Shown here: positions 1 through 9,822 of the stretch, piece by piece | How the letters are laid out: each line of letters opens with the position of its first letter | How positions within the stretch are numbered: the stretch's first letter is position 1 | DNA from: a virus | Lineage: Duplodnaviria; Heunggongvirae; Uroviricota; Caudoviricetes | Direction: 5' to 3' (one strand) | IMG/VR virus record: IMGVR_UViG_3300015182_000005 | DNA length: 9,822 bases | Made by a program: the position numbers and the translations under genes | Notes under the pieces: model-generated | Seen by the model: the letters and a program-made list of their open reading frames with translations, nothing else | What the model was told of the DNA's origin: nothing | Database searches by the model: none

Positions 1-2
1 GT

Positions 3-110
3 ATCGATCCGGAAGCGTATCTGCGCCATATCCTGAGCGTACTGCCGGAATGGCCTTCCAACCGAGTTGATGAACTCCTGCCATGGAACGTAGTACTCAC
101 CAATAAATAA
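3..110 (+). CDS. IS66-family transposase, C-terminal fragment (5' end lies outside the window)
   Basis: + strand frame 3 reads IDPEAYLRHILSVLPEWPSNRVDELLPWNVVLTNK then TAA at 108-110. The ...AYL..VL.....NR..ELLPWN ending matches my recollection of IS66-family transposase C-termini. The frame is open to the window edge. Confidence 0.8.
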   Translation: MDPEAYLRHILSVLPEWPSNRVDELLPWNVVLTNK

Positions 111-140
111 GCGTCAATACGGTGCTCCGTTGACGCTTAC
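111..140. repeat. Putative IS66-type terminal inverted repeat (right end), with an internal 9-bp palindrome AAGCGTCAA / TTGACGCTT
   Basis: GCGTCAATACGGTGCTCCGTTGACGCTTAC; outer end is 5'-GTAAGCG on the complementary strand. Exact inner boundary of the repeat cannot be set without the other IS end. Confidence 0.55.
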
Positions 141-3100
141 CCTGACCCCAAGAGAGCCGTCCGCTGCCCGTGTCAGTGGCATGATTGCTTCAGGCCCGGC
201 CTCGCCCATCAACCCGGCCCCCTTCGCAAAAGCAAAATACGTCGGTGTATCCACAATAGTGTTACTGTAAGCACTCAGATTTGCCGATGTGTAAACACCA
301 CCTTTTGCGTTTGCCACTGCCCCCGAAATCCATCCGCCGACCGTACCAAGCCACCCTCCGGCACCGGAGAGTGATTTCAGTCCGTTAACAATGGCTGCAT
401 TCATCAGAATTTTTGAAACTTCCCGGAGAACTGAACTCCCCCAGTTCCTCCAGTCCACAACATTTCCGGCCAGTGCATCGGAAATATTTGATACCAGCCC
501 GTCCATAGTGGAAACGACAGCATCTGCCGCCTGCGAAGCATAATCGGTGGCACTGTCTGCCCAGTTGGTCAGCCCCTCCTGGAGTCCTGCATTCCAGTTA
601 TTACGTAAAGCATCGGCCTTTGCATAATAATCCTGCTGATCGCTGAGACGCTCTTCCAGATATTTTTTATTCAGTTCTTTCTCCTGTTTCCACAGGGCTT
701 CTTCAATTTCTCCGGCCTGATACTGTCTCAGCAGCTCGTTATTTTTCTGCTCAAACTCATGCCGGATACTCCACATTTCCTGGAGTCGTTCACGCATCCG
801 TGAGCCTTCACCATATCCCAGTAACTGCGCGTCGTTAGACGCCCGGGTACTGGCATTACTGTCCGCCAGGCTGCTTTCATACGCAGCAAGCTGCTCACGA
901 ATCTTTTTCTGGTCGATGAGTGCTGCATTCTGCAAAAGCGTTTTTTTCTGCGCTTCTGACAGGGTTGATAATTCGCCCTGACTGACCTGATATTTCATCT
1001 TAGCCAGTTCAGTATTCTGCCCTGCCAGTGCTATCTGTTCTTTTTGCTGTTTAATCAGCCGTTTATAAATATCTTCTGTTTTTTCCGCTTCGGTCTTTTT
1101 ATGCGCTTTGGGTTTATTTGCCTGGTTATTTCGCCAGGCATCCAGTGAGTTATTGATATAATTCTGTCTGGCTGTCTGATACGCCTCTCCCACAAAGCCA
1201 AGATCATCCGCAGCATAGCCCAGTCGAGCACGCTCACGCGCTTCCCCCTTAAGGCGGGACAGAGCCAGTTCGCGCTTGCTGTTATTCAGTGCGGTCTGCT
1301 GTTTATCATCCAGGGTTGCCTGTGGTAGCCGTAACGGTACATTCACCAACCCCTGTCGCTGCTGAAGTAATTCATTACCAAGCCCAAGAAGGCGATTAAA
1401 CTCGGTATGCTGCCCATTCATGATCAACAGGGACTGATACGCTTTGTTTTGTTCCGCCGCCTGTTGACGGATCAACGCAACCCGCCGCTCCTCCAGCCCG
1501 GCAAGCACATCCTGAATGGATTGCGCTTTGCCCTGCATTTGTGTGAGACGGGACTGTTCAACTGCCAGTTGATTTGTTGCTTCTGCAAGCCCTTCTGTGA
1601 CTGTTTTTACCGACGTCATGTGGTTAATCATAAAACCGTTATCGGTTGTCCAGCCCGGGTTTGCCAGCACATACTGATAGCCAGCAATTTTTTCCTGTAA
1701 GGATTTAATCTTACTTTTCTGCTCGTCAATTAACCTGTTTTGCTCATCAAGTGCCTGCCGCGTCTTTTCCTCATTATCTGACGCTTCAGGAAGCGACATT
1801 GCCGACGTTTTCTGGCGAATTTCGTCGATTGTTGCGGCATACTGGCGTGCAGATTCTCTGGCCTGCTCCTGATTCTGATACATCGTGTACCAGGCCGTCG
1901 CCCCCAGCATGACGAGTCCCGGCACACCACCAACCAGCCCCAGCGCACCACTTAACAGACGACTCCCCACTGACGTGACAGTATTCAGCGTTGTCTGCGC
2001 CGCTGTTCTGGCCGCAATATTACGGGTAAGTGACGCCTGAGCAGCTGTCAGCTTCGCTTCTGCTGCGGCCTGCCTTTCGGTACCGCGAGCAGCAACAACC
2101 GCCTGTTGCGCACGATAAACCGCCGCACGCGCTCTGGCGGTTGCTATCTGTGTCCCCCGAAGTTGCGCTTCAGCAAGAGCCACTTCGTTTCTGGCTGCAG
2201 TAATTAATCCGGCAGTTGCAGATCCAGCAGACGACGCCATATTGCCAAAATATCGGGCTACCCCGACGGCAACCAGTGCGCCAGCTGCAGCAGCCACGGT
2301 ATCAATATTGTCTGCAACACCATTCAGCACACCGGAGAGTGTCTTTGTCACTCCGCTTGCCTCGTTCGCACCACCAACCCAGGCCATAAAGGCGTTTTCA
2401 ACTTTGGTTGCAGAGGATGAAACAGTATCAGGCATTGCTGCATATTCATCACGCAACGCCCCAAGCTGACTAATCAGTGCAGGAACAACCTTATCGGCGG
2501 TCAGTTTTCCGTTATCCGCCATGGCCTTCAGATCCTTACGGGCAACCCCCATTCCCGCAGCCAGCGCACGAATAACACGATCGCCGTTCTCATTCACCGA
2601 GTTAAACTCTTCACCGCGCAGCACTCCCTGCGCCAGTGCCTGACTGAACTGCATGATCACCGAACTGGCTTCTGCTGTACTGGCACCGGATAATTTCAGG
2701 CCCGTGGAGATCGCCTCGGTGACTTTCAGTACCTCCTCAGAACTGTAACCATACTCCCGCATGGAAGCTGCAGAACGGGCAAAAAGGCTGGCGTTATCAG
2801 AAAACGCCGTCCCCGTTCTCTGGCTGATCGCCATTAATTCACGCTGTGATGCCTGAAAATCATCACTGGACTGTGAGGCCTGCTTCAGACGGGCATTTAC
2901 TGAATTCCACTCATCGGCGAGAGAAATAAGATGACCGGTAGCAAAAGCCCCGGCAAATGCCCCCGCCATATTCAGTGCCGAAGATTTAGCTGTATTTATC
3001 TGATCCGTCACTTCTGCCAGTGCACGCCGCATTTCACGGGAGGCAGCAGCAGACTGTTGGCCTCCGTTCTGCATGGTGCGGTAGTAATCCTGCCCCATAC

Positions 3101-3185
3101 GCGAAGCCCGGGAGATCTCTGACTGGAATGACCGGGAGTTTGCCGAGATTTTAATAATCAGTTCACGTAATGTCGCCACACTCAT
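114..3185 (-). CDS. Tail tape measure protein (lambda gpH-like), 1023 aa as it stands; the last 8 codons and the stop are IS-derived, so the native C-terminus is probably missing
   Basis: Long ORF directly downstream of the G/GT chaperone pair. Ala/Gln-rich coiled-coil middle section, hydrophobic glycine-rich segments, and a C-terminal region (NWADSATDYASQ ... GEAGPEAIMPL) resembling the lambda H C-terminal region. Codons 140..117 (VSVNGAPY) and the TGA at 116..114 lie inside the IS terminus. Confidence 0.88.
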   Translation of the reverse strand: MSVATLRELIIKISANSRSFQSEISRASRMGQDYYRTMQNGGQQSAAASREMRRALAEVTDQINTAKSSALNMAGAFAGAFATGHLISLADEWNSVNARLKQASQSSDDFQASQRELMAISQRTGTAFSDNASLFARSAASMREYGYSSEEVLKVTEAISTGLKLSGASTAEASSVIMQFSQALAQGVLRGEEFNSVNENGDRVIRALAAGMGVARKDLKAMADNGKLTADKVVPALISQLGALRDEYAAMPDTVSSSATKVENAFMAWVGGANEASGVTKTLSGVLNGVADNIDTVAAAAGALVAVGVARYFGNMASSAGSATAGLITAARNEVALAEAQLRGTQIATARARAAVYRAQQAVVAARGTERQAAAEAKLTAAQASLTRNIAARTAAQTTLNTVTSVGSRLLSGALGLVGGVPGLVMLGATAWYTMYQNQEQARESARQYAATIDEIRQKTSAMSLPEASDNEEKTRQALDEQNRLIDEQKSKIKSLQEKIAGYQYVLANPGWTTDNGFMINHMTSVKTVTEGLAEATNQLAVEQSRLTQMQGKAQSIQDVLAGLEERRVALIRQQAAEQNKAYQSLLIMNGQHTEFNRLLGLGNELLQQRQGLVNVPLRLPQATLDDKQQTALNNSKRELALSRLKGEARERARLGYAADDLGFVGEAYQTARQNYINNSLDAWRNNQANKPKAHKKTEAEKTEDIYKRLIKQQKEQIALAGQNTELAKMKYQVSQGELSTLSEAQKKTLLQNAALIDQKKIREQLAAYESSLADSNASTRASNDAQLLGYGEGSRMRERLQEMWSIRHEFEQKNNELLRQYQAGEIEEALWKQEKELNKKYLEERLSDQQDYYAKADALRNNWNAGLQEGLTNWADSATDYASQAADAVVSTMDGLVSNISDALAGNVVDWRNWGSSVLREVSKILMNAAIVNGLKSLSGAGGWLGTVGGWISGAVANAKGGVYTSANLSAYSNTIVDTPTYFAFAKGAGLMGEAGPEAIMPLTRAADGSLGVRVSVNGAPY

Positions 3186-3195
3186 TCTCCGGACG

Positions 3196-3217
3196 AAAAA
3201 AAACCGCCGAAGCGGTT
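3196..3217 (-). terminator. Intrinsic-terminator-like hairpin plus U8 between GT and the tape measure gene
   Basis: Minus-strand RNA AACCGCUUCGGCGGUU followed by UUUUUUUU (A-run at + 3196-3203), then CGUCCGGAGA and the ATG at 3185. Confidence 0.55.
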
Positions 3218-3225
3218 ATGTTGAC

Positions 3226-3914
3226 TCACTGAGACACTATTAAAAGCGCGTTTTCCAGTCCGGCAAATGGATCTGAAGCGCCTTCTGTCTGCTCCTTCTC
3301 CCACTGAAGAAGCGCATCATTCAGTGACACTTTGACCCCCTGCGCACCGTAAATAGCTGAAACAATCTGGGCAGCCCGGAAATCAGCCCGTTCGTCCCCC
3401 AGCGGGCTGAACCTGTCAAATTCTGCCCACATCATGATTTCTGATGCGGACATTTCCCGGCGTAACTCTGACAATGTGCGCCCCATCCTGAGCGCCAGCA
3501 TCATCAGAAAACGCATCCCCGGAAGCGCTACTTTTTTTTAACCTCGCCGGCATCACTGATCAGTTCCAGAGACTGCCGAAGAAGCCGCGCATGCACCGGG
3601 CCATACACGGCAATCACCTGTTCACGATCATCCTCTGAAAATACGGGTTGCAGTCCGGTATCACACAGAACATCAATGAACAGTTCAACATCTGCCTCCA
3701 GATTTCGGCGGGCGCGCTCCGCAACGGATAACGGTGTCTCATCATCTTTTGCTTTAACGATCTCCTGCCAGCGCAACCAGGCTTCTGCAGAAGGTTCCCG
3801 TAACACAACCGTTGCTCCCTCCCATTCAGGCACATCAACGGTTTTATGGCGAAACCCCGACATCGTTGCCAGTGCCAGATTACGGATATTTTTAGTCATC
3901 ACATCCATCCTCAT
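3226..3914 (-). CDS. Tail assembly chaperone GT-like fusion made by -1 programmed frameshift (G frame 3914..3531, then -1 frame 3537..3226)
   Basis: G ORF ends ...GEVKKK-stop on the run GTT AAA AAA AAG TAG. The -1 frame is open from 3537 and continues (VALPGMRFLMM...) to TGA at 3226. Position directly upstream of the tape measure gene matches the conserved G/GT arrangement. Confidence 0.7.
3528..3914 (-). CDS. Tail assembly chaperone (lambda gpG-like), 128 aa
   Basis: ORF between the major tail gene and the tape measure gene. Start ATG overlaps the major tail stop (TAATG); an alternative start at 3899 has GAGG 9 nt upstream. Ends in the slippery A-run. Confidence 0.75.
   Translation of the reverse strand: MRMDVMTKNIRNLALATMSGFRHKTVDVPEWEGATVVLREPSAEAWLRWQEIVKAKDDETPLSVAERARRNLEADVELFIDVLCDTGLQPVFSEDDREQVIAVYGPVHARLLRQSLELISDAGEVKKK
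3531..3537 (-). promoter_or_regulatory. -1 ribosomal frameshift slippery heptamer A AAA AAG (the dnaX-type site)
   Basis: Minus strand 3537..3531 = AAAAAAG in the X XXY YYZ register of the G frame, 1 codon before the G stop. The -1 frame downstream is open for more than 100 codons. Confidence 0.65.
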
Positions 3915-4618
3915 TAACTGACGGTTACAGTGCAGGAAGTGGAGGTCACTTTGTTAACCGGGCTCGCTGAATCAGAAATCTCGCAGGTATACGCACCGGC
4001 ATCACCGGATGCTGCTGATGCCTTACTGAACGTTGCCGCCGTCTGTCCGGAAACAGGAGAACCACCTTTTTTCCAGGCATAAGAATAAGGCGGCACACCA
4101 CCCACAGCCTCAACCGCCATTTCAAGTTTCGCTCCGGAAGCAACCCGCAGCGTGCTTTTTAAATCGACCTTCACTTTCAGCTGCTCTGTCGTCAGCACAG
4201 GCTTACCTTTCAGGCGCAGAGAAAACGTTGCAGCCACAACACCATTGGTTCCTGCAGACCAGGTATGCTGACGCACCTCTGCCATAAAGGTAAATCCGTT
4301 GCCTGACGGAAAAATAACTTTAAAGCCATACGTGGTGTCATTGTCATAGGCACTGCGCAACGCGTTCTGGGCAGCATTCAGATAAAAGTTGCCTGACATG
4401 GAAATCTCTGAAGCAGCCCCAAGACCGTTAATATTTTCCTGCTCAACAGAATACAGCGTGGTGACATCAATATCCTGCTTTTGTCCTGCGGTAAACTGCA
4501 CCTCTTTGATTGTACAGCTCAGGCCAAGATAGCTGGCAGAATCCAGGGTTTCTGCTGTTACCGGTGCAGACGAAATCATAATTTTCGTCAGTTGCGAACG
4601 CTCAAAATTAGAGGACAT
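3914..4618 (-). CDS. Major tail protein with C-terminal Ig-like domain, 234 aa
   Basis: Position immediately upstream of the chaperone pair. AGGAG 6 nt before the ATG. C-terminal ~85 aa (GGVPPYSYAWKKGGSPVSGQTAATF...GAYTCEISDSASPV...CTVTVS) has the pattern of phage Ig-like domains. Confidence 0.8.
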   Translation of the reverse strand: MSSNFERSQLTKIMISSAPVTAETLDSASYLGLSCTIKEVQFTAGQKQDIDVTTLYSVEQENINGLGAASEISMSGNFYLNAAQNALRSAYDNDTTYGFKVIFPSGNGFTFMAEVRQHTWSAGTNGVVAATFSLRLKGKPVLTTEQLKVKVDLKSTLRVASGAKLEMAVEAVGGVPPYSYAWKKGGSPVSGQTAATFSKASAASGDAGAYTCEISDSASPVNKVTSTSCTVTVS

Positions 4619-4630
4619 ACTCGTCTCCTG

Positions 4631-4657
4631 AAAATAAAAAAACCCGCCAGCGGCGGG
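4631..4657 (-). terminator. Intrinsic-terminator-like hairpin plus U-tract between the tail completion gene and the major tail gene
   Basis: Minus-strand RNA CCCGCC-GCU-GGCGGG followed by UUUUUUUAUUUU, then CAGGAGACGAGU and the ATG at 4618. Confidence 0.6.
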
Positions 4658-4678
4658 TGGGTAAAATCATTAATGACC

Positions 4679-5023
4679 TCAGGCTATTACCTGGAATTCA
4701 AGCGTGGCTCTGCTCAGACGGGAGTCAGGATCATAACCCTGCGTTTTAGAAATAACGGAGGGTGCCAGTTTTCTTACCGCATCAAGCGCCTGCTCACGAA
4801 TATTATCTGCGTCATCAGGTACTGTCGCCCAGACATCGATCTGCACGGTAATTCTGGATTCAGCCTGCCCATCAAGCACATCAGATACCGTGTCAGACAC
4901 CACAGAAAACACCAGCCACGGCGGAGATACTGCAGGCTTTCCCTCCGTCAGCGGGACCACATAAGGATAAACCTGTCCTCCGGCCAGCTGAGACAACAGG
5001 GAATACAGTGTGCCCTCCCTCAT
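4679..5023 (-). CDS. Tail completion / tail component protein (DUF3168-like), 114 aa
   Basis: Position between the gp10-like gene and the major tail gene; sequence pattern resembles the DUF3168 family by recall. Start overlaps the upstream stop by 4 nt. Confidence 0.6.
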   Translation of the reverse strand: MREGTLYSLLSQLAGGQVYPYVVPLTEGKPAVSPPWLVFSVVSDTVSDVLDGQAESRITVQIDVWATVPDDADNIREQALDAVRKLAPSVISKTQGYDPDSRLSRATLEFQVIA

Positions 5024-5469
5024 TTACTTAAGACCTCATCAATAGCCTGATTCATTCGCTGTATGGCAACCTGCGCCGCCAGCTCCTCTGTCGTATCGAA
5101 AGCCGGGCGAATGAATGGATGCGCGGGCATGTTTATCGTTCCCAGCTCCACAAAGCGCCAGTAAAATGCATTTCGGGGATCGCTGGCTTTCATGCTGTTA
5201 TCACTGTTTCCGGTTCGCAGGTTCCGTCCGCGAATGTGGACACCCGAGATAATTTCCCCCCGACGCTTTGAACGCTGAGTGAGAACAACCACATTTTTCT
5301 TCAGTTTCCCGGTTCGCTCCGGCGCACGTTCAACAACTGCATCCCGCATAACTTCAGCACCGGCACGGGTGGCATCGCGCAGAACCTTATTGTTTTCTGC
5401 CCTGCTGAGCGTCTCCAAATCCCGTGCAATATCCGCCAGGCCGGAAAAATCAAGACTGAAATCCATCAC
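5020..5469 (-). CDS. HK97 gp10-like head-tail joining / tail component protein, 149 aa
   Basis: Contains ...GTINMPAHPFIRPA..., similar to the MPARPF-type motif I associate with the HK97 gp10 family. Syntenic position; start overlaps the upstream stop. Confidence 0.65.
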   Translation of the reverse strand: MMDFSLDFSGLADIARDLETLSRAENNKVLRDATRAGAEVMRDAVVERAPERTGKLKKNVVVLTQRSKRRGEIISGVHIRGRNLRTGNSDNSMKASDPRNAFYWRFVELGTINMPAHPFIRPAFDTTEELAAQVAIQRMNQAIDEVLSK

Positions 5470-5804
5470 ACATTCCCCTTCAGGCTGCAGAGTATTTCAA
5501 GCCGGGTAGCGCGTGCATCCGGTATTGGTGGACCTTCTATACCCAGAATGGCCCCTTTAAATGCACCGGTCAGCACTTTCAGACGTGAAGTCGCTGTCAC
5601 ATCGCGCCGGAATCTCATCCAGACTCTGACCGTAGCCTGAGCGGTTTCTGCTCCGCCTGAGATTATCTCCCTCCCGCTGATACCCTTAACTTCTGCCCAT
5701 ACGGTAGCTCCCTCCGTCACCGTCTCCACCGGATGCCCTGACGGAGAGCGGGCGGTGGTGACATTCAGAATAATTACGCGATCACGTAATCTGCCCGCCT
5801 GCAT
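5466..5804 (-). CDS. Head-tail adaptor / head closure protein (Phage_H_T_join-like), 112 aa
   Basis: RLRDRVII...VWAEVKGISGREI...VRVWMRFRRDV... pattern typical of phage head-tail joining proteins. Strong GGAGGAG between the upstream stop and the ATG. Confidence 0.65.
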   Translation of the reverse strand: MQAGRLRDRVIILNVTTARSPSGHPVETVTEGATVWAEVKGISGREIISGGAETAQATVRVWMRFRRDVTATSRLKVLTGAFKGAILGIEGPPIPDARATRLEILCSLKGNV

Positions 5805-5812
5805 GTCTCCTC

Positions 5813-6130
5813 CTACAAAGGAATAAAACGATAAGGCTCCAGCAGAGAAGAAAAACCAAACGGGACTGGTGCCTTACTGACATCTGAGGAATTTTCCCGG
5901 TTTTCGCACCAGTGCCCGACCAGCAACATGAGCGCCAGCAAAACATCATCAGCTATAAGCACCCCTTCAGGATCACCTTCCGGCACCGTCTCCTCATAAA
6001 GCTTACGGTTGATAAAATTTTCTGCCTTGCGGCAGGCAGCCCGGAAATACAGCATCAGTAACTCATCATCAGTTGCATCATCTGTATCAATACGGCACTG
6101 CGCCCTGAGTTTTTCCACTATTGCTGCCAT
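5813..6130 (-). CDS. Head-tail connector protein (phage gp6-like), 105 aa from the ATG at 6130
   Basis: MAAIVEKLRAQCRIDTDDATDDELLMLYFRAA... resembles gp6-like connector N-termini. AGGAG 6 nt upstream of the ATG at 6130. The longer 165-aa ORF in the track would overlap the capsid gene by 104 nt and has no ribosome-binding site. Confidence 0.7.
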   Translation of the reverse strand: MAAIVEKLRAQCRIDTDDATDDELLMLYFRAACRKAENFINRKLYEETVPEGDPEGVLIADDVLLALMLLVGHWCENRENSSDVSKAPVPFGFSSLLEPYRFIPL

Positions 6131-6163
6131 CAGAAACTCCTGCCCGCAACACTGTGCGGGCAT

Positions 6164-6185
6164 AAAAAAACCGCGTCGGCGCGGT
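6164..6185 (-). terminator. Intrinsic-terminator-like hairpin plus U7 immediately downstream of the major capsid gene
   Basis: Minus-strand RNA ACCGCG-CCGA-CGCGGU followed by UUUUUUU. A second hairpin GCCCGCA-CAGUGU-UGCGGGC at 6141-6160 abuts the connector AGGAG. Confidence 0.6.
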
Positions 6186-6206
6186 CTGTAACTGAACAAC
6201 GAGTGG

Positions 6207-7424
6207 TTATTTGCCAGTGAGCGCCTTGATGGCTGCCACATCTTCCAGCACACAGTCAAAACGATGGAAAGCCAGAAATGCCACCTGATCAAACTCAGCA
6301 TAACGCTCAACCAGACGTTTCAGTTCCATATAAGTAACGCGGCGAATGATAAAGCGGTTGAAATCCCCCAGGAAAATGAATTTTTTTCCAGTACCAATCC
6401 CGTCAATAGCCTGATCAATAACATAAGGGATCCCCAGCACAGTAGCCGGCGTACCGCCTGCAATATCCGGCAGCCATAACGGGCGTTTCTGTCCATCCTC
6501 CATCTCTTCAATAGTCTGCAATGTGGCATCATTGAATGCCCAGCGGTATTTCGGCCCACCACGATATGCCGGATCAATGGCATGTTTCAGGGCATTCATT
6601 TCTTTCCAGGTGAAAGCGGCAGAGGCTGCAGTCTGGATGGTTCCCGTCACCGACGCTGCCAGCCCTTTTGGCTGTAACGGTGATCCCGTTCCGGTCCCCT
6701 GAACCAGATATTTTGCCTCTCCACGACCAATACGCTGGGCAATACGGTTTGCCAGATAAGATTCAATATCCACCCCACTGTCCTGGAGCAGCTCATTGGA
6801 CACACGAATTATTTTTGATGACAGCTTTTTAGCCCCCAGAATAGCGGTCCCGAACGTCACATCCTGTTCCGTTGCGGCTGTATTTTCCGCCAGCAGTTCG
6901 CCCTCTTCAGTCGTGCCATCAGACGTTGACCAGGTGATATCCTGCCCGGTTGATGTGGTCAGAAGTTGCGCCACACTGGCAATCCCGCCATAAGCCTTCA
7001 TGGTGTCAATGATTTTGTTACGCATCTGCGTGGGCACCGTATATCCGCCCTGAGAATCCGTTGTTACACTCTGAGCCCGCAGTTCACGCATCAGATTACG
7101 CTCTTCAGCATTCAGTTCTGCAAATCCGGCACGCAGAAAACGGTTAAATGCCGCAGCACGCTTCTCTTCCACCGCCTTTTTCCCGTTCTCCGCCTCATTA
7201 TTCTGGCGCTCTTCCGGCCCGGACTCATCCACATATGCCTGATCCTGACGGCGCAACTCTTCTTCACGGGCGATTTGCTCATCCAGCGCATCCAGCTCAG
7301 CTTTCGCCCTGTTCCACTCAGCCCGTTGCTCATCAGTCCATGCGTTATCACCAATTTTTTCATGCAGTGCACGCATATCCTTTGCAATGGTGTTTCGTTT
7401 TTGCTTCATCTCATGAAGTTTCAT
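6207..7424 (-). CDS. Major capsid protein, HK97 fold, with N-terminal delta (scaffolding) domain, 405 aa
   Basis: Immediately follows the prohead protease with no scaffold gene. First ~115 aa are a highly charged coiled-coil-like region (delta-domain-like), followed by a capsid-like body. Confidence 0.88.
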   Translation of the reverse strand: MKLHEMKQKRNTIAKDMRALHEKIGDNAWTDEQRAEWNRAKAELDALDEQIAREEELRRQDQAYVDESGPEERQNNEAENGKKAVEEKRAAAFNRFLRAGFAELNAEERNLMRELRAQSVTTDSQGGYTVPTQMRNKIIDTMKAYGGIASVAQLLTTSTGQDITWSTSDGTTEEGELLAENTAATEQDVTFGTAILGAKKLSSKIIRVSNELLQDSGVDIESYLANRIAQRIGRGEAKYLVQGTGTGSPLQPKGLAASVTGTIQTAASAAFTWKEMNALKHAIDPAYRGGPKYRWAFNDATLQTIEEMEDGQKRPLWLPDIAGGTPATVLGIPYVIDQAIDGIGTGKKFIFLGDFNRFIIRRVTYMELKRLVERYAEFDQVAFLAFHRFDCVLEDVAAIKALTGK

Positions 7425-7438
7425 CGTCAGTAGTATCC

Positions 7439-8038
7439 TTATGCATTAAGAAGGGTCAAAAGGCGCTCACGCGCCATTCGTTCATTAACAGCTTTCTTCA
7501 GCGCACCACTCGCCCGCGCTTCCTGCCAGGCTTTCATTGAGCGGACACCGGAGTCTGCGTCCTGATAGGCCGGATATGTCACCGGGCTGACGTCATACAG
7601 ACGAGAAATGCGCGTGATTTCCCGGATAACAATCCCCTCGTCGTCTTCATACCAGCTCTCTCCGTCACTGGCGACACGAAACGCGAACGAGGACTGGTTA
7701 ATGTCACCACGCAACATTGGAGACAGCACCAGGTCACAAATAGTCGGAGTATCCGGTGCAACAATGTCATAACGTAAACCGCGTTCATCCACCGACAATG
7801 ACAATGTGCCGGCAGAACTTCGTCCGAGAATGAAATTAGGATCATGATTAAACAAGCCACGTACATCATCATTCAGTACATCATCAAAAGCCCCCGGCTT
7901 GATGATTTCACGAAATCCCCACAGAGGTTCTGAACGACTGTTAAATACCGAGCCATACCCCAGAATGTGGGTCGGGGCATTATCATATTGTTCCGCCCGC
8001 ACCTCCCCGCTGTAACAGCGCGTTTCACGATCATTCAT
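7439..8038 (-). CDS. Prohead maturation protease (HK97 family), 199 aa
   Basis: Position between portal and capsid. Motifs GYGSVFN, LFNHD (His) and INQSSFAF (Ser) are consistent with the HK97 prohead protease family. Start overlaps the portal stop by 8 nt. Confidence 0.82.
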   Translation of the reverse strand: MNDRETRCYSGEVRAEQYDNAPTHILGYGSVFNSRSEPLWGFREIIKPGAFDDVLNDDVRGLFNHDPNFILGRSSAGTLSLSVDERGLRYDIVAPDTPTICDLVLSPMLRGDINQSSFAFRVASDGESWYEDDEGIVIREITRISRLYDVSPVTYPAYQDADSGVRSMKAWQEARASGALKKAVNERMARERLLTLLNA

Positions 8039-9257
8039 CGTTCTTTTCCTCTGTGCCTTTCGTATCTTTAAAGTTATTCAACGGATTTGCTGCATTTACG
8101 CTGACCAGCATTTCATCCAGACCGTCAACCGGGTTCATATCCTCAAATGCCCTGGCTTCATTCCGACTCATCCAGCCATCTGTAATGGCAAAGTGATAGA
8201 ACTGCGCACGCTCCTGTGGGGTCCCACGGAGCAACCCCGTGAGGTTAAAACGAACGTAATACCCGGCAGCCCGTTCTGTACGGGTAAACAGGCGACGGTT
8301 AAGCTCCTGCTCCCAGTTCGCAACCCAGGGCATCATCGTGTAGCGAACAAACTGAATCGCCTGCTGCGTAATATTCGAAAATGTGGCTTTTTCCAGGTCA
8401 TTAATCATGTGCGCCGGGACATTAAAAATCCCTGCAATCATCGACCTGTTCAGCTTGGTCATATCAATGATCTGAGCATCCACCGGAGAAACTGTCAGAG
8501 CGCGGTAATCCAGTTGCGCAGGCAACAGCATGGTTTTATTTTCCTGGCTGCGAAGCGCTGTCACCGCCCGCTGCCACATATTTTTAAGCCTGCCCCAGCT
8601 CTGTTCGTTCAGTTCATTTTTCACAGAAATAATACCGGCAGGACGGGCATTACCGTTAAAAAAGGCGCTGGTATACTGCTGGCCACTCATTCCCATACCA
8701 ATGGTTTCAGCATGCTGCATGATCGGGCTCAGTCCCATTTTCTGATTGTTTCCCAGCGCCCTGATATGGATCATGTCGTCCGGACTTACCGCAAATGCAC
8801 CCTCTTCGTTATACACCCCGTAAGTATGACGCCCACCGGTGTTAAGTAACGTGGTTTCCCATGGCATACAGCATTCAAGGCTGGTAACCTCTCCACGACG
8901 ATTACGTTTTACCCACGTATAACCATTGCCCCACCCCAGCACATGACGCTGCTTCAGTTCCCGCCACTTATAGCTGGTCTGCCAGGCATTAGGTTCATCA
9001 TGAACGAGCCAGAACAACGGATGATCGCGTGCAGGCTGAACATGCTCATTCGTTTTTCGCATCACATGCAGGGGCATCTGAGCCACACTGGATGAAATAA
9101 CATAAATACAGGCATAGACAGCAGCCAGCTTCATGGATGTTTCCGGACTGACATACACATCCCGGGCAAAAATATTATCCGTCTCAGCGGCCTCTCCGGT
9201 TACCGGAACCGAGGGATTTTCCAGAGACTCACTGCGAAACAGAGCATCAAGAAGCAT
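8031..9257 (-). CDS. Portal protein (HK97 family), 408 aa
   Basis: Position downstream of the large terminase; size and N-terminal pattern typical of HK97-type portals. AGGAGA 5 nt upstream of the ATG. Confidence 0.85.
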   Translation of the reverse strand: MLLDALFRSESLENPSVPVTGEAAETDNIFARDVYVSPETSMKLAAVYACIYVISSSVAQMPLHVMRKTNEHVQPARDHPLFWLVHDEPNAWQTSYKWRELKQRHVLGWGNGYTWVKRNRRGEVTSLECCMPWETTLLNTGGRHTYGVYNEEGAFAVSPDDMIHIRALGNNQKMGLSPIMQHAETIGMGMSGQQYTSAFFNGNARPAGIISVKNELNEQSWGRLKNMWQRAVTALRSQENKTMLLPAQLDYRALTVSPVDAQIIDMTKLNRSMIAGIFNVPAHMINDLEKATFSNITQQAIQFVRYTMMPWVANWEQELNRRLFTRTERAAGYYVRFNLTGLLRGTPQERAQFYHFAITDGWMSRNEARAFEDMNPVDGLDEMLVSVNAANPLNNFKDTKGTEEKNDE

Positions 9258-9387
9258 GTTTTCTCCTCATGGACACTACCAGTGCATAAAGCAGCAACAA
9301 ACAGCCCGACAGCATCAGAGACGCTGGCAGACCTGCATACAGATAAACGCCAGCAGTGAGCAAACCGAAACCGATCAGCCCGGTCAT
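9247..9387 (-). CDS. Hypothetical 46-aa hydrophobic (two-helix membrane) peptide between terminase and portal
   Basis: ATG at 9387 to TGA at 9247 encodes MTGLIGFGLLTAGVYLYAGLPASLMLSGCLLLLYALVVSMRRKHAS: two hydrophobic stretches, a basic C-terminus, and CTG-rich enterobacterial-like codon use. No clear ribosome-binding site; below the ORF-track size cutoff. Confidence 0.35.
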   Translation of the reverse strand: MTGLIGFGLLTAGVYLYAGLPASLMLSGCLLLLYALVVSMRRKHAS

Positions 9388-9404
9388 ATCAGTAATAAGC
9401 TGTT

Positions 9405-9822
9405 TCACAGAATTAACAGGTCCTCATCAGGATCAAGCGTGGACAGAAAGTCATTCACGCCCCCGCCATTTACCAGAAAGCGGCTCATGGCCGTAAAAAG
9501 CGCAACAGGGCCGTCGATTTTGGCTTCAGGCGTGGATTTATTCGGGAAGATGTTGTCGTTTTTGTCCGGTTTTACCGTAACGTTAGACATCATCCAGTTC
9601 ATGACCGGATGATTGCTGTGATGGAAACGCCCGGCATAAACCAGTGATTCCGTTTCCTTCATGGCCTCTGACAGATTGCGGACCGTCTGCGGAACCTCCA
9701 CCAGCGGTATCCCTTCTTCAGCCAGTGCCAGGCTGAACTGCATTGCGCTCCACGGGTCAAATCCCAGTTCCCTGAGGTTTTCACCGCCAATCCATTCCAG
9801 TAAGTCACTTTTTATCTGAGCA
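9405..9822 (-). CDS. Terminase large subunit, C-terminal part (N-terminus lies outside the window)
   Basis: Frame is open from the window edge to TGA at 9405. C-terminal sequence ...VTVKPDKNDNIFPNKSTPEAKIDGPVALFTAMSRF... matches the conserved KIDG..A end of HK97-type large terminases. The track lists only the part from an internal Met. Confidence 0.82.
   Translation of the reverse strand, partial: AQIKSDLLEWIGGENLRELGFDPWSAMQFSLALAEEGIPLVEVPQTVRNLSEAMKETESLVYAGRFHHSNHPVMNWMMSNVTVKPDKNDNIFPNKSTPEAKIDGPVALFTAMSRFLVNGGGVNDFLSTLDPDEDLLIL

What the first reader, a model, noticed from the sequence alone, without database searches (positions are those of the whole stretch)
1..160. IS66-family insertion sequence end fused to the 3' end of the tape measure gene
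The + strand at 3-110 encodes an IS66-type transposase C-terminus (…ELLPWNVVLTNK-stop). The element ends at 140 with ...CGCTTAC, the reverse complement of the GTAAGCG terminus typical of IS66. From 141 the minus strand is tape measure coding sequence, and the ORF runs 8 codons into the IS (VSVNGAPY) before stopping at an IS-internal TGA. The tape measure C-terminus and the downstream tail tip and fibre genes have therefore probably been displaced to the far side of the IS, or lost, which would make this a tail-defective prophage. Only one junction is visible, so the number of missing residues is unknown.
Basis: partly seen in the sequence, partly recalled or inferred. Interest (0 to 1): 0.75.

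Follow-up and report, generated by a model that had tools for sequence, protein, structure and literature searches.

The report
ISEc23 insertion truncating a prophage tape-measure gene
A common E. coli jumping gene (ISEc23, IS66 family) has landed near the end of the tail tape-measure gene of a lambda-like prophage, removing the last 62 amino acids and probably disabling tail assembly; this is an ordinary way for prophages to decay.

Summary
Window 1-140 is 140/140 identical to the right end of ISEc23 (IS66 family), ending in the canonical ...CGCTTAC. From 141 onward the window is 100% identical to an intact lambda/HK97-like E. coli prophage (phage vB_EcoS-813R8 and many complete genomes). The junction falls after codon 1013 of a 1075-codon tape-measure gene. 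Sixty-two C-terminal residues are lost and replaced by eight IS-encoded residues (VSVNGAPY) and a TGA.

The lost segment aligns to lambda gpH ~789-849. That stretch includes the helix that docks on the gpI plug in the tail tip, so a tail defect is a reasonable inference.

The same fusion protein occurs on two other public short-read contigs, so the junction is real. It is absent from 5,426 complete E. coli genomes.

The window stops 140 nt into the IS, which is k-1 for MEGAHIT's k=141. This looks like an assembly break at a repeat.

The far junction could not be found. Simple insertion (13 of 19 reference ISEc23 copies carry a perfect 8-bp duplication) versus IS-mediated deletion or rearrangement therefore stays open.

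This is a known element in a known prophage, producing a routine inactivation. Interest is low.

The parts
1..140 (+). Right-hand 140 nt of ISEc23 (IS66 family). The rest of the 2532-bp element lies beyond the window's left edge.
   Evidence: It is 140/140 identical to L002 3501-3640, the end of an annotated ISEc23 copy. The alignment shows the window following the IS up to base 140 and the intact prophage from 140/141.
3..110 (+). Last 35 codons of the ISEc23 DDE transposase (TnpC), plus the TAA stop at 108-110.
   Evidence: Translation. Pfam PF13817 DDE_Tnp_IS66_C, E 4.2e-10. The ENA gene call on L003 carries the same Pfam family.
117..140 (.). Right terminal inverted repeat of the IS, ending ...CGCTTAC.
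   Evidence: Inverted repeat I1 in the reference copy spans L002 1107-1132 and 3617-3642 (26 nt, 85%). The outer 2 nt of each arm are flank. Window coordinate = L002 coordinate - 3500.
108..139 (.). Subterminal hairpin of the IS (TAAGCGTCAA...TTGACGCTTA). On the minus strand it is followed by UUUAUUGG, which is terminator-like for transcripts entering the IS from the phage side.
   Evidence: Plus-strand RNA folds at -17 kcal/mol, z -5.3, 0 of 200 shuffles as good. Minus-strand RNA folds at -19.6 kcal/mol, z -3.0. Inverted repeat I25. Function is inferred only.
141..148 (.). CCTGACCC: the target 8-mer expected to be duplicated on the far side of the IS.
   Evidence: These are the first 8 bases after the IS end and correspond to L001 12002-12009 in the intact gene. 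13 of 19 reference ISEc23 copies have a perfect 8-bp duplication at this position. The second copy was not observed.
114..140 (-). IS-encoded tail of the fusion ORF: 8 codons (VSVNGAPY, 140-117) and the TGA stop (116-114).
   Evidence: Translation. BLASTP identity to the intact protein ends at ...GSLGVR.
141..3179 (-). Tape-measure gene, codons 1-1013 of 1075 (PGAP GTG start at 3179; an in-frame ATG lies at 3185).
   Evidence: It is identical to WP_000224003.1 over residues 1-1013. Pfam TMP_3, Phage_HK97_TLTM and Tape_meas_lam_C are all retained. The DNA is 100% identical to intact prophages.
3226..3899 (-). Tail assembly chaperone genes G (3528-3899) and T (3226-3504), with an A8 slippery run at 3532-3539. 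This is context showing the usual G/T-then-tape-measure gene order.
   Evidence: Annotation of the identical region in L001. Pfam Phage_TAC_1 and Phage_tail_T on L003. Sequence and both reading frames.
3914..9822 (-). Rest of the late operon. In order: major tail protein, tail completion protein, HK97-gp10-like protein, head closure protein, connector, major capsid protein, prohead protease, portal, a small ORF, and the 3' part of the large terminase, which is cut by the window end. All ORFs are intact.
   Evidence: ORF list. Annotation of the identical prophage. 100% identity to phage vB_EcoS-813R8.

Best explanation
A copy of ISEc23 (2.5 kb; IS66 family; tnpA-tnpB-tnpC) transposed into the tape-measure gene of a lambda/HK97-like siphovirus prophage of E. 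coli, between codons 1013 and 1014 of 1075. Its transposase genes point against the phage late operon.

Shown:
- The gene now encodes residues 1-1013 plus eight IS-encoded residues, then stops at a TGA inside the IS.
- The 62 residues removed align with the lambda gpH C-terminus.

Inferred from lambda structures:
- That segment includes the helix which, as a trimeric coiled coil, sits on the gpI plug inside the tail tip.
- The truncated protein therefore probably cannot be anchored in the tip complex that initiates tail assembly.
- If the tip genes M, L, K, I and J are still present, they now lie behind 2.5 kb of IS read in antisense, and that stretch begins with a terminator-like hairpin.
- The prophage is therefore probably unable to make infectious tailed particles by itself.

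The window ends inside the IS because short-read assemblers cannot cross a multi-copy repeat. The most probable far side is the other IS end, a second copy of CCTGACCC, the last 186 coding bases of the tape-measure gene and then the tail-tip genes. This was not observed.
For: IS identity and terminus.

Phage side: 9682/9682 identical to intact prophages in complete genomes, and 100% identical to phage vB_EcoS-813R8.

Position of the break and the residues lost.

The junction is real and recurrent. The exact 1021-aa fusion protein is found on ENA ERZ27315463 k141_6347 (3 mismatches to the window) and on a Logan SRR6795035 contig (identical over the 6762 bases compared). Both carry the same junction.

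Assembly break. The IS portion is 140 nt in the window, 141 nt in the k141 contig and 30 nt in the Logan contig, which is about k-1 if Logan assembles at k=31. The IS is present at a median of 3 and up to 42 places per genome. The window's last 140 nt is also more widely shared than an interior 140 nt: 1006 places in 930 genomes against 653 in 634.

Function of the lost segment. phmmer aligns the intact C-terminus to lambda gpH 643-849 (PDB 8iyk_H, E 3.6e-9). gpH 818-849 forms a three-helix coiled coil on the gpI trimer in the tail tip (PMC10721106; PMC12617516).

Base rate for simple insertion: 13 of 19 ISEc23 copies with both ends visible have a perfect 8-bp duplication.
Against: The left junction was never seen.
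- It is absent from IMG/VR, JGI metagenomes and GTDB genomes.
- Nine predicted junction or fragment ORFs are not on record.
- A homology search with the predicted junction ORF found no junction protein.

Six of the 19 reference copies lack a clean duplication, and three of those have unrelated flanks. ISEc23 copies therefore do take part in rearrangements.

Loss of tail function is inferred, not measured. In lambda the C-terminal ~14 kDa of gpH is cleaved off after assembly (PMC12617516), so its requirement concerns assembly and plugging, not the mature ruler. A Q-type antiterminated late transcript could read through the IS. Other lambdoid prophages in the same cell could supply a tape measure in trans.
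Confidence: 0.85

Rival explanations
1. The junction was made by an ISEc23 insertion, but the far side is no longer the rest of the prophage. Recombination between IS copies, or an adjacent deletion or inversion, removed or relocated the tape-measure 3' end and the tail-tip and fibre genes. The prophage would then be a deleted remnant rather than a simple insertion mutant.
For: At least three of 19 reference ISEc23 copies have unrelated left and right flanks. One 8-mer (GAATTTGT) appears as the left flank of one copy and the right flank of another, the signature of exchange between copies. E. coli genomes carry a median of 3 and up to 42 matching places. No left junction was found in any collection.
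Against: 13 of 19 copies are simple insertions with a perfect 8-bp duplication. The failure to find the left junction is weak evidence. The only assemblies known to carry this insertion are short-read contigs in ENA and Logan, which the DNA-pattern tools do not scan. The predicted left-junction ORFs are short, or overlap the next gene, so gene callers may not report them.
Confidence: 0.28
2. The junction is an assembly chimera that joins an IS end to a prophage gene not adjacent to it in any genome.
For: The window looks like a short-read (probably metagenome) contig that ends in repeats at both ends.
Against: Three separate assemblies made with different k (141 and 31) give the identical junction. 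The join is exactly at the biological terminus of the IS. The two partners share only 1 nt at the join, so a k-mer assembler had no repeat through which to mis-join them.
Confidence: 0.02
3. The truncated tape measure is still functional, so the prophage remains able to build tails. The argument would be that the C-terminal part of lambda-type tape measures is cleaved off anyway and the Pfam domains are intact.
For: All three Pfam domains, including Tape_meas_lam_C (residues 861-932), are retained with unchanged scores. Lambda gpH loses a C-terminal ~14-kDa peptide after tail assembly, and whether cleavage is needed is unknown (PMC12617516).
Against: In lambda the cleaved C-terminal fragment stays in the virion. 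Its residues 818-849 are the part resolved in contact with gpI in the tip. The aligned segment here (...IDARSARGLVDLIDSRVVSIMQSSRRDGGLYSA) lies entirely in the lost 62 residues. In addition, the tip genes are separated from their operon by the IS.
Confidence: 0.07

Closest known systems
ISEc23 (IS66 family insertion sequence of Escherichia coli)
   Same: The visible 140 nt are identical to annotated ISEc23 copies: the transposase C-terminus, the subterminal hairpin, the right inverted repeat and the ...CGCTTAC terminus.
   Different: Nothing differs in the visible part. Only 140 of 2532 nt are in the window, so the tnpA-tnpB-tnpC body, the left end and the duplication for this copy are unseen. 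This insertion site is not present in any of 5,426 complete E. coli genomes.
Escherichia phage vB_EcoS-813R8 (ON470619.1) and the identical prophage in many complete E. coli genomes (for example strains WCHEC005784, AR_0011, Y5; nearly identical in M217)
   Same: Window 140-9822 is 100% identical to these records. Gene order is the same: terminase, portal, protease, capsid, connectors, tail tube, G/T, tape measure.
   Different: Those records have an uninterrupted 1075-codon tape-measure gene followed by the M, L, K, I, J, lom and tail fibre genes. Here the gene is cut after codon 1013 by the IS.
Bacteriophage lambda gpH (tape measure protein; PDB 8IYK, 8IYL, 8K35)
   Same: The last 200 residues of the intact homologue align with gpH 643-849, ending in the shared ...RDGGL(Y/F)S motif. 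The Pfam Tape_meas_lam_C domain is present. The gene sits after a G/T frameshift pair.
   Different: This protein is longer than gpH (1075 against 853 residues), with an HK97-type central region (PF06120). In this window it lacks the segment equivalent to the gpI-binding C-terminal helix.

Membership tests
IS66 family / ISEc23 | Terminal inverted repeats that begin 5'-GTAAGCG (right end reads ...CGCTTAC). | tested here: met
   Window 134-140 is CGCTTAC. The 24-nt right repeat at 117-140 is identical to reference copies, whose left ends begin GTAAGCGTAAACTGACC. Only the right end is in the window.
IS66 family / ISEc23 | DDE transposase (TnpC) with the IS66 C-terminal element. | tested here: met
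   PF13817 DDE_Tnp_IS66_C, E 4.2e-10, 40.1 bits against a cut-off of 30, on the 35 visible residues. The sequence is identical to the end of WP_000080193.1 in L002.
IS66 family / ISEc23 | Three-gene body tnpA-tnpB-tnpC, about 2.5 kb in total. | not testable with these tools
   This lies outside the window. It is present in every reference copy that shares the identical 140-nt end, with element lengths of 2531-2533 bp in most copies.
IS66 family / ISEc23 | 8-bp target-site duplication flanking the element. | not testable with these tools
   The left junction is not in the window and was not found elsewhere. The predicted duplicated 8-mer is CCTGACCC (141-148). 13 of 19 reference copies show a perfect 8-bp duplication.
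IS66 family / ISEc23 | Near-identity to the ISfinder reference sequence of ISEc23. | tested here: inconclusive
   ISfinder is not available. There is 140/140 identity to elements that NCBI PGAP names 'IS66-like element ISEc23 family transposase'. The name therefore rests on RefSeq annotation.
Lambda-type tail tape measure protein (gpH-like) | Tape-measure Pfam domains (TMP_3, Phage_HK97_TLTM, Tape_meas_lam_C). | tested here: met
   E-values are 4e-58, 4.4e-93 and 1.7e-13. Positions are the same as in the intact homologue.
Lambda-type tail tape measure protein (gpH-like) | Gene located directly downstream of the G/T tail-assembly chaperone pair with a -1 slippery site. | tested here: met
   G lies at 3528-3899 and T at 3226-3504. 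An A8 run at 3532-3539 sits between the T-frame stop and the G-frame stop.
Lambda-type tail tape measure protein (gpH-like) | Complete C-terminus including the helix that contacts the tail-tip plug (lambda gpH 818-849). | tested here: not met
   The 62 residues that align with gpH ~789-849 are replaced by VSVNGAPY. The ORF is a truncated allele of a family member, not an intact member.

The most novel reading that the evidence does not exclude
The insertion might be more than decay. It could be a lineage-fixed event that keeps a head-and-tube-competent but tip-uncoupled prophage. Alternatively, the tape measure lacking its gpI-docking helix might still assemble tails, which would show that the helix is dispensable. 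The evidence does not exclude either. The insertion is shared by at least two or three samples with slightly different prophage sequences (3 SNPs), and every other late gene in the window is intact.
Probability: 0.05. Interest if true: 0.3.

Novelty: already known. Interest (0 to 1): 0.08.

Why it matters
It matters little beyond annotation. It shows that this contig's prophage should be scored as probably defective: the tape measure is truncated by 62 residues and the tail-tip genes are uncoupled or missing. It also shows that the contig edge is an assembly break at a multi-copy IS. IS insertions into prophage structural genes are a well-known route of prophage decay in E. coli. The one useful by-product is a natural truncation allele that removes exactly the segment equivalent to the gpI-binding helix of lambda gpH. 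If a carrier strain were available, it could test whether that helix is needed for tail assembly.

Tried and rejected
1. Extending the contig.
   - The 1023-aa ORF from the ATG is not on record.
   - The 1021-aa product from the GTG start is on two contigs, but both stop in the IS.
2. Right-junction 28-mer: no match in IMG/VR, GTDB genomes or JGI metagenomes.
3. Left-junction pattern with a variable gap for any duplication length: no match in the same three collections.
4. Exact look-up of nine predicted left-junction or C-terminal-fragment ORFs. These covered 7-, 8- and 9-bp duplications, contig-edge partials for k=31 and k=141, and an out-of-frame 99-aa ORF. None is on record.
5. Homology search with the predicted 75-aa junction ORF. 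It returned 12 short partial tape-measure C-termini, none of which starts at the junction.
6. A target-site motif. The first four ISEc23 copies suggested nCTGAnnn, which resembles the window's CCTGACCC. With 56 distinct flanks the resemblance disappears and targets merely lean towards A+T. I rejected it as a small-sample artefact.
7. Simple terminator scan of the IS. It found nothing above the shuffled expectation and missed the bulged terminal hairpin. That hairpin was found by folding.
8. Rfam at gathering thresholds: nothing in the window.
9. Literature search for the IS66 terminal motif: no useful source. The generalisation about 8-bp duplications and GTAAGCG ends for the whole family rests on my own knowledge, plus the ISEc23 copies measured here.
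Full report
**What is in the sequence.**
Window 3-107 on the + strand reads IDPEAYLRHILSVLPEWPSNRVDELLPWNVVLTNK, followed by TAA at 108-110. These 35 residues match Pfam PF13817, the IS66 transposase C-terminal element, above the curated threshold. The longest ORF in the window is 114-3185 on the minus strand. It encodes a 1023-aa protein that ends ...MPLTRAADGSLGVRVSVNGAPY, with its TGA stop at 116-114.

**Identity of the left 140 bases.**
megablast of 1-145 finds 14,875 places in 4,586 of 5,426 complete E. coli genomes. They lie under features annotated 'IS66-like element ISEc23 family transposase'. One copy, from strain EC5931, was fetched as L002. The element there is 2532 bp and carries tnpA, tnpB and the transposase. 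It starts GTAAGCGTAAACTGACC and ends ...CCGTTGACGCTTAC. Window 1-140 equals its last 140 bases exactly.

To fix the terminus independently I collected further copies: three from RefSeq and 66 IMG/VR loci that contain the right-end 25-mer. Nineteen distinct copies had both ends visible.
- Thirteen have a perfect 8-bp direct repeat immediately outside GTAAGCG...CGCTTAC.
- One has a 7-bp offset repeat.
- Two have an odd left end (2506 bp).
- Three have unrelated flanks.

The expected duplicated 8-mer is CCTGACCC (141-148).

**Identity of the rest.**
Window 141-9822 is 100% identical over all 9682 bases to prophages in many complete E. coli genomes. In all, 629 genomes cover at least 80% of it. 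It is also 100% identical to Escherichia phage vB_EcoS-813R8, ON470619.1.

In strain M217 (L001) the region is annotated, in order, as: small and large terminase, portal, HK97-type protease, major capsid protein, connectors, Ig-domain major tail protein, chaperones G and T, a 1075-aa tape measure protein (WP_000224003.1), then minor tail proteins M and L, a C40 peptidase (K), tail assembly protein I, tip protein J, a Lom-family protein and a tail fibre.

The window's tape-measure ORF is identical to that protein through residue 1013, counting from the PGAP GTG start at window 3179. It then diverges. The intact protein continues AIGDVNGGGGFVYSPVYHISIQNQGSNGEIDARSARGLVDLIDSRVVSIMQSSRRDGGLYSA. 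So 62 residues are lost and 8 IS-encoded residues are gained. A five-way alignment shows the window following the IS up to base 140 and the intact prophage from base 140/141, with a single shared C at 140.

**Is the junction real?**
No complete E. coli genome contains it: 0 of 5,426 have a place covering at least 80% of window 1-600. No phage record does either. However, the exact 1021-aa fusion protein is on record on two public contigs.
- ENA ERZ27315463 k141_6347 is 9792 bp and has 3 mismatches to the window.
- The Logan SRR6795035 contig is 6762 bp and identical over the 6762 bases compared.

Both show the same junction. The join sits at the biological IS terminus, and the partners share only one base there. 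A k-mer mis-assembly is therefore not credible.

**Why only one junction is visible.**
The window holds 140 nt of IS, the MEGAHIT-style k141 contig holds 141 nt and the Logan contig holds 30 nt. That is about k-1, if Logan assembles at k=31. It is what a de Bruijn assembler leaves when a unique flank runs into a repeat. The IS is multi-copy in most genomes, with a median of 3 places and up to 42.

The right end of the window lies inside the large terminase gene. Its last 140 nt is more widely shared than an interior 140 nt: 1006 places in 930 genomes against 653 in 634. This suggests that the right end is also a repeat or mosaic boundary. The window is best read as a whole short-read contig, and its left edge says nothing about what lies beyond.

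**The far side.**
I could not find it.
- A left-junction DNA pattern that allows any duplication length gave nothing in IMG/VR, JGI metagenomes or GTDB genomes. Neither did the right junction.
- Nine predicted left-junction or fragment ORFs are not on record.
- A homology search with the predicted junction ORF returned only unrelated partial C-termini.

These negatives are weak, because the samples known to carry the insertion are in ENA and Logan, which the pattern scans do not cover. The base rate from reference copies is 13 of 19 with a clean duplication and at least 3 of 19 clearly recombined. On that basis I put simple insertion at roughly 0.7 and IS-mediated deletion or rearrangement at roughly 0.3.

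**Likely consequence.**
All three Pfam domains of the tape measure are retained. The lost 62 residues align with lambda gpH ~789-849, sharing the terminal ...RDGGL(Y/F)S (PDB 8iyk_H). In lambda virions, gpH residues 818-849 form a three-helix coiled coil. It sits on the gpI trimer, which plugs the tail tip (PMC10721106). A later study assigns these residues to the cleaved C-terminal fragment gpHC, which stays bound to gpI (PMC12617516).

By inference, the truncated protein cannot dock in the tip complex. From my own knowledge of lambda tail assembly, that complex is the initiator on which the tube polymerises.

In addition, any remaining tip genes now lie behind the IS. On the minus strand the IS begins with a stable hairpin followed by UUUAUUGG. 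This is a plausible intrinsic terminator, although a Q-antiterminated late transcript might ignore it. A self-sufficient tail is therefore unlikely. This is inferred rather than shown, and other lambdoid prophages in the same cell could complement.

**Comparison and novelty.**
The element is another copy of a known IS. The prophage is a known, widely distributed one, and IS disruption of prophage morphogenesis genes is a familiar mode of prophage decay. Only the insertion site is new to the complete-genome collection. I rate this as already known and of low interest.

Noticed in passing
window 108-139 (both strands): The ISEc23 right end contains a strong hairpin (TAAGCGTCAA...TTGACGCTTA; -17 kcal/mol, z -5.3). 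It starts at the transposase stop codon and uses the terminal repeat itself as one arm. On the minus strand it is followed by UUUAUUGG, so it could terminate transcription entering the IS from outside. The simple terminator scan missed it because the stem is bulged.
   Followed up: partly
window 3528-3545, minus strand: The chaperone gene G ends ...GAG GTT AAA AAA AAG TAG. The T reading frame opens right after its own TAA at the start of the same A8 run. This is the classic layout for a -1 programmed frameshift producing a G-T fusion, here on a run of eight A.
   Followed up: partly
window 9683-9822 (right edge, inside the large terminase gene): The last 140 nt occur in about 50% more genomes and places than an interior 140-nt piece (930 genomes and 1006 places, against 634 and 653). 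The independent ENA contig breaks 31 nt away. This looks like a mosaic or repeat boundary shared with other prophages, and it explains the contig end.
   Followed up: partly
window 7669, 8030, 8053, compared with L003 (ENA k141_6347): Three single-base differences separate two contigs that share the identical IS junction. They fall in the protease/portal region, where strain M217's otherwise identical prophage carries a frameshifted protease pseudogene. This suggests that the insertion is inherited within a slightly diversified lineage, or that this segment is a recombination hotspot.
   Followed up: no
L002 1101-1108 and 3641-3648 (E. coli EC5931, ISEc23 in the DUF1097 gene next to yahB/yahD): This reference copy is flanked by a 7-bp direct repeat (CCTGCGG) rather than the usual 8 bp. 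The eighth base differs whichever way the repeat is framed.
   Followed up: no
IMG/VR loci L008-L073: The 8-mer GAATTTGT is the left flank of one ISEc23 copy and the right flank of another. Three complete copies have unrelated flanks. This is evidence that ISEc23 copies inside prophage regions recombine with each other. Two further copies show the left-end motif 26 nt closer than usual (2506 bp).
   Followed up: no
(protein search output): A 75-aa query that includes 64 residues identical to the tape-measure C-terminus returned only 12 short partial proteins. It returned none of the full-length ~1075-aa tape measures that certainly exist. The word-index prefilter seems to have missed them, so the negative results of that search should be read cautiously.
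   Followed up: no

What the first reader, a model, noticed from the sequence alone, without database searches (positions are those of the whole stretch)
3186..3225. Terminator-like hairpin between the GT chaperone and the tape measure gene
A hairpin (ACCGC-UUCG-GCGGU) plus U8 sits in the sense orientation in the 40-nt gap before the tape measure gene, whose GGAG lies unusually close to the ATG. Together with the other two structures this suggests the late operon carries built-in attenuators at stoichiometry boundaries that are read through under antitermination.
Basis: partly seen in the sequence, partly recalled or inferred. Interest (0 to 1): 0.35.

Follow-up and report, generated by a model that had tools for sequence, protein, structure and literature searches.

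The report
Conserved terminator hairpin before tape-measure gene
The hairpin is real and looks like a transcription stop signal, and related phages keep one at this same gene junction; phage HK97 already has one annotated there, so this is an ordinary feature whose exact role is still untested.

Summary
On the minus (coding) strand, AACCGC-UUCG-GCGGUU (3217-3202) followed by a T8 run (3203-1396 corrected: 3203-3196) lies 8 nt after the stop codon of the T frame and just before the tape-measure (TMP) ribosome-binding site.

- **Not chance.** A strict terminator scan finds three sense-strand hits in the window, in its three largest annotated intergenic gaps. It finds none on the antisense strand. 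Shuffles give 0.06 per strand.
- **Conserved by position.** Of 43 species-representative homologous junctions with a gap of 30 nt or more, 37 carry a hairpin plus T-run. Background is 2.3%. I found 39 distinct hairpins.
- **Already annotated in a relative.** HK97 has a "putative terminator" at the same junction, after its gene 15 moron.
- **Kept through moron turnover.** The terminator is present with or without an inserted gene. It is absent where T and TMP abut, as in lambda, HK022, Proteus and Xenorhabdus.
- **One sub-claim fails.** "GGAG unusually close to the ATG" is wrong. The start is GTG 3179, 7 nt from GGAG.

The stoichiometric-attenuator idea is untested and partly contradicted. My best reading is an intrinsic terminator that stops polymerase lacking Q modification and is read through by Q-modified polymerase. 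It is a new member of a known kind and of low interest.

The parts
3202..3217 (-). Terminator hairpin: 5' arm AACCGC (3217-3212), loop UUCG (3211-3208), 3' arm GCGGUU (3207-3202)
   Evidence: Sequence read. Listed by the scan. Local minimum-free-energy fold -8.5 kcal/mol, z = -3.8. Strict-scan hit.
3196..3203 (-). T8 run (U-tract); its first two T are also the base of the stem
   Evidence: The run is 7-9 T long in near-identical prophages.
3226..3228 (-). TGA stop of the T frame (end of the G-T frameshift product), 8 nt before the hairpin
3187..3190 (-). Shine-Dalgarno GGAG of the tape-measure gene
   Evidence: It lies 7 nt from GTG 3179.
3177..3179 (-). GTG, the most likely start codon of the tape-measure gene (rather than ATG 3185-3183)
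   Evidence: Annotated start in ON470619, PV340570 and RefSeq NZ_AP019189. It aligns with the ATG of the HK97, Stx-phage and GTDB homologues.
114..3179 (-). Tape-measure gene (Phage_HK97_TLTM, TMP_3, Tape_meas_lam_C). Its 3' end is cut by an IS66-family insertion at about 139/140.
3528..3914 (-). Tail assembly chaperone G (Phage_TAC_1), with the slippery heptamer A_AAA_AAG at 3537-3531 just before its TAG stop
3226..3534 (-). T part of the G-T protein, read in the -1 frame (Phage_tail_T)
   Evidence: Frame arithmetic. Pfam match.
4642..4658 (-). Second sense-strand terminator-like hairpin (ACCCGCC-GCT-GGCGGGT + T7), between the tail completion gene and the major tail protein gene
   Evidence: HK97 annotates a putative terminator at the equivalent place. 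A similar hairpin is present in HK022 and BP-4795.
6168..6187 (-). Third sense-strand terminator-like hairpin (AGACCGCG-CCGA-CGCGGUUU + T-run), just after the major capsid protein gene
   Evidence: HK97 annotates a putative terminator after gene 5.

Best explanation
The element is a Rho-independent (intrinsic) transcription terminator that belongs to the junction between the tail chaperone G/GT genes and the tape-measure gene of a lambdoid, HK97-like prophage.

Mechanism, inferred from established terminator biology: when RNA polymerase transcribes 3217-3196, the short GC hairpin with its UUCG loop forms in the exit channel while the weak rU:dA hybrid of the U-tract is in the active site, and the transcript is released.

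Polymerase that has not been modified by the phage Q antiterminator is stopped before it enters the tape-measure and distal tail genes. Such polymerase could come from leak through tR', from spurious promoters, or, in relatives, from the promoter of a moron inserted at this junction. The terminator then acts as a fail-safe or insulator in the lysogen and as the 3' boundary of the moron slot.

During lytic growth Q-modified polymerase reads through it, perhaps with a small loss.

Shown here: the anatomy, its orientation, that it is far beyond chance, its positional conservation with changed stems, and its persistence with and without morons.

Inferred: actual termination, read-through under Q, and the selective reason it is kept.
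For: - **Anatomy.** Canonical hairpin plus U8, in the sense orientation, 8 nt after a stop codon.
- **Beyond chance.** The only three strict terminator motifs in 9.8 kb are on the sense strand in the three largest annotated intergenic gaps. Shuffles give 0.06 per strand and 0 of 300 reach 3.
- **Recurrence at the same junction.** In the 68 GTDB (species-representative genome) loci where the T stop could be placed, 37 of the 43 junctions with a gap of 30 nt or more have a hairpin plus T-run ending within about 30 nt of the TMP start (15-24 nt in the separate scan). Only 2.3% of 45-nt sense windows inside the TMP gene do. Four more keep the hairpin with a decayed T-run.
- **Changed stems.** Of 126 junctions with a gap of 30 nt or more, 123 have a hairpin, of 39 distinct kinds. 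Stems include CCGC, CCCGC, CCTGC, GCTCGC, CCGGC, CCACC and CCCTC, each with its complement.
- **Prior annotation.** HK97 annotates a putative terminator at this junction and at the two other equivalent places.
- **Moron context.** The junction is the original moron site (HK97 gene 15). [quoted passage not shown]
- **Moron turnover.** Terminator-only and moron-plus-terminator states are interleaved on a clustering of TMP N-termini. A lineage 98% identical in the TMP N-terminus carries a 114-aa moron upstream of the very same hairpin.
- **Q system in a close relative.** PhiR49_2 has Q and a tR'-like terminator about 70 nt after it. It also has seven or so sense-strand terminators along the late region, two of them flanking lom.
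- **Literature.** Stopping spurious, non-antiterminated transcription is one of two roles proposed for such intra-operon terminators (PMC8022706).
Against: - No 3' ends or termination assays were available for this junction. The Term-seq paper on E. coli Sakai has no supplement held.
- The stem is short (4 GC + 2 AU pairs, -8.5 kcal/mol), so termination may be only partial.
- No promoter-like site upstream in the window exceeds chance, so the source of the non-antiterminated transcription it would block is hypothetical here.
- In 32 haplotypes of the moron-less E. coli lineage the hairpin has no substitutions. With 15% of columns variable, that has a chance of about 0.07, so it is not significant on its own.
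- The covariation count was made on hairpins picked by my own scanner, so the 94% paired figure is circular. Only the positional enrichment is unbiased.
- 25 of 68 related junctions do without any terminator.
Confidence: 0.6

Rival explanations
1. Lytic-phase attenuator. Even under Q, a fixed fraction of polymerases stop here, so mRNA for the tape measure and tail tip (few copies per virion) is lower than for the major tail protein and G.
For: The site separates genes for high-copy products (major tail protein, G) from genes for low-copy products (TMP onward). A similar hairpin follows the major capsid gene. Partial termination is one of the two roles suggested in PMC8022706. The stem is weak (-8.5 kcal/mol), which suits a partial effect.
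Against: Lambda (T and H overlap by 8 nt), HK022 (19-nt gap) and 25 of 68 homologous junctions have no terminator, yet use the same G/GT/TMP system. The conserved hairpin upstream of the major tail protein gene would attenuate the most abundant tail protein. From my own knowledge, Q-modified polymerase is largely terminator-resistant. From my own knowledge of lambda, stoichiometry there is set mainly by translation.
Confidence: 0.2
2. Relic of moron turnover. The hairpin came in with a moron cassette that was later lost, or is a recombination joint, and has no selected function in this moron-less phage.
For: The identical hairpin (loop included) ends a 114-aa moron in a sister E. coli lineage, and the same stem and loop end a roughly 440-nt insert in Leclercia, Enterobacter and Superficieibacter. 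Four moron-less junctions have hairpins with decayed T-runs. In the HK97 versus HK022 comparison, gene 15 and its terminator look like one inserted unit.
Against: Terminator-only junctions occur in many genera. Their TMP N-termini are down to 39% identical (median 66%), and most keep an intact hairpin plus T-run with different loops and stems (15 of 19 short-gap GTDB loci). A free 24-nt relic would not be expected to survive that divergence. The junction is kept at 95% identity or more in 877 of 5426 complete E. coli genomes.
Confidence: 0.1
3. RNA-level element rather than a terminator. It could be a 3' hairpin that protects the upstream major-tail/G/T message from 3' exonucleases after processing. 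It could also be a U-rich standby or S1-binding enhancer, or an SD-masking switch for tape-measure translation.
For: The U-tract always abuts the TMP ribosome-binding site, with the hairpin ending 15-24 nt before the start codon. In the window lineage the minimum-free-energy fold of the read-through RNA pairs the loop and 3' arm with CCGGAG and buries the GUG (probability unpaired 0.03). By inference from the frameshift layout, the T region is translated by few ribosomes, so the TMP needs independent initiation.
Against: The SD-masking fold is not conserved. In Stx phages and most relatives the terminator hairpin stays in the minimum-free-energy fold and the SD is mostly open. A stabilising hairpin would not need the conserved T-run. 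The 47- and 101-nt folds are no more stable than shuffles.
Confidence: 0.1

Closest known systems
Putative terminator annotated between gene 15 and gene H (tape measure) of phage HK97 (GenBank AF069529, record 8398-8422)
   Same: Same junction, directly upstream of a homologous tape-measure start (MATLRELIIKISANS). Same orientation and same design: ACCCGC-loop-GCGGGU plus T7, ending 17-18 nt before the start.
   Different: In HK97 a 62-aa moron gene (gp15, superinfection exclusion; PMC3594210) lies between the T stop and the terminator. In the window the hairpin follows the T stop after 8 nt and there is no extra gene. Stem and loop sequences differ.
Intra-operon terminators of Q/gp23-antiterminated late operons in lambdoid phages (for example phage L and P22; PMC8022706)
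   Same: Predicted Rho-independent terminators inside a late operon that has a single antiterminated promoter, at module boundaries. The role is stated to be unknown, with the same two hypotheses on offer.
   Different: Different phage group and different junction (the end of the procapsid module in L). No homology.
tR' of lambdoid phages (the terminator after pR' that Q overrides)
   Same: Intrinsic terminator in the late transcription unit that Q-modified polymerase is expected to read through. PhiR49_2 has a candidate about 70 nt after Q. PMC7547250 mapped tR' by Term-seq in Stx phages.
   Different: tR' is promoter-proximal and is the regulatory switch. The element here lies about 12 kb downstream and has no known regulatory partner.
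Moron cassette (promoter, gene, terminator) as defined for HK97/HK022
   Same: Same insertion slot. The terminator forms the 3' border of morons in relatives.
   Different: The window has neither the gene nor a detectable promoter, so it is not a moron, only the terminator.

Membership tests
Rho-independent (intrinsic) terminator | GC-rich stem-loop (about 5-14 bp, loop 3-8 nt) | tested here: met
   6 bp (4 GC), UUCG loop, -8.5 kcal/mol, z = -3.8. It is at the weak end of the range.
Rho-independent (intrinsic) terminator | Run of U immediately 3' of the stem | tested here: met
   T8 at 3203-3196, six of them beyond the stem. The run is 7-9 T in close relatives.
Rho-independent (intrinsic) terminator | Same orientation as transcription, in non-coding sequence after a stop codon | tested here: met
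   Minus strand, like all genes in the window, 8 nt after the T stop. On the opposite strand the hairpin has no T-run.
Rho-independent (intrinsic) terminator | Structure rather than sequence conserved among homologous sites | tested here: met
   37 of 43 junctions with a gap of 30 nt or more, against a 2.3% background. 39 distinct hairpins. Double-sided changes in 10 cells against 2.1 in shuffles, though that alignment was built from scanner hits.
Rho-independent (intrinsic) terminator | RNA 3' ends or termination demonstrated at the U-tract | not testable with these tools
   No Term-seq tables are held.
Moron cassette (HK97 gene 15 type) | Extra ORF between the T stop and the TMP start, compared with relatives | tested here: not met
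   The gap is 46 nt and holds no ORF. Relatives carry 288-1127 nt inserts.
Moron cassette (HK97 gene 15 type) | Own promoter | tested here: inconclusive
   No promoter-like site at or before the gap. The same scan also fails on HK97 gene 15, which is expressed from the prophage, so the scan is insensitive.
Moron cassette (HK97 gene 15 type) | Terminator at the 3' end, at the T/H slot | tested here: met
Q-antiterminated lambdoid late operon | Q gene followed by pR'/tR' upstream of the lysis, head and tail genes, all on one strand | tested here: met
   Not in the window itself. Met in the 97.9% identical complete phage PhiR49_2: Q at 14530-14910, a terminator at 14980, then lysis, terminase, head and tail genes.
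Described RNA families (Rfam 15) | Match to a covariance model at 3186-3225 | tested here: not met
   No match with E up to 1 at this site.
Leader-type attenuator with competing terminator and antiterminator folds | Conserved alternative pairing that excludes the terminator hairpin | tested here: not met
   The alternative fold uses downstream SD sequence, occurs in the window lineage only, and is not conserved in 46 other junctions.

The most novel reading that the evidence does not exclude
The terminator is a resident, selected part of the chaperone/tape-measure junction rather than part of any moron. It would persist through repeated gain and loss of different morons, and so define a reusable expression slot where any gene dropped in is automatically insulated from the tail genes. 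It might also act as a calibrated partial stop that helps set the ratio of tape-measure to tail-tube mRNA under Q.
Probability: 0.2. Interest if true: 0.4.

Novelty: new member of a known kind. Interest (0 to 1): 0.2.

Why it matters
Intrinsic terminators inside antiterminated late operons are common. The phage L genome paper says their roles are not known (PMC8022706). This junction offers a clean natural series for testing what they do. It comes in three states: no terminator, terminator only, and moron plus terminator. The terminator-only form is present in about one complete E. coli genome in six. For annotation, the result fixes the tape-measure start at GTG 3179. It also suggests that the "moron terminator" of HK97 gene 15 may belong to the junction rather than to the moron. 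None of this would surprise a specialist.

Tried and rejected
- **MAFFT alignment plus RNAalifold** of 46 junctions predicted no structure, because the 3' arms were misaligned by variable loops. I replaced it with an anchored alignment of 4-nt-loop hairpins. That selection makes the percent-paired figure circular.
- **Sigma-70 promoter scans** found nothing above chance in the window, in the L026 moron or in HK97 gene 15. The scan is uninformative.
- **Rfam** has no family at the site.
- **SD sequestration by an alternative fold** is present in the window lineage only. I rejected it as a general explanation.
- **Purifying selection within the E. coli lineage**: the hairpin is invariant in 32 haplotypes, but the chance of that is about 0.07, so the test is not decisive.
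- **Experimental 3' ends**: the Sakai Term-seq paper has no supplement held. Juhala 2000, Cumby 2012 and Casjens & Hendrix 2015 are not held.
- **Other papers** (Tree 2014, Owen 2020, the Tai paper, the HnrS paper and the Pseudomonas ONT-cappable-seq paper) held nothing about this junction.

Full report
**What is there.** All genes of the window read on the minus strand. They form an HK97-type head module and a lambda-type tail module: portal, protease, major capsid protein, connector genes, tail completion protein, major tail protein, chaperone G, the T frame, and the tape measure. Pfam confirms that G is Phage_TAC_1, T is Phage_tail_T, and the long ORF matches Phage_HK97_TLTM, TMP_3 and Tape_meas_lam_C. 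G ends with the slippery heptamer A_AAA_AAG (3537-3531) directly before its stop, and the T frame is the -1 frame.

The T stop is at 3228-3226. Downstream come 8 nt, then AACCGC (3217-3212), UUCG (3211-3208), GCGGUU (3207-3202), and a T8 run (3203-3196). After that come CGTCC, GGAG (3190-3187), A, ATG (3185), AGT and GTG (3179).

**Is it more than chance?** The tool's lax terminator pattern is not rare: 11 found against 9.5 +/- 3.3 in shuffles. The 47-nt and 101-nt folds are also no more stable than shuffles, and they prefer another pairing. Locally, however, the hairpin is the minimum-free-energy structure (-8.5 kcal/mol, z = -3.8).

A strict pattern requires at least 6 bp, at least 4 GC pairs, and at least 6 T in the next 7 bases. 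It gives exactly three hits on the sense strand (loop centres 3210, 4650, 6178) and none on the other strand. In 300 dinucleotide shuffles the mean is 0.063 per strand and none reaches three. The three hits occupy the three largest intergenic gaps of the annotated gene map of this operon: 76 nt after the capsid gene, 60 nt before the major tail gene, and 46 nt before the tape measure.

**The start codon.** The window is 100% identical over 2700-3950 to several E. coli phages. GenBank ON470619 and PV340570 and RefSeq NZ_AP019189 all start the tape-measure gene at the GTG that is window 3179. HK97, Stx phages and nearly all other homologues have their ATG aligned with this GTG, reading M-A-T-L-R-E-L-I-I-K. 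The GGAG is then 7 nt from the start, which is ordinary. The "unusually close" remark came from taking the longest-ORF ATG at 3185.

**Related phages.** Three lines of comparison agree.
- HK97 (AF069529) annotates "putative terminators" after the portal gene, the capsid gene, gene 11 (before the major tail gene), the major tail gene, and gene 15, immediately before the tape measure. The last one reads ACCCGC-UAUCAA-GCGGGU plus T7, then AUGGGUGAAAAU AUG.
- Stx phages are about 70% identical in the flanks. They have AACCGC-UGAG-GCGGUU plus a T-run, or AAAACCUGC-UGUG-GCAGGUUUU plus a T-run, at the same place.
- I fetched 80 viral contigs and 74 species-representative genome loci using the tape-measure N-terminus, and located the T stop by tblastn.

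In the genome set, 68 loci were usable. They split as follows:

| Junction type | Loci | Terminator-like hairpin |
|---|---|---|
| Under 30 nt between T stop and TMP start | 25 | none |
| Gap of 30-60 nt | 19 | 15 intact; 4 with the hairpin but a decayed T-run |
| Gap over 60 nt with inserted gene(s) | 24 | 22 |

So 37 of 43 junctions with room for a terminator have one. By comparison, 2.3% of 45-nt sense windows inside the tape-measure gene score. In the separate scan the hairpins end 15-24 nt before the start codon.

Across all 126 junctions with a gap of 30 nt or more, 123 have a hairpin, and these are of 39 distinct kinds. Stems include CCGC, CCCGC, CCUGC, GCUCGC, CCGGC, CCACC and CCCUC, and loops are 3-8 nt.

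A pair count on an anchored alignment gives 94% paired cells. Ten cells have changes on both sides, against 2.1 in shuffles. That alignment was assembled from hairpins my scanner had already found, so only the positional enrichment is an unbiased test.

**The junction is a moron slot.** HK97 gene 15, the first element ever called a moron, lies between the tail chaperone and tape-measure genes. [quoted passage not shown] I found other cargo at the same slot, always on the sense strand and always followed by the hairpin, the T-run and then the tape-measure ribosome-binding site:
- a 114-aa membrane and zinc-ribbon protein (phrog_8436)
- two lipoproteins of 113-123 aa (phrog_2320)

A sister E. 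coli lineage is 98% identical in the tape-measure N-terminus. It carries the 114-aa moron upstream of the identical hairpin.

On a clustering of tape-measure N-termini, the tight state forms coherent clades: Xenorhabdus, Proteus/Morganella/Providencia, and some Pantoea/Erwinia. Terminator-only and moron-plus-terminator states are interleaved. Lambda (T and H overlap by 8 nt) and HK022 (19-nt gap) have no terminator. The terminator therefore outlasts its neighbours' cargo, but it is not needed for the G/GT/tape-measure system to work.

**Transcriptional context.** PhiR49_2 is 97.9% identical across the region. It is a complete lambdoid phage with cI, cro, replication genes, a Q antiterminator, a lysis cassette, and then the head and tail genes. 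The strict scan finds a terminator about 70 nt after Q, which is a tR' candidate. It also finds the three hairpins seen in the window and two more flanking lom. From established knowledge of lambdoid phages, the late operon is read by Q-modified, terminator-resistant polymerase from a constitutive pR' that otherwise stops at tR' (summarised in PMC7547250).

**Most likely function.** I conclude that this is an intrinsic terminator. The reading I favour (confidence 0.6) is that it acts on polymerase not modified by Q. In the lysogen it adds to tR' as a serial fail-safe. Where a moron is present it ends the moron transcript, so the tape-measure and tip genes stay silent. In lytic growth it is read through.

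- More than a third of related junctions lack the element.
- A conserved terminator sits directly upstream of the most abundant tail protein gene.
- Q is expected to suppress such terminators.

A functionless relic of moron loss (0.1) fits the shared hairpin in the moron-bearing sister lineage. It fits poorly with retention across genera whose tape-measure N-termini are as little as 39% identical.

RNA-level roles (0.1) have only lineage-specific support. In the window lineage the read-through RNA can pair the loop and 3' arm with CCGGAG and bury the GUG, but this is not conserved.

[quoted passage not shown] No 3'-end data for this junction could be reached.

**Verdict.** The element is an unannotated instance of a known kind, already marked at the homologous site of HK97. 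The small addition from this work is the three-state picture of the junction and the persistence of the terminator through moron turnover. Interest is low.

Noticed in passing
window 1-140: The left end of the window is not phage. Positions 1-139 are identical to the end of an IS66-family element (ISEc23-like; the inverted repeat begins GTAAGCGTC) that matches 4586 of 5426 complete E. coli genomes. The window matches phage ON470619 from 9822 down to 140 and then diverges. The IS sits inside the 3' end of the tape-measure gene and replaces its last 63 codons with 9 (1021 aa here, 1075 aa when intact). This copy is probably a tail-defective prophage.
   Followed up: yes
window 3177-3185: The tape-measure start is most likely GTG 3179, not the longest-ORF ATG 3185. 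Some close relatives have ATG at the position of the GTG, reading GGAGAATGAGAATGGCG.
   Followed up: yes
L026:1108-1452; L006:1080-1451; L077:1102-1443; L001:5343-5531: The chaperone/tape-measure junction carries different morons in different relatives: a 114-aa membrane and zinc-ribbon protein (phrog_8436), 113-123-aa lipoproteins (phrog_2320), and HK97 gp15. All are on the sense strand and all are followed by the terminator. The functions of the first two families are unknown.
   Followed up: partly
window 4637-4699 (-): A weak Rfam match to isrK (Hfq-binding sRNA of Salmonella Gifsy-1): 21 bits against a gathering score of 50, E = 0.45. It overlaps the terminator hairpin upstream of the major tail gene and is probably driven by the terminator alone.
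   Followed up: no
window 4642-4658 (-); L161:2220-2236; L005:2875-2893; L001:3831-3852: The terminator-like hairpin directly upstream of the major tail protein gene is also present in HK022, BP-4795 and HK97, so it too is conserved by position. An attenuator there would lower the most abundant tail protein, which argues against a simple stoichiometry rationale.
   Followed up: partly
window 3196-3203 (-): The T-run varies between 7, 8 and 9 T among otherwise near-identical prophages, while the 16-nt hairpin has no substitution in 32 haplotypes.
   Followed up: partly
window 3177-3212 (-): In the read-through RNA of this lineage, an alternative fold pairs CUUCGGCGG (loop and 3' arm) with UCG-UCCGGAG. 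This masks the SD, and the GUG is also paired (probability unpaired 0.03). The fold is not conserved in Stx phages or most other relatives.
   Followed up: yes
window 3226-3537 (-): The T frame is reached only through the -1 shift at A_AAA_AAG. By inference, about 340 nt of RNA ahead of the hairpin would then be thinly covered by ribosomes. That would make the stretch open to Rho on unmodified polymerase and would require independent initiation at the tape-measure start. This was not tested.
   Followed up: no
window 5813-6310 (-): The 165-aa TTG ORF in the mechanical ORF list is over-extended across the capsid-gene terminator. Relatives annotate a 105-aa gene (ON470619 locus L002 4431-4748) that starts after the hairpin.
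   Followed up: no

What the first reader, a model, noticed from the sequence alone, without database searches (positions are those of the whole stretch)
3226..3914. Programmed -1 frameshift at A AAA AAG producing a G/GT-type chaperone fusion
The chaperone ORF ends GTT AAA AAA AAG TAG. The heptamer A AAA AAG is the same slippery sequence used by E. coli dnaX, and the -1 frame opens exactly there and runs 104 codons to 3226. The ORF track shows these as two separate ORFs, with the second starting at an internal Met, which understates the -1-frame segment. The G/GT frameshift upstream of the tape measure gene is a conserved feature of long-tailed phages.
Basis: partly seen in the sequence, partly recalled or inferred. 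Interest (0 to 1): 0.5.

Follow-up and report, generated by a model that had tools for sequence, protein, structure and literature searches.

The report
Phage tail chaperone G/GT frameshift site
This is the ordinary, well-known -1 ribosomal frameshift that lets lambda/HK97-like phages make a small amount of a fused "GT" tail-assembly chaperone next to the tape-measure gene; it is real here but not new.

Summary
On the minus strand, the tail assembly chaperone gene ends GTT AAA AAA AAG TAG (3542-3528). The heptamer A AAA AAG (3537-3531) is in the X XXY YYZ register. The -1 frame is closed by TAA at 3540-3538, then stays open for 103 sense codons to the stop at 3228-3226.

The conceptual fusion matches Pfam Phage_TAC_1 (lambda gpG family, 5.7e-58) followed by Phage_tail_T (lambda gpT, 6.6e-19), and a PHROG family over nearly its full length. 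It lies between the major tail gene and the tape measure gene.

In 110 IMG/VR contigs of this type, 106 keep A8-G-TAG. In the 80 related loci analysed, the window-type ones that keep A8/A9 all have the -1 frame open. More distant relatives (Stx phage, Morganella, Klebsiella, HK97-like, lambda) all keep an A AAG Lys slip codon at the same place. The residues V-A-x-P-G, which lie upstream of any conserved ATG, are kept through synonymous changes.

The homologous O157-prophage cassette (AGA AAA AAG TAG) gave 7% frameshifting in E. coli (Antonov 2013). No dnaX-like stimulators were found.

Corrections: G most likely starts at 3899, giving G 123 aa and GT 224 aa. Databases annotate two separate CDSs. 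Interest is low and the feature is already known.

The parts
3528..3899 (-). Gene G: tail assembly chaperone, 123 aa plus TAG stop. An alternative in-frame ATG at 3914 would give 128 aa.
   Evidence: ORF. Pfam PF06222 Phage_TAC_1 5.7e-58 over the full profile. PDB 2ob9 'Tail assembly chaperone' 4.6e-49. RefSeq and GenBank start at MTKN. SD and start conservation.
3531..3537 (-). Slippery heptamer A AAA AAG in X XXY YYZ register. It covers the last two sense codons of G.
   Evidence: Retained in 106 of 110 IMG/VR contigs of this type. Also present in Stx phage 1717 and Morganella phage IME1369_02.
3532..3539 (-). Run of eight A. This homopolymer contains the heptamer and is a possible substrate for transcriptional or replication slippage.
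   Evidence: A7 variants in 4 IMG/VR contigs. A9 in-frame variants in Logan contigs.
3528..3530 (-). Zero-frame stop TAG, immediately 3' of the slip codon AAG.
   Evidence: The stop is adjacent to AAG in the window type, Stx type, Morganella (TAG) and Klebsiella (TAA) relatives.
3538..3540 (-). TAA in the -1 frame. It closes that frame up to the slip site, so the shift must occur within 3537-3531.
   Evidence: the -1 frame opens at -7 relative to the G stop.
3226..3531 (-). T segment in the -1 frame: 101 codons, VALPGMRFLMM...LLIVSQ, plus TGA. It is expressed as the C-terminal part of GT, join(3899..3531, 3531..3226), giving 224 aa.
   Evidence: Pfam PF06223 Phage_tail_T 6.6e-19 and PHROG 337 and 14766. 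Frame open in the A8/A9 window-type loci checked.
3914..4618 (-). Major tail (tube) protein with a C-terminal Ig-like domain, immediately upstream of G.
   Evidence: Pfam Ig_2 4.9e-8, with sub-threshold hits to lambda-like TTP families. Annotated as major tail subunit.
114..3185 (-). Tape measure protein gene, immediately downstream of T. RefSeq starts it at GTG 3179.
   Evidence: Pfam Phage_HK97_TLTM 4.4e-93, TMP_3 4.1e-58, Tape_meas_lam_C 1.7e-13. Annotation.
3202..3217 (-). Terminator-like GC hairpin (AACCGCTTCGGCGGTT followed by a T run) in the 40-nt gap between the T stop and the tape measure start.
   Evidence: HK544 carries an annotated rho-independent terminator at the equivalent place.

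Best explanation
This is the G/GT tail-assembly-chaperone recoding site of an E. coli HK97-head/lambda-tail type prophage.

Most ribosomes translate G (3899-3531) and terminate at TAG 3530-3528, which yields the 123-aa chaperone. A small percentage slip one base backwards on A AAA AAG. The single E. coli tRNA-Lys (mnm5s2UUU) leaves AAG and re-pairs with the overlapping AAA. This can happen as a tandem P/A-site slip, or as a P-site slip while the slow-to-decode TAG sits in the A site. Translation then continues with GTA GCG CTT... and produces a 224-aa G-T fusion.

By homology with lambda, the shared G part binds the tape measure protein encoded just downstream. The T part recruits the major tail protein encoded just upstream. 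The fixed G:GT ratio set by the slip frequency is what tail assembly needs, and neither protein ends up in the virion.

Shown here: the sequence anatomy, homology of both halves, conservation of the slip codon and of the -1 frame, and the absence of dnaX-type stimulators. Shown in the literature for a homologous cassette: about 7% frameshifting in E. coli. Inferred: the efficiency in this allele, which of the two slip modes operates, and the protein interactions.
For: Anatomy.

Homology: PF06222 5.7e-58 plus PF06223 6.6e-19 on the conceptual fusion, between the tail tube gene and a tape measure gene with PF06120, PF20155 and PF09718. PHROG 14766 matches the fusion over nearly its full length at 1.6e-91. 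PDB 2ob9 'Tail assembly chaperone' 4.6e-49.

Conservation: 106 of 110 IMG/VR contigs of this type keep A8-G-TAG. The window-type loci that keep A8/A9 have the -1 frame open for 103 codons even where the flanks changed (GEVKKK versus EVIKKK). Stx phage 1717 (AGA AAA AAG TAG) and Morganella IME1369_02 (GAA AAA AAG TAG) share the heptamer plus stop at 63-68% nucleotide identity. Klebsiella phage 1 LV-2017 keeps only GCA AAG TAA. HK544-type has CGG GAA AAG and lambda has G GGA AAG.

Translation across the junction: the -1-frame codons between the slip site and the conserved FLM vary synonymously. Pro is CCG/CCC/CCT, Gly is GGG/GGT/GGC and Val is GTA/GTC. The ATG at 3516 is replaced by ATT, ATA or GTA in relatives.

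Annotation: HK544 is annotated 'programmed frameshift'.

Experiment in the literature: PMC3711429 Table S2 lists a Phage_TAC cassette identical to the phage 1717 junction that gave 7% +/- 0.79 in an E. coli GST-MBP reporter.

Shiftiness of A_AAG and A_AAA_AAG with the sole tRNA-Lys, and the lambda G/GT function: review PMC5009743.
Against: There is no direct protein evidence for this allele. RefSeq and GenBank annotate T as a separate CDS starting at ATG 3504 or 3516. The heptamer alone is not statistically unusual. No 3' structure was found at a stimulatory distance: the fold z-score is -1.25, and the only conserved hairpin starts about 35 nt downstream, is invariant, and has an unfavourable covariation term. 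The upstream GAGG lies 4 nt from the heptamer and is not conserved. Efficiency is therefore probably only a few percent. The A8 run means transcriptional slippage could produce the identical protein.
Confidence: 0.88

Rival explanations
1. G and T are two independent genes, as in current RefSeq and GenBank annotation. T would be initiated at ATG 3516 or 3504, and no fusion would be made or needed.
For: ATGs exist at 3516, 3504 and 3501. The FLM methionine (3504) is conserved in all relatives except lambda. PGAP and the phage records call T as a separate CDS.
Against: ATG 3516 becomes ATT, ATA or GTA in relatives. GGGG abuts ATG 3516, and GGGGA lies about 11 nt from ATG 3504, so the SD context is poor. 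The five codons upstream (V-A-x-P-G) are conserved with synonymous changes, which implies that they are translated. Lambda's T frame has no Met at this point and is made only as GT (PMC5009743). The homologous cassette does frameshift at 7%. PHROG 14766 matches the whole fusion.
Confidence: 0.04
2. The fusion arises mainly from transcriptional slippage. RNA polymerase adds one A in the A8 run, giving an mRNA with A9 in which G and T are in frame. The protein (…VKKKVALPG…) is identical to the ribosomal -1 product.
For: The A8 homopolymer. Runs of more than seven A are cited as transcriptional realignment sites in PMC3711429. The A9 DNA variant encodes exactly the predicted 224-aa fusion and was called as a gene on 8 Logan contigs.
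Against: Relatives with the same architecture have only A6 (Stx phage 1717, measured at 7%), A7 (Morganella) or A3 (Klebsiella GCA AAG TAA). The conserved element is therefore the in-register A AAG, not homopolymer length. HK544 and lambda use GAA AAG and GGA AAG. Slippage would also delete As and give non-productive products.
Confidence: 0.07
3. The juxtaposition is a decaying or chance feature: a prophage remnant in which T is a pseudogene fragment and the heptamer is coincidental.
For: The heptamer frequency is not above chance. A7 variants that break the frame relation exist.
Against: The locus is identical to induced phage isolates and is present in 903 of 5426 complete E. coli genomes with intact flanking morphogenesis genes. 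The T frame is open and conserved in the relatives examined that keep the usual A-run. Pfam matches are strong.
Confidence: 0.01

Closest known systems
Bacteriophage lambda G / G-T (-1 frameshift at G GGA AAG; Levin, Hendrix & Casjens 1993; Xu, Hendrix & Duda 2004, 2013, 2014, as cited in PMC5009743)
   Same: It belongs to the same Pfam families for both halves (PF06222, PF06223). The position is the same, between the major tail gene V and the tape measure gene H. The shift is -1 in the same direction near the 3' end of G, and the same A AAG Lys slip codon sits in the A-site position.
   Different: The P-site codon is AAA instead of GGA. The G stop is immediately adjacent to the heptamer, whereas in lambda it lies 5 codons downstream. 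The G/T overlap is 7 nt rather than tens of nt. T is shorter, about 101 aa against about 144 aa in lambda. G is only 20% identical to lambda G.
HK97-type tail assembly chaperone pair (HK544 gp12/gp11 'programmed frameshift'; PDB 2ob9 tail assembly chaperone)
   Same: This is the closest characterised family. G is 59% identical to HK544 G, and 2ob9 matches at 4.6e-49 over residues 1-125. The head and tail gene order is the same.
   Different: The HK544 type has CGG GAA AAG followed by six more G codons, and its -1 frame opens 49 nt before the stop. The window has A AAA AAG abutting TAG. HK544 also has an extra small gene (gp15-like) between T and the tape measure gene. That 2ob9 comes from HK97 itself is my recollection and was not tested.
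E. coli O157 / Stx-phage 'Phage_TAC' frameshift cluster (Antonov et al. 2013, PMC3711429)
   Same: It has the same heptamer plus TAG (AGA AAA AAG TAG) at the homologous position. G is 67% identical to the window's G. It was measured at 7% -1 frameshifting in E. coli.
   Different: It is a different allele: the G-T region is about 68% identical at nucleotide level, it has A6 rather than A8, and the flanking codons differ. The window's own sequence was not the one tested.
E. coli dnaX gamma/tau frameshift signal
   Same: It uses the same heptamer, A AAA AAG, read by the same tRNA-Lys (PMC5009743).
   Different: dnaX has a 5' SD-like element about 10 nt upstream and a 3' stem-loop a few nt downstream, and shifts at about 50% (PMC3711429). 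Here the GAGG is 4 nt upstream and not conserved, and no structure lies within about 30 nt downstream. The outcome is also opposite: dnaX truncates the protein, whereas here the shift extends it.

Membership tests
Lambda-type G/GT tail assembly chaperone frameshift (Xu, Hendrix & Duda 2004) | Two consecutive ORFs lying between the major tail gene and the tape measure gene | tested here: met
   On the minus strand: major tail 4618-3914, G 3899-3528, T frame 3537-3226, TMP 3185-114. Pfam assignments; annotations.
Lambda-type G/GT tail assembly chaperone frameshift (Xu, Hendrix & Duda 2004) | The second ORF is in the -1 frame relative to the first and overlaps its 3' end | tested here: met
   The -1 frame opens 7 nt before the G stop and runs 103 sense codons. 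The other (+1) frame is open for 47 codons.
Lambda-type G/GT tail assembly chaperone frameshift (Xu, Hendrix & Duda 2004) | A slippery sequence in the correct register inside the overlap | tested here: met
   A AAA AAG at 3537-3531 with X at codon position 3. It is the only in-register heptamer found in the overlap.
Lambda-type G/GT tail assembly chaperone frameshift (Xu, Hendrix & Duda 2004) | Sequence homology to gpG and gpT | tested here: met
   PF06222 at 194.7 bits (cut-off 25) and PF06223 at 68.6 bits (cut-off 25.9).
Lambda-type G/GT tail assembly chaperone frameshift (Xu, Hendrix & Duda 2004) | The arrangement (slip site and open -1 frame) is conserved in relatives | tested here: met
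   106 of 110 contigs keep A8-G-TAG. More distant relatives keep A AAG at the same position and an open -1 frame.
Lambda-type G/GT tail assembly chaperone frameshift (Xu, Hendrix & Duda 2004) | The downstream ORF has no independent translation start | tested here: inconclusive
   ATGs exist at 3516 and 3504. ATG 3516 is not conserved, and ATG 3504 is conserved but has poor SD context. Codons upstream of both are conserved as coding. Some internal initiation cannot be excluded.
Lambda-type G/GT tail assembly chaperone frameshift (Xu, Hendrix & Duda 2004) | G and GT are produced at a fixed low ratio, both are required for tail assembly, and both are absent from virions | not testable with these tools
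   Only indirect evidence: 7% for the homologous Stx-type cassette (PMC3711429), and about 30:1 in lambda (PMC5009743).
dnaX-type tripartite -1 frameshift signal | Heptamer A AAA AAG | tested here: met
dnaX-type tripartite -1 frameshift signal | SD-like stimulator about 10 nt 5' of the heptamer | tested here: not met
   The only SD-like element, GAGG at 3545-3542, lies 4 nt upstream and is absent in the L047, Stx, Morganella and Klebsiella relatives.
dnaX-type tripartite -1 frameshift signal | Stable stem-loop a few nt 3' of the heptamer | tested here: not met
   Fold z-score -1.25. The consensus hairpin core starts about 35 nt downstream, has no covariation in that core, and its covariation term is +1.25.

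The most novel reading that the evidence does not exclude
In this HK97-like chaperone subfamily, the conserved element may not be the heptamer. It may instead be 'A AAG immediately followed by the G stop codon'. That motif is seen in the window type, Stx type, Morganella, and in Klebsiella phage 1 LV-2017, which has no heptamer at all (GCA AAG TAA). This would point to a termination-pause-driven P-site slip, in which competition with release factor (RF1 at TAG) sets the G:GT ratio. In the window allele, the A8 run would add a transcriptional-slippage or mutable-homopolymer component, consistent with the A7 and A9 variants seen in assemblies.
Probability: 0.25. Interest if true: 0.3.

Novelty: already known. 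Interest (0 to 1): 0.1.

Why it matters
The main value is annotation quality. This allele is present in about 900 of 5426 complete E. coli genomes and in several induced phage isolates. In the records inspected it is annotated as two separate CDSs ('phage tail assembly chaperone' plus 'phage tail assembly protein T' or 'DUF4035'), so the real 224-aa GT product is missing from the protein sets derived from them. Biologically it adds one more well-supported member to a textbook case of recoding and raises no open question. The only mildly interesting angle is mechanistic: stop-adjacent A AAG against the tandem heptamer, and the A8 homopolymer.

Tried and rejected
1. Downstream stimulatory RNA structure. 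I folded 3545-3440 (z = -1.25) and folded an alignment of six diverged junctions. The only shared hairpin core lies about 35 nt downstream, sits in the conserved LALRMGR coding stretch and does not covary, so I rejected it as a stimulator.

2. Upstream SD-like stimulator. The GAGG lies 4 nt from the heptamer and is not conserved. Rejected.

3. Statistical rarity of the heptamer. It is not significant on its own.

4. NCBIfam scan of the fusion found no family. This is uninformative.

5. I tried to read Xu et al. 2004 for the list of slip sites, but the paper is not held. Statements about it rest on the reviews that cite it and on my own knowledge.

6. In-frame A9 'natural fusions'. Eight Logan contigs call the exact 224-aa fusion as one gene. 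Three of the five retrieved have further 1-nt gaps and no mismatches against the window, and truncated tape measure calls. I therefore treat them as probable homopolymer assembly errors, not as evidence of natural fusion.

7. A second AAAAAAG at 4072-4066 inside the major tail gene starts at codon position 1, so it is not an in-register A AAA AAG. I did not pursue it.

Full report
**Context.** The window carries, on its minus strand, a phage morphogenesis operon:
- terminase (partial), portal (9257-8031), prohead protease (8038-7439), major capsid (7424-6207), and head-tail connectors
- an HK97-gp10-like protein (5469-5020) and a gp17-type tail completion protein (5023-4679)
- a major tail protein with a C-terminal Ig-like domain (4618-3914)
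- the two ORFs of the finding, then a 1023-aa tape measure protein (3185-114)

The 901-nt region around the finding is 100% identical to induced E. coli phages (vB_EcoS-733R4, -640R1 and others). It is also found in prophages in 903 of 5426 complete E. coli genomes.

**Observation.** The minus strand reads ...GGC GAG GTT AAA AAA AAG TAG CGC TTC..., with AAG at 3533-3531 and TAG at 3530-3528. The heptamer A AAA AAG (3537-3531) is in the X XXY YYZ register. The -1 frame carries TAA at 3540-3538, directly before the heptamer. It then reads AAA AAA GTA GCG CTT CCG GGG ATG CGT... without a stop until TGA at 3228-3226, which is 103 sense codons.

The heptamer alone is not rarer than chance: 3 are found against 1.86 expected. 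The case rests on register, position and homology.

One correction concerns the G start, which is most likely ATG 3899 rather than 3914:
- An SD-like GAGGA lies 8 nt upstream of 3899.
- In the L047 group the 3914 ATG is lost, while an AAGGAGG 9 nt upstream of the 3899-equivalent ATG is kept.
- The Pfam profile, PDB 2ob9 and RefSeq all begin at MTKN.

So G is 123 aa and GT is 224 aa.

**What it is.** The conceptual fusion matches Pfam Phage_TAC_1 (the lambda gpG family) over the whole profile at 5.7e-58. Residues 156-224 match Phage_tail_T (lambda gpT) at 6.6e-19, and both scores are far above the curated cut-offs. PHROG 14766 matches residues 6-225, profile positions 1-220 of 224, at 1.6e-91. 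The G part matches the solved 'Tail assembly chaperone' 2ob9 at 4.6e-49. The related phage HK544 carries an annotated joined CDS, 'programmed frameshift', at the equivalent place. This allele, in contrast, is annotated as two separate CDSs in GenBank phage records and in RefSeq.

**Comparative test.** Among 80 IMG/VR loci retrieved with a G/GT alignment, the window-type loci keep GTT/ATT AAA AAA AAG TAG and an open 103-codon -1 frame, even where the flanks have diverged (GEVKKK against EVIKKK). There were three exceptions:
- Two loci have A7, which puts T in the +1 frame.
- One locus has A9-TAG, which gives A AAA AAA.

A pattern scan found 110 IMG/VR contigs of this type, of which 106 have A8 and 4 have A7.

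More distant relatives (63-68% nucleotide identity) show the following slip sites:

| Relative | Sequence at the slip site |
|---|---|
| Stx2 phage 1717 | AGA AAA AAG TAG |
| Morganella phage IME1369_02 | GAA AAA AAG TAG |
| Klebsiella phage 1 LV-2017 | GCA AAG TAA (tetramer only) |
| HK544 / SaltyDalty | CGG GAA AAG plus six codons |
| Lambda | G GGA AAG plus five codons |

The common denominator is an in-register A AAG Lys codon at the end of G, with the T frame open from there.

The -1-frame codons between the slip site and the first conserved Met (FLM) vary synonymously: Val is GTA/GTC, Pro is CCG/CCC/CCT and Gly is GGG/GGT/GGC. The ATG at 3516 is ATT, ATA or GTA in relatives. These codons are therefore translated, and they can only be reached from the G frame.

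**Experimental precedent.** Antonov et al. 2013 (PMC3711429) predicted a 'Phage_TAC' cluster of 41 frameshifted genes similar to an HK97 protein, and tested two cassettes in an E. coli GST-MBP reporter. [quoted passage not shown] This is identical to the phage 1717 junction retrieved here, and it gave 7% +/- 0.79 (searches compared). The review PMC5009743 summarises three relevant points:
- A_AAG and A_AAA_AAG are highly shift-prone in E. coli because one tRNA-Lys (mnm5s2U34) reads both AAA and AAG.
- Slow-to-decode A-site codons favour slippage.
- Lambda G:GT is about 30:1. G binds the tape measure protein and the T domain binds the major tail protein.

**Mechanism.** I found no dnaX-like stimulators. 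The region 3' of the site folds no better than shuffles (z = -1.25). The only hairpin shared among relatives has its core about 35 nt downstream, in the invariant LALRMGR coding stretch, without covariation in that core. The GAGG 4 nt upstream is not conserved. A low efficiency of a few percent is therefore expected, as in lambda and in the tested Stx-type cassette.

Two ribosomal modes give the same protein:
- a tandem P/A slip on A AAA AAG
- a P-site slip of tRNA-Lys from AAG to AAA while TAG waits in the A site

The Klebsiella relative has A AAG plus a stop but no heptamer, which shows that the second mode is sufficient in at least one member of the family.

Transcriptional slippage on A8 (+1 A) would also give the identical protein. 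It may contribute in this allele, but it cannot be the conserved mechanism, because relatives have only A6, A7 or A3.

**Rivals.** Independent initiation of T, which is what current annotation implies, is contradicted by four results: the coding conservation upstream of the ATGs, the non-conservation of ATG 3516, the lambda paradigm and the reporter result. Chance or decay is contradicted by the conservation data and by the existence of induced phage isolates.

**Comparison and novelty.** This is a member of the lambda/HK97 G-GT family on every sequence-level criterion that could be tested. The only criterion left inconclusive is the absence of an independent T start. The stoichiometry and the requirement for tail assembly cannot be tested here. 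It resembles dnaX only in the heptamer. The phenomenon, the family and even this slip-site type (A AAA AAG TAG in the HK97-like TAC cluster) are already described and measured, so the finding is correct but not new. Its practical value is as an annotation fix: join(3899..3531, 3531..3226) on the minus strand.

**Verdict.** The kind is already known and interest is about 0.1.

Noticed in passing
window 3532-3539 (-); L035, L045, L149, L205 (A7); L091-L095 (A9); L051 (A9 followed by TAG): The length of the A run at the slip site varies between records. 106 of 110 IMG/VR contigs have A8. Four have A7, where G runs on for about 40 aa in another frame and T falls in the +1 frame. Eight Logan contigs have A9, where G and T are fused in frame and encode exactly the predicted 224-aa GT. 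Several A9 contigs carry other 1-nt gaps, so homopolymer sequencing error is likely, but true slippage mutants are not excluded.
   Followed up: partly
window 3202-3217 (-): A terminator-like hairpin (AACCGCTTCGGCGGTT plus a T run) lies in the short gap between the T stop and the tape measure start, inside the late operon. HK544 has an annotated rho-independent terminator at the equivalent position. It may lower tape measure expression relative to the upstream tail genes, or be read through under antitermination.
   Followed up: no
L004 1834-2175 (E. coli Z1323CEC0005); L005 1304-1492 (HK544): Some relatives carry an extra small ORF between T and the tape measure gene: a 113-aa hypothetical protein in strain Z1323CEC0005 and a gp15-like protein in HK544. 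In L004 the C-terminal roughly 25 residues of T are also replaced. This marks a mosaic or moron insertion point right after the conserved part of T.
   Followed up: no
window 4066-4072 (-): A second AAAAAAG lies inside the Ig-like domain of the major tail gene (TGG AAA AAA GGT, WKKG). It starts at codon position 1, so it is a G AAA AAA context rather than A AAA AAG. The -1 frame there stops after about 16 codons. It is probably incidental.
   Followed up: no
window 3179-3185 (-) and 3899-3914 (-): The mechanical ORF list and the curated annotation disagree on two start codons. For the tape measure gene it is ATG 3185 against RefSeq's GTG 3179, with GGAGAA at 3190-3185 favouring 3179. For G it is ATG 3914 against 3899.
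   Followed up: partly
window 7439-8038 (-) versus L001 1964-2562: The prohead protease is one intact 199-aa ORF in the window. In the otherwise near-identical phage record ON470612 it is annotated as two CDSs (165 nt and 417 nt). This may be an annotation or sequencing artefact in that record.
   Followed up: no

What the first reader, a model, noticed from the sequence alone, without database searches (positions are those of the whole stretch)
3914..4171. Ig-like domain fused to the C-terminus of the major tail protein
The last ~85 residues (…GGVPPYSYAWKKGG…GAYTCEISDSASPV…CTVTVS) have the signature of the Ig-like domains that decorate phage virions. Here the domain is fused directly rather than added by frameshifting. 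Such domains are thought to mediate weak adherence to cell-surface or mucosal carbohydrates.
Basis: partly seen in the sequence, partly recalled or inferred. Interest (0 to 1): 0.35.

Follow-up and report, generated by a model that had tools for sequence, protein, structure and literature searches.

The report
Ig-like domain on HK97-type tail tube
The last ~88 residues of this prophage's tail-tube protein are a genuine immunoglobulin-like domain fused in frame, but this is the already catalogued HK97 gp12 arrangement, found in about one in six complete E. coli genomes, so the finding is correct and ordinary.

Summary
Observation confirmed. Window 3914-4618 (- strand) is one 234-aa ORF. Residues 1-140 are a lambda-gpV-like tail-tube domain. 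The type is I-set/Ig_2, not Big_2. The fusion is in frame; no frameshift is needed.

The protein is 71% identical over its full length to HK97 gp12, which a published review lists as an I-set-bearing major tail protein. The gene is 100% identical to deposited E. coli phages, occurs in 899 of 5,426 complete E. coli genomes, and RefSeq already calls it "immunoglobulin domain-containing protein".

Added here:
- Natural Ig-less relatives (147 aa, ~78% identical tube domain) sit in the same gene order.
- The two domains recombine independently.
- pN/pS is about 20 times higher in the Ig domain (0.26 vs 0.013).

These points fit a dispensable, fast-evolving surface module. Glycan adhesion is inferred, not shown. 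Already known; low interest.

The parts
3914..4618 (-). Major tail (tube) protein gene, 234 aa plus TAA stop; a single continuous ORF
   Evidence: ORF; phrog_158 major tail protein, 1e-106; 71% identical to HK97 gp12 over 234/234 residues; 100% nt identity to four deposited E. coli phages annotated 'putative major tail subunit'
4199..4618 (-). N-terminal tail-tube domain, residues 1-140 (ends ...LRLKGKP)
   Evidence: Foldseek: lambda gpV structures 8iyk_D, 7t4f_A, 8k36_A, E 3.5e-8 to 1.2e-5. Sub-threshold Pfam Phage_TTP_11, Phage_tail_2 and Phage_TTP_12. Ig-less relatives of 147 aa end just after KGKP. Strongly constrained: pN/pS 0.013
4181..4198 (-). Inter-domain linker, residues 141-146 (VLTTEQ); the most variable stretch of the protein, with indels in relatives
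   Evidence: Alignment A1; column entropy 1.9 bits for residues 141-150
3917..4180 (-).
   Evidence: Pfam Ig_2 33.5 bits > 27; PDB sequence hits to T5 pb10, Sf14 gp20 and Sf11 gp24; AF2 pLDDT 89-95 with strands A-A'-B-C-C'-E-F-G; Foldseek 3bfo_A TM 0.90 rmsd 1.4 A, Hoc of phage wast TM 0.91 rmsd 1.0 A
4073..4102 (-). GGVPPYSYAW motif (residues 173-182): B-C loop plus the core Trp of strand C; G173, G174, P177 and W182 are invariant in 37 homologues
   Evidence: invariant columns; the same GGxxPYxYxW motif is in T5 pb10; weak Pfam SprB-repeat match at this spot
3983..4003 (-). DAGAYTC (residues 206-212): the classical Ig strand-F motif D-x-G-x-Y-x-C
   Evidence: Read directly from the sequence; aligned to the same motif in Sf14 gp20, the 9ncf protein and CEA; G208 nearly invariant
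4632..4658 (-). Terminator-like hairpin (ACCCGCC-GCT-GGCGGGT plus T7) 24 nt upstream of the tail-tube ATG, followed by a CAGGAG ribosome-binding site
   Evidence: HK97 has a 'putative terminator' annotated at the equivalent place before gp12
3528..3899 (-). Tail assembly chaperone G (123 aa from ATG 3899), starting 15 nt after the tail-tube stop; this fixes the 3' limit of the fusion
   Evidence: Pfam Phage_TAC_1 2.7e-58; annotation of the identical phage

Best explanation
The gene encodes an HK97-gp12-type siphophage tail-tube protein made of two independently folding modules. Residues 1-140 polymerise, presumably as stacked hexameric rings around the tape-measure protein as in lambda gpV, to form the tube. 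Residues ~147-234, tethered by a six-residue variable linker, form a single Ig-superfamily (Ig_2/I-set) beta-sandwich, translated in frame, so every subunit carries one copy. Scaling the 1023-aa tape measure to lambda (853 aa, 32 rings) suggests about 200 copies per virion; this number is an inference. The most likely function is an accessory, non-essential adhesin. Many weak, multivalent contacts with surface glycans (host LPS or capsule, or mucus glycans in the gut) would hold the virion near cell surfaces and raise the rate of productive adsorption, as proposed for T4 Hoc and other phage Ig-like domains. Shown here: domain identity, fold, in-frame fusion, dispensability in natural relatives, modular recombination and relaxed constraint. 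Inferred: exposure on the outside of the tube, copy number, and glycan binding.
For: Identity and fold:
- Pfam Ig_2 scores above its cut-off.
- PDB sequence matches reach E 1e-16 to 1e-29, to the Ig domains of T5 pb10, Sf14 Hoc-like gp20 and Sf11 neck whisker gp24.
- The AF2 model has pLDDT 89-95 over the domain.
- Foldseek gives TM 0.90-0.91 to single Ig domains, and lambda gpV is the best whole-chain match.

In-frame fusion: one ORF with no internal stop.

Known architecture: 71% identity to HK97 gp12, which is listed with BP-4795 ORF64 and PY54 gp12 as I-set-bearing major tail proteins (PMC9022992).

Accessory nature:
- 147-aa Ig-less tube proteins, ~78% identical in the tube domain, occupy the same slot, followed 9 nt later by the chaperone gene. 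This is seen in a metagenome contig and in the phage record Escherichia phage SaltyDalty.
- The domains have separate histories: P0006 is 83% (tube) / 96% (Ig) identical to the window protein, while P0008 is 97% / 75%.
- Mean pairwise identity is 73% for the tube domain and 52% for the Ig domain.
- pN/pS is 0.013 for the tube and 0.259 for the Ig domain among 45 unique close relatives, with 20 of 25 variable residues at positions 143-206.
- pN/pS below 1 and 899 of 5,426 E. coli genomes keeping the gene argue that the domain is still functional.

Adhesion hypothesis: this is the literature consensus for such domains (PMC9022992, PMC8718954).
Against: There is no direct evidence that this domain, or HK97 gp12's, binds any glycan; the reviews state that the function of Ig-like domains on tail-tube proteins is unclear. 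The most conserved surface element (the GGxPPYxYxW loop) could just as well be a fold determinant as a binding site. In lambda the Big_2 domain of gpV contacts neighbouring subunits, and deleting it lowers activity 100-fold, so a structural contribution cannot be excluded. Higher pN/pS may reflect only relaxed constraint rather than adaptation to ligands.
Confidence: 0.6

Rival explanations
1. The Ig domain mainly serves the tail itself. It would stabilise or stiffen the tube through contacts between neighbouring subunits, or keep the monomer soluble and prevent premature polymerisation before the initiator complex is available, as suggested for the Big_2 domain of lambda gpV.
For: Removing lambda gpV-C lowers activity 100-fold, and the domain lies parallel to the tube and touches the adjacent subunit (PMC8718954). 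The whole-chain Foldseek best hits are lambda gpV. The domain is retained in every one of 81 close relatives without a stop.
Against: Ig-less tube proteins, ~78% identical in the tube domain, exist in the same gene order, so the tube does not need the domain. The two domains recombine independently, which argues against a co-adapted interface. The linker is the most variable part of the protein. The Ig family here (Ig_2/I-set) is not the Big_2 of gpV. In SPP1 the corresponding domain is not needed for infection or viability.
Confidence: 0.25
2. The virion carries a mixture of Ig-bearing and Ig-less tube subunits. A low-level -1 ribosomal slip at the heptamer T TTA AAA (codons 153-154, window 4163-4157), right at the domain boundary, would terminate 11 codons later and give a ~165-aa Ig-less subunit. 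This would be the mirror image of SPP1 gp17.1/gp17.1*.
For: It is the only in-frame X XXY YYZ heptamer in the gene, and it falls at the tube/Ig junction. All 81 close relatives keep a heptamer of this form (TTTAAAA in 34, TTTAAAC in 47).
Against: About 0.9 such heptamers are expected by chance in 234 codons (own estimate: 1/256 per codon position). There is no downstream structure beyond shuffled controls (z = -0.08). HK97 has GAT CTT CCT at this site and no in-frame heptamer anywhere in gp12. Most homologues have Leu-Pro here, which cannot encode the motif. The conservation among relatives that are 95% identical or more is explained by relatedness. U UUA AAA/C is, from my own knowledge, a poor shifter in E. 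coli compared with A AAA AAG, which this same phage uses for G/GT.
Confidence: 0.03
3. The Ig similarity is spurious or a decaying remnant, with no folded or functional domain.
For: There is no NCBIfam model for the protein. Some database copies are frameshifted inside the domain (P0016, P0041, P0076).
Against: E-values reach 1e-29. The beta-sandwich model is confident. pN/pS of 0.26 indicates purifying selection, and all 81 close relatives have intact ORFs. The frameshifted copies break at A5/A6 homopolymer runs, which is typical of sequencing errors or sporadic pseudogenes.
Confidence: 0.01

Closest known systems
HK97 gp12 major tail subunit (NP_037706); also BP-4795 ORF64 and PY54 gp12, the 'I-set' class of Ig-bearing tail-tube proteins (Fraser et al. 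2006, as tabulated in PMC9022992)
   Same: Same length (234 aa). Identity is 71% with no gaps over the whole protein, Ig domain included, and about 73% to BP-4795. The gene order is the same: tail terminator, tube, G/GT, tape measure. There is a terminator-like hairpin just upstream in both. The fusion is in frame in both.
   Different: Only allelic differences. The Ig domain is more diverged than the tube domain. The window has no intergenic terminator between the tube gene and G, whereas HK97 has one annotated there. The window allele has Y56 where all other homologues examined have C or G.
T5 pb10 capsid decoration protein, C-terminal Ig-like domain (PDB 5LXK, 8ZVI)
   Same: This is the best single-domain sequence relative with a solved structure: E 2.8e-16 and 38 identities in 83 aligned residues, including the GGxxPYxYAW motif and the CxVTV end.
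   Different: The domain is attached to a capsid-binding domain on the head, not to a tail-tube domain. pb10 lacks the strand-F Cys (it has ...GSYKVTV).
Hoc-like decoration proteins (T4 Hoc; Shigella phage Sf14 gp20, PDB 9C2D)
   Same: Same Ig subfamily (E 1e-29, summed over repeats; D-A-G-x-Y-T-C and W-K-K-G motifs). PHROG Hoc-like families match at 1e-20. Foldseek gives TM 0.91 to a Hoc domain. The proposed role in surface or mucus adherence is shared.
   Different: Hoc-type proteins carry 2-4 tandem Ig domains on a capsid anchor. Here a single domain sits on each tube subunit.
Lambda gpV (tube domain plus C-terminal Big_2 Ig-like domain)
   Same: Same two-domain logic and the same tube fold; it is the best whole-chain structural match (8iyk_D, 7t4f_A; E ~4e-8).
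   Different: Only 16-17% identity. The Ig-like domain belongs to a different family: Big_2 in lambda, with no Big_2 match here. The decoration was therefore acquired independently.
SPP1 gp17.1* and similar frameshift-appended Ig/FN3 domains
   Same: An Ig-fold decoration at the C-terminus of a siphophage tube protein, dispensable for infectivity.
   Different: In SPP1 the domain is added by a +1 frameshift to roughly a quarter of subunits (3:1 ratio). Here it is in frame, so it is presumably on every subunit.

Membership tests
Immunoglobulin superfamily domain (Pfam clan Ig: Ig_2 / I-set / Ig_3) | Profile-HMM score above the curated gathering threshold | tested here: met
   Ig_2 33.5 bits vs 27 (full protein) and 30.9 vs 27 (85-aa piece). 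I-set 24.0 vs 23.7 (piece) but 21.0 (full protein, below cut-off). Ig_3 27-28.6 vs 30 (below cut-off)
Immunoglobulin superfamily domain (Pfam clan Ig: Ig_2 / I-set / Ig_3) | Two-sheet Greek-key beta-sandwich of ~7-9 strands | tested here: met
   AF2 model, pLDDT 89-95, strands at 148-151, 156-159, 165-172, 179-184, 196-199, 208-215 and 223-233. Foldseek: MALT1 Ig C2 domain 3bfo_A TM 0.90, rmsd 1.4 A; Hoc domain TM 0.91, rmsd 1.0 A. This is a prediction, not an experimental structure
Immunoglobulin superfamily domain (Pfam clan Ig: Ig_2 / I-set / Ig_3) | Core Trp on strand C and D-x-G-x-Y-x-C motif on strand F | tested here: met
   W182 is invariant in 37 homologues; D206-A-G-A-Y-T-C212 is present. 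There is no Cys on strand B, so the classical B-F disulfide is absent. From my own knowledge this is common in I-set domains such as those of titin and is not a defining feature
HK97 gp12-type Ig-bearing major tail protein | Full-length homology to HK97 gp12, including both domains | tested here: met
   BLASTP 167/234 identities, no gaps, E 3e-128
HK97 gp12-type Ig-bearing major tail protein | N-terminal tail-tube fold, and gene position between the tail terminator and the G/GT chaperones | tested here: met
   Foldseek hits to lambda gpV tube structures. phrog_158 at 1e-106, with flanking phrog_347/78 tail terminator and Phage_TAC_1 / Phage_tail_T. Annotation of the identical phage record
HK97 gp12-type Ig-bearing major tail protein | The protein is the major component of the virion tail, with the Ig domain exposed on the tube surface | not testable with these tools
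   Needs virion proteomics or cryo-EM. Inferred from homology to HK97 gp12 and from lambda, T5 and YSD1 structures, where C-terminal Ig-like domains project outwards
Phage carbohydrate- or mucus-adhesive Ig-like domains (Hoc / BAM model) | Demonstrated binding to glycans or mucin | not testable with these tools
   Only sequence and fold similarity to Hoc-like domains is available. Reviews call the function on tail-tube proteins unclear
Big_2 domain (lambda gpV-C / T5 pb6 type) | Match to the Pfam Big_2 profile | tested here: not met
   No Big_2 match at E <= 1 for the full protein or for the 85-aa piece
Frameshift-appended Ig/FN3 extension (SPP1 gp17.1* type) | Domain encoded in a different reading frame from the tube domain, reached through a programmed shift | tested here: not met
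   Single ORF of 234 codons. The same holds in HK97 and in 81 close relatives

The most novel reading that the evidence does not exclude
The T TTA AAA/C heptamer that sits exactly at the tube/Ig boundary (window 4163-4157) could drive a low level of -1 frameshifting. This would produce a truncated, Ig-less tube subunit, so this clade of HK97-like phages would tune the density of Ig domains on the tail by frameshift-to-terminate, the reverse of the frameshift-to-extend logic of SPP1.
Probability: 0.03. Interest if true: 0.4.

Novelty: already known. Interest (0 to 1): 0.1.

Why it matters
It matters little as a discovery. The architecture (tube domain plus in-frame I-set Ig domain) is the textbook HK97 gp12 case, and RefSeq already names it as an immunoglobulin domain-containing protein. 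Its value is contextual. The allele is very common in E. coli prophages (about 17% of complete genomes). The comparative data gathered here include natural Ig-less siblings, independent recombination of the two modules, and a 20-fold higher pN/pS in the Ig domain. Together they make this family a convenient natural system for testing the long-standing, still unproven idea that tail-tube Ig domains are accessory adhesins.

Tried and rejected
The domain is Ig_2/I-set.
- **Programmed frameshift involvement.** I scanned the gene for in-frame X XXY YYZ heptamers and homopolymers. One heptamer lies at the domain boundary, but it is not conserved in HK97 or in most homologues. It has no downstream structure (z -0.08). 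About one such heptamer is expected by chance. Rejected as probably fortuitous and kept only as the low-probability novel case.
- **The A6 run at WKK (4072-4067)**, where database copies P0016 and P0076 are shifted. 64 of 81 close relatives have AAGAAA instead, and HK97 has AAG AAG. I interpret these copies as homopolymer sequencing errors or sporadic pseudogenes, not recoding.
- **A hidden Ig domain in another frame behind the 147-aa relatives.** The chaperone gene starts 9 nt after their stop codon, so they are truly Ig-less.
- **NCBIfam:** no model matched.
- **The viral-contig scan** returned only relatives that are 95% identical or more. This was useful for pN/pS but not for deep diversity.
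- **The 2026 gut-phage adhesin paper (PMC13370021)** did not mention tail-tube proteins.

Full report
**What is in the window.**
All real genes lie on the - strand and form the late structural module of an HK97-like lambdoid phage or prophage:
- large terminase C-terminus, 9405-9743
- portal, 8031-9257
- protease, 7439-8038
- major capsid protein, 6207-7424
- head-tail adaptor, within ORF 5813-6310 (annotated as 318 nt in the related phage record)
- head closure protein, 5466-5804
- gp10-like neck protein, 5020-5469
- tail terminator, 4679-5023
- major tail (tube) protein, 3914-4618
- chaperones G (3528-3899) and T (3226-3516)
- tape measure protein, 114-3185

The tube gene is 100% identical in nucleotides to four deposited E. 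coli phages (vB_EcoS-733R4, -640R1, -716R1, -813R8), where it is annotated 'putative major tail subunit'. Similar copies (80% nt identity or more) occur in 899 of 5,426 complete E. coli genomes, always on the chromosome. RefSeq calls them 'immunoglobulin domain-containing protein'.

**Checking the observation.**
The ORF is continuous: 234 codons plus TAA.

Profile searches give these results:
- Pfam Ig_2: E 4.9e-8, 33.5 bits, gathering score 27.
- I-set: 24.0 bits for the isolated 85-aa piece, against a cut-off of 23.7.
- Ig_3: just below its cut-off.
- Big_2: no match at all.

PHROGs place the whole protein in phrog_158 'major tail protein' (1e-106). The C-terminal piece also matches Hoc-like decoration families (1e-20).

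Against PDB sequences the domain matches the following:
- the three Ig repeats of Shigella phage Sf14 Hoc-like gp20 (9C2D) and the four repeats of 9NCF, each with a summed E of 1e-29
- the C-terminal Ig domain of T5 decoration protein pb10 (5LXK and 8ZVI; E ~3e-16; 38 of 83 aligned residues identical)
- Sf11 neck whisker gp24
- human CEA and CEACAM Ig domains

An AlphaFold2 model built on 37 homologues has mean pLDDT 80. The C-terminal domain scores 89-95 and folds as an A-A'-B-C-C'-E-F-G sandwich.

Foldseek returns lambda gpV as the best whole-chain match (E ~4e-8). For the C-terminal domain alone it returns single Ig domains at TM 0.90-0.91 and rmsd 1.0-1.4 A (MALT1 Ig C2, a Salmonella phage Hoc).

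Classical Ig landmarks are present. The strand-C Trp (W182) is invariant. The strand-F motif D-A-G-A-Y-T-C is at 206-212. A GGxPPYxYxW B-C loop is shared with pb10. The only adjustment is that the domain starts near residue 147 rather than 150, after a six-residue hypervariable linker.

**In-frame fusion.**
The claim that the domain is fused directly rather than by frameshifting is correct. There is one ORF here, in HK97 gp12, and in all 81 close relatives fetched from viral contigs.

I looked for hidden recoding. The gene has one in-frame X XXY YYZ heptamer, T TTA AAA at codons 153-154, which happens to lie at the domain boundary. A -1 slip there would stop 11 codons later. Several facts argue against a function:
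- About 0.9 such heptamers are expected per gene (own estimate).
- The downstream RNA folds no better than shuffled sequence (z -0.08).
- HK97 has GAT CTT CCT at this position.
- Most homologues have Leu-Pro there.

I regard it as chance.

Database proteins P0016, P0076 and P0041 are shifted at the A6 (4072-4067) and A5 (4160-4156) runs. Sixty-four of 81 relatives have AAGAAA instead of A6. These copies look like homopolymer errors or occasional pseudogenes.

**What it is and how it probably works.**
The protein is 71% identical, without gaps, to HK97 gp12. A review of siphophage tails lists HK97 gp12, BP-4795 ORF64 and PY54 gp12 as the 'I-set' examples of Ig-bearing tail-tube proteins, citing Fraser et al. 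2006 (PMC9022992). The window gene is an allele of that family.

- Tube proteins of 147 aa, ~78% identical in the tube domain and ending just after the KGKP motif, occupy the same slot. The chaperone gene starts 9 nt later. This is seen in a 1.39-Mb metagenome contig (L002) and in the phage record Escherichia phage SaltyDalty. The tube therefore does not require the Ig domain.
- The two domains have separate histories. P0006 is 83% (tube) / 96% (Ig) identical to the window protein, while P0008 is 97% / 75%.
- Across 37 homologues, mean pairwise identity is 73% for the tube domain and 52% for the Ig domain.
- Among 45 unique close relatives, pN/pS is 0.013 in the tube domain and 0.259 in the Ig domain. 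Twenty of 25 variable residues lie at positions 143-206.

These data fit a folded, selected, but dispensable and rapidly diversifying surface module.

The most likely mechanism is the standard one: weak multivalent adherence to glycans on the host envelope or in mucus, which increases encounter and adsorption. This is inferred from Hoc and other phage Ig-like domains and is not demonstrated for this family. I give the adhesin reading about 0.6. A structural or assembly role, as partly seen for lambda gpV-C, gets about 0.25. The domain identification itself is essentially certain.

**Comparison and novelty.**
The protein is a member of the HK97 gp12 family; every testable defining feature was met. 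Its Ig domain belongs to the same subfamily as those of pb10 and Hoc-like decoration proteins. This illustrates the known promiscuity of the module among head, neck and tail proteins. It differs from lambda gpV (Big_2 domain) and from SPP1 gp17.1* (frameshift-appended FN3). Nothing here departs from what is published and already annotated, so I rate it as already known with low interest.

**Other things seen.**
- The G/GT chaperone pair uses a canonical A AAA AAG -1 site immediately before the G stop. The fused product is 224 aa.
- Terminator-like hairpins lie just upstream of the tube gene and between T and the tape-measure gene.
- A 53-aa hydrophobic ORF lies between the terminase and portal genes.

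Noticed in passing
window 3531-3537 (- strand), with G 3528-3899 and T 3226-3516: There is a canonical -1 slippery heptamer A AAA AAG directly before the TAG stop of chaperone G. Slipping there reads through into the T frame without a stop and gives a 224-aa GT fusion (…EVKKK-VALPG-MRFLMML…). This matches the 224-position phrog_14766 profile and HK97's annotated -1 frameshift product.
   Followed up: yes
window 4632-4658 (- strand) and 3194-3217 (- strand): Two strong terminator-like hairpins sit inside the late operon. ACCCGCC-GCT-GGCGGGT plus T7 lies 24 nt upstream of the tail-tube ATG; HK97 has a 'putative terminator' annotated at the same place. AACCGC-TTCG-GCGGTT plus T8 lies between T and the tape-measure gene. 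Six terminator-like sites were found in 2 kb against 1.6 expected. They may set expression ratios under antitermination.
   Followed up: partly
window 4157-4163 (- strand): The only in-frame X XXY YYZ heptamer of the tail-tube gene (T TTA AAA) lies exactly at the tube/Ig boundary. A -1 slip would give a ~165-aa Ig-less product. It is not conserved outside the close clade and has no downstream structure, so it is probably chance.
   Followed up: yes
window 4067-4072 and 4156-4160 (- strand); proteins P0016, P0041, P0076: Several database copies of this protein are frameshifted at the A6 and A5 homopolymer runs inside the Ig-domain coding region. The shifted frame stays open for ~40-65 codons (ORF 3946-4143). 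These are probably sequencing errors or sporadic pseudogenes.
   Followed up: partly
window 4451-4453 (- strand), residue 56 of the tail-tube protein: This allele has Tyr at position 56, in the long, low-confidence loop (residues 46-67). By analogy with lambda gpV (own inference) this loop would make ring-to-ring contacts. Every other homologue examined has Cys, or Gly in one subgroup.
   Followed up: no
window 9247-9408 (- strand): A 53-aa strongly hydrophobic ORF (two predicted membrane-spanning stretches) is wedged between the large terminase and portal genes, overlapping both ends. It is annotated only as 'hypothetical protein' in the related phage record.
   Followed up: no
L002 4001-4444; L005 2501-2944: Ig-less 147-aa versions of the same tail-tube protein (~78% identical in the tube domain) occur in the same gene order, including in the phage record Escherichia phage SaltyDalty. 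They are natural controls for the function of the Ig domain.
   Followed up: partly
window 114-3185 (- strand) vs L001 8440-11667: The tape-measure ORF in the window is 1023 aa. In phage vB_EcoS-813R8, whose tail-tube gene is identical, it is annotated as 1075 aa. This suggests an indel or a different allele, and hence a different tail length.
   Followed up: no

What the first reader, a model, noticed from the sequence alone, without database searches (positions are those of the whole stretch)
4619..4678. Strong terminator-like hairpin directly upstream of the major tail gene
A GC-rich 6-bp stem (CCCGCC/GGCGGG) followed by UUUUUUUAUUUU lies in the sense orientation between the tail completion gene and the major tail gene. 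A terminator before the most abundant tail protein is counterintuitive. It may instead be a processing or stability element, or the site of an undetected internal promoter; I see no convincing -10/-35 pair.
Basis: partly seen in the sequence, partly recalled or inferred. Interest (0 to 1): 0.4.

Follow-up and report, generated by a model that had tools for sequence, protein, structure and literature searches.

The report
Conserved terminator before phage tail-tube gene
The hairpin is real and looks like a textbook transcription terminator, but it is an ordinary feature: phage HK97's genome record already marks a putative terminator at the same spot, and the phage's anti-termination protein should let transcription run through it during lytic growth.

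Summary
On the minus (coding) strand, 4658..4642 forms ACCCGCC-GCU-GGCGGGU (-12 kcal/mol). A U-rich run follows at 4641..4631, then the ribosome-binding site AGGAG and the ATG of the major tail gene at 4618.

The window is an HK97-like late operon of a lambdoid E. coli prophage, present in 899 of 5,426 complete E. coli genomes. A 96-100% protein-identical relative, phage Evi, carries a Q antiterminator upstream on the same strand.

The HK97 and mEp234 genome records already annotate a (putative) terminator in this same slot.

Of 133 related loci (45 distinct hairpins; Enterobacterales, Pseudomonas, Burkholderia), 132 keep a GC hairpin plus T-run 18-25 nt before the tail gene's ATG. The stems differ in sequence and show compensatory changes.

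The hairpin stays next to the tail gene when extra genes are inserted upstream or when the neck module is swapped.

Best reading: a genuine intrinsic terminator that stops ordinary RNA polymerase and is read through by Q-modified polymerase. Termination itself was not measured.

No promoter-like site lies in or near the gap. RNA-stability or translation roles cannot be excluded.

Novelty: already known. Interest: low.

The parts
4679..5023 (-). Tail terminator / tail completion gene (114 aa). Its TGA stop at 4681..4679 lies 20 nt upstream of the stem.
   Evidence: PF11367 at 3.4e-11; PHROG tail terminator at 2.8e-15.
4659..4678 (-). 20-nt spacer between the stop codon and the hairpin. Its sequence is not conserved among relatives, but its length is constrained: 16-29 nt in the diverse loci where the script could place the upstream stop.
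4642..4658 (-). Terminator hairpin ACCCGCC-GCU-GGCGGGU. The 5' arm is 4658..4652, the loop 4651..4649 and the 3' arm 4648..4642.
   Evidence: Energy -12.0 kcal/mol. Conserved with compensatory changes.
4631..4641 (-). U-rich tract UUUUUUAUUUU directly abutting the stem (U7AU4 when the stem's last U is counted). Close relatives differ by one T in its length.
4616..4629 (-). Shine-Dalgarno sequence AGGAG (4629..4625), a 6-nt spacer, and the ATG (4618..4616) of the major tail gene.
   Evidence: The N-terminus MSxxYE.. is conserved in alignment A1. The SD core lies 3-8 nt (mostly 5-7) from the ATG in 51 of 52 diverse loci.
3914..4618 (-). Major tail (tube) protein gene, 234 aa: a tube domain followed by a C-terminal Ig-like domain.
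   Evidence: PHROG_158 at 1e-106; Ig_2 and tail-tube-protein Pfam hits; 71-72% identity to HK97-group major tail subunits.
6168..6187 (-). Sister element: a sense-strand terminator-like hairpin directly after the major capsid gene and about 25 nt before the Ad1 adaptor gene.
   Evidence: HK97 annotates a putative terminator in the same slot.
3202..3217 (-). Sister element: a sense-strand terminator-like hairpin (UUCG loop) plus U-run between the T part of the chaperone gene and the tape-measure gene. It has the same hairpin / U-run / SD / ATG layout.
   Evidence: Matched by the covariance model built on the tail-gene slot (window 3179-3231, 30 bits).

Best explanation
The element is a genuine Rho-independent (intrinsic) terminator inside the late operon of an HK97-like lambdoid prophage. 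It corresponds to the putative terminator annotated between genes 11 and 12 of HK97.

Proposed mechanism:
1. The GC hairpin forms in the nascent RNA while the weak rU:dA hybrid of the abutting U-tract is in the polymerase. An unmodified E. coli polymerase is released at about 4631-4641.
2. During lytic growth the late operon is transcribed from the Q-dependent late promoter by Q-modified, terminator-resistant polymerase. That polymerase reads through this site as it reads through the terminators between Q and the lysis genes, so supply of major tail protein is not limited.
3. The selected role is therefore that of a conditional barrier at the neck/tail boundary. It stops transcription that did not start at the Q-loading site, such as spurious starts, read-through in the lysogen, or transcripts of inserted accessory genes (morons), from expressing the tail genes.

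Shown here: the anatomy, the orientation, conservation with compensatory changes, the linkage to the tail gene, and the Q context in a close relative.

Inferred: that termination actually occurs, that Q overrides it, and that insulation is what selection acts on.
For: Anatomy:
- 7-bp stem with 6 G-C pairs, 3-nt loop, -12.0 kcal/mol, and a U7AU4 tract abutting the stem.
- One-directional: the + strand has no T-run after the stem.

Prior annotation at the same slot: HK97 NC_002167 6692-6719 'terminator, putative' and mEp234 6643-6670 'rho-independent terminator'.

Conservation:
- 132 of 133 loci, with 45 distinct hairpins, have a GC stem plus T-run 18-25 nt before the ATG. Many loops are UNCG tetraloops.
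- 51 of 52 diverse (species-level and phage-record) loci pass a stringent terminator pattern in this slot.
- Across the same 267 kb there are 118 sense-strand motifs against 12 antisense.
- All 86 covariance-model hits are on the sense strand.

Covariation:
- All slots: 89.7% of cells paired against 78.9% in shuffles; 56 double-sided changes against 16; score 0.381 against 0.178 (0 of 500 shuffles reach it); slid controls at most 0.17.
- Tail-gene slot only: 86.9% paired against 80.2%; 27 double changes against 8.4 (0 of 1000).

Joint conservation of the stem and an abutting U-tract is the signature of termination rather than of a simple stabilising hairpin.

The stop-to-stem distance is 16-29 nt in all but one of the 43 diverse loci where the script could place the upstream stop (the one outlier is 90 nt), and 20 nt by hand in the window. 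From general knowledge, not tested here, that clears a ribosome sitting on the stop codon.

Q context: phage Evi (96-100% protein identity over the window's genes) has a Q-family protein (PF03589, 6.9e-51), sense-strand terminators downstream of it, and the whole late region on one strand. Q renders polymerase resistant to termination signals (PMC6606751 abstract).

Inserted genes sit upstream of the hairpin:
- L020 has a KilA-N gene flanked by two hairpins.
- L031 has an extra ORF with the hairpin kept next to the tail gene.
- This fits the promoter-gene-terminator design of morons (PMC3594210).

The phage L genome paper proposes the same roles for intra-operon terminators (PMC8022706).
Against: - No transcript data were available, so termination efficiency and Q read-through at this site are untested.
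- The hairpin travels with the downstream tail gene, not the upstream gene. In L017 a lambda-type Z/U neck is joined to this tail gene with the hairpin at the joint. Its distance to the ATG is held to 18-24 nt. Both facts would also fit a role in tail-gene expression.
- Phage lambda has only a 7-nt U-V gap and no hairpin, so such a barrier is not essential for a lambdoid late operon.
- The authors who discuss such sites say their roles are not known.
- Q is shown in a near-identical relative, not in the window itself.
Confidence: 0.55

Rival explanations
1. RNA processing or stability element. After endonucleolytic cleavage in the AU-rich flank, the hairpin protects the 3' end of the head-neck mRNA from exonucleases. 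Alternatively, as a 5'-proximal stem-loop, it protects the tail-gene mRNA. Either way the long late transcript would acquire segments with different half-lives.
For: - Hairpins sit at module boundaries: after the capsid gene, before the tail gene and before the tape-measure gene.
- The hairpin stays with the tail gene.
- A-U-rich single-stranded RNA next to a stem is a typical RNase E context (general knowledge, not tested).
Against: - A pure stabiliser needs no U-tract abutting the stem, yet the T-run is kept in 132 of 133 loci.
- The stem is only 5-9 bp, too short for RNase III.
- The genes whose 3' end it would protect are low-copy neck genes.
- No 5' or 3' end data exist.
Confidence: 0.14
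2. Translation-initiation cassette of the major tail gene. The U-rich tract next to the Shine-Dalgarno sequence would act as an S1-binding enhancer. The hairpin would keep the ribosome-binding site free of upstream structure. Together they would give the roughly 30-fold jump in output needed between the neck genes and the tube protein.
For: - The hairpin-to-ATG distance is fixed at 18-24 nt, and the SD follows the T-run directly in 52 loci.
- Linkage is to the tail-gene family, not to the upstream gene (L017, L020, L031).
- U-rich enhancers upstream of the SD are documented in E. coli (general knowledge).
Against: - The same hairpin / U-run / SD / ATG layout precedes low-copy genes: the tape measure (window 3179-3231) and the Ad1 adaptor after the capsid gene.
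- The layout therefore looks like compact packing rather than a high-expression device.
- Lambda reaches the same protein ratio without it.
Confidence: 0.12
3. Leaky terminator that works even on Q-modified polymerase. It would trim the amount of tail mRNA relative to head mRNA, acting as a dosage or timing attenuator.
For: Partial termination is one of the two roles suggested for intra-operon terminators in phage L (PMC8022706). Up to four such sites occur in series along HK97-type operons.
Against: It would lower the mRNA of the most abundant tail protein. There is no competing antiterminator structure, and the spacer is not conserved, so the site is not a regulated attenuator.
Confidence: 0.1
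4. DNA-level relic: the leftover terminator of a lost inserted gene, or a short shared sequence that promotes module exchange, with no present RNA function.
For: - Inserted genes occupy this slot in L020 and L031.
- A module joint lies at the hairpin in L017, whose stem is nearly identical to the window's.
- L107 carries a tandem duplication of the spacer plus hairpin.
Against: The element is kept in 132 of 133 loci across three bacterial orders, with compensatory stem changes and 118 to 12 strand asymmetry. That indicates selection on the transcribed RNA structure.
Confidence: 0.05
5. Internal promoter for the tail genes, or the 3' end of a small Hfq-binding RNA derived from the upstream gene's 3' UTR.
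For: - The gap is AT-rich downstream of the stem.
- A hairpin with a poly-U tail is an Hfq-binding module (general knowledge).
- There is a weak Rfam match to isrK (21 bits).
Against: - No promoter-like site lies on the coding strand near the gap.
- The isrK hit is far below its 50-bit threshold and rests on the terminator alone, as do the Trp-leader and other sRNA hits.
- The 20-nt spacer is not conserved, so there is no candidate seed region.
Confidence: 0.04

Closest known systems
Putative terminator between genes 11 (tail terminator) and 12 (major tail subunit) of phage HK97 (NC_002167 6692-6719), and the equivalent 'rho-independent terminator' of mEp234 (NC_019715 6643-6670)
   Same: Same slot, same flanking gene families (tail terminator 51-53% identical, tail tube domain 79% identical) and same layout of hairpin, U-run, SD and ATG. 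The stem is nearly the same: GAACCCGCC-NNNN-GGCGGGTTT against ACCCGCC-GCT-GGCGGGT.
   Different: 3-nt loop instead of 4, and a longer U-run. The window's tail gene has no second hairpin directly after it, whereas HK97 and mEp234 have one. In the records the function is only 'putative', not tested.
Lambda-type late-operon control: Q antiterminator, late promoter pR' and terminator tR'
   Same: A Q-family protein followed by sense terminators precedes the lysis and structural genes in the near-identical phage Evi. Terminators downstream are read through by Q-modified polymerase (PMC6606751, PMC7547250).
   Different: This hairpin is about 11 kb downstream of Q, inside the structural genes, not at the control point. 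Lambda has no hairpin between U and V, where the gap is 7 nt.
Moron terminators (HK97 gene 15 element: promoter, gene, terminator inserted in the tail operon)
   Same: A factor-independent terminator on the sense strand at a gene boundary of the tail operon. In L020 and L031 extra genes sit immediately upstream of the hairpin.
   Different: In the window no extra gene and no promoter accompany it. It is kept in nearly all relatives, with or without an insert.
Intra-operon terminators of P22-like phage L (after the procapsid module) and of SPP1 late gene clusters
   Same: Predicted intrinsic terminators inside a late operon that has a single promoter. Their roles are stated to be unknown, with partial termination or blocking spurious transcription suggested (PMC8022706; PMC6316719).
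   Different: The slots differ. In SPP1 they follow the capsid gene and the tail gene; gene 17 and gene 17.1 are only 13 nt apart.

Membership tests
Intrinsic (Rho-independent) terminator | GC-rich stem-loop (stem about 5-14 bp, loop 3-8 nt) with a stable fold | tested here: met
   7 pairs, 6 of them G-C, 3-nt loop, -12.0 kcal/mol.
Intrinsic (Rho-independent) terminator | U-rich tract of about 7-9 nt immediately after the stem | tested here: met
   U7AU4 abutting the stem. Kept in 132 of 133 relatives.
Intrinsic (Rho-independent) terminator | Oriented with transcription and lying outside coding sequence | tested here: met
   On the same strand as all genes of the window. A 1-nt length polymorphism of the T-run among close relatives shows the stretch is non-coding.
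Intrinsic (Rho-independent) terminator | RNA 3' ends / release of RNA polymerase at the U-tract | not testable with these tools
   No transcript data. The EHEC Sakai Term-seq set cannot be used because prophage Sp15 has a lambda-type U-V junction.
HK97-type late-operon terminator at the gene 11/12 slot | Located between homologues of HK97 gp11 and gp12, directly before the gp12 ribosome-binding site | tested here: met
Q-antiterminated late operon (context needed for read-through) | Q-family protein, late promoter and terminators upstream on the same strand | tested here: inconclusive
   Met in phage Evi, which is 96-100% protein-identical over the window's genes. The window itself ends within the terminase gene, so its own Q region is not seen.
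Sigma-70 promoter | -35 and -10 hexamers with 16-18 nt spacing on the coding strand | tested here: not met
   No site within or near 4600-4900 on the minus strand.
Rfam isrK and other Hfq-binding sRNA families | Score at or above the family's gathering threshold | tested here: not met
   isrK scores 21 bits against a 50-bit threshold. The alignment rests on the terminator hairpin only.
Transcription attenuator or riboswitch | Conserved alternative (antiterminator) pairing or a conserved leader upstream of the terminator | tested here: not met
   The spacer is 16-29 nt, its sequence is not conserved, and no G-rich partner for the 5' arm is present.
RNase III processing site (T7-type) | Roughly 20-bp, two-turn double-stranded stem | tested here: not met
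   Stems are 4-9 bp in all 45 variants. The length requirement is from general knowledge.

The most novel reading that the evidence does not exclude
The hairpin plus U-tract may be a portable 5' cassette of this major-tail-gene family rather than primarily a stop signal. In that reading it moves with the gene across module swaps. It would set the gene's high output, through a protected 5' end after processing and a U-rich enhancer next to the ribosome-binding site. It would also provide a ready-made landing site for accessory genes upstream.
Probability: 0.15. Interest if true: 0.45.

Novelty: already known. Interest (0 to 1): 0.2.

Why it matters
Practical value:
- It fixes the start of the major tail gene at 4618. 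Several database records (Evi, BP-4795, phi644-2) extend the gene through or across the hairpin region.
- It marks a boundary where accessory genes are tolerated, which is useful for phage engineering.

Scientific value is modest. The roles of terminators inside antiterminated late operons are said to be unknown (PMC8022706). This slot is the most conserved one in the HK97 group (51 of 52 diverse loci). Its prophage is present in 17% of complete E. coli genomes, so it is a convenient place to test the question.

Tried and rejected
1. Rfam search of the window and of 4560-4760. Only sub-threshold hits appeared (isrK, Trp leader, anti-hemB, isrD), all driven by the terminator. Rejected as family membership.
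2. Internal promoter. No site was found.
3. Attenuator or riboswitch. There is no conserved leader and no alternative pairing.
4. First covariance model, R1. It used the window's 3-nt-loop register, whereas most relatives have 4-nt loops. Pair counts were no better than shuffles, and the +1 slide scored higher. I rebuilt it as R2.
5. Juhala et al. 2000, the HK97/HK022 genome paper, is not held in the library. What its authors said about these terminators could not be read, so only the GenBank annotation is cited.
6. EHEC Sakai Term-seq data (PMC7547250) as a test. Sp15 has a lambda-type U-V junction without the hairpin, so the data set does not cover this element.
7. SPP1 as an analogue. Its terminators follow the capsid and tail genes and do not precede the tail gene.
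8. Reverse linkage test: tail-terminator homologues followed by an unrelated tail gene. In the phage collection the two families nearly always occur together, so the test was not informative. Linkage rests on L017, L020 and L031 only.
9. Per-gene identity profile to look for a mosaic break at the hairpin. The tail terminator protein is simply less conserved than its neighbours, with no clear break. The clear break is around the capsid/adaptor genes.

Full report
**What is in the window**

All real genes lie on the minus strand and form the head-neck-tail part of an HK97-like late operon:

| Window coordinates | Gene |
|---|---|
| 8031-9257 | portal |
| 7439-8038 | protease |
| 6207-7424 | major capsid protein |
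| 5813-6142 | Ad1 adaptor |
| 5466-5804 | head closure |
| 5020-5469 | gp10-like neck protein |
| 4679-5023 | tail terminator / completion protein |
| 3914-4618 | major tail protein with a C-terminal Ig-like domain |
| 3528-3914 and 3226-3516 | G and T chaperone |
| 114-3185 | tape measure |

- The DNA is 100% identical over 2.2 kb to four induced E. coli phages (e.g. vB_EcoS-640R1) and 97% identical to phage Evi.
- The 401 bp around the finding occur in 899 of 5,426 complete E. coli genomes, always on the chromosome. This is a common temperate phage.

**The observation**

On the minus strand the gap reads TGA, then a 20-nt spacer, then ACCCGCC GCT GGCGGGT, then TTTTTTATTTT, C, AGGAG, ACGAGT, ATG.

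The hairpin folds at -12.0 kcal/mol.
- It is one-directional: on the + strand the stem is followed by GGGTAAAATC.
- The tool's loose terminator pattern is not enriched in the window.
- A stringent pattern finds four sites, all on the sense strand, against 0.28 +/- 0.53 expected on both strands.
- Three of the four fill the only three intergenic gaps longer than 15 nt: after the capsid gene, before the tail gene and before the tape-measure gene.
- The fourth (4102..4089) lies in the codons for a conserved GGVPPYSY motif of the Ig-like domain and is probably a by-product of coding.

**It is already annotated in the type phage**

- The HK97 reference record marks 'terminator, putative' at 6692-6719, between gene 11 (tail terminator) and gene 12 (major tail subunit). 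It marks three more: after the capsid gene, after gene 12, and after the gene 15 moron before the tape measure.
- The mEp234 record marks a 'rho-independent terminator' in the same slot.
- These phages share 51-53% (tail terminator) and 79% (tube domain) protein identity with the window.

**Conservation**

I collected 133 loci that encode relatives of the tail protein: 6 phage records, 46 species-level bacterial genomes and 80 viral contigs, plus the window.

- In 132 of them a GC-rich hairpin followed directly by a T-run lies 18-25 nt before the ATG. The one exception (L102) carries three substitutions in the stem.
- There are 45 distinct hairpins. Examples are CCCGCC/GGCGGG, GCCACC/GGTGG(T/C), GCTGC/GCAGC, AGACCGC/GCGGTCT, CCCGGC/GCCGGG and GGCCCGC/GCGGGCC. 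Many have UNCG tetraloops. Hosts range from Escherichia to Proteus, Yersinia, Pantoea, Pseudomonas lundensis and Burkholderia.
- A covariance model in the correct register found 86 matches, all on the sense strand.
- On its alignment, 89.7% of cells pair against 78.9% in shuffles. There are 56 double-sided changes against 16. The covariation score is 0.381 against 0.178 (0 of 500 shuffles reach it), and slid controls reach at most 0.17.
- Restricted to the tail-gene slot: 86.9% against 80.2% paired, and 27 against 8.4 double changes (0 of 1000).
- These alignments were fitted to the model, so the numbers lean toward the structure. The per-sequence search does not depend on them.
- In the 52 diverse loci the stringent pattern occurs 118 times on the sense strand and 12 times on the antisense strand. 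The tail-gene slot is filled in 51 of 52; the 52nd has a weaker stem. That makes it the most conserved slot. By position bins, roughly 18 hits fall after the capsid gene, 13 after short tail genes, and the rest downstream towards the tape measure.

**Which gene it belongs to**

- The stop-to-stem distance is 16-29 nt, with one 90-nt outlier, in the 43 diverse loci where the script could place the upstream stop. The stem-to-ATG distance is 18-24 nt in all 52.
- In L020 a KilA-N gene is inserted between the tail terminator gene and the tail gene, with a hairpin on each side.
- In L031 an extra ORF is inserted and the hairpin remains next to the tail gene.
- In L017 the neck genes are of the lambda Z/U type (PF06763, PF06141), yet the hairpin is present before the HK97-type tail gene.
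- Lambda and the Sakai prophage Sp15 have a different tail-gene type, a 7-nt U-V gap and no hairpin.
- The element therefore travels with this tail-gene family. This rests on three informative loci.

**Why a terminator here is not a paradox**

- Phage Evi is 96-100% protein-identical to the window gene by gene. It encodes a Q-family antiterminator (PF03589, 6.9e-51) on the same strand about 11 kb upstream.
- Downstream of Q come a promoter-like site and four strong sense terminators, then the lysis genes.
- Q renders RNA polymerase resistant to termination signals (PMC6606751). The late promoter is constitutive and is terminated immediately downstream in lysogens (PMC7547250).
- A polymerase that has reached the structural genes is therefore already terminator-resistant. 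This hairpin should stop only polymerases that were not modified.
- The same two roles are suggested for intra-operon terminators of phage L, whose authors add that their roles are not known: blocking transcription that starts without antitermination, or partial termination (PMC8022706).
- Inserted accessory genes (morons) carry their own promoter and need a terminator so that they can be expressed from a repressed prophage (PMC3594210). The L020 and L031 arrangements fit this.

**Most likely mechanism and its rivals**

I rate the conditional-barrier terminator at 0.55.

- For it: a GC stem and an abutting U-tract are conserved together, which is what termination requires. A mere stabilising hairpin or a mere U-rich enhancer would not need both. 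The strand asymmetry and the Q context also support it.
- Against it: there are no transcript data, and the linkage to the downstream gene with fixed spacing to the ribosome-binding site would also fit a role in tail-gene expression.
- That rival is weakened because the same hairpin / U-run / SD / ATG layout precedes low-copy genes, the tape measure and the Ad1 adaptor.
- A promoter, an attenuator, an RNase III site and a known small-RNA family are each contradicted by a test.

**Verdict**

- The element is already annotated at this slot in HK97 and mEp234 and is ordinary for this phage group.
- What this analysis adds is the extent of conservation, the covariation, the linkage to the tail-gene family, and the use of the slot by inserted genes.
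- Interest is low (0.2).

Noticed in passing
window 6168-6187 (-) and 3202-3217 (-): Two more strong sense-strand terminator-like hairpins. One lies directly after the major capsid gene. The other lies between the T chaperone part and the tape-measure gene, with a UUCG loop. Together with the finding, they fill all three intergenic gaps longer than 15 nt. HK97 annotates putative terminators in the equivalent slots.
   Followed up: partly
window 4089-4102 (-): A fourth, weaker terminator-like motif (GGTGG-TGTG-CCGCC plus TTATTCTT) lies inside the major tail gene, in the codons for the conserved GGVPPYSY motif of the Ig-like domain. It is probably a by-product of coding.
   Followed up: no
window 4631-4669 (-); L001 5090-5845; L003 1372-2217; L007 1336-1932: Close relatives differ by one T in the T-run (38 loci against 21). 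With the shorter run, an upstream ATG (window 4669) comes into frame with the tail gene. That explains why the phage Evi record annotates a tail protein 17 aa longer that runs through the hairpin. BP-4795 and phi644-2 also have over-long tail-gene annotations. The conserved N-terminus supports the ATG at 4618.
   Followed up: partly
L020 1669-2503: In an Enterobacter intestinihominis prophage a KilA-N domain gene (1843-2373, PF04383 at 1.2e-17) is inserted between the tail terminator gene and the major tail gene. It is bracketed by two terminator hairpins (1690-1707 and 2464-2477), a moron-like arrangement in this exact slot.
   Followed up: partly
L031 1515-1966: A Proteus prophage has a 120-aa ORF with no Pfam match inserted in the same slot. 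The hairpin remains next to the tail gene, and there is no hairpin after the tail terminator gene.
   Followed up: partly
L017 1479-2503: A Klebsiella spallanzanii prophage joins lambda-type Z and U neck genes to the HK97-type major tail gene. The hairpin at the joint (AACCCGCCGCTGGCGGGTT) is almost identical to the window's, although the tail proteins are only 57% identical overall. This may be a module-exchange point.
   Followed up: partly
L107 about 2400-2503; L102 2447-2503: L107 carries a tandem duplication of the spacer plus hairpin. L102 has three substitutions that break the stem and is the only one of 133 loci without an intact hairpin.
   Followed up: no
window 4637-4699 (-): Weak Rfam match to the Salmonella prophage sRNA isrK (21 bits, threshold 50). 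The alignment is carried by the terminator hairpin and U-tail only.
   Followed up: yes
window 6207-7424 (-) versus L135 (HK97): The capsid protein is only 24% identical to HK97 gp5 and the Ad1 adaptor gives no match. The neck and tail proteins are 51-87% identical. This is a mosaic break around the capsid/adaptor genes, near the post-capsid hairpin.
   Followed up: no
L001 (phage Evi) 15200-17060 (-): Downstream of the Q gene lie a promoter-like site (16868..16840), four strong sense terminators (16975, 16573, 15600, 15237), and a TerB-domain gene (15980-16411) before the lysis genes. This looks like a late-promoter moron region.
   Followed up: no

What the first reader, a model, noticed from the sequence alone, without database searches (positions are those of the whole stretch)
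6131..6206. Terminator-like hairpin after the capsid gene, plus a second hairpin abutting the connector ribosome-binding site
This 76-nt gap is the longest spacer in an operon whose other junctions overlap or are 8-14 nt. It holds a canonical hairpin plus U7 (6164-6185) and a second 7-bp-stem hairpin (6141-6160) that ends right at the AGGAG of the connector gene. This is the point where required copy number drops from hundreds (capsid) to about 12 (connector), so the structures could set that ratio by partial termination, translational attenuation, or 3'-end stabilisation of the capsid mRNA.
Basis: partly seen in the sequence, partly recalled or inferred. Interest (0 to 1): 0.45.

Follow-up and report, generated by a model that had tools for sequence, protein, structure and literature searches.

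The report
Terminator plus ribosome-site hairpin after capsid gene
The gap between the capsid gene and the head-tail connector gene of this E. coli lambdoid prophage holds a textbook transcription terminator followed by a second hairpin touching the next gene's ribosome-binding site; the pair is real and conserved, but it is a familiar kind of phage late-operon punctuation, not a new system.

Summary
Both hairpins exist on the minus (coding) strand. T1 is 6187-6168 with a U7 tract at 6170-6164. H2 is 6162-6141 and ends in the A of AGGAG; the connector ATG is at 6130. Each folds far better than shuffles (z = -4.0 and -5.4). The same T1-U7-H2-SD layout occurs in 44 distinct sequences from about 20 Enterobacterales genera and phage SfV. 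There the stop-to-T1 spacer and the H2 loop drift freely, while the stems and U-tract hold and three H2 pairs covary. SfV's GenBank record already annotates its copy of T1 as a rho-independent terminator.

Two more canonical terminators sit in 60-nt and 40-nt gaps, one directly before the high-copy major tail gene. A near-identical phage (Evi) carries a Q antiterminator.

So partial termination is unlikely to set the capsid:connector ratio. The likelier picture is that T1 stops unmodified polymerase and caps the capsid mRNA, while H2 dampens connector translation by blocking the standby site. In most relatives, but not in this allele, H2 also clamps the U-tract onto the SD. The module is also a recombination joint between head and neck modules. 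The finding is ordinary and of modest interest.

The parts
6207..7424 (-). HK97-type major capsid gene (405 aa); the upstream cistron
   Evidence: Pfam PF05065, E = 2e-70. 100% identical to the capsid of phage Evi.
6188..6206 (-). Spacer between the capsid stop codon and T1, not conserved
   Evidence: In relatives its sequence is unrelated; the stop-to-U-tract distance ranges 32-46 nt. In this allele it can pair with the connector start region (15.8 cross pairs against 8.6 +/- 4.2 in spacer shuffles), but that pairing is not conserved.
6168..6187 (-). T1: intrinsic-terminator hairpin AGACCGCG-CCGA-CGCGGUUU
   Evidence: Terminator scans. -11.2 kcal/mol, z = -4.0. The core CCGC/GCGG is invariant or nearly so in 44 distinct homologues, with GNRA or UUCG-type loops. 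The homologous site is annotated as a terminator in SfV, U82619.2 5547-5584.
6164..6170 (-). U7 tract of T1
   Evidence: 6-8 U in all 25 homologues; the extremes seen in the further variants are 5 and 8. In most relatives, but not in this allele, it is predicted to pair with the connector SD as an extension of H2.
6141..6162 (-). H2: 8-bp GC-rich hairpin UGCCCGCA-CAGUGU-UGCGGGCA, ending in the first base of the SD
   Evidence: -18.5 kcal/mol, z = -5.4. 93.5% of H2 cells are paired across 44 distinct sequences, and 3 pairs carry compensatory changes; the whole structure is 96.1% paired against 26-48% in slid controls. Loop length ranges from 4 to 16 nt. Among close variants all 4 substitutions fall in the loop.
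6137..6141 (-). Shine-Dalgarno AGGAG of the connector gene, 6 nt before the ATG
   Evidence: Read directly from the sequence. The distance from the H2 3' end to the SD is -1 to +2 nt in 36 of the 39 homologues; the other three (-2, -2, -4) are rows where the automated pick did not land on a recognisable SD.
5813..6130 (-). gp6-like head-tail connector (adaptor) gene, 105 aa; the downstream cistron
   Evidence: Pfam PF05135, E = 2.3e-12. RefSeq annotates the same 318-nt CDS.
6107..6139 (-). H3 (weak evidence): predicted pairing of the SD/spacer GAGUUU (6139-6134) with codons 7-8, AAACUC (6112-6107)
   Evidence: Pair probabilities 0.53-0.98 across the six pairs (0.92-0.98 for four of them) in a fold running from T1 to about ATG+23. 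In a longer context the SD opening energy is only about 2 kcal/mol. Conservation was not tested.
4636..4658 (-). Second intra-operon terminator (ACCCGCC-GCU-GGCGGGU + U7), directly upstream of the major tail gene's SD
   Evidence: -12.6 kcal/mol.
3196..3217 (-). Third intra-operon terminator (AACCGC-UUCG-GCGGUU + U8), between tail chaperone T and the tape-measure gene
   Evidence: -8.5 kcal/mol.

Best explanation
The gap holds two RNA elements in the late mRNA of a Q-antiterminated lambdoid prophage.

T1 (hairpin plus U7) is a genuine intrinsic terminator by every sequence criterion. Late transcription in this phage type is carried out by Q-modified RNA polymerase, which reads through such sites. 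T1 therefore probably does not meter transcription between capsid and connector. It would instead (a) stop polymerases that lack Q, such as stray transcription in the lysogen, and (b) once folded in read-through RNA, act as a 3'-exonuclease barrier that prolongs the life of the capsid segment.

H2 follows the U-tract directly and ends in the first base of the connector's AGGAG. It leaves no single-stranded standby site upstream of a strong SD, which should lower translation initiation of the 12-copy connector relative to the roughly 415-copy capsid. In most relatives H2 also acts as a clamp that lays the U-tract opposite the purine-rich SD (U-A and U.G pairs, like a fourU element). In this window's allele that extension is broken by an A.G mismatch, and only the standby-site effect, and perhaps H3, remains.

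What is shown: the structures, their statistics, their conservation and covariation, the Q gene in a near-identical phage, and the other terminators. What is inferred: every functional step (termination, read-through, stabilisation, translational damping).
For: Structure and statistics.

Conservation: the T1-U7-H2-SD layout is found in relatives with 66-79% capsid identity from about 20 genera, while the stop-to-T1 spacer and the H2 loop vary freely.

Covariation: 96% of cells paired, 3 H2 pairs with double-sided changes, slid controls 26-48%.

A hairpin stronger than any of 10 capsid-CDS control windows follows the capsid stop in 23 of 27 non-Enterobacterales relatives, many without a U-run. 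This favours a hairpin (stability) role older than the terminator role.

Q antiterminator in phage Evi, which is 99.5-100% identical over this region, plus further sense-strand terminators downstream of Q.

A terminator lies directly before the high-copy major tail gene.

H2 abuts the SD in essentially all 39 homologues.

Replacing the U-tract with A's in silico lowers the median SD opening energy from 4.1 to 1.5 kcal/mol (Wilcoxon p = 2.5e-11).

Literature: structured standby sites can change initiation more than 100-fold (PMC3936740). Intra-late-operon terminators after the procapsid module are known, their roles are called unknown, and partial termination or stopping of non-antiterminated transcripts have been proposed (PMC8022706). 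SfV annotates the homologous terminator.
Against: There is no experimental read-out of any kind.

In this window's own allele the U-tract:SD pairing is not predicted (1.95 against 2.19 kcal/mol, pair probability about 0.01). The SD-only opening energy of the connector (2.3 kcal/mol) also falls within the range of the other ten genes (2.0-10.3). Translational damping here therefore rests on the standby-site argument alone.

The strict conservation of a perfect U-tract argues that real termination matters, which a pure stabiliser would not need.

A U-rich tract brought next to the SD could instead recruit ribosomal protein S1 and enhance translation.

The window itself does not contain the Q gene. 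Its presence is inferred from near-identical phages.

The homologues are related by descent, so counts of conserved cells overstate independent support.
Confidence: 0.5

Rival explanations
1. Leaky terminator as a stoichiometry valve. T1 terminates a fixed fraction of late transcripts, so downstream neck and tail genes get less mRNA than the capsid gene, as with T7 T-phi after gene 10.
For: T1 has a canonical terminator architecture and a conserved perfect U-tract. Terminators immediately after the major capsid gene are described for T7 and LUZ100 (PMC10134795), and leaky terminators are widely used by phages (PMC9163698). The required copy number does fall about 35-fold at this junction (own knowledge of HK97 virions).
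Against: A Q antiterminator is present in near-identical phages, and Q-modified polymerase is terminator-resistant (established for lambda, 82 and 21; also stated in PMC3851460 and PMC8022706). An equally good terminator precedes the major tail gene, which needs more copies than the four genes upstream of it. Many distant relatives keep the hairpin but have no U-tract.
Confidence: 0.2
2. Processing and segmental stability module. RNase E cuts the single-stranded U-rich linker between the two hairpins. T1 then protects the 3' end of the capsid segment, and H2 forms a 5' stem-loop that sets the decay rate of the downstream segment. The two halves thus acquire different half-lives, as in the papBA, malEFG or puf operons.
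For: Two stable hairpins flank an 8-nt U7A linker, which fits the AU-rich single-strand preference of RNase E (the enzyme preference is own knowledge). Hairpins without a U-tract occur after the capsid gene in distant relatives. The adjacency of the U-tract and H2 is invariant.
Against: No cleavage data exist. A 5' hairpin would stabilise, not destabilise, the low-copy downstream segment. The model does not explain why H2 must abut the SD.
Confidence: 0.25
3. Module-boundary linker. The T1-U7-H2 stretch is conserved mainly because it serves as short shared homology for recombination between head modules and neck/tail modules. Its RNA structure would be incidental.
For: L114 is 98-100% identical to the window up to GCGGGCA and then matches SfV. 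Partial matches in E. coli genomes stop at query position 100 (= 6141, the H2 3' end) or start at 72 (= 6169, the U-tract). The same H2 and connector follow three different capsid lineages (100%, 67% and 24% identity), each with its own terminator fused at the U-tract.
Against: Compensatory changes in H2, free loop variation with intact stems, and the fixed U-tract all indicate selection on the fold. Surviving joints are expected at any gene boundary whatever the mechanism. The shared stretch is only about 20-45 nt.
Confidence: 0.15
4. Translational enhancer. H2 brings the U-tract next to the SD, so ribosomal protein S1 binds the U-run and raises, rather than lowers, connector translation after the loss of translational coupling across a 76-nt gap.
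For: U-rich tracts upstream of an SD are known S1 targets (own knowledge; S1's role on structured mRNAs is covered in PMC3858243). The geometry is conserved.
Against: In most relatives the U-tract is predicted to be base-paired to the SD itself. The connector is a low-copy protein and already has a consensus AGGAG.
Confidence: 0.1

Closest known systems
Putative rho-independent terminator annotated after capsid gene orf5 of Shigella phage SfV (U82619.2, 5547-5584)
   Same: It is the homologous site. The capsid is 68.6% identical, and the order is the same: T1 (CCGC..GCGG), U7, GUG-CCCGCG..CGCGGG-CAC hairpin, AGGAGG, ATG.
   Different: The SfV annotation names only a terminator; its span 5547-5584 covers T1, the U-tract and most of H2 and overlaps the orf6 start. 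The second hairpin is not described as such. SfV's H2 extends into a U-tract:SD helix, which the window allele lacks. The downstream connector is a different subtype (47% identity).
[quoted passage not shown]
   Same: It is an intrinsic terminator inside a single-promoter, antiterminated late operon, just after the head-shell genes. The authors offer the same candidate roles and say the role is unknown.
   Different: The capsid family (P22-type) and sequence are unrelated. No SD-abutting second hairpin is reported.
T7 T-phi, and the LUZ100 terminator immediately downstream of the major capsid gene (PMC10134795)
   Same: A terminator is placed directly after the most abundant structural gene, and leakiness lets downstream genes be expressed.
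   Different: Those act on a phage single-subunit RNA polymerase with a dedicated promoter in front of the capsid gene. Here the host polymerase is presumably Q-modified and there is no local promoter (one search finds none in the gap).
fourU RNA thermometers (PMC3185406, PMC10586365)
   Same: In most relatives a run of U's pairs with the purines of the SD inside a hairpin stem.
   Different: The U's here are the terminator's own U-tract, and the element is intercistronic, not in a 5' UTR. There is no Rfam match. The pairing is not predicted in this window's allele. Temperature response is untested.
Structured standby sites upstream of the SD (PMC3936740)
   Same: A tall hairpin directly 5' of the SD, with almost no proximal single-stranded RNA, is the configuration that study found to depress initiation.
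   Different: Those were synthetic 5' UTRs. No measurement exists for this natural intercistronic site.

Membership tests
Intrinsic (rho-independent) terminator | GC-rich stem of at least 5 bp with a 3-8 nt loop, on the transcribed strand, downstream of a stop codon | tested here: met
   8-bp stem (5 G-C pairs), loop CCGA, starting 19 nt after the capsid stop, on the sense strand.
Intrinsic (rho-independent) terminator | Uninterrupted U-tract immediately 3' of the stem | tested here: met
   U7 at 6170-6164. It is 6-8 U in all 25 homologues; the further variants range from 5 to 8.
Intrinsic (rho-independent) terminator | More frequent than chance, and strand-specific | tested here: met
   3 on the sense strand, 0 on the antisense strand, against a shuffle mean of 0.125.
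Intrinsic (rho-independent) terminator | Releases transcripts in vitro or in vivo | not testable with these tools
   Needs Term-seq, Northern analysis or in-vitro transcription with and without Q.
fourU-type SD-sequestering hairpin | At least four consecutive U's base-paired to the SD in the dominant fold | tested here: not met
   In the window the pair probability of U6164-6167 with G6140-G6137 is about 0.01, and replacing the U-tract with A's does not change SD opening. It is met in silico in most relatives (median 4.1 against 1.5 kcal/mol).
fourU-type SD-sequestering hairpin | Match to the Rfam FourU model, or location in a 5' UTR | tested here: not met
   No Rfam hit at E <= 10 apart from noise. 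The element is intercistronic.
fourU-type SD-sequestering hairpin | Temperature-dependent opening that controls translation | not testable with these tools
   Needs reporter assays or structure probing at several temperatures.
Lambdoid nut (boxA + boxB) or HK022 put antitermination sites | A boxA consensus upstream of a 5-bp hairpin with a conserved GNRA-like pentaloop, located just downstream of an early promoter | tested here: not met
   No boxA-like match near the gap; there are 6 one-mismatch hits elsewhere in the window, which equals chance. The H2 loop varies in sequence and in length from 4 to 16 nt. The location is mid late operon.
RNase III processing site (T7 R-site type) | Roughly 20 bp of near-continuous duplex | tested here: not met
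   H2 is 8 bp in the window. Only a few relatives with expanded H2 reach about 20 bp.
Known Rfam cis-regulatory RNA or sRNA | Score at or above a family's gathering threshold | tested here: not met
   The best hits are 10-21 bits against thresholds of 37-54 bits.

The most novel reading that the evidence does not exclude
The T1-U7-H2-SD cassette could be a dual-use device in which one U-tract serves two purposes. For polymerase without Q it is the release signal of a terminator. In read-through (Q-modified) transcripts, H2 clamps the same U-tract onto the purine-rich SD of the connector gene as a universal anti-SD (U pairs with both A and G), giving a fourU-like and possibly temperature-sensitive brake on a 12-copy protein. 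Because the cassette is short and conserved, it would also act as the portable joint at which head and neck/tail modules are exchanged among Enterobacterales prophages. A related oddity is that RUGCC follows the U-tract of many unrelated phage terminators (12 independent cases among 164 unselected sites). This hints at an unrecognised downstream context preference of terminators.
Probability: 0.25. Interest if true: 0.55.

Novelty: new member of a known kind. Interest (0 to 1): 0.33.

Why it matters
Phage late operons must make hundreds of copies of some proteins and a dozen of others from one long transcript. How that is achieved is only partly understood; a phage L genome paper (PMC8022706) states that the roles of intra-operon terminators 'are not known'.

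This locus offers a compact test case present in 713 of 5426 complete E. coli genomes, including the ST131 reference strain EC958. It has natural allelic variation: alleles with and without the U-tract:SD clamp, and three different capsid and terminator partners. That variation could separate transcriptional, stability and translational contributions.

The practical value is modest. The site is a natural insulator/attenuator part, and it marks the head/neck module boundary in prophage annotation. It does not reveal a new mechanism.

Tried and rejected
1. A known RNA family. Rfam was searched over the whole window and, permissively, over 6050-6300. Only sub-threshold noise came back, including weak isrK hits that simply match terminator hairpins.

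2. A conserved closing stem between the stop-to-T1 spacer and the connector start region, forming a three-way junction. It is predicted in the window (15.8 cross pairs against 8.6 +/- 4.2), but across 24 relatives it is not above spacer-shuffle controls. Rejected as a general feature.

3. A bidirectional terminator. On the plus strand neither hairpin is followed by a T-run.

4. A promoter in the gap. There are no sigma-70-like hits in 6131-6206, and the H2 loop, where a -10 element would have to sit, is not conserved.

5. A nut/boxB-like or put-like antitermination site. There is no boxA and the loop is variable.

6. An upstream in-frame start at AUG 6163. It is in frame in this allele only, has no SD, and is out of frame in relatives.

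7. Specificity of the cassette to this capsid family. The pattern GCGGTTTTTTTRTGCCYG hit at least 120 viral contigs, of which only 26 follow this capsid. Covariance-model hits of 35-42 bits in other gene contexts (L079, L171, L158, L071, L103) show terminator-plus-hairpin pairs elsewhere. Simple 'terminator then small hairpin' arrangements are therefore generic.

8. SD occlusion as exceptional within the operon. The SD-only opening energy of the connector is unremarkable. The large value for positions -18 to +12 (22 kcal/mol, the highest of 11 genes) merely reflects the inclusion of H2's 3' arm.

9. The SfV genome paper (J Bacteriol 2002, PMC134923) could not be read. Only its GenBank annotation is cited.

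Full report
**What is there**

All genes in the window run on the minus strand and form a standard HK97-type morphogenesis operon:
- terminase large subunit, C-terminal end
- portal, 9257-8031
- S78 protease, 8038-7439
- major capsid, 7424-6207
- gp6-like connector/adaptor, 6130-5813
- head closure, 5804-5466
- gp10-like, 5469-5020
- tail completion, 5023-4679
- major tail protein with an Ig-like domain, 4618-3914
- tail chaperones G and T
- tape measure, 3185-114

The window is 99.5-100% identical over this region to Escherichia phage Evi and several vB_EcoS prophage-derived records. The 141 nt around the gap occur in 713 of 5426 complete E. coli genomes, including EC958.

**The observation**

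The capsid-connector gap (6206-6131, 76 nt) reads on the coding strand as follows:
- UAA, the capsid stop codon
- a 19-nt spacer
- T1: AGACCGCG-CCGA-CGCGGUUU, 6187-6168
- U7, 6170-6164
- A
- H2: UGCCCGCA-CAGUGU-UGCGGGCA, 6162-6141
- GGAG, 6140-6137
- UUUCUG
- AUG, 6130

T1 folds at -11.2 kcal/mol (z = -4.0) and H2 at -18.5 kcal/mol (z = -5.4). In each case 0 of 200 shuffles fold as well.

With a strict terminator definition the sense strand has three sites and the antisense strand none, against 0.125 expected from shuffles.

The statement that all other junctions overlap or are 8-14 nt is wrong. The three strict terminators occupy the three longest gaps, of 76, 60 and 40 nt. The second sits just before the major tail gene and the third just before the tape-measure gene.

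**Conservation**

A scan of one genome per species with the capsid protein returned 62 loci. In the Enterobacterales relatives, with 66-79% capsid identity, the same layout recurs. These include Symbiopectobacterium, Mangrovibacter, Citrobacter, Kosakonia, Atlantibacter, Kluyvera, Buttiauxella, Rosenbergiella, Lonsdalea, Serratia, Phytobacter, Morganella, Proteus, Mixta and Rouxiella, plus Klebsiella phage Kp4877-4 and Shigella phage SfV. The layout is a variable spacer, T1 (CCGC-loop-GCGG), U6-8, RUG-CCYG...CRGG-CAY, the SD, then ATG.

The stop-to-T1 spacer is unrelated in sequence and varies in length (the stop-to-U-tract distance is 32-46 nt). The H2 loop varies from 4 to 16 nt and in several lineages forms its own extension helix capped by GUAA.

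On a covariance-model alignment of 44 distinct sequences, 96% of cells are paired, against 26-48% in slid controls. Three H2 pairs show changes on both sides, in 20 cells. The T1 core is invariant, so it is uninformative for covariation.

Among near-identical E. coli variants, all four substitutions in H2 fall in the loop.

Further out (48-64% capsid identity: Pasteurellaceae, Marinobacter, Aeromonas, Idiomarina, Pandoraea, and even an Acidobacteriota MAG), 23 of 27 loci keep a single hairpin right after the capsid stop that is stronger than any of ten control windows in the capsid CDS. Many of these lack a U-run, and none has an H2.

A post-capsid hairpin is therefore an old positional feature of this capsid family. 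The terminator-grade U-tract plus H2 is the Enterobacterales elaboration.

**Already noticed by others**

The SfV GenBank record annotates the homologous site as a 'putative rho-independent terminator'.

[quoted passage not shown] It suggests partial termination, or stopping of transcripts that lack gp23/gp24 antitermination (PMC8022706).

T7 and LUZ100 have strong terminators right after the capsid gene (PMC10134795). Leaky terminators are common in phage transcriptomes (PMC9163698).

**Does T1 meter transcription?**

Phage Evi encodes a Q antiterminator (PF03589, E = 7e-51). Several further sense-strand terminators lie downstream of Q in its late region. SfV-like phages are likewise described as Q-dependent (PMC3851460).

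It is established for lambda, 82 and 21 that Q-loaded polymerase ignores intrinsic terminators for tens of kilobases (own knowledge).

An equally canonical terminator lies immediately upstream of the major tail gene, which needs far more copies than the four neck and tail-completion genes before it. If these sites removed a large share of transcripts, the stoichiometry would be wrong.

It is not excluded, because the strictly kept perfect U-tract shows that real termination is under selection in some situation. That situation is most simply transcription by unmodified polymerase in the lysogen or early in infection.

**What does H2 do?**

Its loop is free and its stem is constrained. It always starts 0-2 nt after the U-tract, and it ends -1 to +2 nt from the SD in all rows where the SD was reliably identified.

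Folding the whole junction in 24 relatives showed that the minimum-energy structure usually extends H2 downward, so that the terminator's U-tract pairs with the SD through U-A and U.G pairs.

Quantitatively, in 39 unique junctions the median energy needed to open the SD 5-mer is 4.1 kcal/mol. It falls to 1.5 when the U-tract is replaced in silico with A's (Wilcoxon p = 2.5e-11). This resembles fourU thermometers, where UUUU pairs with AGGA (PMC3185406).

The window's own allele is an exception. A6163 faces G6140, the U:SD pair probability is about 0.01, and the U-to-A replacement changes nothing (1.95 against 2.19 kcal/mol). Here the SD/spacer GAGUUU can instead pair with codons 7-8 (H3). That pairing has high probability in a short context but is only about 2 kcal/mol in a longer one.

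The connector's SD-only opening energy (2.3 kcal/mol) is also not unusual within the operon, where the range is 2.0-10.3.

What holds for every allele is that a tall hairpin abuts a consensus SD and leaves no proximal single-stranded standby site. That configuration was shown with synthetic leaders to lower initiation by up to two orders of magnitude (PMC3936740). This is the basis for proposing translational damping. It remains an inference.

**A recombination joint**

L114 is 98-100% identical to the window through the capsid, T1 and H2 up to GCGGGCA. From there on it matches SfV, with a connector only 47% identical to the window's.

In E. coli genomes, partial matches to the 141-nt query either end at position 100 (= 6141, the last base of H2) or begin at position 72 (= 6169, in the U-tract).

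In strain M15 and 20 IMG/VR contigs, an HK97-type capsid only about 24% identical to the window's carries its own terminator, with the UAA stop codon in the loop. That terminator is fused at the U-tract to an identical or near-identical H2 and connector gene (96-100% protein identity). A 67%-identical capsid is joined in the same way.

The cassette is thus the seam between head and neck/tail modules. Whether the short shared sequence promotes the exchange, or simply marks where exchanges are tolerated, cannot be decided here.

**A side observation**

The pattern GCGGTTTTTTTRTGCCYG hit at least 120 viral contigs, of which only 26 follow this capsid.

Among 167 unique terminator-like sites in the held loci that were not selected by that pattern, 15 are followed by RUGCC. 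Twelve of these are independent of the capsid junction. About 0.4 would be expected under uniform base usage.

Part of H2's conserved 5' arm may therefore reflect a general downstream context of terminators in these phages. The sample is biased by how the loci were fetched.

**Verdict**

The finding is a real, conserved, statistically solid pair of RNA hairpins.
- T1 meets every sequence criterion for an intrinsic terminator, and its homologue has been annotated as one in SfV's GenBank record (the genome paper dates from 2002).
- H2 is a lineage-specific companion whose best-supported role is to restrict ribosome access to the connector SD.
- In most relatives H2 also borrows the terminator's U-tract as an anti-SD.

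This is a new member of a known kind, with a mildly novel twist (dual use of the U-tract, and the cassette as a module seam) that needs experiments. Interest is about 0.33.

Noticed in passing
window 4636-4658 (-) and 3196-3217 (-): Two further canonical intrinsic terminators lie inside the same operon. Each sits immediately upstream of the next gene's SD: one before the major tail gene (60-nt gap) and one before the tape-measure gene (40-nt gap). Neither has an H2-like second hairpin.
   Followed up: partly
window 3531-3537 (-), with the G stop codon at 3530-3528 and the T frame continuing to 3226: The tail assembly chaperone pair G/T has a textbook -1 frameshift site. The slippery sequence is A AAA AAG, inside a run of 8 A's just before the G stop codon, and the T ORF (PF06223) lies in the -1 frame.
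   Followed up: partly
L114 (IMGVR_UViG_2541047694_000003) 4372-4435; L186 (E. coli M15) 1560-1680; E. coli hits H146-H153: Mosaic joints fall exactly in the cassette. One is at GCGGGCA, the 3' arm of H2, where a window-type capsid meets an SfV-type connector. Another is at the U-tract, where a capsid only 24% identical, with its stop codon in its terminator loop, meets the window-type H2 and connector. In H146 an IS66-family element follows the truncated gap.
   Followed up: partly
loci L001-L185, terminator-like sites: RUGCC directly after the U-tract is over-represented among terminators not selected for it. There are 15 such sites among 167, 12 of them independent of the capsid junction, against about 0.4 expected. 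It often appears as U7-AUGCCUGGAG-N6-AUG, where GCCUGGAG supplies the next gene's SD. This may be a downstream context preference of terminators in these phages; the sample is biased.
   Followed up: partly
window 4637-4699 (-) and 6164-6233 (-): Weak sub-threshold Rfam hits to the Salmonella prophage sRNA IsrK (21 and 10.8 bits against a 50-bit threshold) overlap two of the terminators. They most likely reflect only the terminator hairpin and U-tail in that model.
   Followed up: no
window 3181-3191 (-): The listed ATG start of the tape-measure ORF (3185) lies only 2 nt after GGAG. A GTG at 3179, about 8 nt after the SD, is a more plausible start.
   Followed up: no
L001 (phage Evi) 21931-22686: Evi's annotated major tail CDS starts upstream of, and runs through, the terminator homologous to window 4658-4642. 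The deposited start codon is probably too far upstream.
   Followed up: no
window 9247-9408 (-): A 53-aa ORF overlaps both the terminase end and the portal start. It is annotated as a hypothetical protein at the same place in Evi, and its function is unknown.
   Followed up: no

What the first reader, a model, noticed from the sequence alone, without database searches (positions are those of the whole stretch)
9247..9387. Unannotated 46-aa membrane-like peptide gene wedged between terminase and portal
The 147-bp gap between the terminase stop and the portal start holds an ATG-initiated ORF that ends 11 nt inside the portal gene. It encodes two hydrophobic helices and a basic tail (MRRKHAS) with CTG-rich codon use. 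A head module normally has no membrane protein here, so this could be a small moron such as a membrane-acting or toxin-like peptide, or simply a chance ORF. The basic tail is encoded by the portal ribosome-binding site, which weakens the case.
Basis: inference. Interest (0 to 1): 0.55.

Follow-up and report, generated by a model that had tools for sequence, protein, structure and literature searches.

The report
Conserved small phage membrane protein gene

Summary
The ORF exists on the minus strand and is a real gene, not a chance ORF.

- **Start codon.** The conserved start is the GTG at 9408, which overlaps the terminase stop as GTGA and gives 53 aa.
- **Conservation.** The frame, its 52-55 aa length and both overlaps are kept in prophages of Escherichia, Klebsiella, Salmonella, Morganella, Edwardsiella, Yersinia, Pragia, Limnobaculum and Ralstonia.
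- **Selection.** pN is below pS in all 36 pairs. Among close relatives, 9 of 10 polymorphic sites are synonymous (P = 6e-5).
- **Annotation.** It is not unannotated. PGAP calls it 'hypothetical protein' in the 40 records I viewed, out of 634 complete E. coli genomes that carry the region. It matches PHROG 7105 over its full length.
- **Relatives.** Profile comparison links it to E. coli K-12 e14 YmfR and phiE125 gp3 (PHROG 502) and to Pseudomonas D3 orf3 (PHROG 4810). All lie between TerL and portal. Gram-positive DUF1056 proteins (Sfi21 orf59) are positional analogues; homology is only suggestive.
- **Not a classic moron.** It has no promoter or terminator of its own, the GC matches the flanks, and it is translationally coupled on both sides.
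- **Function.** Unknown. My best guess (about 35%) is a dispensable membrane accessory of packaging or head assembly.

The parts
9247..9408 (-). Small gene, 53 codons plus stop: MKQLITDMTGLIGFGLLTAGVYLYAGLPASLMLSGCLLLLYALVVSMRRKHAS (GTG start read as Met)
   Evidence: ORF list. Annotated with the same bounds in phage Evi. PHROG 7105 match E 9.4e-20 over 1-52/52. Frame and length conserved. pN<pS in 36 of 36 pairs. 9 synonymous to 1 non-synonymous polymorphic sites.
9405..9408 (-). GTGA overlap: the small-gene start codon GTG (9408-9406) shares TG with the TerL stop TGA (9407-9405). This is a termination-reinitiation coupling site.
   Evidence: Sequence. ATGA or GTGA at the same junction in 10 homologous loci and in 79 of 80 IMG/VR loci.
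9385..9387 (-). It is not the conserved start.
   Evidence: Residue 8 is V/A/L/I/M in homologues, while residues 1-7 are conserved.
9328..9387 (-). Helix 1 (about residues 8-27). It is Gly-rich and only marginally hydrophobic (Kyte-Doolittle 1.4-1.55). It carries invariant G13 and G20 and near-invariant G10, Y22, L23 and G26.
   Evidence: Hydropathy. Alignment A3. AlphaFold2 helix 2-25.
9268..9321 (-). Helix 2 (about residues 30-47). It is strongly hydrophobic (Kyte-Doolittle up to 2.2). It carries invariant G35 and near-invariant L31, L39, A42, L43 and A46.
   Evidence: (helix 27-48).
9250..9267 (-). Basic C-terminal tail RRKHAS. The family mean net charge from residue 47 onward is +2.9, so the tail is predicted to be cytoplasmic.
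   Evidence: The Arg-Arg codons AGGAGA contain the portal Shine-Dalgarno sequence.
9263..9267 (-). Portal Shine-Dalgarno sequence AGGAG, 5 nt upstream of the portal ATG and inside the small gene.
   Evidence: Sequence. An AGGAG or AGGGGG stretch sits at the same place in homologues.
9247..9257 (-). 11-nt overlap between the end of the small gene (TGA 9249-9247) and the portal start (ATG 9257-9255).
   Evidence: Overlaps of 7, 8 or 11 nt with the portal start occur in homologues.
8031..9257 (-). Portal gene (408 aa)
   Evidence: Pfam Phage_portal PF04860, E 3.4e-100.
9405..9822 (-). 3' end of the large terminase gene (nuclease domain). It runs off the end of the window.
   Evidence: Pfam TerL_nuclease PF20441, E 4.1e-20.

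Best explanation
**What it is (shown, confidence about 0.95).** A genuine late gene of a lambdoid E. coli prophage with an HK97-type head (near-identical to phage Evi). It encodes a 53-aa protein that is almost entirely two membrane helices joined by a very short loop. Predicted topology is N-in/C-in, with a basic cytoplasmic tail. It belongs to a catalogued but uncharacterised family (PHROG 7105). Profile comparison links that family to E. coli K-12 e14 YmfR and Burkholderia phiE125 gp3 (PHROG 502) and to Pseudomonas D3 orf3 (PHROG 4810). In nearly every case examined the gene sits between TerL and portal.

**How it is expressed (inferred from anatomy, about 0.8).** It has no promoter of its own. 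It lies on the late transcript that also carries TerS, TerL, portal, protease and capsid; in its near-identical relative Evi a Q antiterminator gene and the lysis cassette lie upstream. Ribosomes finishing TerL at UGA probably reinitiate on the overlapping GUG. Ribosomes translating the small gene run through the portal Shine-Dalgarno and AUG and stop 8 nt past the portal AUG, which would couple portal initiation. The protein would then be made in low amounts, comparable to TerL.

**What it does (inference, about 0.35).** It is a dispensable accessory of DNA packaging or head assembly that works at the inner membrane. It probably self-associates through its conserved Gly/Ala helix faces, and it may localise or stabilise terminase or portal/procapsid complexes there, loosely as T4 gp40 helps the gp20 portal start assembly on the membrane (from my own knowledge, not tested here).

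The overall confidence of 0.55 blends these three levels.
For: **Gene reality**
- The frame is open and 52-55 aa long in 11 divergent loci, while the other five frames carry stops in most homologues, and none is open in all 11 loci.
- Differences by codon position are 401/249/552.
- pN<pS in 36 of 36 pairs.
- In 40 near-identical IMG/VR loci, 9 of 10 polymorphic sites are synonymous, against 27% expected (P = 6e-5).
- M1, D7, G13, G20 and G35 are invariant in 96 sequences.
- A profile search found 163 protein clusters.

**Family links**
- PHROG 7105 E 9.4e-20, PHROG 502 E 1.3e-6, PHROG 4810 E 3e-4.
- hhalign probability 95.8% to the phiE125-like set and 90.6% to the D3-like set, against at most 19% for this family's own reversed controls (47% at worst among all).
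- YmfR matches PHROG 502 at E 2.5e-28.

**Structure**
- AlphaFold2 gives helices 2-25 and 27-48, mean pLDDT 84.7.
- C-terminal charge averages +2.9; the N-terminus and loop are near 0.

**Late-operon, non-moron status**
- No promoter-like or terminator-like site on the minus strand, and GC 0.49 like the flanks.
- Evi gene order is Q, S, R, Rz, terS, terL, X, portal.

**Link to the packaging module**
- The position is the same across Gamma- and Betaproteobacteria.
- Small-protein distances track the TerL C-terminal domain (rho 0.56, Mantel p 0.003) more than the portal (rho 0.36, p 0.12).
- When two genes are inserted after TerL, the small gene stays fused to the next gene.
- With a different portal and protease type it stays fused to TerL.
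Against: - The function is not shown by anything here.
- The protein has only about 7 N-terminal and 6 C-terminal residues outside the predicted membrane helices, which is very little surface for binding cytoplasmic TerL or portal.
- Related HK97-type modules lack it: HK97 itself, Serratia Ulliraptor, Caulobacter W2 and Clostridium phiCp-B. Campylobacter CJIE4-4 has a MazF toxin gene at the junction instead. It therefore cannot be essential to this kind of assembly.
- It evolves faster than its neighbours: 35-73% identity against 69-88% for the portal.
- Helix 1 is only marginally hydrophobic, so the two-span topology is a prediction.
- I found no ribosome-profiling, proteomic or genetic data.
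- The TerL correlation rests on 9 loci and may reflect linkage rather than interaction.
Confidence: 0.55

Rival explanations
1. A late-expressed, membrane-acting accessory that is unrelated to capsid assembly. The hairpin would oligomerise or bind a host membrane protein in order to tune lysis timing (antiholin- or pinholin-like), alter membrane potential, exclude superinfecting phage during the lytic cycle, or blunt a membrane-based host response. On this view it sits at the TerL-portal junction only because that junction tolerates insertions.
For: - The protein is nearly all membrane helix, with conserved small-residue faces typical of helix-helix oligomerisation.
- Helix 1 is Gly/Ala/Ser/Thr-rich (43%) and weakly hydrophobic. 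That recalls the releasable first helix of pinholins (from my own knowledge).
- One family member has a sub-threshold hit to Phage_holin_3_6 (E 0.0028, 18 bits against a cut-off of 28.4).
- The junction accepts other cargo: MazF in CJIE4-4 and a glucosaminidase gene in L178.
- The gene is absent from several related modules.
Against: - The window peptide has no holin Pfam hit.
- The close relative Evi already has a canonical S/R/Rz lysis cassette elsewhere.
- There is no PADLOC hit.
- The long-term fixed position and double translational coupling across Beta- and Gammaproteobacteria are unlike typical fast-turnover accessory genes.
- Its distances correlate with TerL.
Confidence: 0.3
2. Mainly a translational relay. 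The ORF is kept so that ribosomes leaving TerL are handed on to the portal start site, setting the portal-to-TerL ratio. The peptide itself has little or no function.
For: Overlaps exist at both ends in every enteric homologue. The portal Shine-Dalgarno sequence lies inside the ORF.
Against: - A relay needs only an open frame, yet specific residues are invariant (D7, G13, G20, G35). Hydrophobic character, length and charge pattern are all kept, and close relatives show 9:1 synonymous change.
- HK97 couples TerL directly to portal with a 1-nt overlap and no spacer.
- In locus L177 the gene is followed by a 126-nt gap before the portal, so no relay is possible, yet the gene is kept.
Confidence: 0.07
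3. A classic moron or toxin-like peptide that is expressed autonomously from the prophage and benefits or harms the lysogen.
For: It is small and hydrophobic. PHROG 502 is filed under 'moron, auxiliary metabolic gene and host takeover', but that is the generic bin for anything named 'membrane protein'.
Against: - No promoter-like or terminator-like site on the coding strand, and GC equals the flanks.
- The start overlaps the TerL stop.
- The gene is present at the same spot across orders of bacteria rather than sporadically.
- The e14 homologue ymfR rises together with the other e14 genes when the SOS response is induced (PMC10012262). That is prophage induction, not lysogenic expression.
Confidence: 0.05
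4. A chance ORF, or conservation caused by a DNA or RNA element rather than a protein.
For: An open 53-codon frame has about 8% chance probability per frame. The tail overlaps the portal ribosome-binding site.
Against: - The codon-position pattern and pN<pS in all pairs.
- 9:1 synonymous change, P = 6e-5.
- Only this frame is open in all homologues.
- No Rfam family matches.
- Full-length profile matches.
Confidence: 0.02

Closest known systems
PHROG 7105 (uncharacterised phage protein family, 52-position profile)
   Same: Full-length match at E 9.4e-20. SfV, Morganella, Ralstonia and metagenomic members match the same profile. The position is the same in all of them.
   Different: Nothing differs; this is its family. 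The family has no name, structure or function.
E. coli K-12 e14 prophage YmfR (b1150, 60 aa, IPR020297), identical to Shigella phage SfII_03 'putative integral membrane protein', and Burkholderia phiE125 gp3 'membrane protein' (PHROG 502)
   Same: All lie between the large terminase (ymfN remnant) and the portal (beeE remnant). All are two-helix hydrophobic hairpins sharing a G-[LF]-x-G-F-[GA]-L-L-x-x-G motif. hhalign probability is 95.8% at E 6.6e-9 over 39 columns. The window peptide hits PHROG 502 at E 1.3e-6.
   Different: This is a sister family, not the same one. These proteins are 60-61 aa with an acidic/Ala-rich C-terminal tail instead of RRGKRA, and they lack the MKxLIxD N-terminus. 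YmfR itself is uncharacterised.
Pseudomonas phage D3 orf3 (PHROG 4810, 54 aa)
   Same: 4-nt overlap with the TerL stop and 8-nt overlap with the portal. hhalign probability is 90.6% at E 1.3e-6.
   Different: It accompanies a different portal and an S49/ClpP-type protease. Its conserved tail is FIRKGLTSE. Its function is unknown.
Pfam DUF1056 (PF06341; PHROG 1142): Streptococcus phage Sfi21 orf59, Lactococcus BK5-T ORF4, and the more distant Bacillus phi105 ORF24
   Same: Same position between TerL and portal in HK97/Sfi21-type head modules, same size (59-72 aa) and same two-hydrophobic-helix build. phi105 ORF24 hits both PHROG 1142 (E 1e-16) and PHROG 502 (E 3e-7). The merged Gram-negative profile aligns in register with the merged Gram-positive profile over 45 columns (probability 29-34%, E about 5e-4, against 0.1-0.2% for reversed controls).
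   Different: The window peptide has no Pfam DUF1056 hit at E<=1. The direct hhalign probability is 0.3%. Homology is not established. Database labels such as 'head-tail joining/connector' or 'capsid and scaffold' for DUF1056 come with no evidence in the records and conflict with one another; I take them to be positional guesses.
Phage T4 gp40 with the gp20 portal (membrane-associated initiation of prohead assembly), from my own knowledge
   Same: It offers a functional model: a small membrane protein that assists the portal at the inner membrane and is not part of the virion.
   Different: No sequence relationship was tested or is expected. T4 gene 40 is not adjacent to gene 20. No evidence exists that HK97-type proheads assemble on the membrane.
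Lambda gpW (the gene between A/TerL and B/portal), from my own knowledge
   Same: It occupies the same slot in the gene order.
   Different: gpW is a soluble head-completion protein. The window protein is predicted to be a membrane hairpin and has no gpW Pfam hit.
Pinholin S21 68 and other class II holins (from my own knowledge)
   Same: Small size, two helices, a weakly hydrophobic Gly-rich first helix and a charged C-terminal tail.
   Different: The gene is not in the lysis cassette, and Evi has its own S gene. The window peptide has no holin family hit.

Membership tests
PHROG 7105 | Full-length match to the family profile | tested here: met
   E 9.4e-20, 71.2 bits, residues 1-52 on profile positions 1-52 of 52.
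PHROG 7105 | Gene lies between the large terminase and the portal | tested here: met
   Seen in the window and in 10 or more homologous loci.
YmfR / PHROG 502 (IPR020297) | Profile match at family level | tested here: inconclusive
   The window peptide matches at E 1.3e-6 (28.8 bits), weaker than its match to PHROG 7105. hhalign probability is 95.8%. It is related, but a sister family rather than a member.
Pfam DUF1056 (PF06341) | Score at or above the gathering threshold (22.2 bits) | tested here: not met
   No hit at E<=1. By contrast, Sfi21 orf59 scores 39.5 bits and BK5-T ORF4 scores 121.5 bits.
Pfam DUF1056 (PF06341) | Detectable remote homology by profile-profile comparison | tested here: inconclusive
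   Probability 0.3% with narrow alignments. With merged alignments it is 29-34% at E about 5e-4, in register, against 0.1-0.2% for reversed controls. Bridging hits: phi105 ORF24 to PHROG 502 at E 3e-7, and P0118/P0019 to PHROG 1142 at E 2e-3 and 7e-3.
Pfam DUF1056 (PF06341) | Small two-helix hydrophobic protein encoded between TerL and portal | tested here: met
Moron | Own promoter and/or terminator flanking the gene | tested here: not met
   No promoter-like or terminator-like site on the minus strand in 8900-9822. The start overlaps the TerL stop.
Moron | Base composition differs from neighbouring genes | tested here: not met
   GC is 0.49 across the gene and 0.49-0.52 in the flanks.
Moron | Sporadic presence among otherwise similar phages | tested here: inconclusive
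   Present in all close relatives and many distant ones. Absent from HK97, Ulliraptor, W2 and phiCp-B.
Holin / pinholin | Match to a holin family profile | tested here: not met
   The window peptide has no Pfam hit. Only a sub-threshold hit exists for relative P0019 (18.1 bits against a cut-off of 28.4).
Holin / pinholin | Encoded in the lysis cassette next to the endolysin | tested here: not met
   In Evi the S, lysozyme and Rz genes lie upstream of terS.
Holin / pinholin | Causes membrane permeabilisation | not testable with these tools
   This needs expression and membrane-potential assays.
Lambda gpW-type head completion protein (the label carried by some DUF1056 records) | Soluble small alpha/beta protein with a gpW family match | tested here: not met
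   Predicted hydrophobic helical hairpin. No Pfam hit.
Known anti-phage defence components (PADLOC) | Profile match | tested here: not met
   No hits for the window peptide, YmfR or D3 orf3.

The most novel reading that the evidence does not exclude
The enteric PHROG 7105 proteins, YmfR/phiE125 gp3, D3 orf3 and the Gram-positive DUF1056 proteins form one ancient superfamily of membrane hairpins. This superfamily would have travelled with the TerL-portal junction of HK97-type phages since before the Proteobacteria/Firmicutes phage lineages split. It would be an unrecognised accessory that ties terminase or portal/procapsid assembly to the cytoplasmic membrane. That would mean some HK97-type phages assemble or package at the membrane, as T4 does.
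Probability: 0.12. Interest if true: 0.7.

Novelty: already known. Interest (0 to 1): 0.3.

Why it matters
On its own this is a correctly predicted 'known unknown': a hypothetical protein already in RefSeq and PHROGs.

Its value is as a pointer. A tiny membrane protein is encoded at the terminase-portal junction in many well-studied phages and prophages, including SfV, SfII, e14 of E. coli K-12, D3, phiE125 and phi105, and in the dairy phages Sfi21 and BK5-T. I found no published function for any of them.

Genetically tractable hosts exist (E. coli lysogens of Evi/SfV-like phages, Pseudomonas D3). A clean knockout would show whether head assembly or DNA packaging in this large phage group has a membrane-linked step, or whether these are late membrane effectors.

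It is also a practical annotation point:
- The correct start is the codon overlapping the TerL stop.
- Some reference records miss the gene (SfV).
- Some records give it unsupported names such as 'head-tail joining protein'.

Tried and rejected
- **Pfam, NCBIfam, PADLOC, Rfam and PDB sequence search:** nothing for the peptide.
- **Foldseek of the AlphaFold2 model against viral structures:** only uncharacterised hairpins at E>=0.69, which is uninformative for a 53-residue hairpin.
- **The search for related loci with the peptide alignment on genome contigs:** I replaced it with per-protein contig look-ups and portal-based loci.
- **P0118 (Actinobacillus):** the contig was not on record, so its context is unverified.
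- **TerL C-terminal tail as a partner motif:** acidic tails occur with and without the small gene, so I dropped the idea.
- **Plus-strand 159-aa ORF 9133-9612 as the real gene:** rejected, because it is open only in the window and has stops in all 10 homologues compared.
rejected.
- **Literature searches** (small membrane protein with terminase and portal; DUF1056; orf59; ymfR): no functional study. DUF1056 appears only in the Phage_Finder HMM list. ymfR appears only in gene lists.
- **dN/dS among distant homologues:** limited by synonymous saturation (many dS values undefined). I therefore used pN against pS and within-clade polymorphism instead.
Full report
**1. The observation**

All genes in the window are on the minus strand. 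The 3' end of a large terminase gene (Pfam TerL_nuclease, E 4.1e-20) stops at TGA 9407-9405. A portal gene (Pfam Phage_portal, E 3.4e-100) starts at ATG 9257-9255. The gap between them is 147 nt.

An ORF fills that gap. The mechanical ORF list begins it at the GTG at 9408 (53 aa, 9247..9408). It stops at TGA 9249-9247, which is 11 nt inside the portal gene. The portal Shine-Dalgarno sequence AGGAG (9267-9263) encodes the Arg-Arg of the tail.

An open 53-codon frame is not remarkable in itself, at about 8% per frame. The case therefore rests on comparison with other sequences.

**2. It is already annotated**

- The 351 bases around the gap match nine phage records at 98-100% identity, for example Escherichia phage Evi. 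Each has a 'hypothetical protein' between terminase and portal. In Evi the CDS has exactly the 53-codon bounds.
- The region matches 634 of 5,426 complete E. coli genomes, always on the chromosome. In the 40 records listed, the match overlies a 'hypothetical protein' annotation in all but one truncated case.
- The peptide matches PHROG 7105 over its full length (E 9.4e-20), with weaker matches to PHROG 502 ('membrane protein', E 1.3e-6) and PHROG 4810 (E 3e-4).
- Pfam and NCBIfam have nothing.

**3. It is a real gene and starts at the GTG**

- tblastn and contig look-ups found divergent copies (35-73% identity). These come from Morganella phage IME1369_02, Shigella phage SfV (unannotated there), Edwardsiella EPP-1, Klebsiella and Salmonella phages, prophages of Yersinia, Limnobaculum and Pragia, and a Ralstonia phage.
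- Every copy is 52-55 aa. In the ten annotated or called loci the start is an ATGA or GTGA overlapping the TerL stop, and the end overlaps the portal start by 7, 8 or 11 nt; in Ralstonia the ATG follows the TerL stop by one base.
- A profile search found 163 clusters. The clusters that carry a source organism name are from Enterobacterales, plus one from Actinobacillus.
- In a 96-sequence alignment M1, D7, G13, G20 and G35 are invariant. K2, G10, Y22, L23, G26, L31, L39, A42, L43 and A46 are at 90% or more. The conserved start is therefore the codon on the TerL stop.
- Nucleotide differences fall 401/249/552 on codon positions 1/2/3.
- pN is below pS in all 36 pairs. The constraint is weaker than on the portal.
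- In 40 IMG/VR loci of the window's own clade there are 10 polymorphic sites: 9 synonymous and 1 conservative change (T18A). Synonymous sites make up 27% of the gene, so P = 6e-5.
- The other five frames carry stops in most homologues, and none is open in all 11 loci. The 159-aa plus-strand ORF is open only in this window.
- No Rfam family matches.

**4. What the protein looks like**

- AlphaFold2 with the 96-sequence alignment gives two helices (2-25 and 27-48) at mean pLDDT 84.7.
- Helix 2 is strongly hydrophobic (Kyte-Doolittle 2.2). Helix 1 is Gly-rich and marginal (1.4-1.55).
- The C-terminal tail carries +2.9 net charge on average. The N-terminus and the loop are neutral. The positive-inside rule therefore predicts N-in/C-in with a 2-4-residue periplasmic turn.
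- The conserved Gly and Ala residues line helix faces, as expected for tight helix packing or oligomerisation.
- Only about 13 residues lie outside the predicted membrane helices.

**5. How it is expressed**

- No promoter-like or terminator-like site lies on the coding strand, and the GC content equals that of the flanks.
- In phage Evi the order is Q antiterminator, S holin, lysozyme, Rz, terS, terL, this gene, portal, protease, capsid, tail. The gene is therefore part of the late operon, and the phage already has a canonical holin.
- The GTGA overlap with TerL and the 11-nt overlap with the portal imply translational coupling on both sides. This is an inference.
- HK97 joins TerL directly to the portal with a 1-nt overlap and has no such gene.

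**6. Relatives and analogues**

The opposite holds.

- A small hydrophobic protein sits between TerL and portal in Pseudomonas D3 (orf3, PHROG 4810), Burkholderia phiE125 (gp3 'membrane protein', PHROG 502) and Shigella SfII (SfII_03).
- SfII_03 is identical to YmfR of the E. coli K-12 e14 prophage. There, ymfN (terminase remnant), ymfR and beeE (portal remnant) keep the same order.
- The same arrangement occurs in Vibrio K334, Bacillus phi105 (ORF24), Streptococcus Sfi21 (orf59) and Lactococcus BK5-T (ORF4). The last two are Pfam DUF1056 / PHROG 1142.
- Profile-profile comparison ties the window's family to the phiE125/YmfR set (probability 95.8%, E 6.6e-9) and to the D3 set (90.6%, E 1.3e-6). 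Reversed-sequence controls for this family reach 19% at most (47% at worst among all comparisons).
- The link to the Gram-positive DUF1056/phi105 set is only suggestive. Probability is 0.3% with narrow alignments. With merged alignments it is 29-34% in register, against 0.1-0.2% for controls. There are bridging PHROG hits.
- The gene is not universal. Besides HK97, it is missing in Serratia Ulliraptor, Caulobacter W2 and Clostridium phiCp-B. Campylobacter CJIE4-4 has a MazF toxin gene at the junction.

**7. Function**

Nothing in the searchable literature tests any of these proteins.

- DUF1056 appears only in the Phage_Finder HMM list.
- ymfR appears only in gene lists. One shows it rising with the rest of e14 when the SOS response is induced (PMC10012262). 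Another lists its ASKA clone among uncharacterised membrane-protein candidates (PMC10299036).
- Labels such as 'head-tail joining protein' or 'capsid and scaffold protein' on DUF1056 genes come with no evidence in the records and conflict with one another; I take them to be positional guesses.

Evidence that bears on function:
- The position is fixed across orders of bacteria, with double coupling.
- In one contig the gene stays fused to TerL although the portal and protease are of another type.
- In another contig two genes are inserted after TerL, yet the small gene stays fused to the next gene.
- Across nine loci its divergence tracks the TerL C-terminal domain (rho 0.56, Mantel p 0.003) better than the portal (rho 0.36, p 0.12).

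These points favour a role bound to the packaging/assembly module. I commit to that at about 35%. Against it, the protein has almost no soluble surface, it is dispensable in related phages, and it evolves faster than its neighbours. A purely membrane-level late function (lysis timing, membrane potential, exclusion) is nearly as likely, at about 30%. A pure translational-relay role is unlikely because specific residues are conserved, and because the gene persists where a 126-nt gap follows it. A moron and a chance ORF are both effectively excluded.

**8. Verdict**

It is wrong about the moron option, and the chance-ORF option is excluded.

The feature is an already catalogued, uncharacterised family member, so novelty is low. 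The modest interest lies in a widespread TerL-portal-linked family of tiny membrane proteins, which includes E. coli K-12 YmfR, for which I found no published function and which could be tested directly.

Noticed in passing
window 9133-9612 (+): A 159-aa ATG ORF lies antisense to the TerL end, the small gene and the portal start. Its frame is open only in this window and has stops in all 10 homologues compared, so it is spurious.
   Followed up: yes
L003 (SfV NC_003444) 2289-2450 and 2392-3666: The SfV reference record lacks the small gene. It starts the portal at 2392, 48 nt upstream of the conserved GTG at 2440, so the annotated portal N-terminus overlaps the small gene in another frame. This is probably an over-extended start.
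   Followed up: partly
L178 2191-3413 and L179 401-1623; L384 1565-1999: The TerL-portal junction accepts cargo. A metagenomic relative has two extra genes (109 aa, and 271 aa with Glucosaminidase/Fer2 hits) between TerL and the small gene. Campylobacter phage CJIE4-4 carries a MazF toxin gene at the junction.
   Followed up: partly
window 9405-9822 versus loci L002-L010: The TerL C-terminal domain falls into two types (38-45% identity between them, 63-88% within each). The adjacent portal is uniformly 69-88% identical. This points to mosaic exchange with a breakpoint near the TerL/small-gene boundary.
   Followed up: partly
H49 (NZ_CP020048, E. coli AR_0118); proteins P0007, P0009, P0011, P0012: Some E. 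coli genomes keep TerL and only the first 33-46 residues of the small protein, followed by unrelated sequence. In AR_0118 the match ends inside the small gene, next to an NlpC/P60 family gene. These look like prophage deletion or recombination junctions within the 3' half of the gene.
   Followed up: no
L175 2674-2805 and L176 2686-2841: Streptococcus phages SVep1 and Javan238 have a second small ORF (43-51 aa) between the DUF1056 gene and the portal.
   Followed up: no
window 3226-3516 and 3528-3914 (-): Two adjacent small ORFs lie upstream of the 1023-aa tape-measure-sized ORF (114-3185). The corresponding genes in Evi are annotated as tail assembly chaperones. I did not check for the usual programmed frameshift.
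   Followed up: no
L388 (Evi) 12770-12997 (+): The Evi record annotates a second 'terminase small subunit' on the opposite strand, overlapping the real terS. This is probably a spurious call.
   Followed up: no
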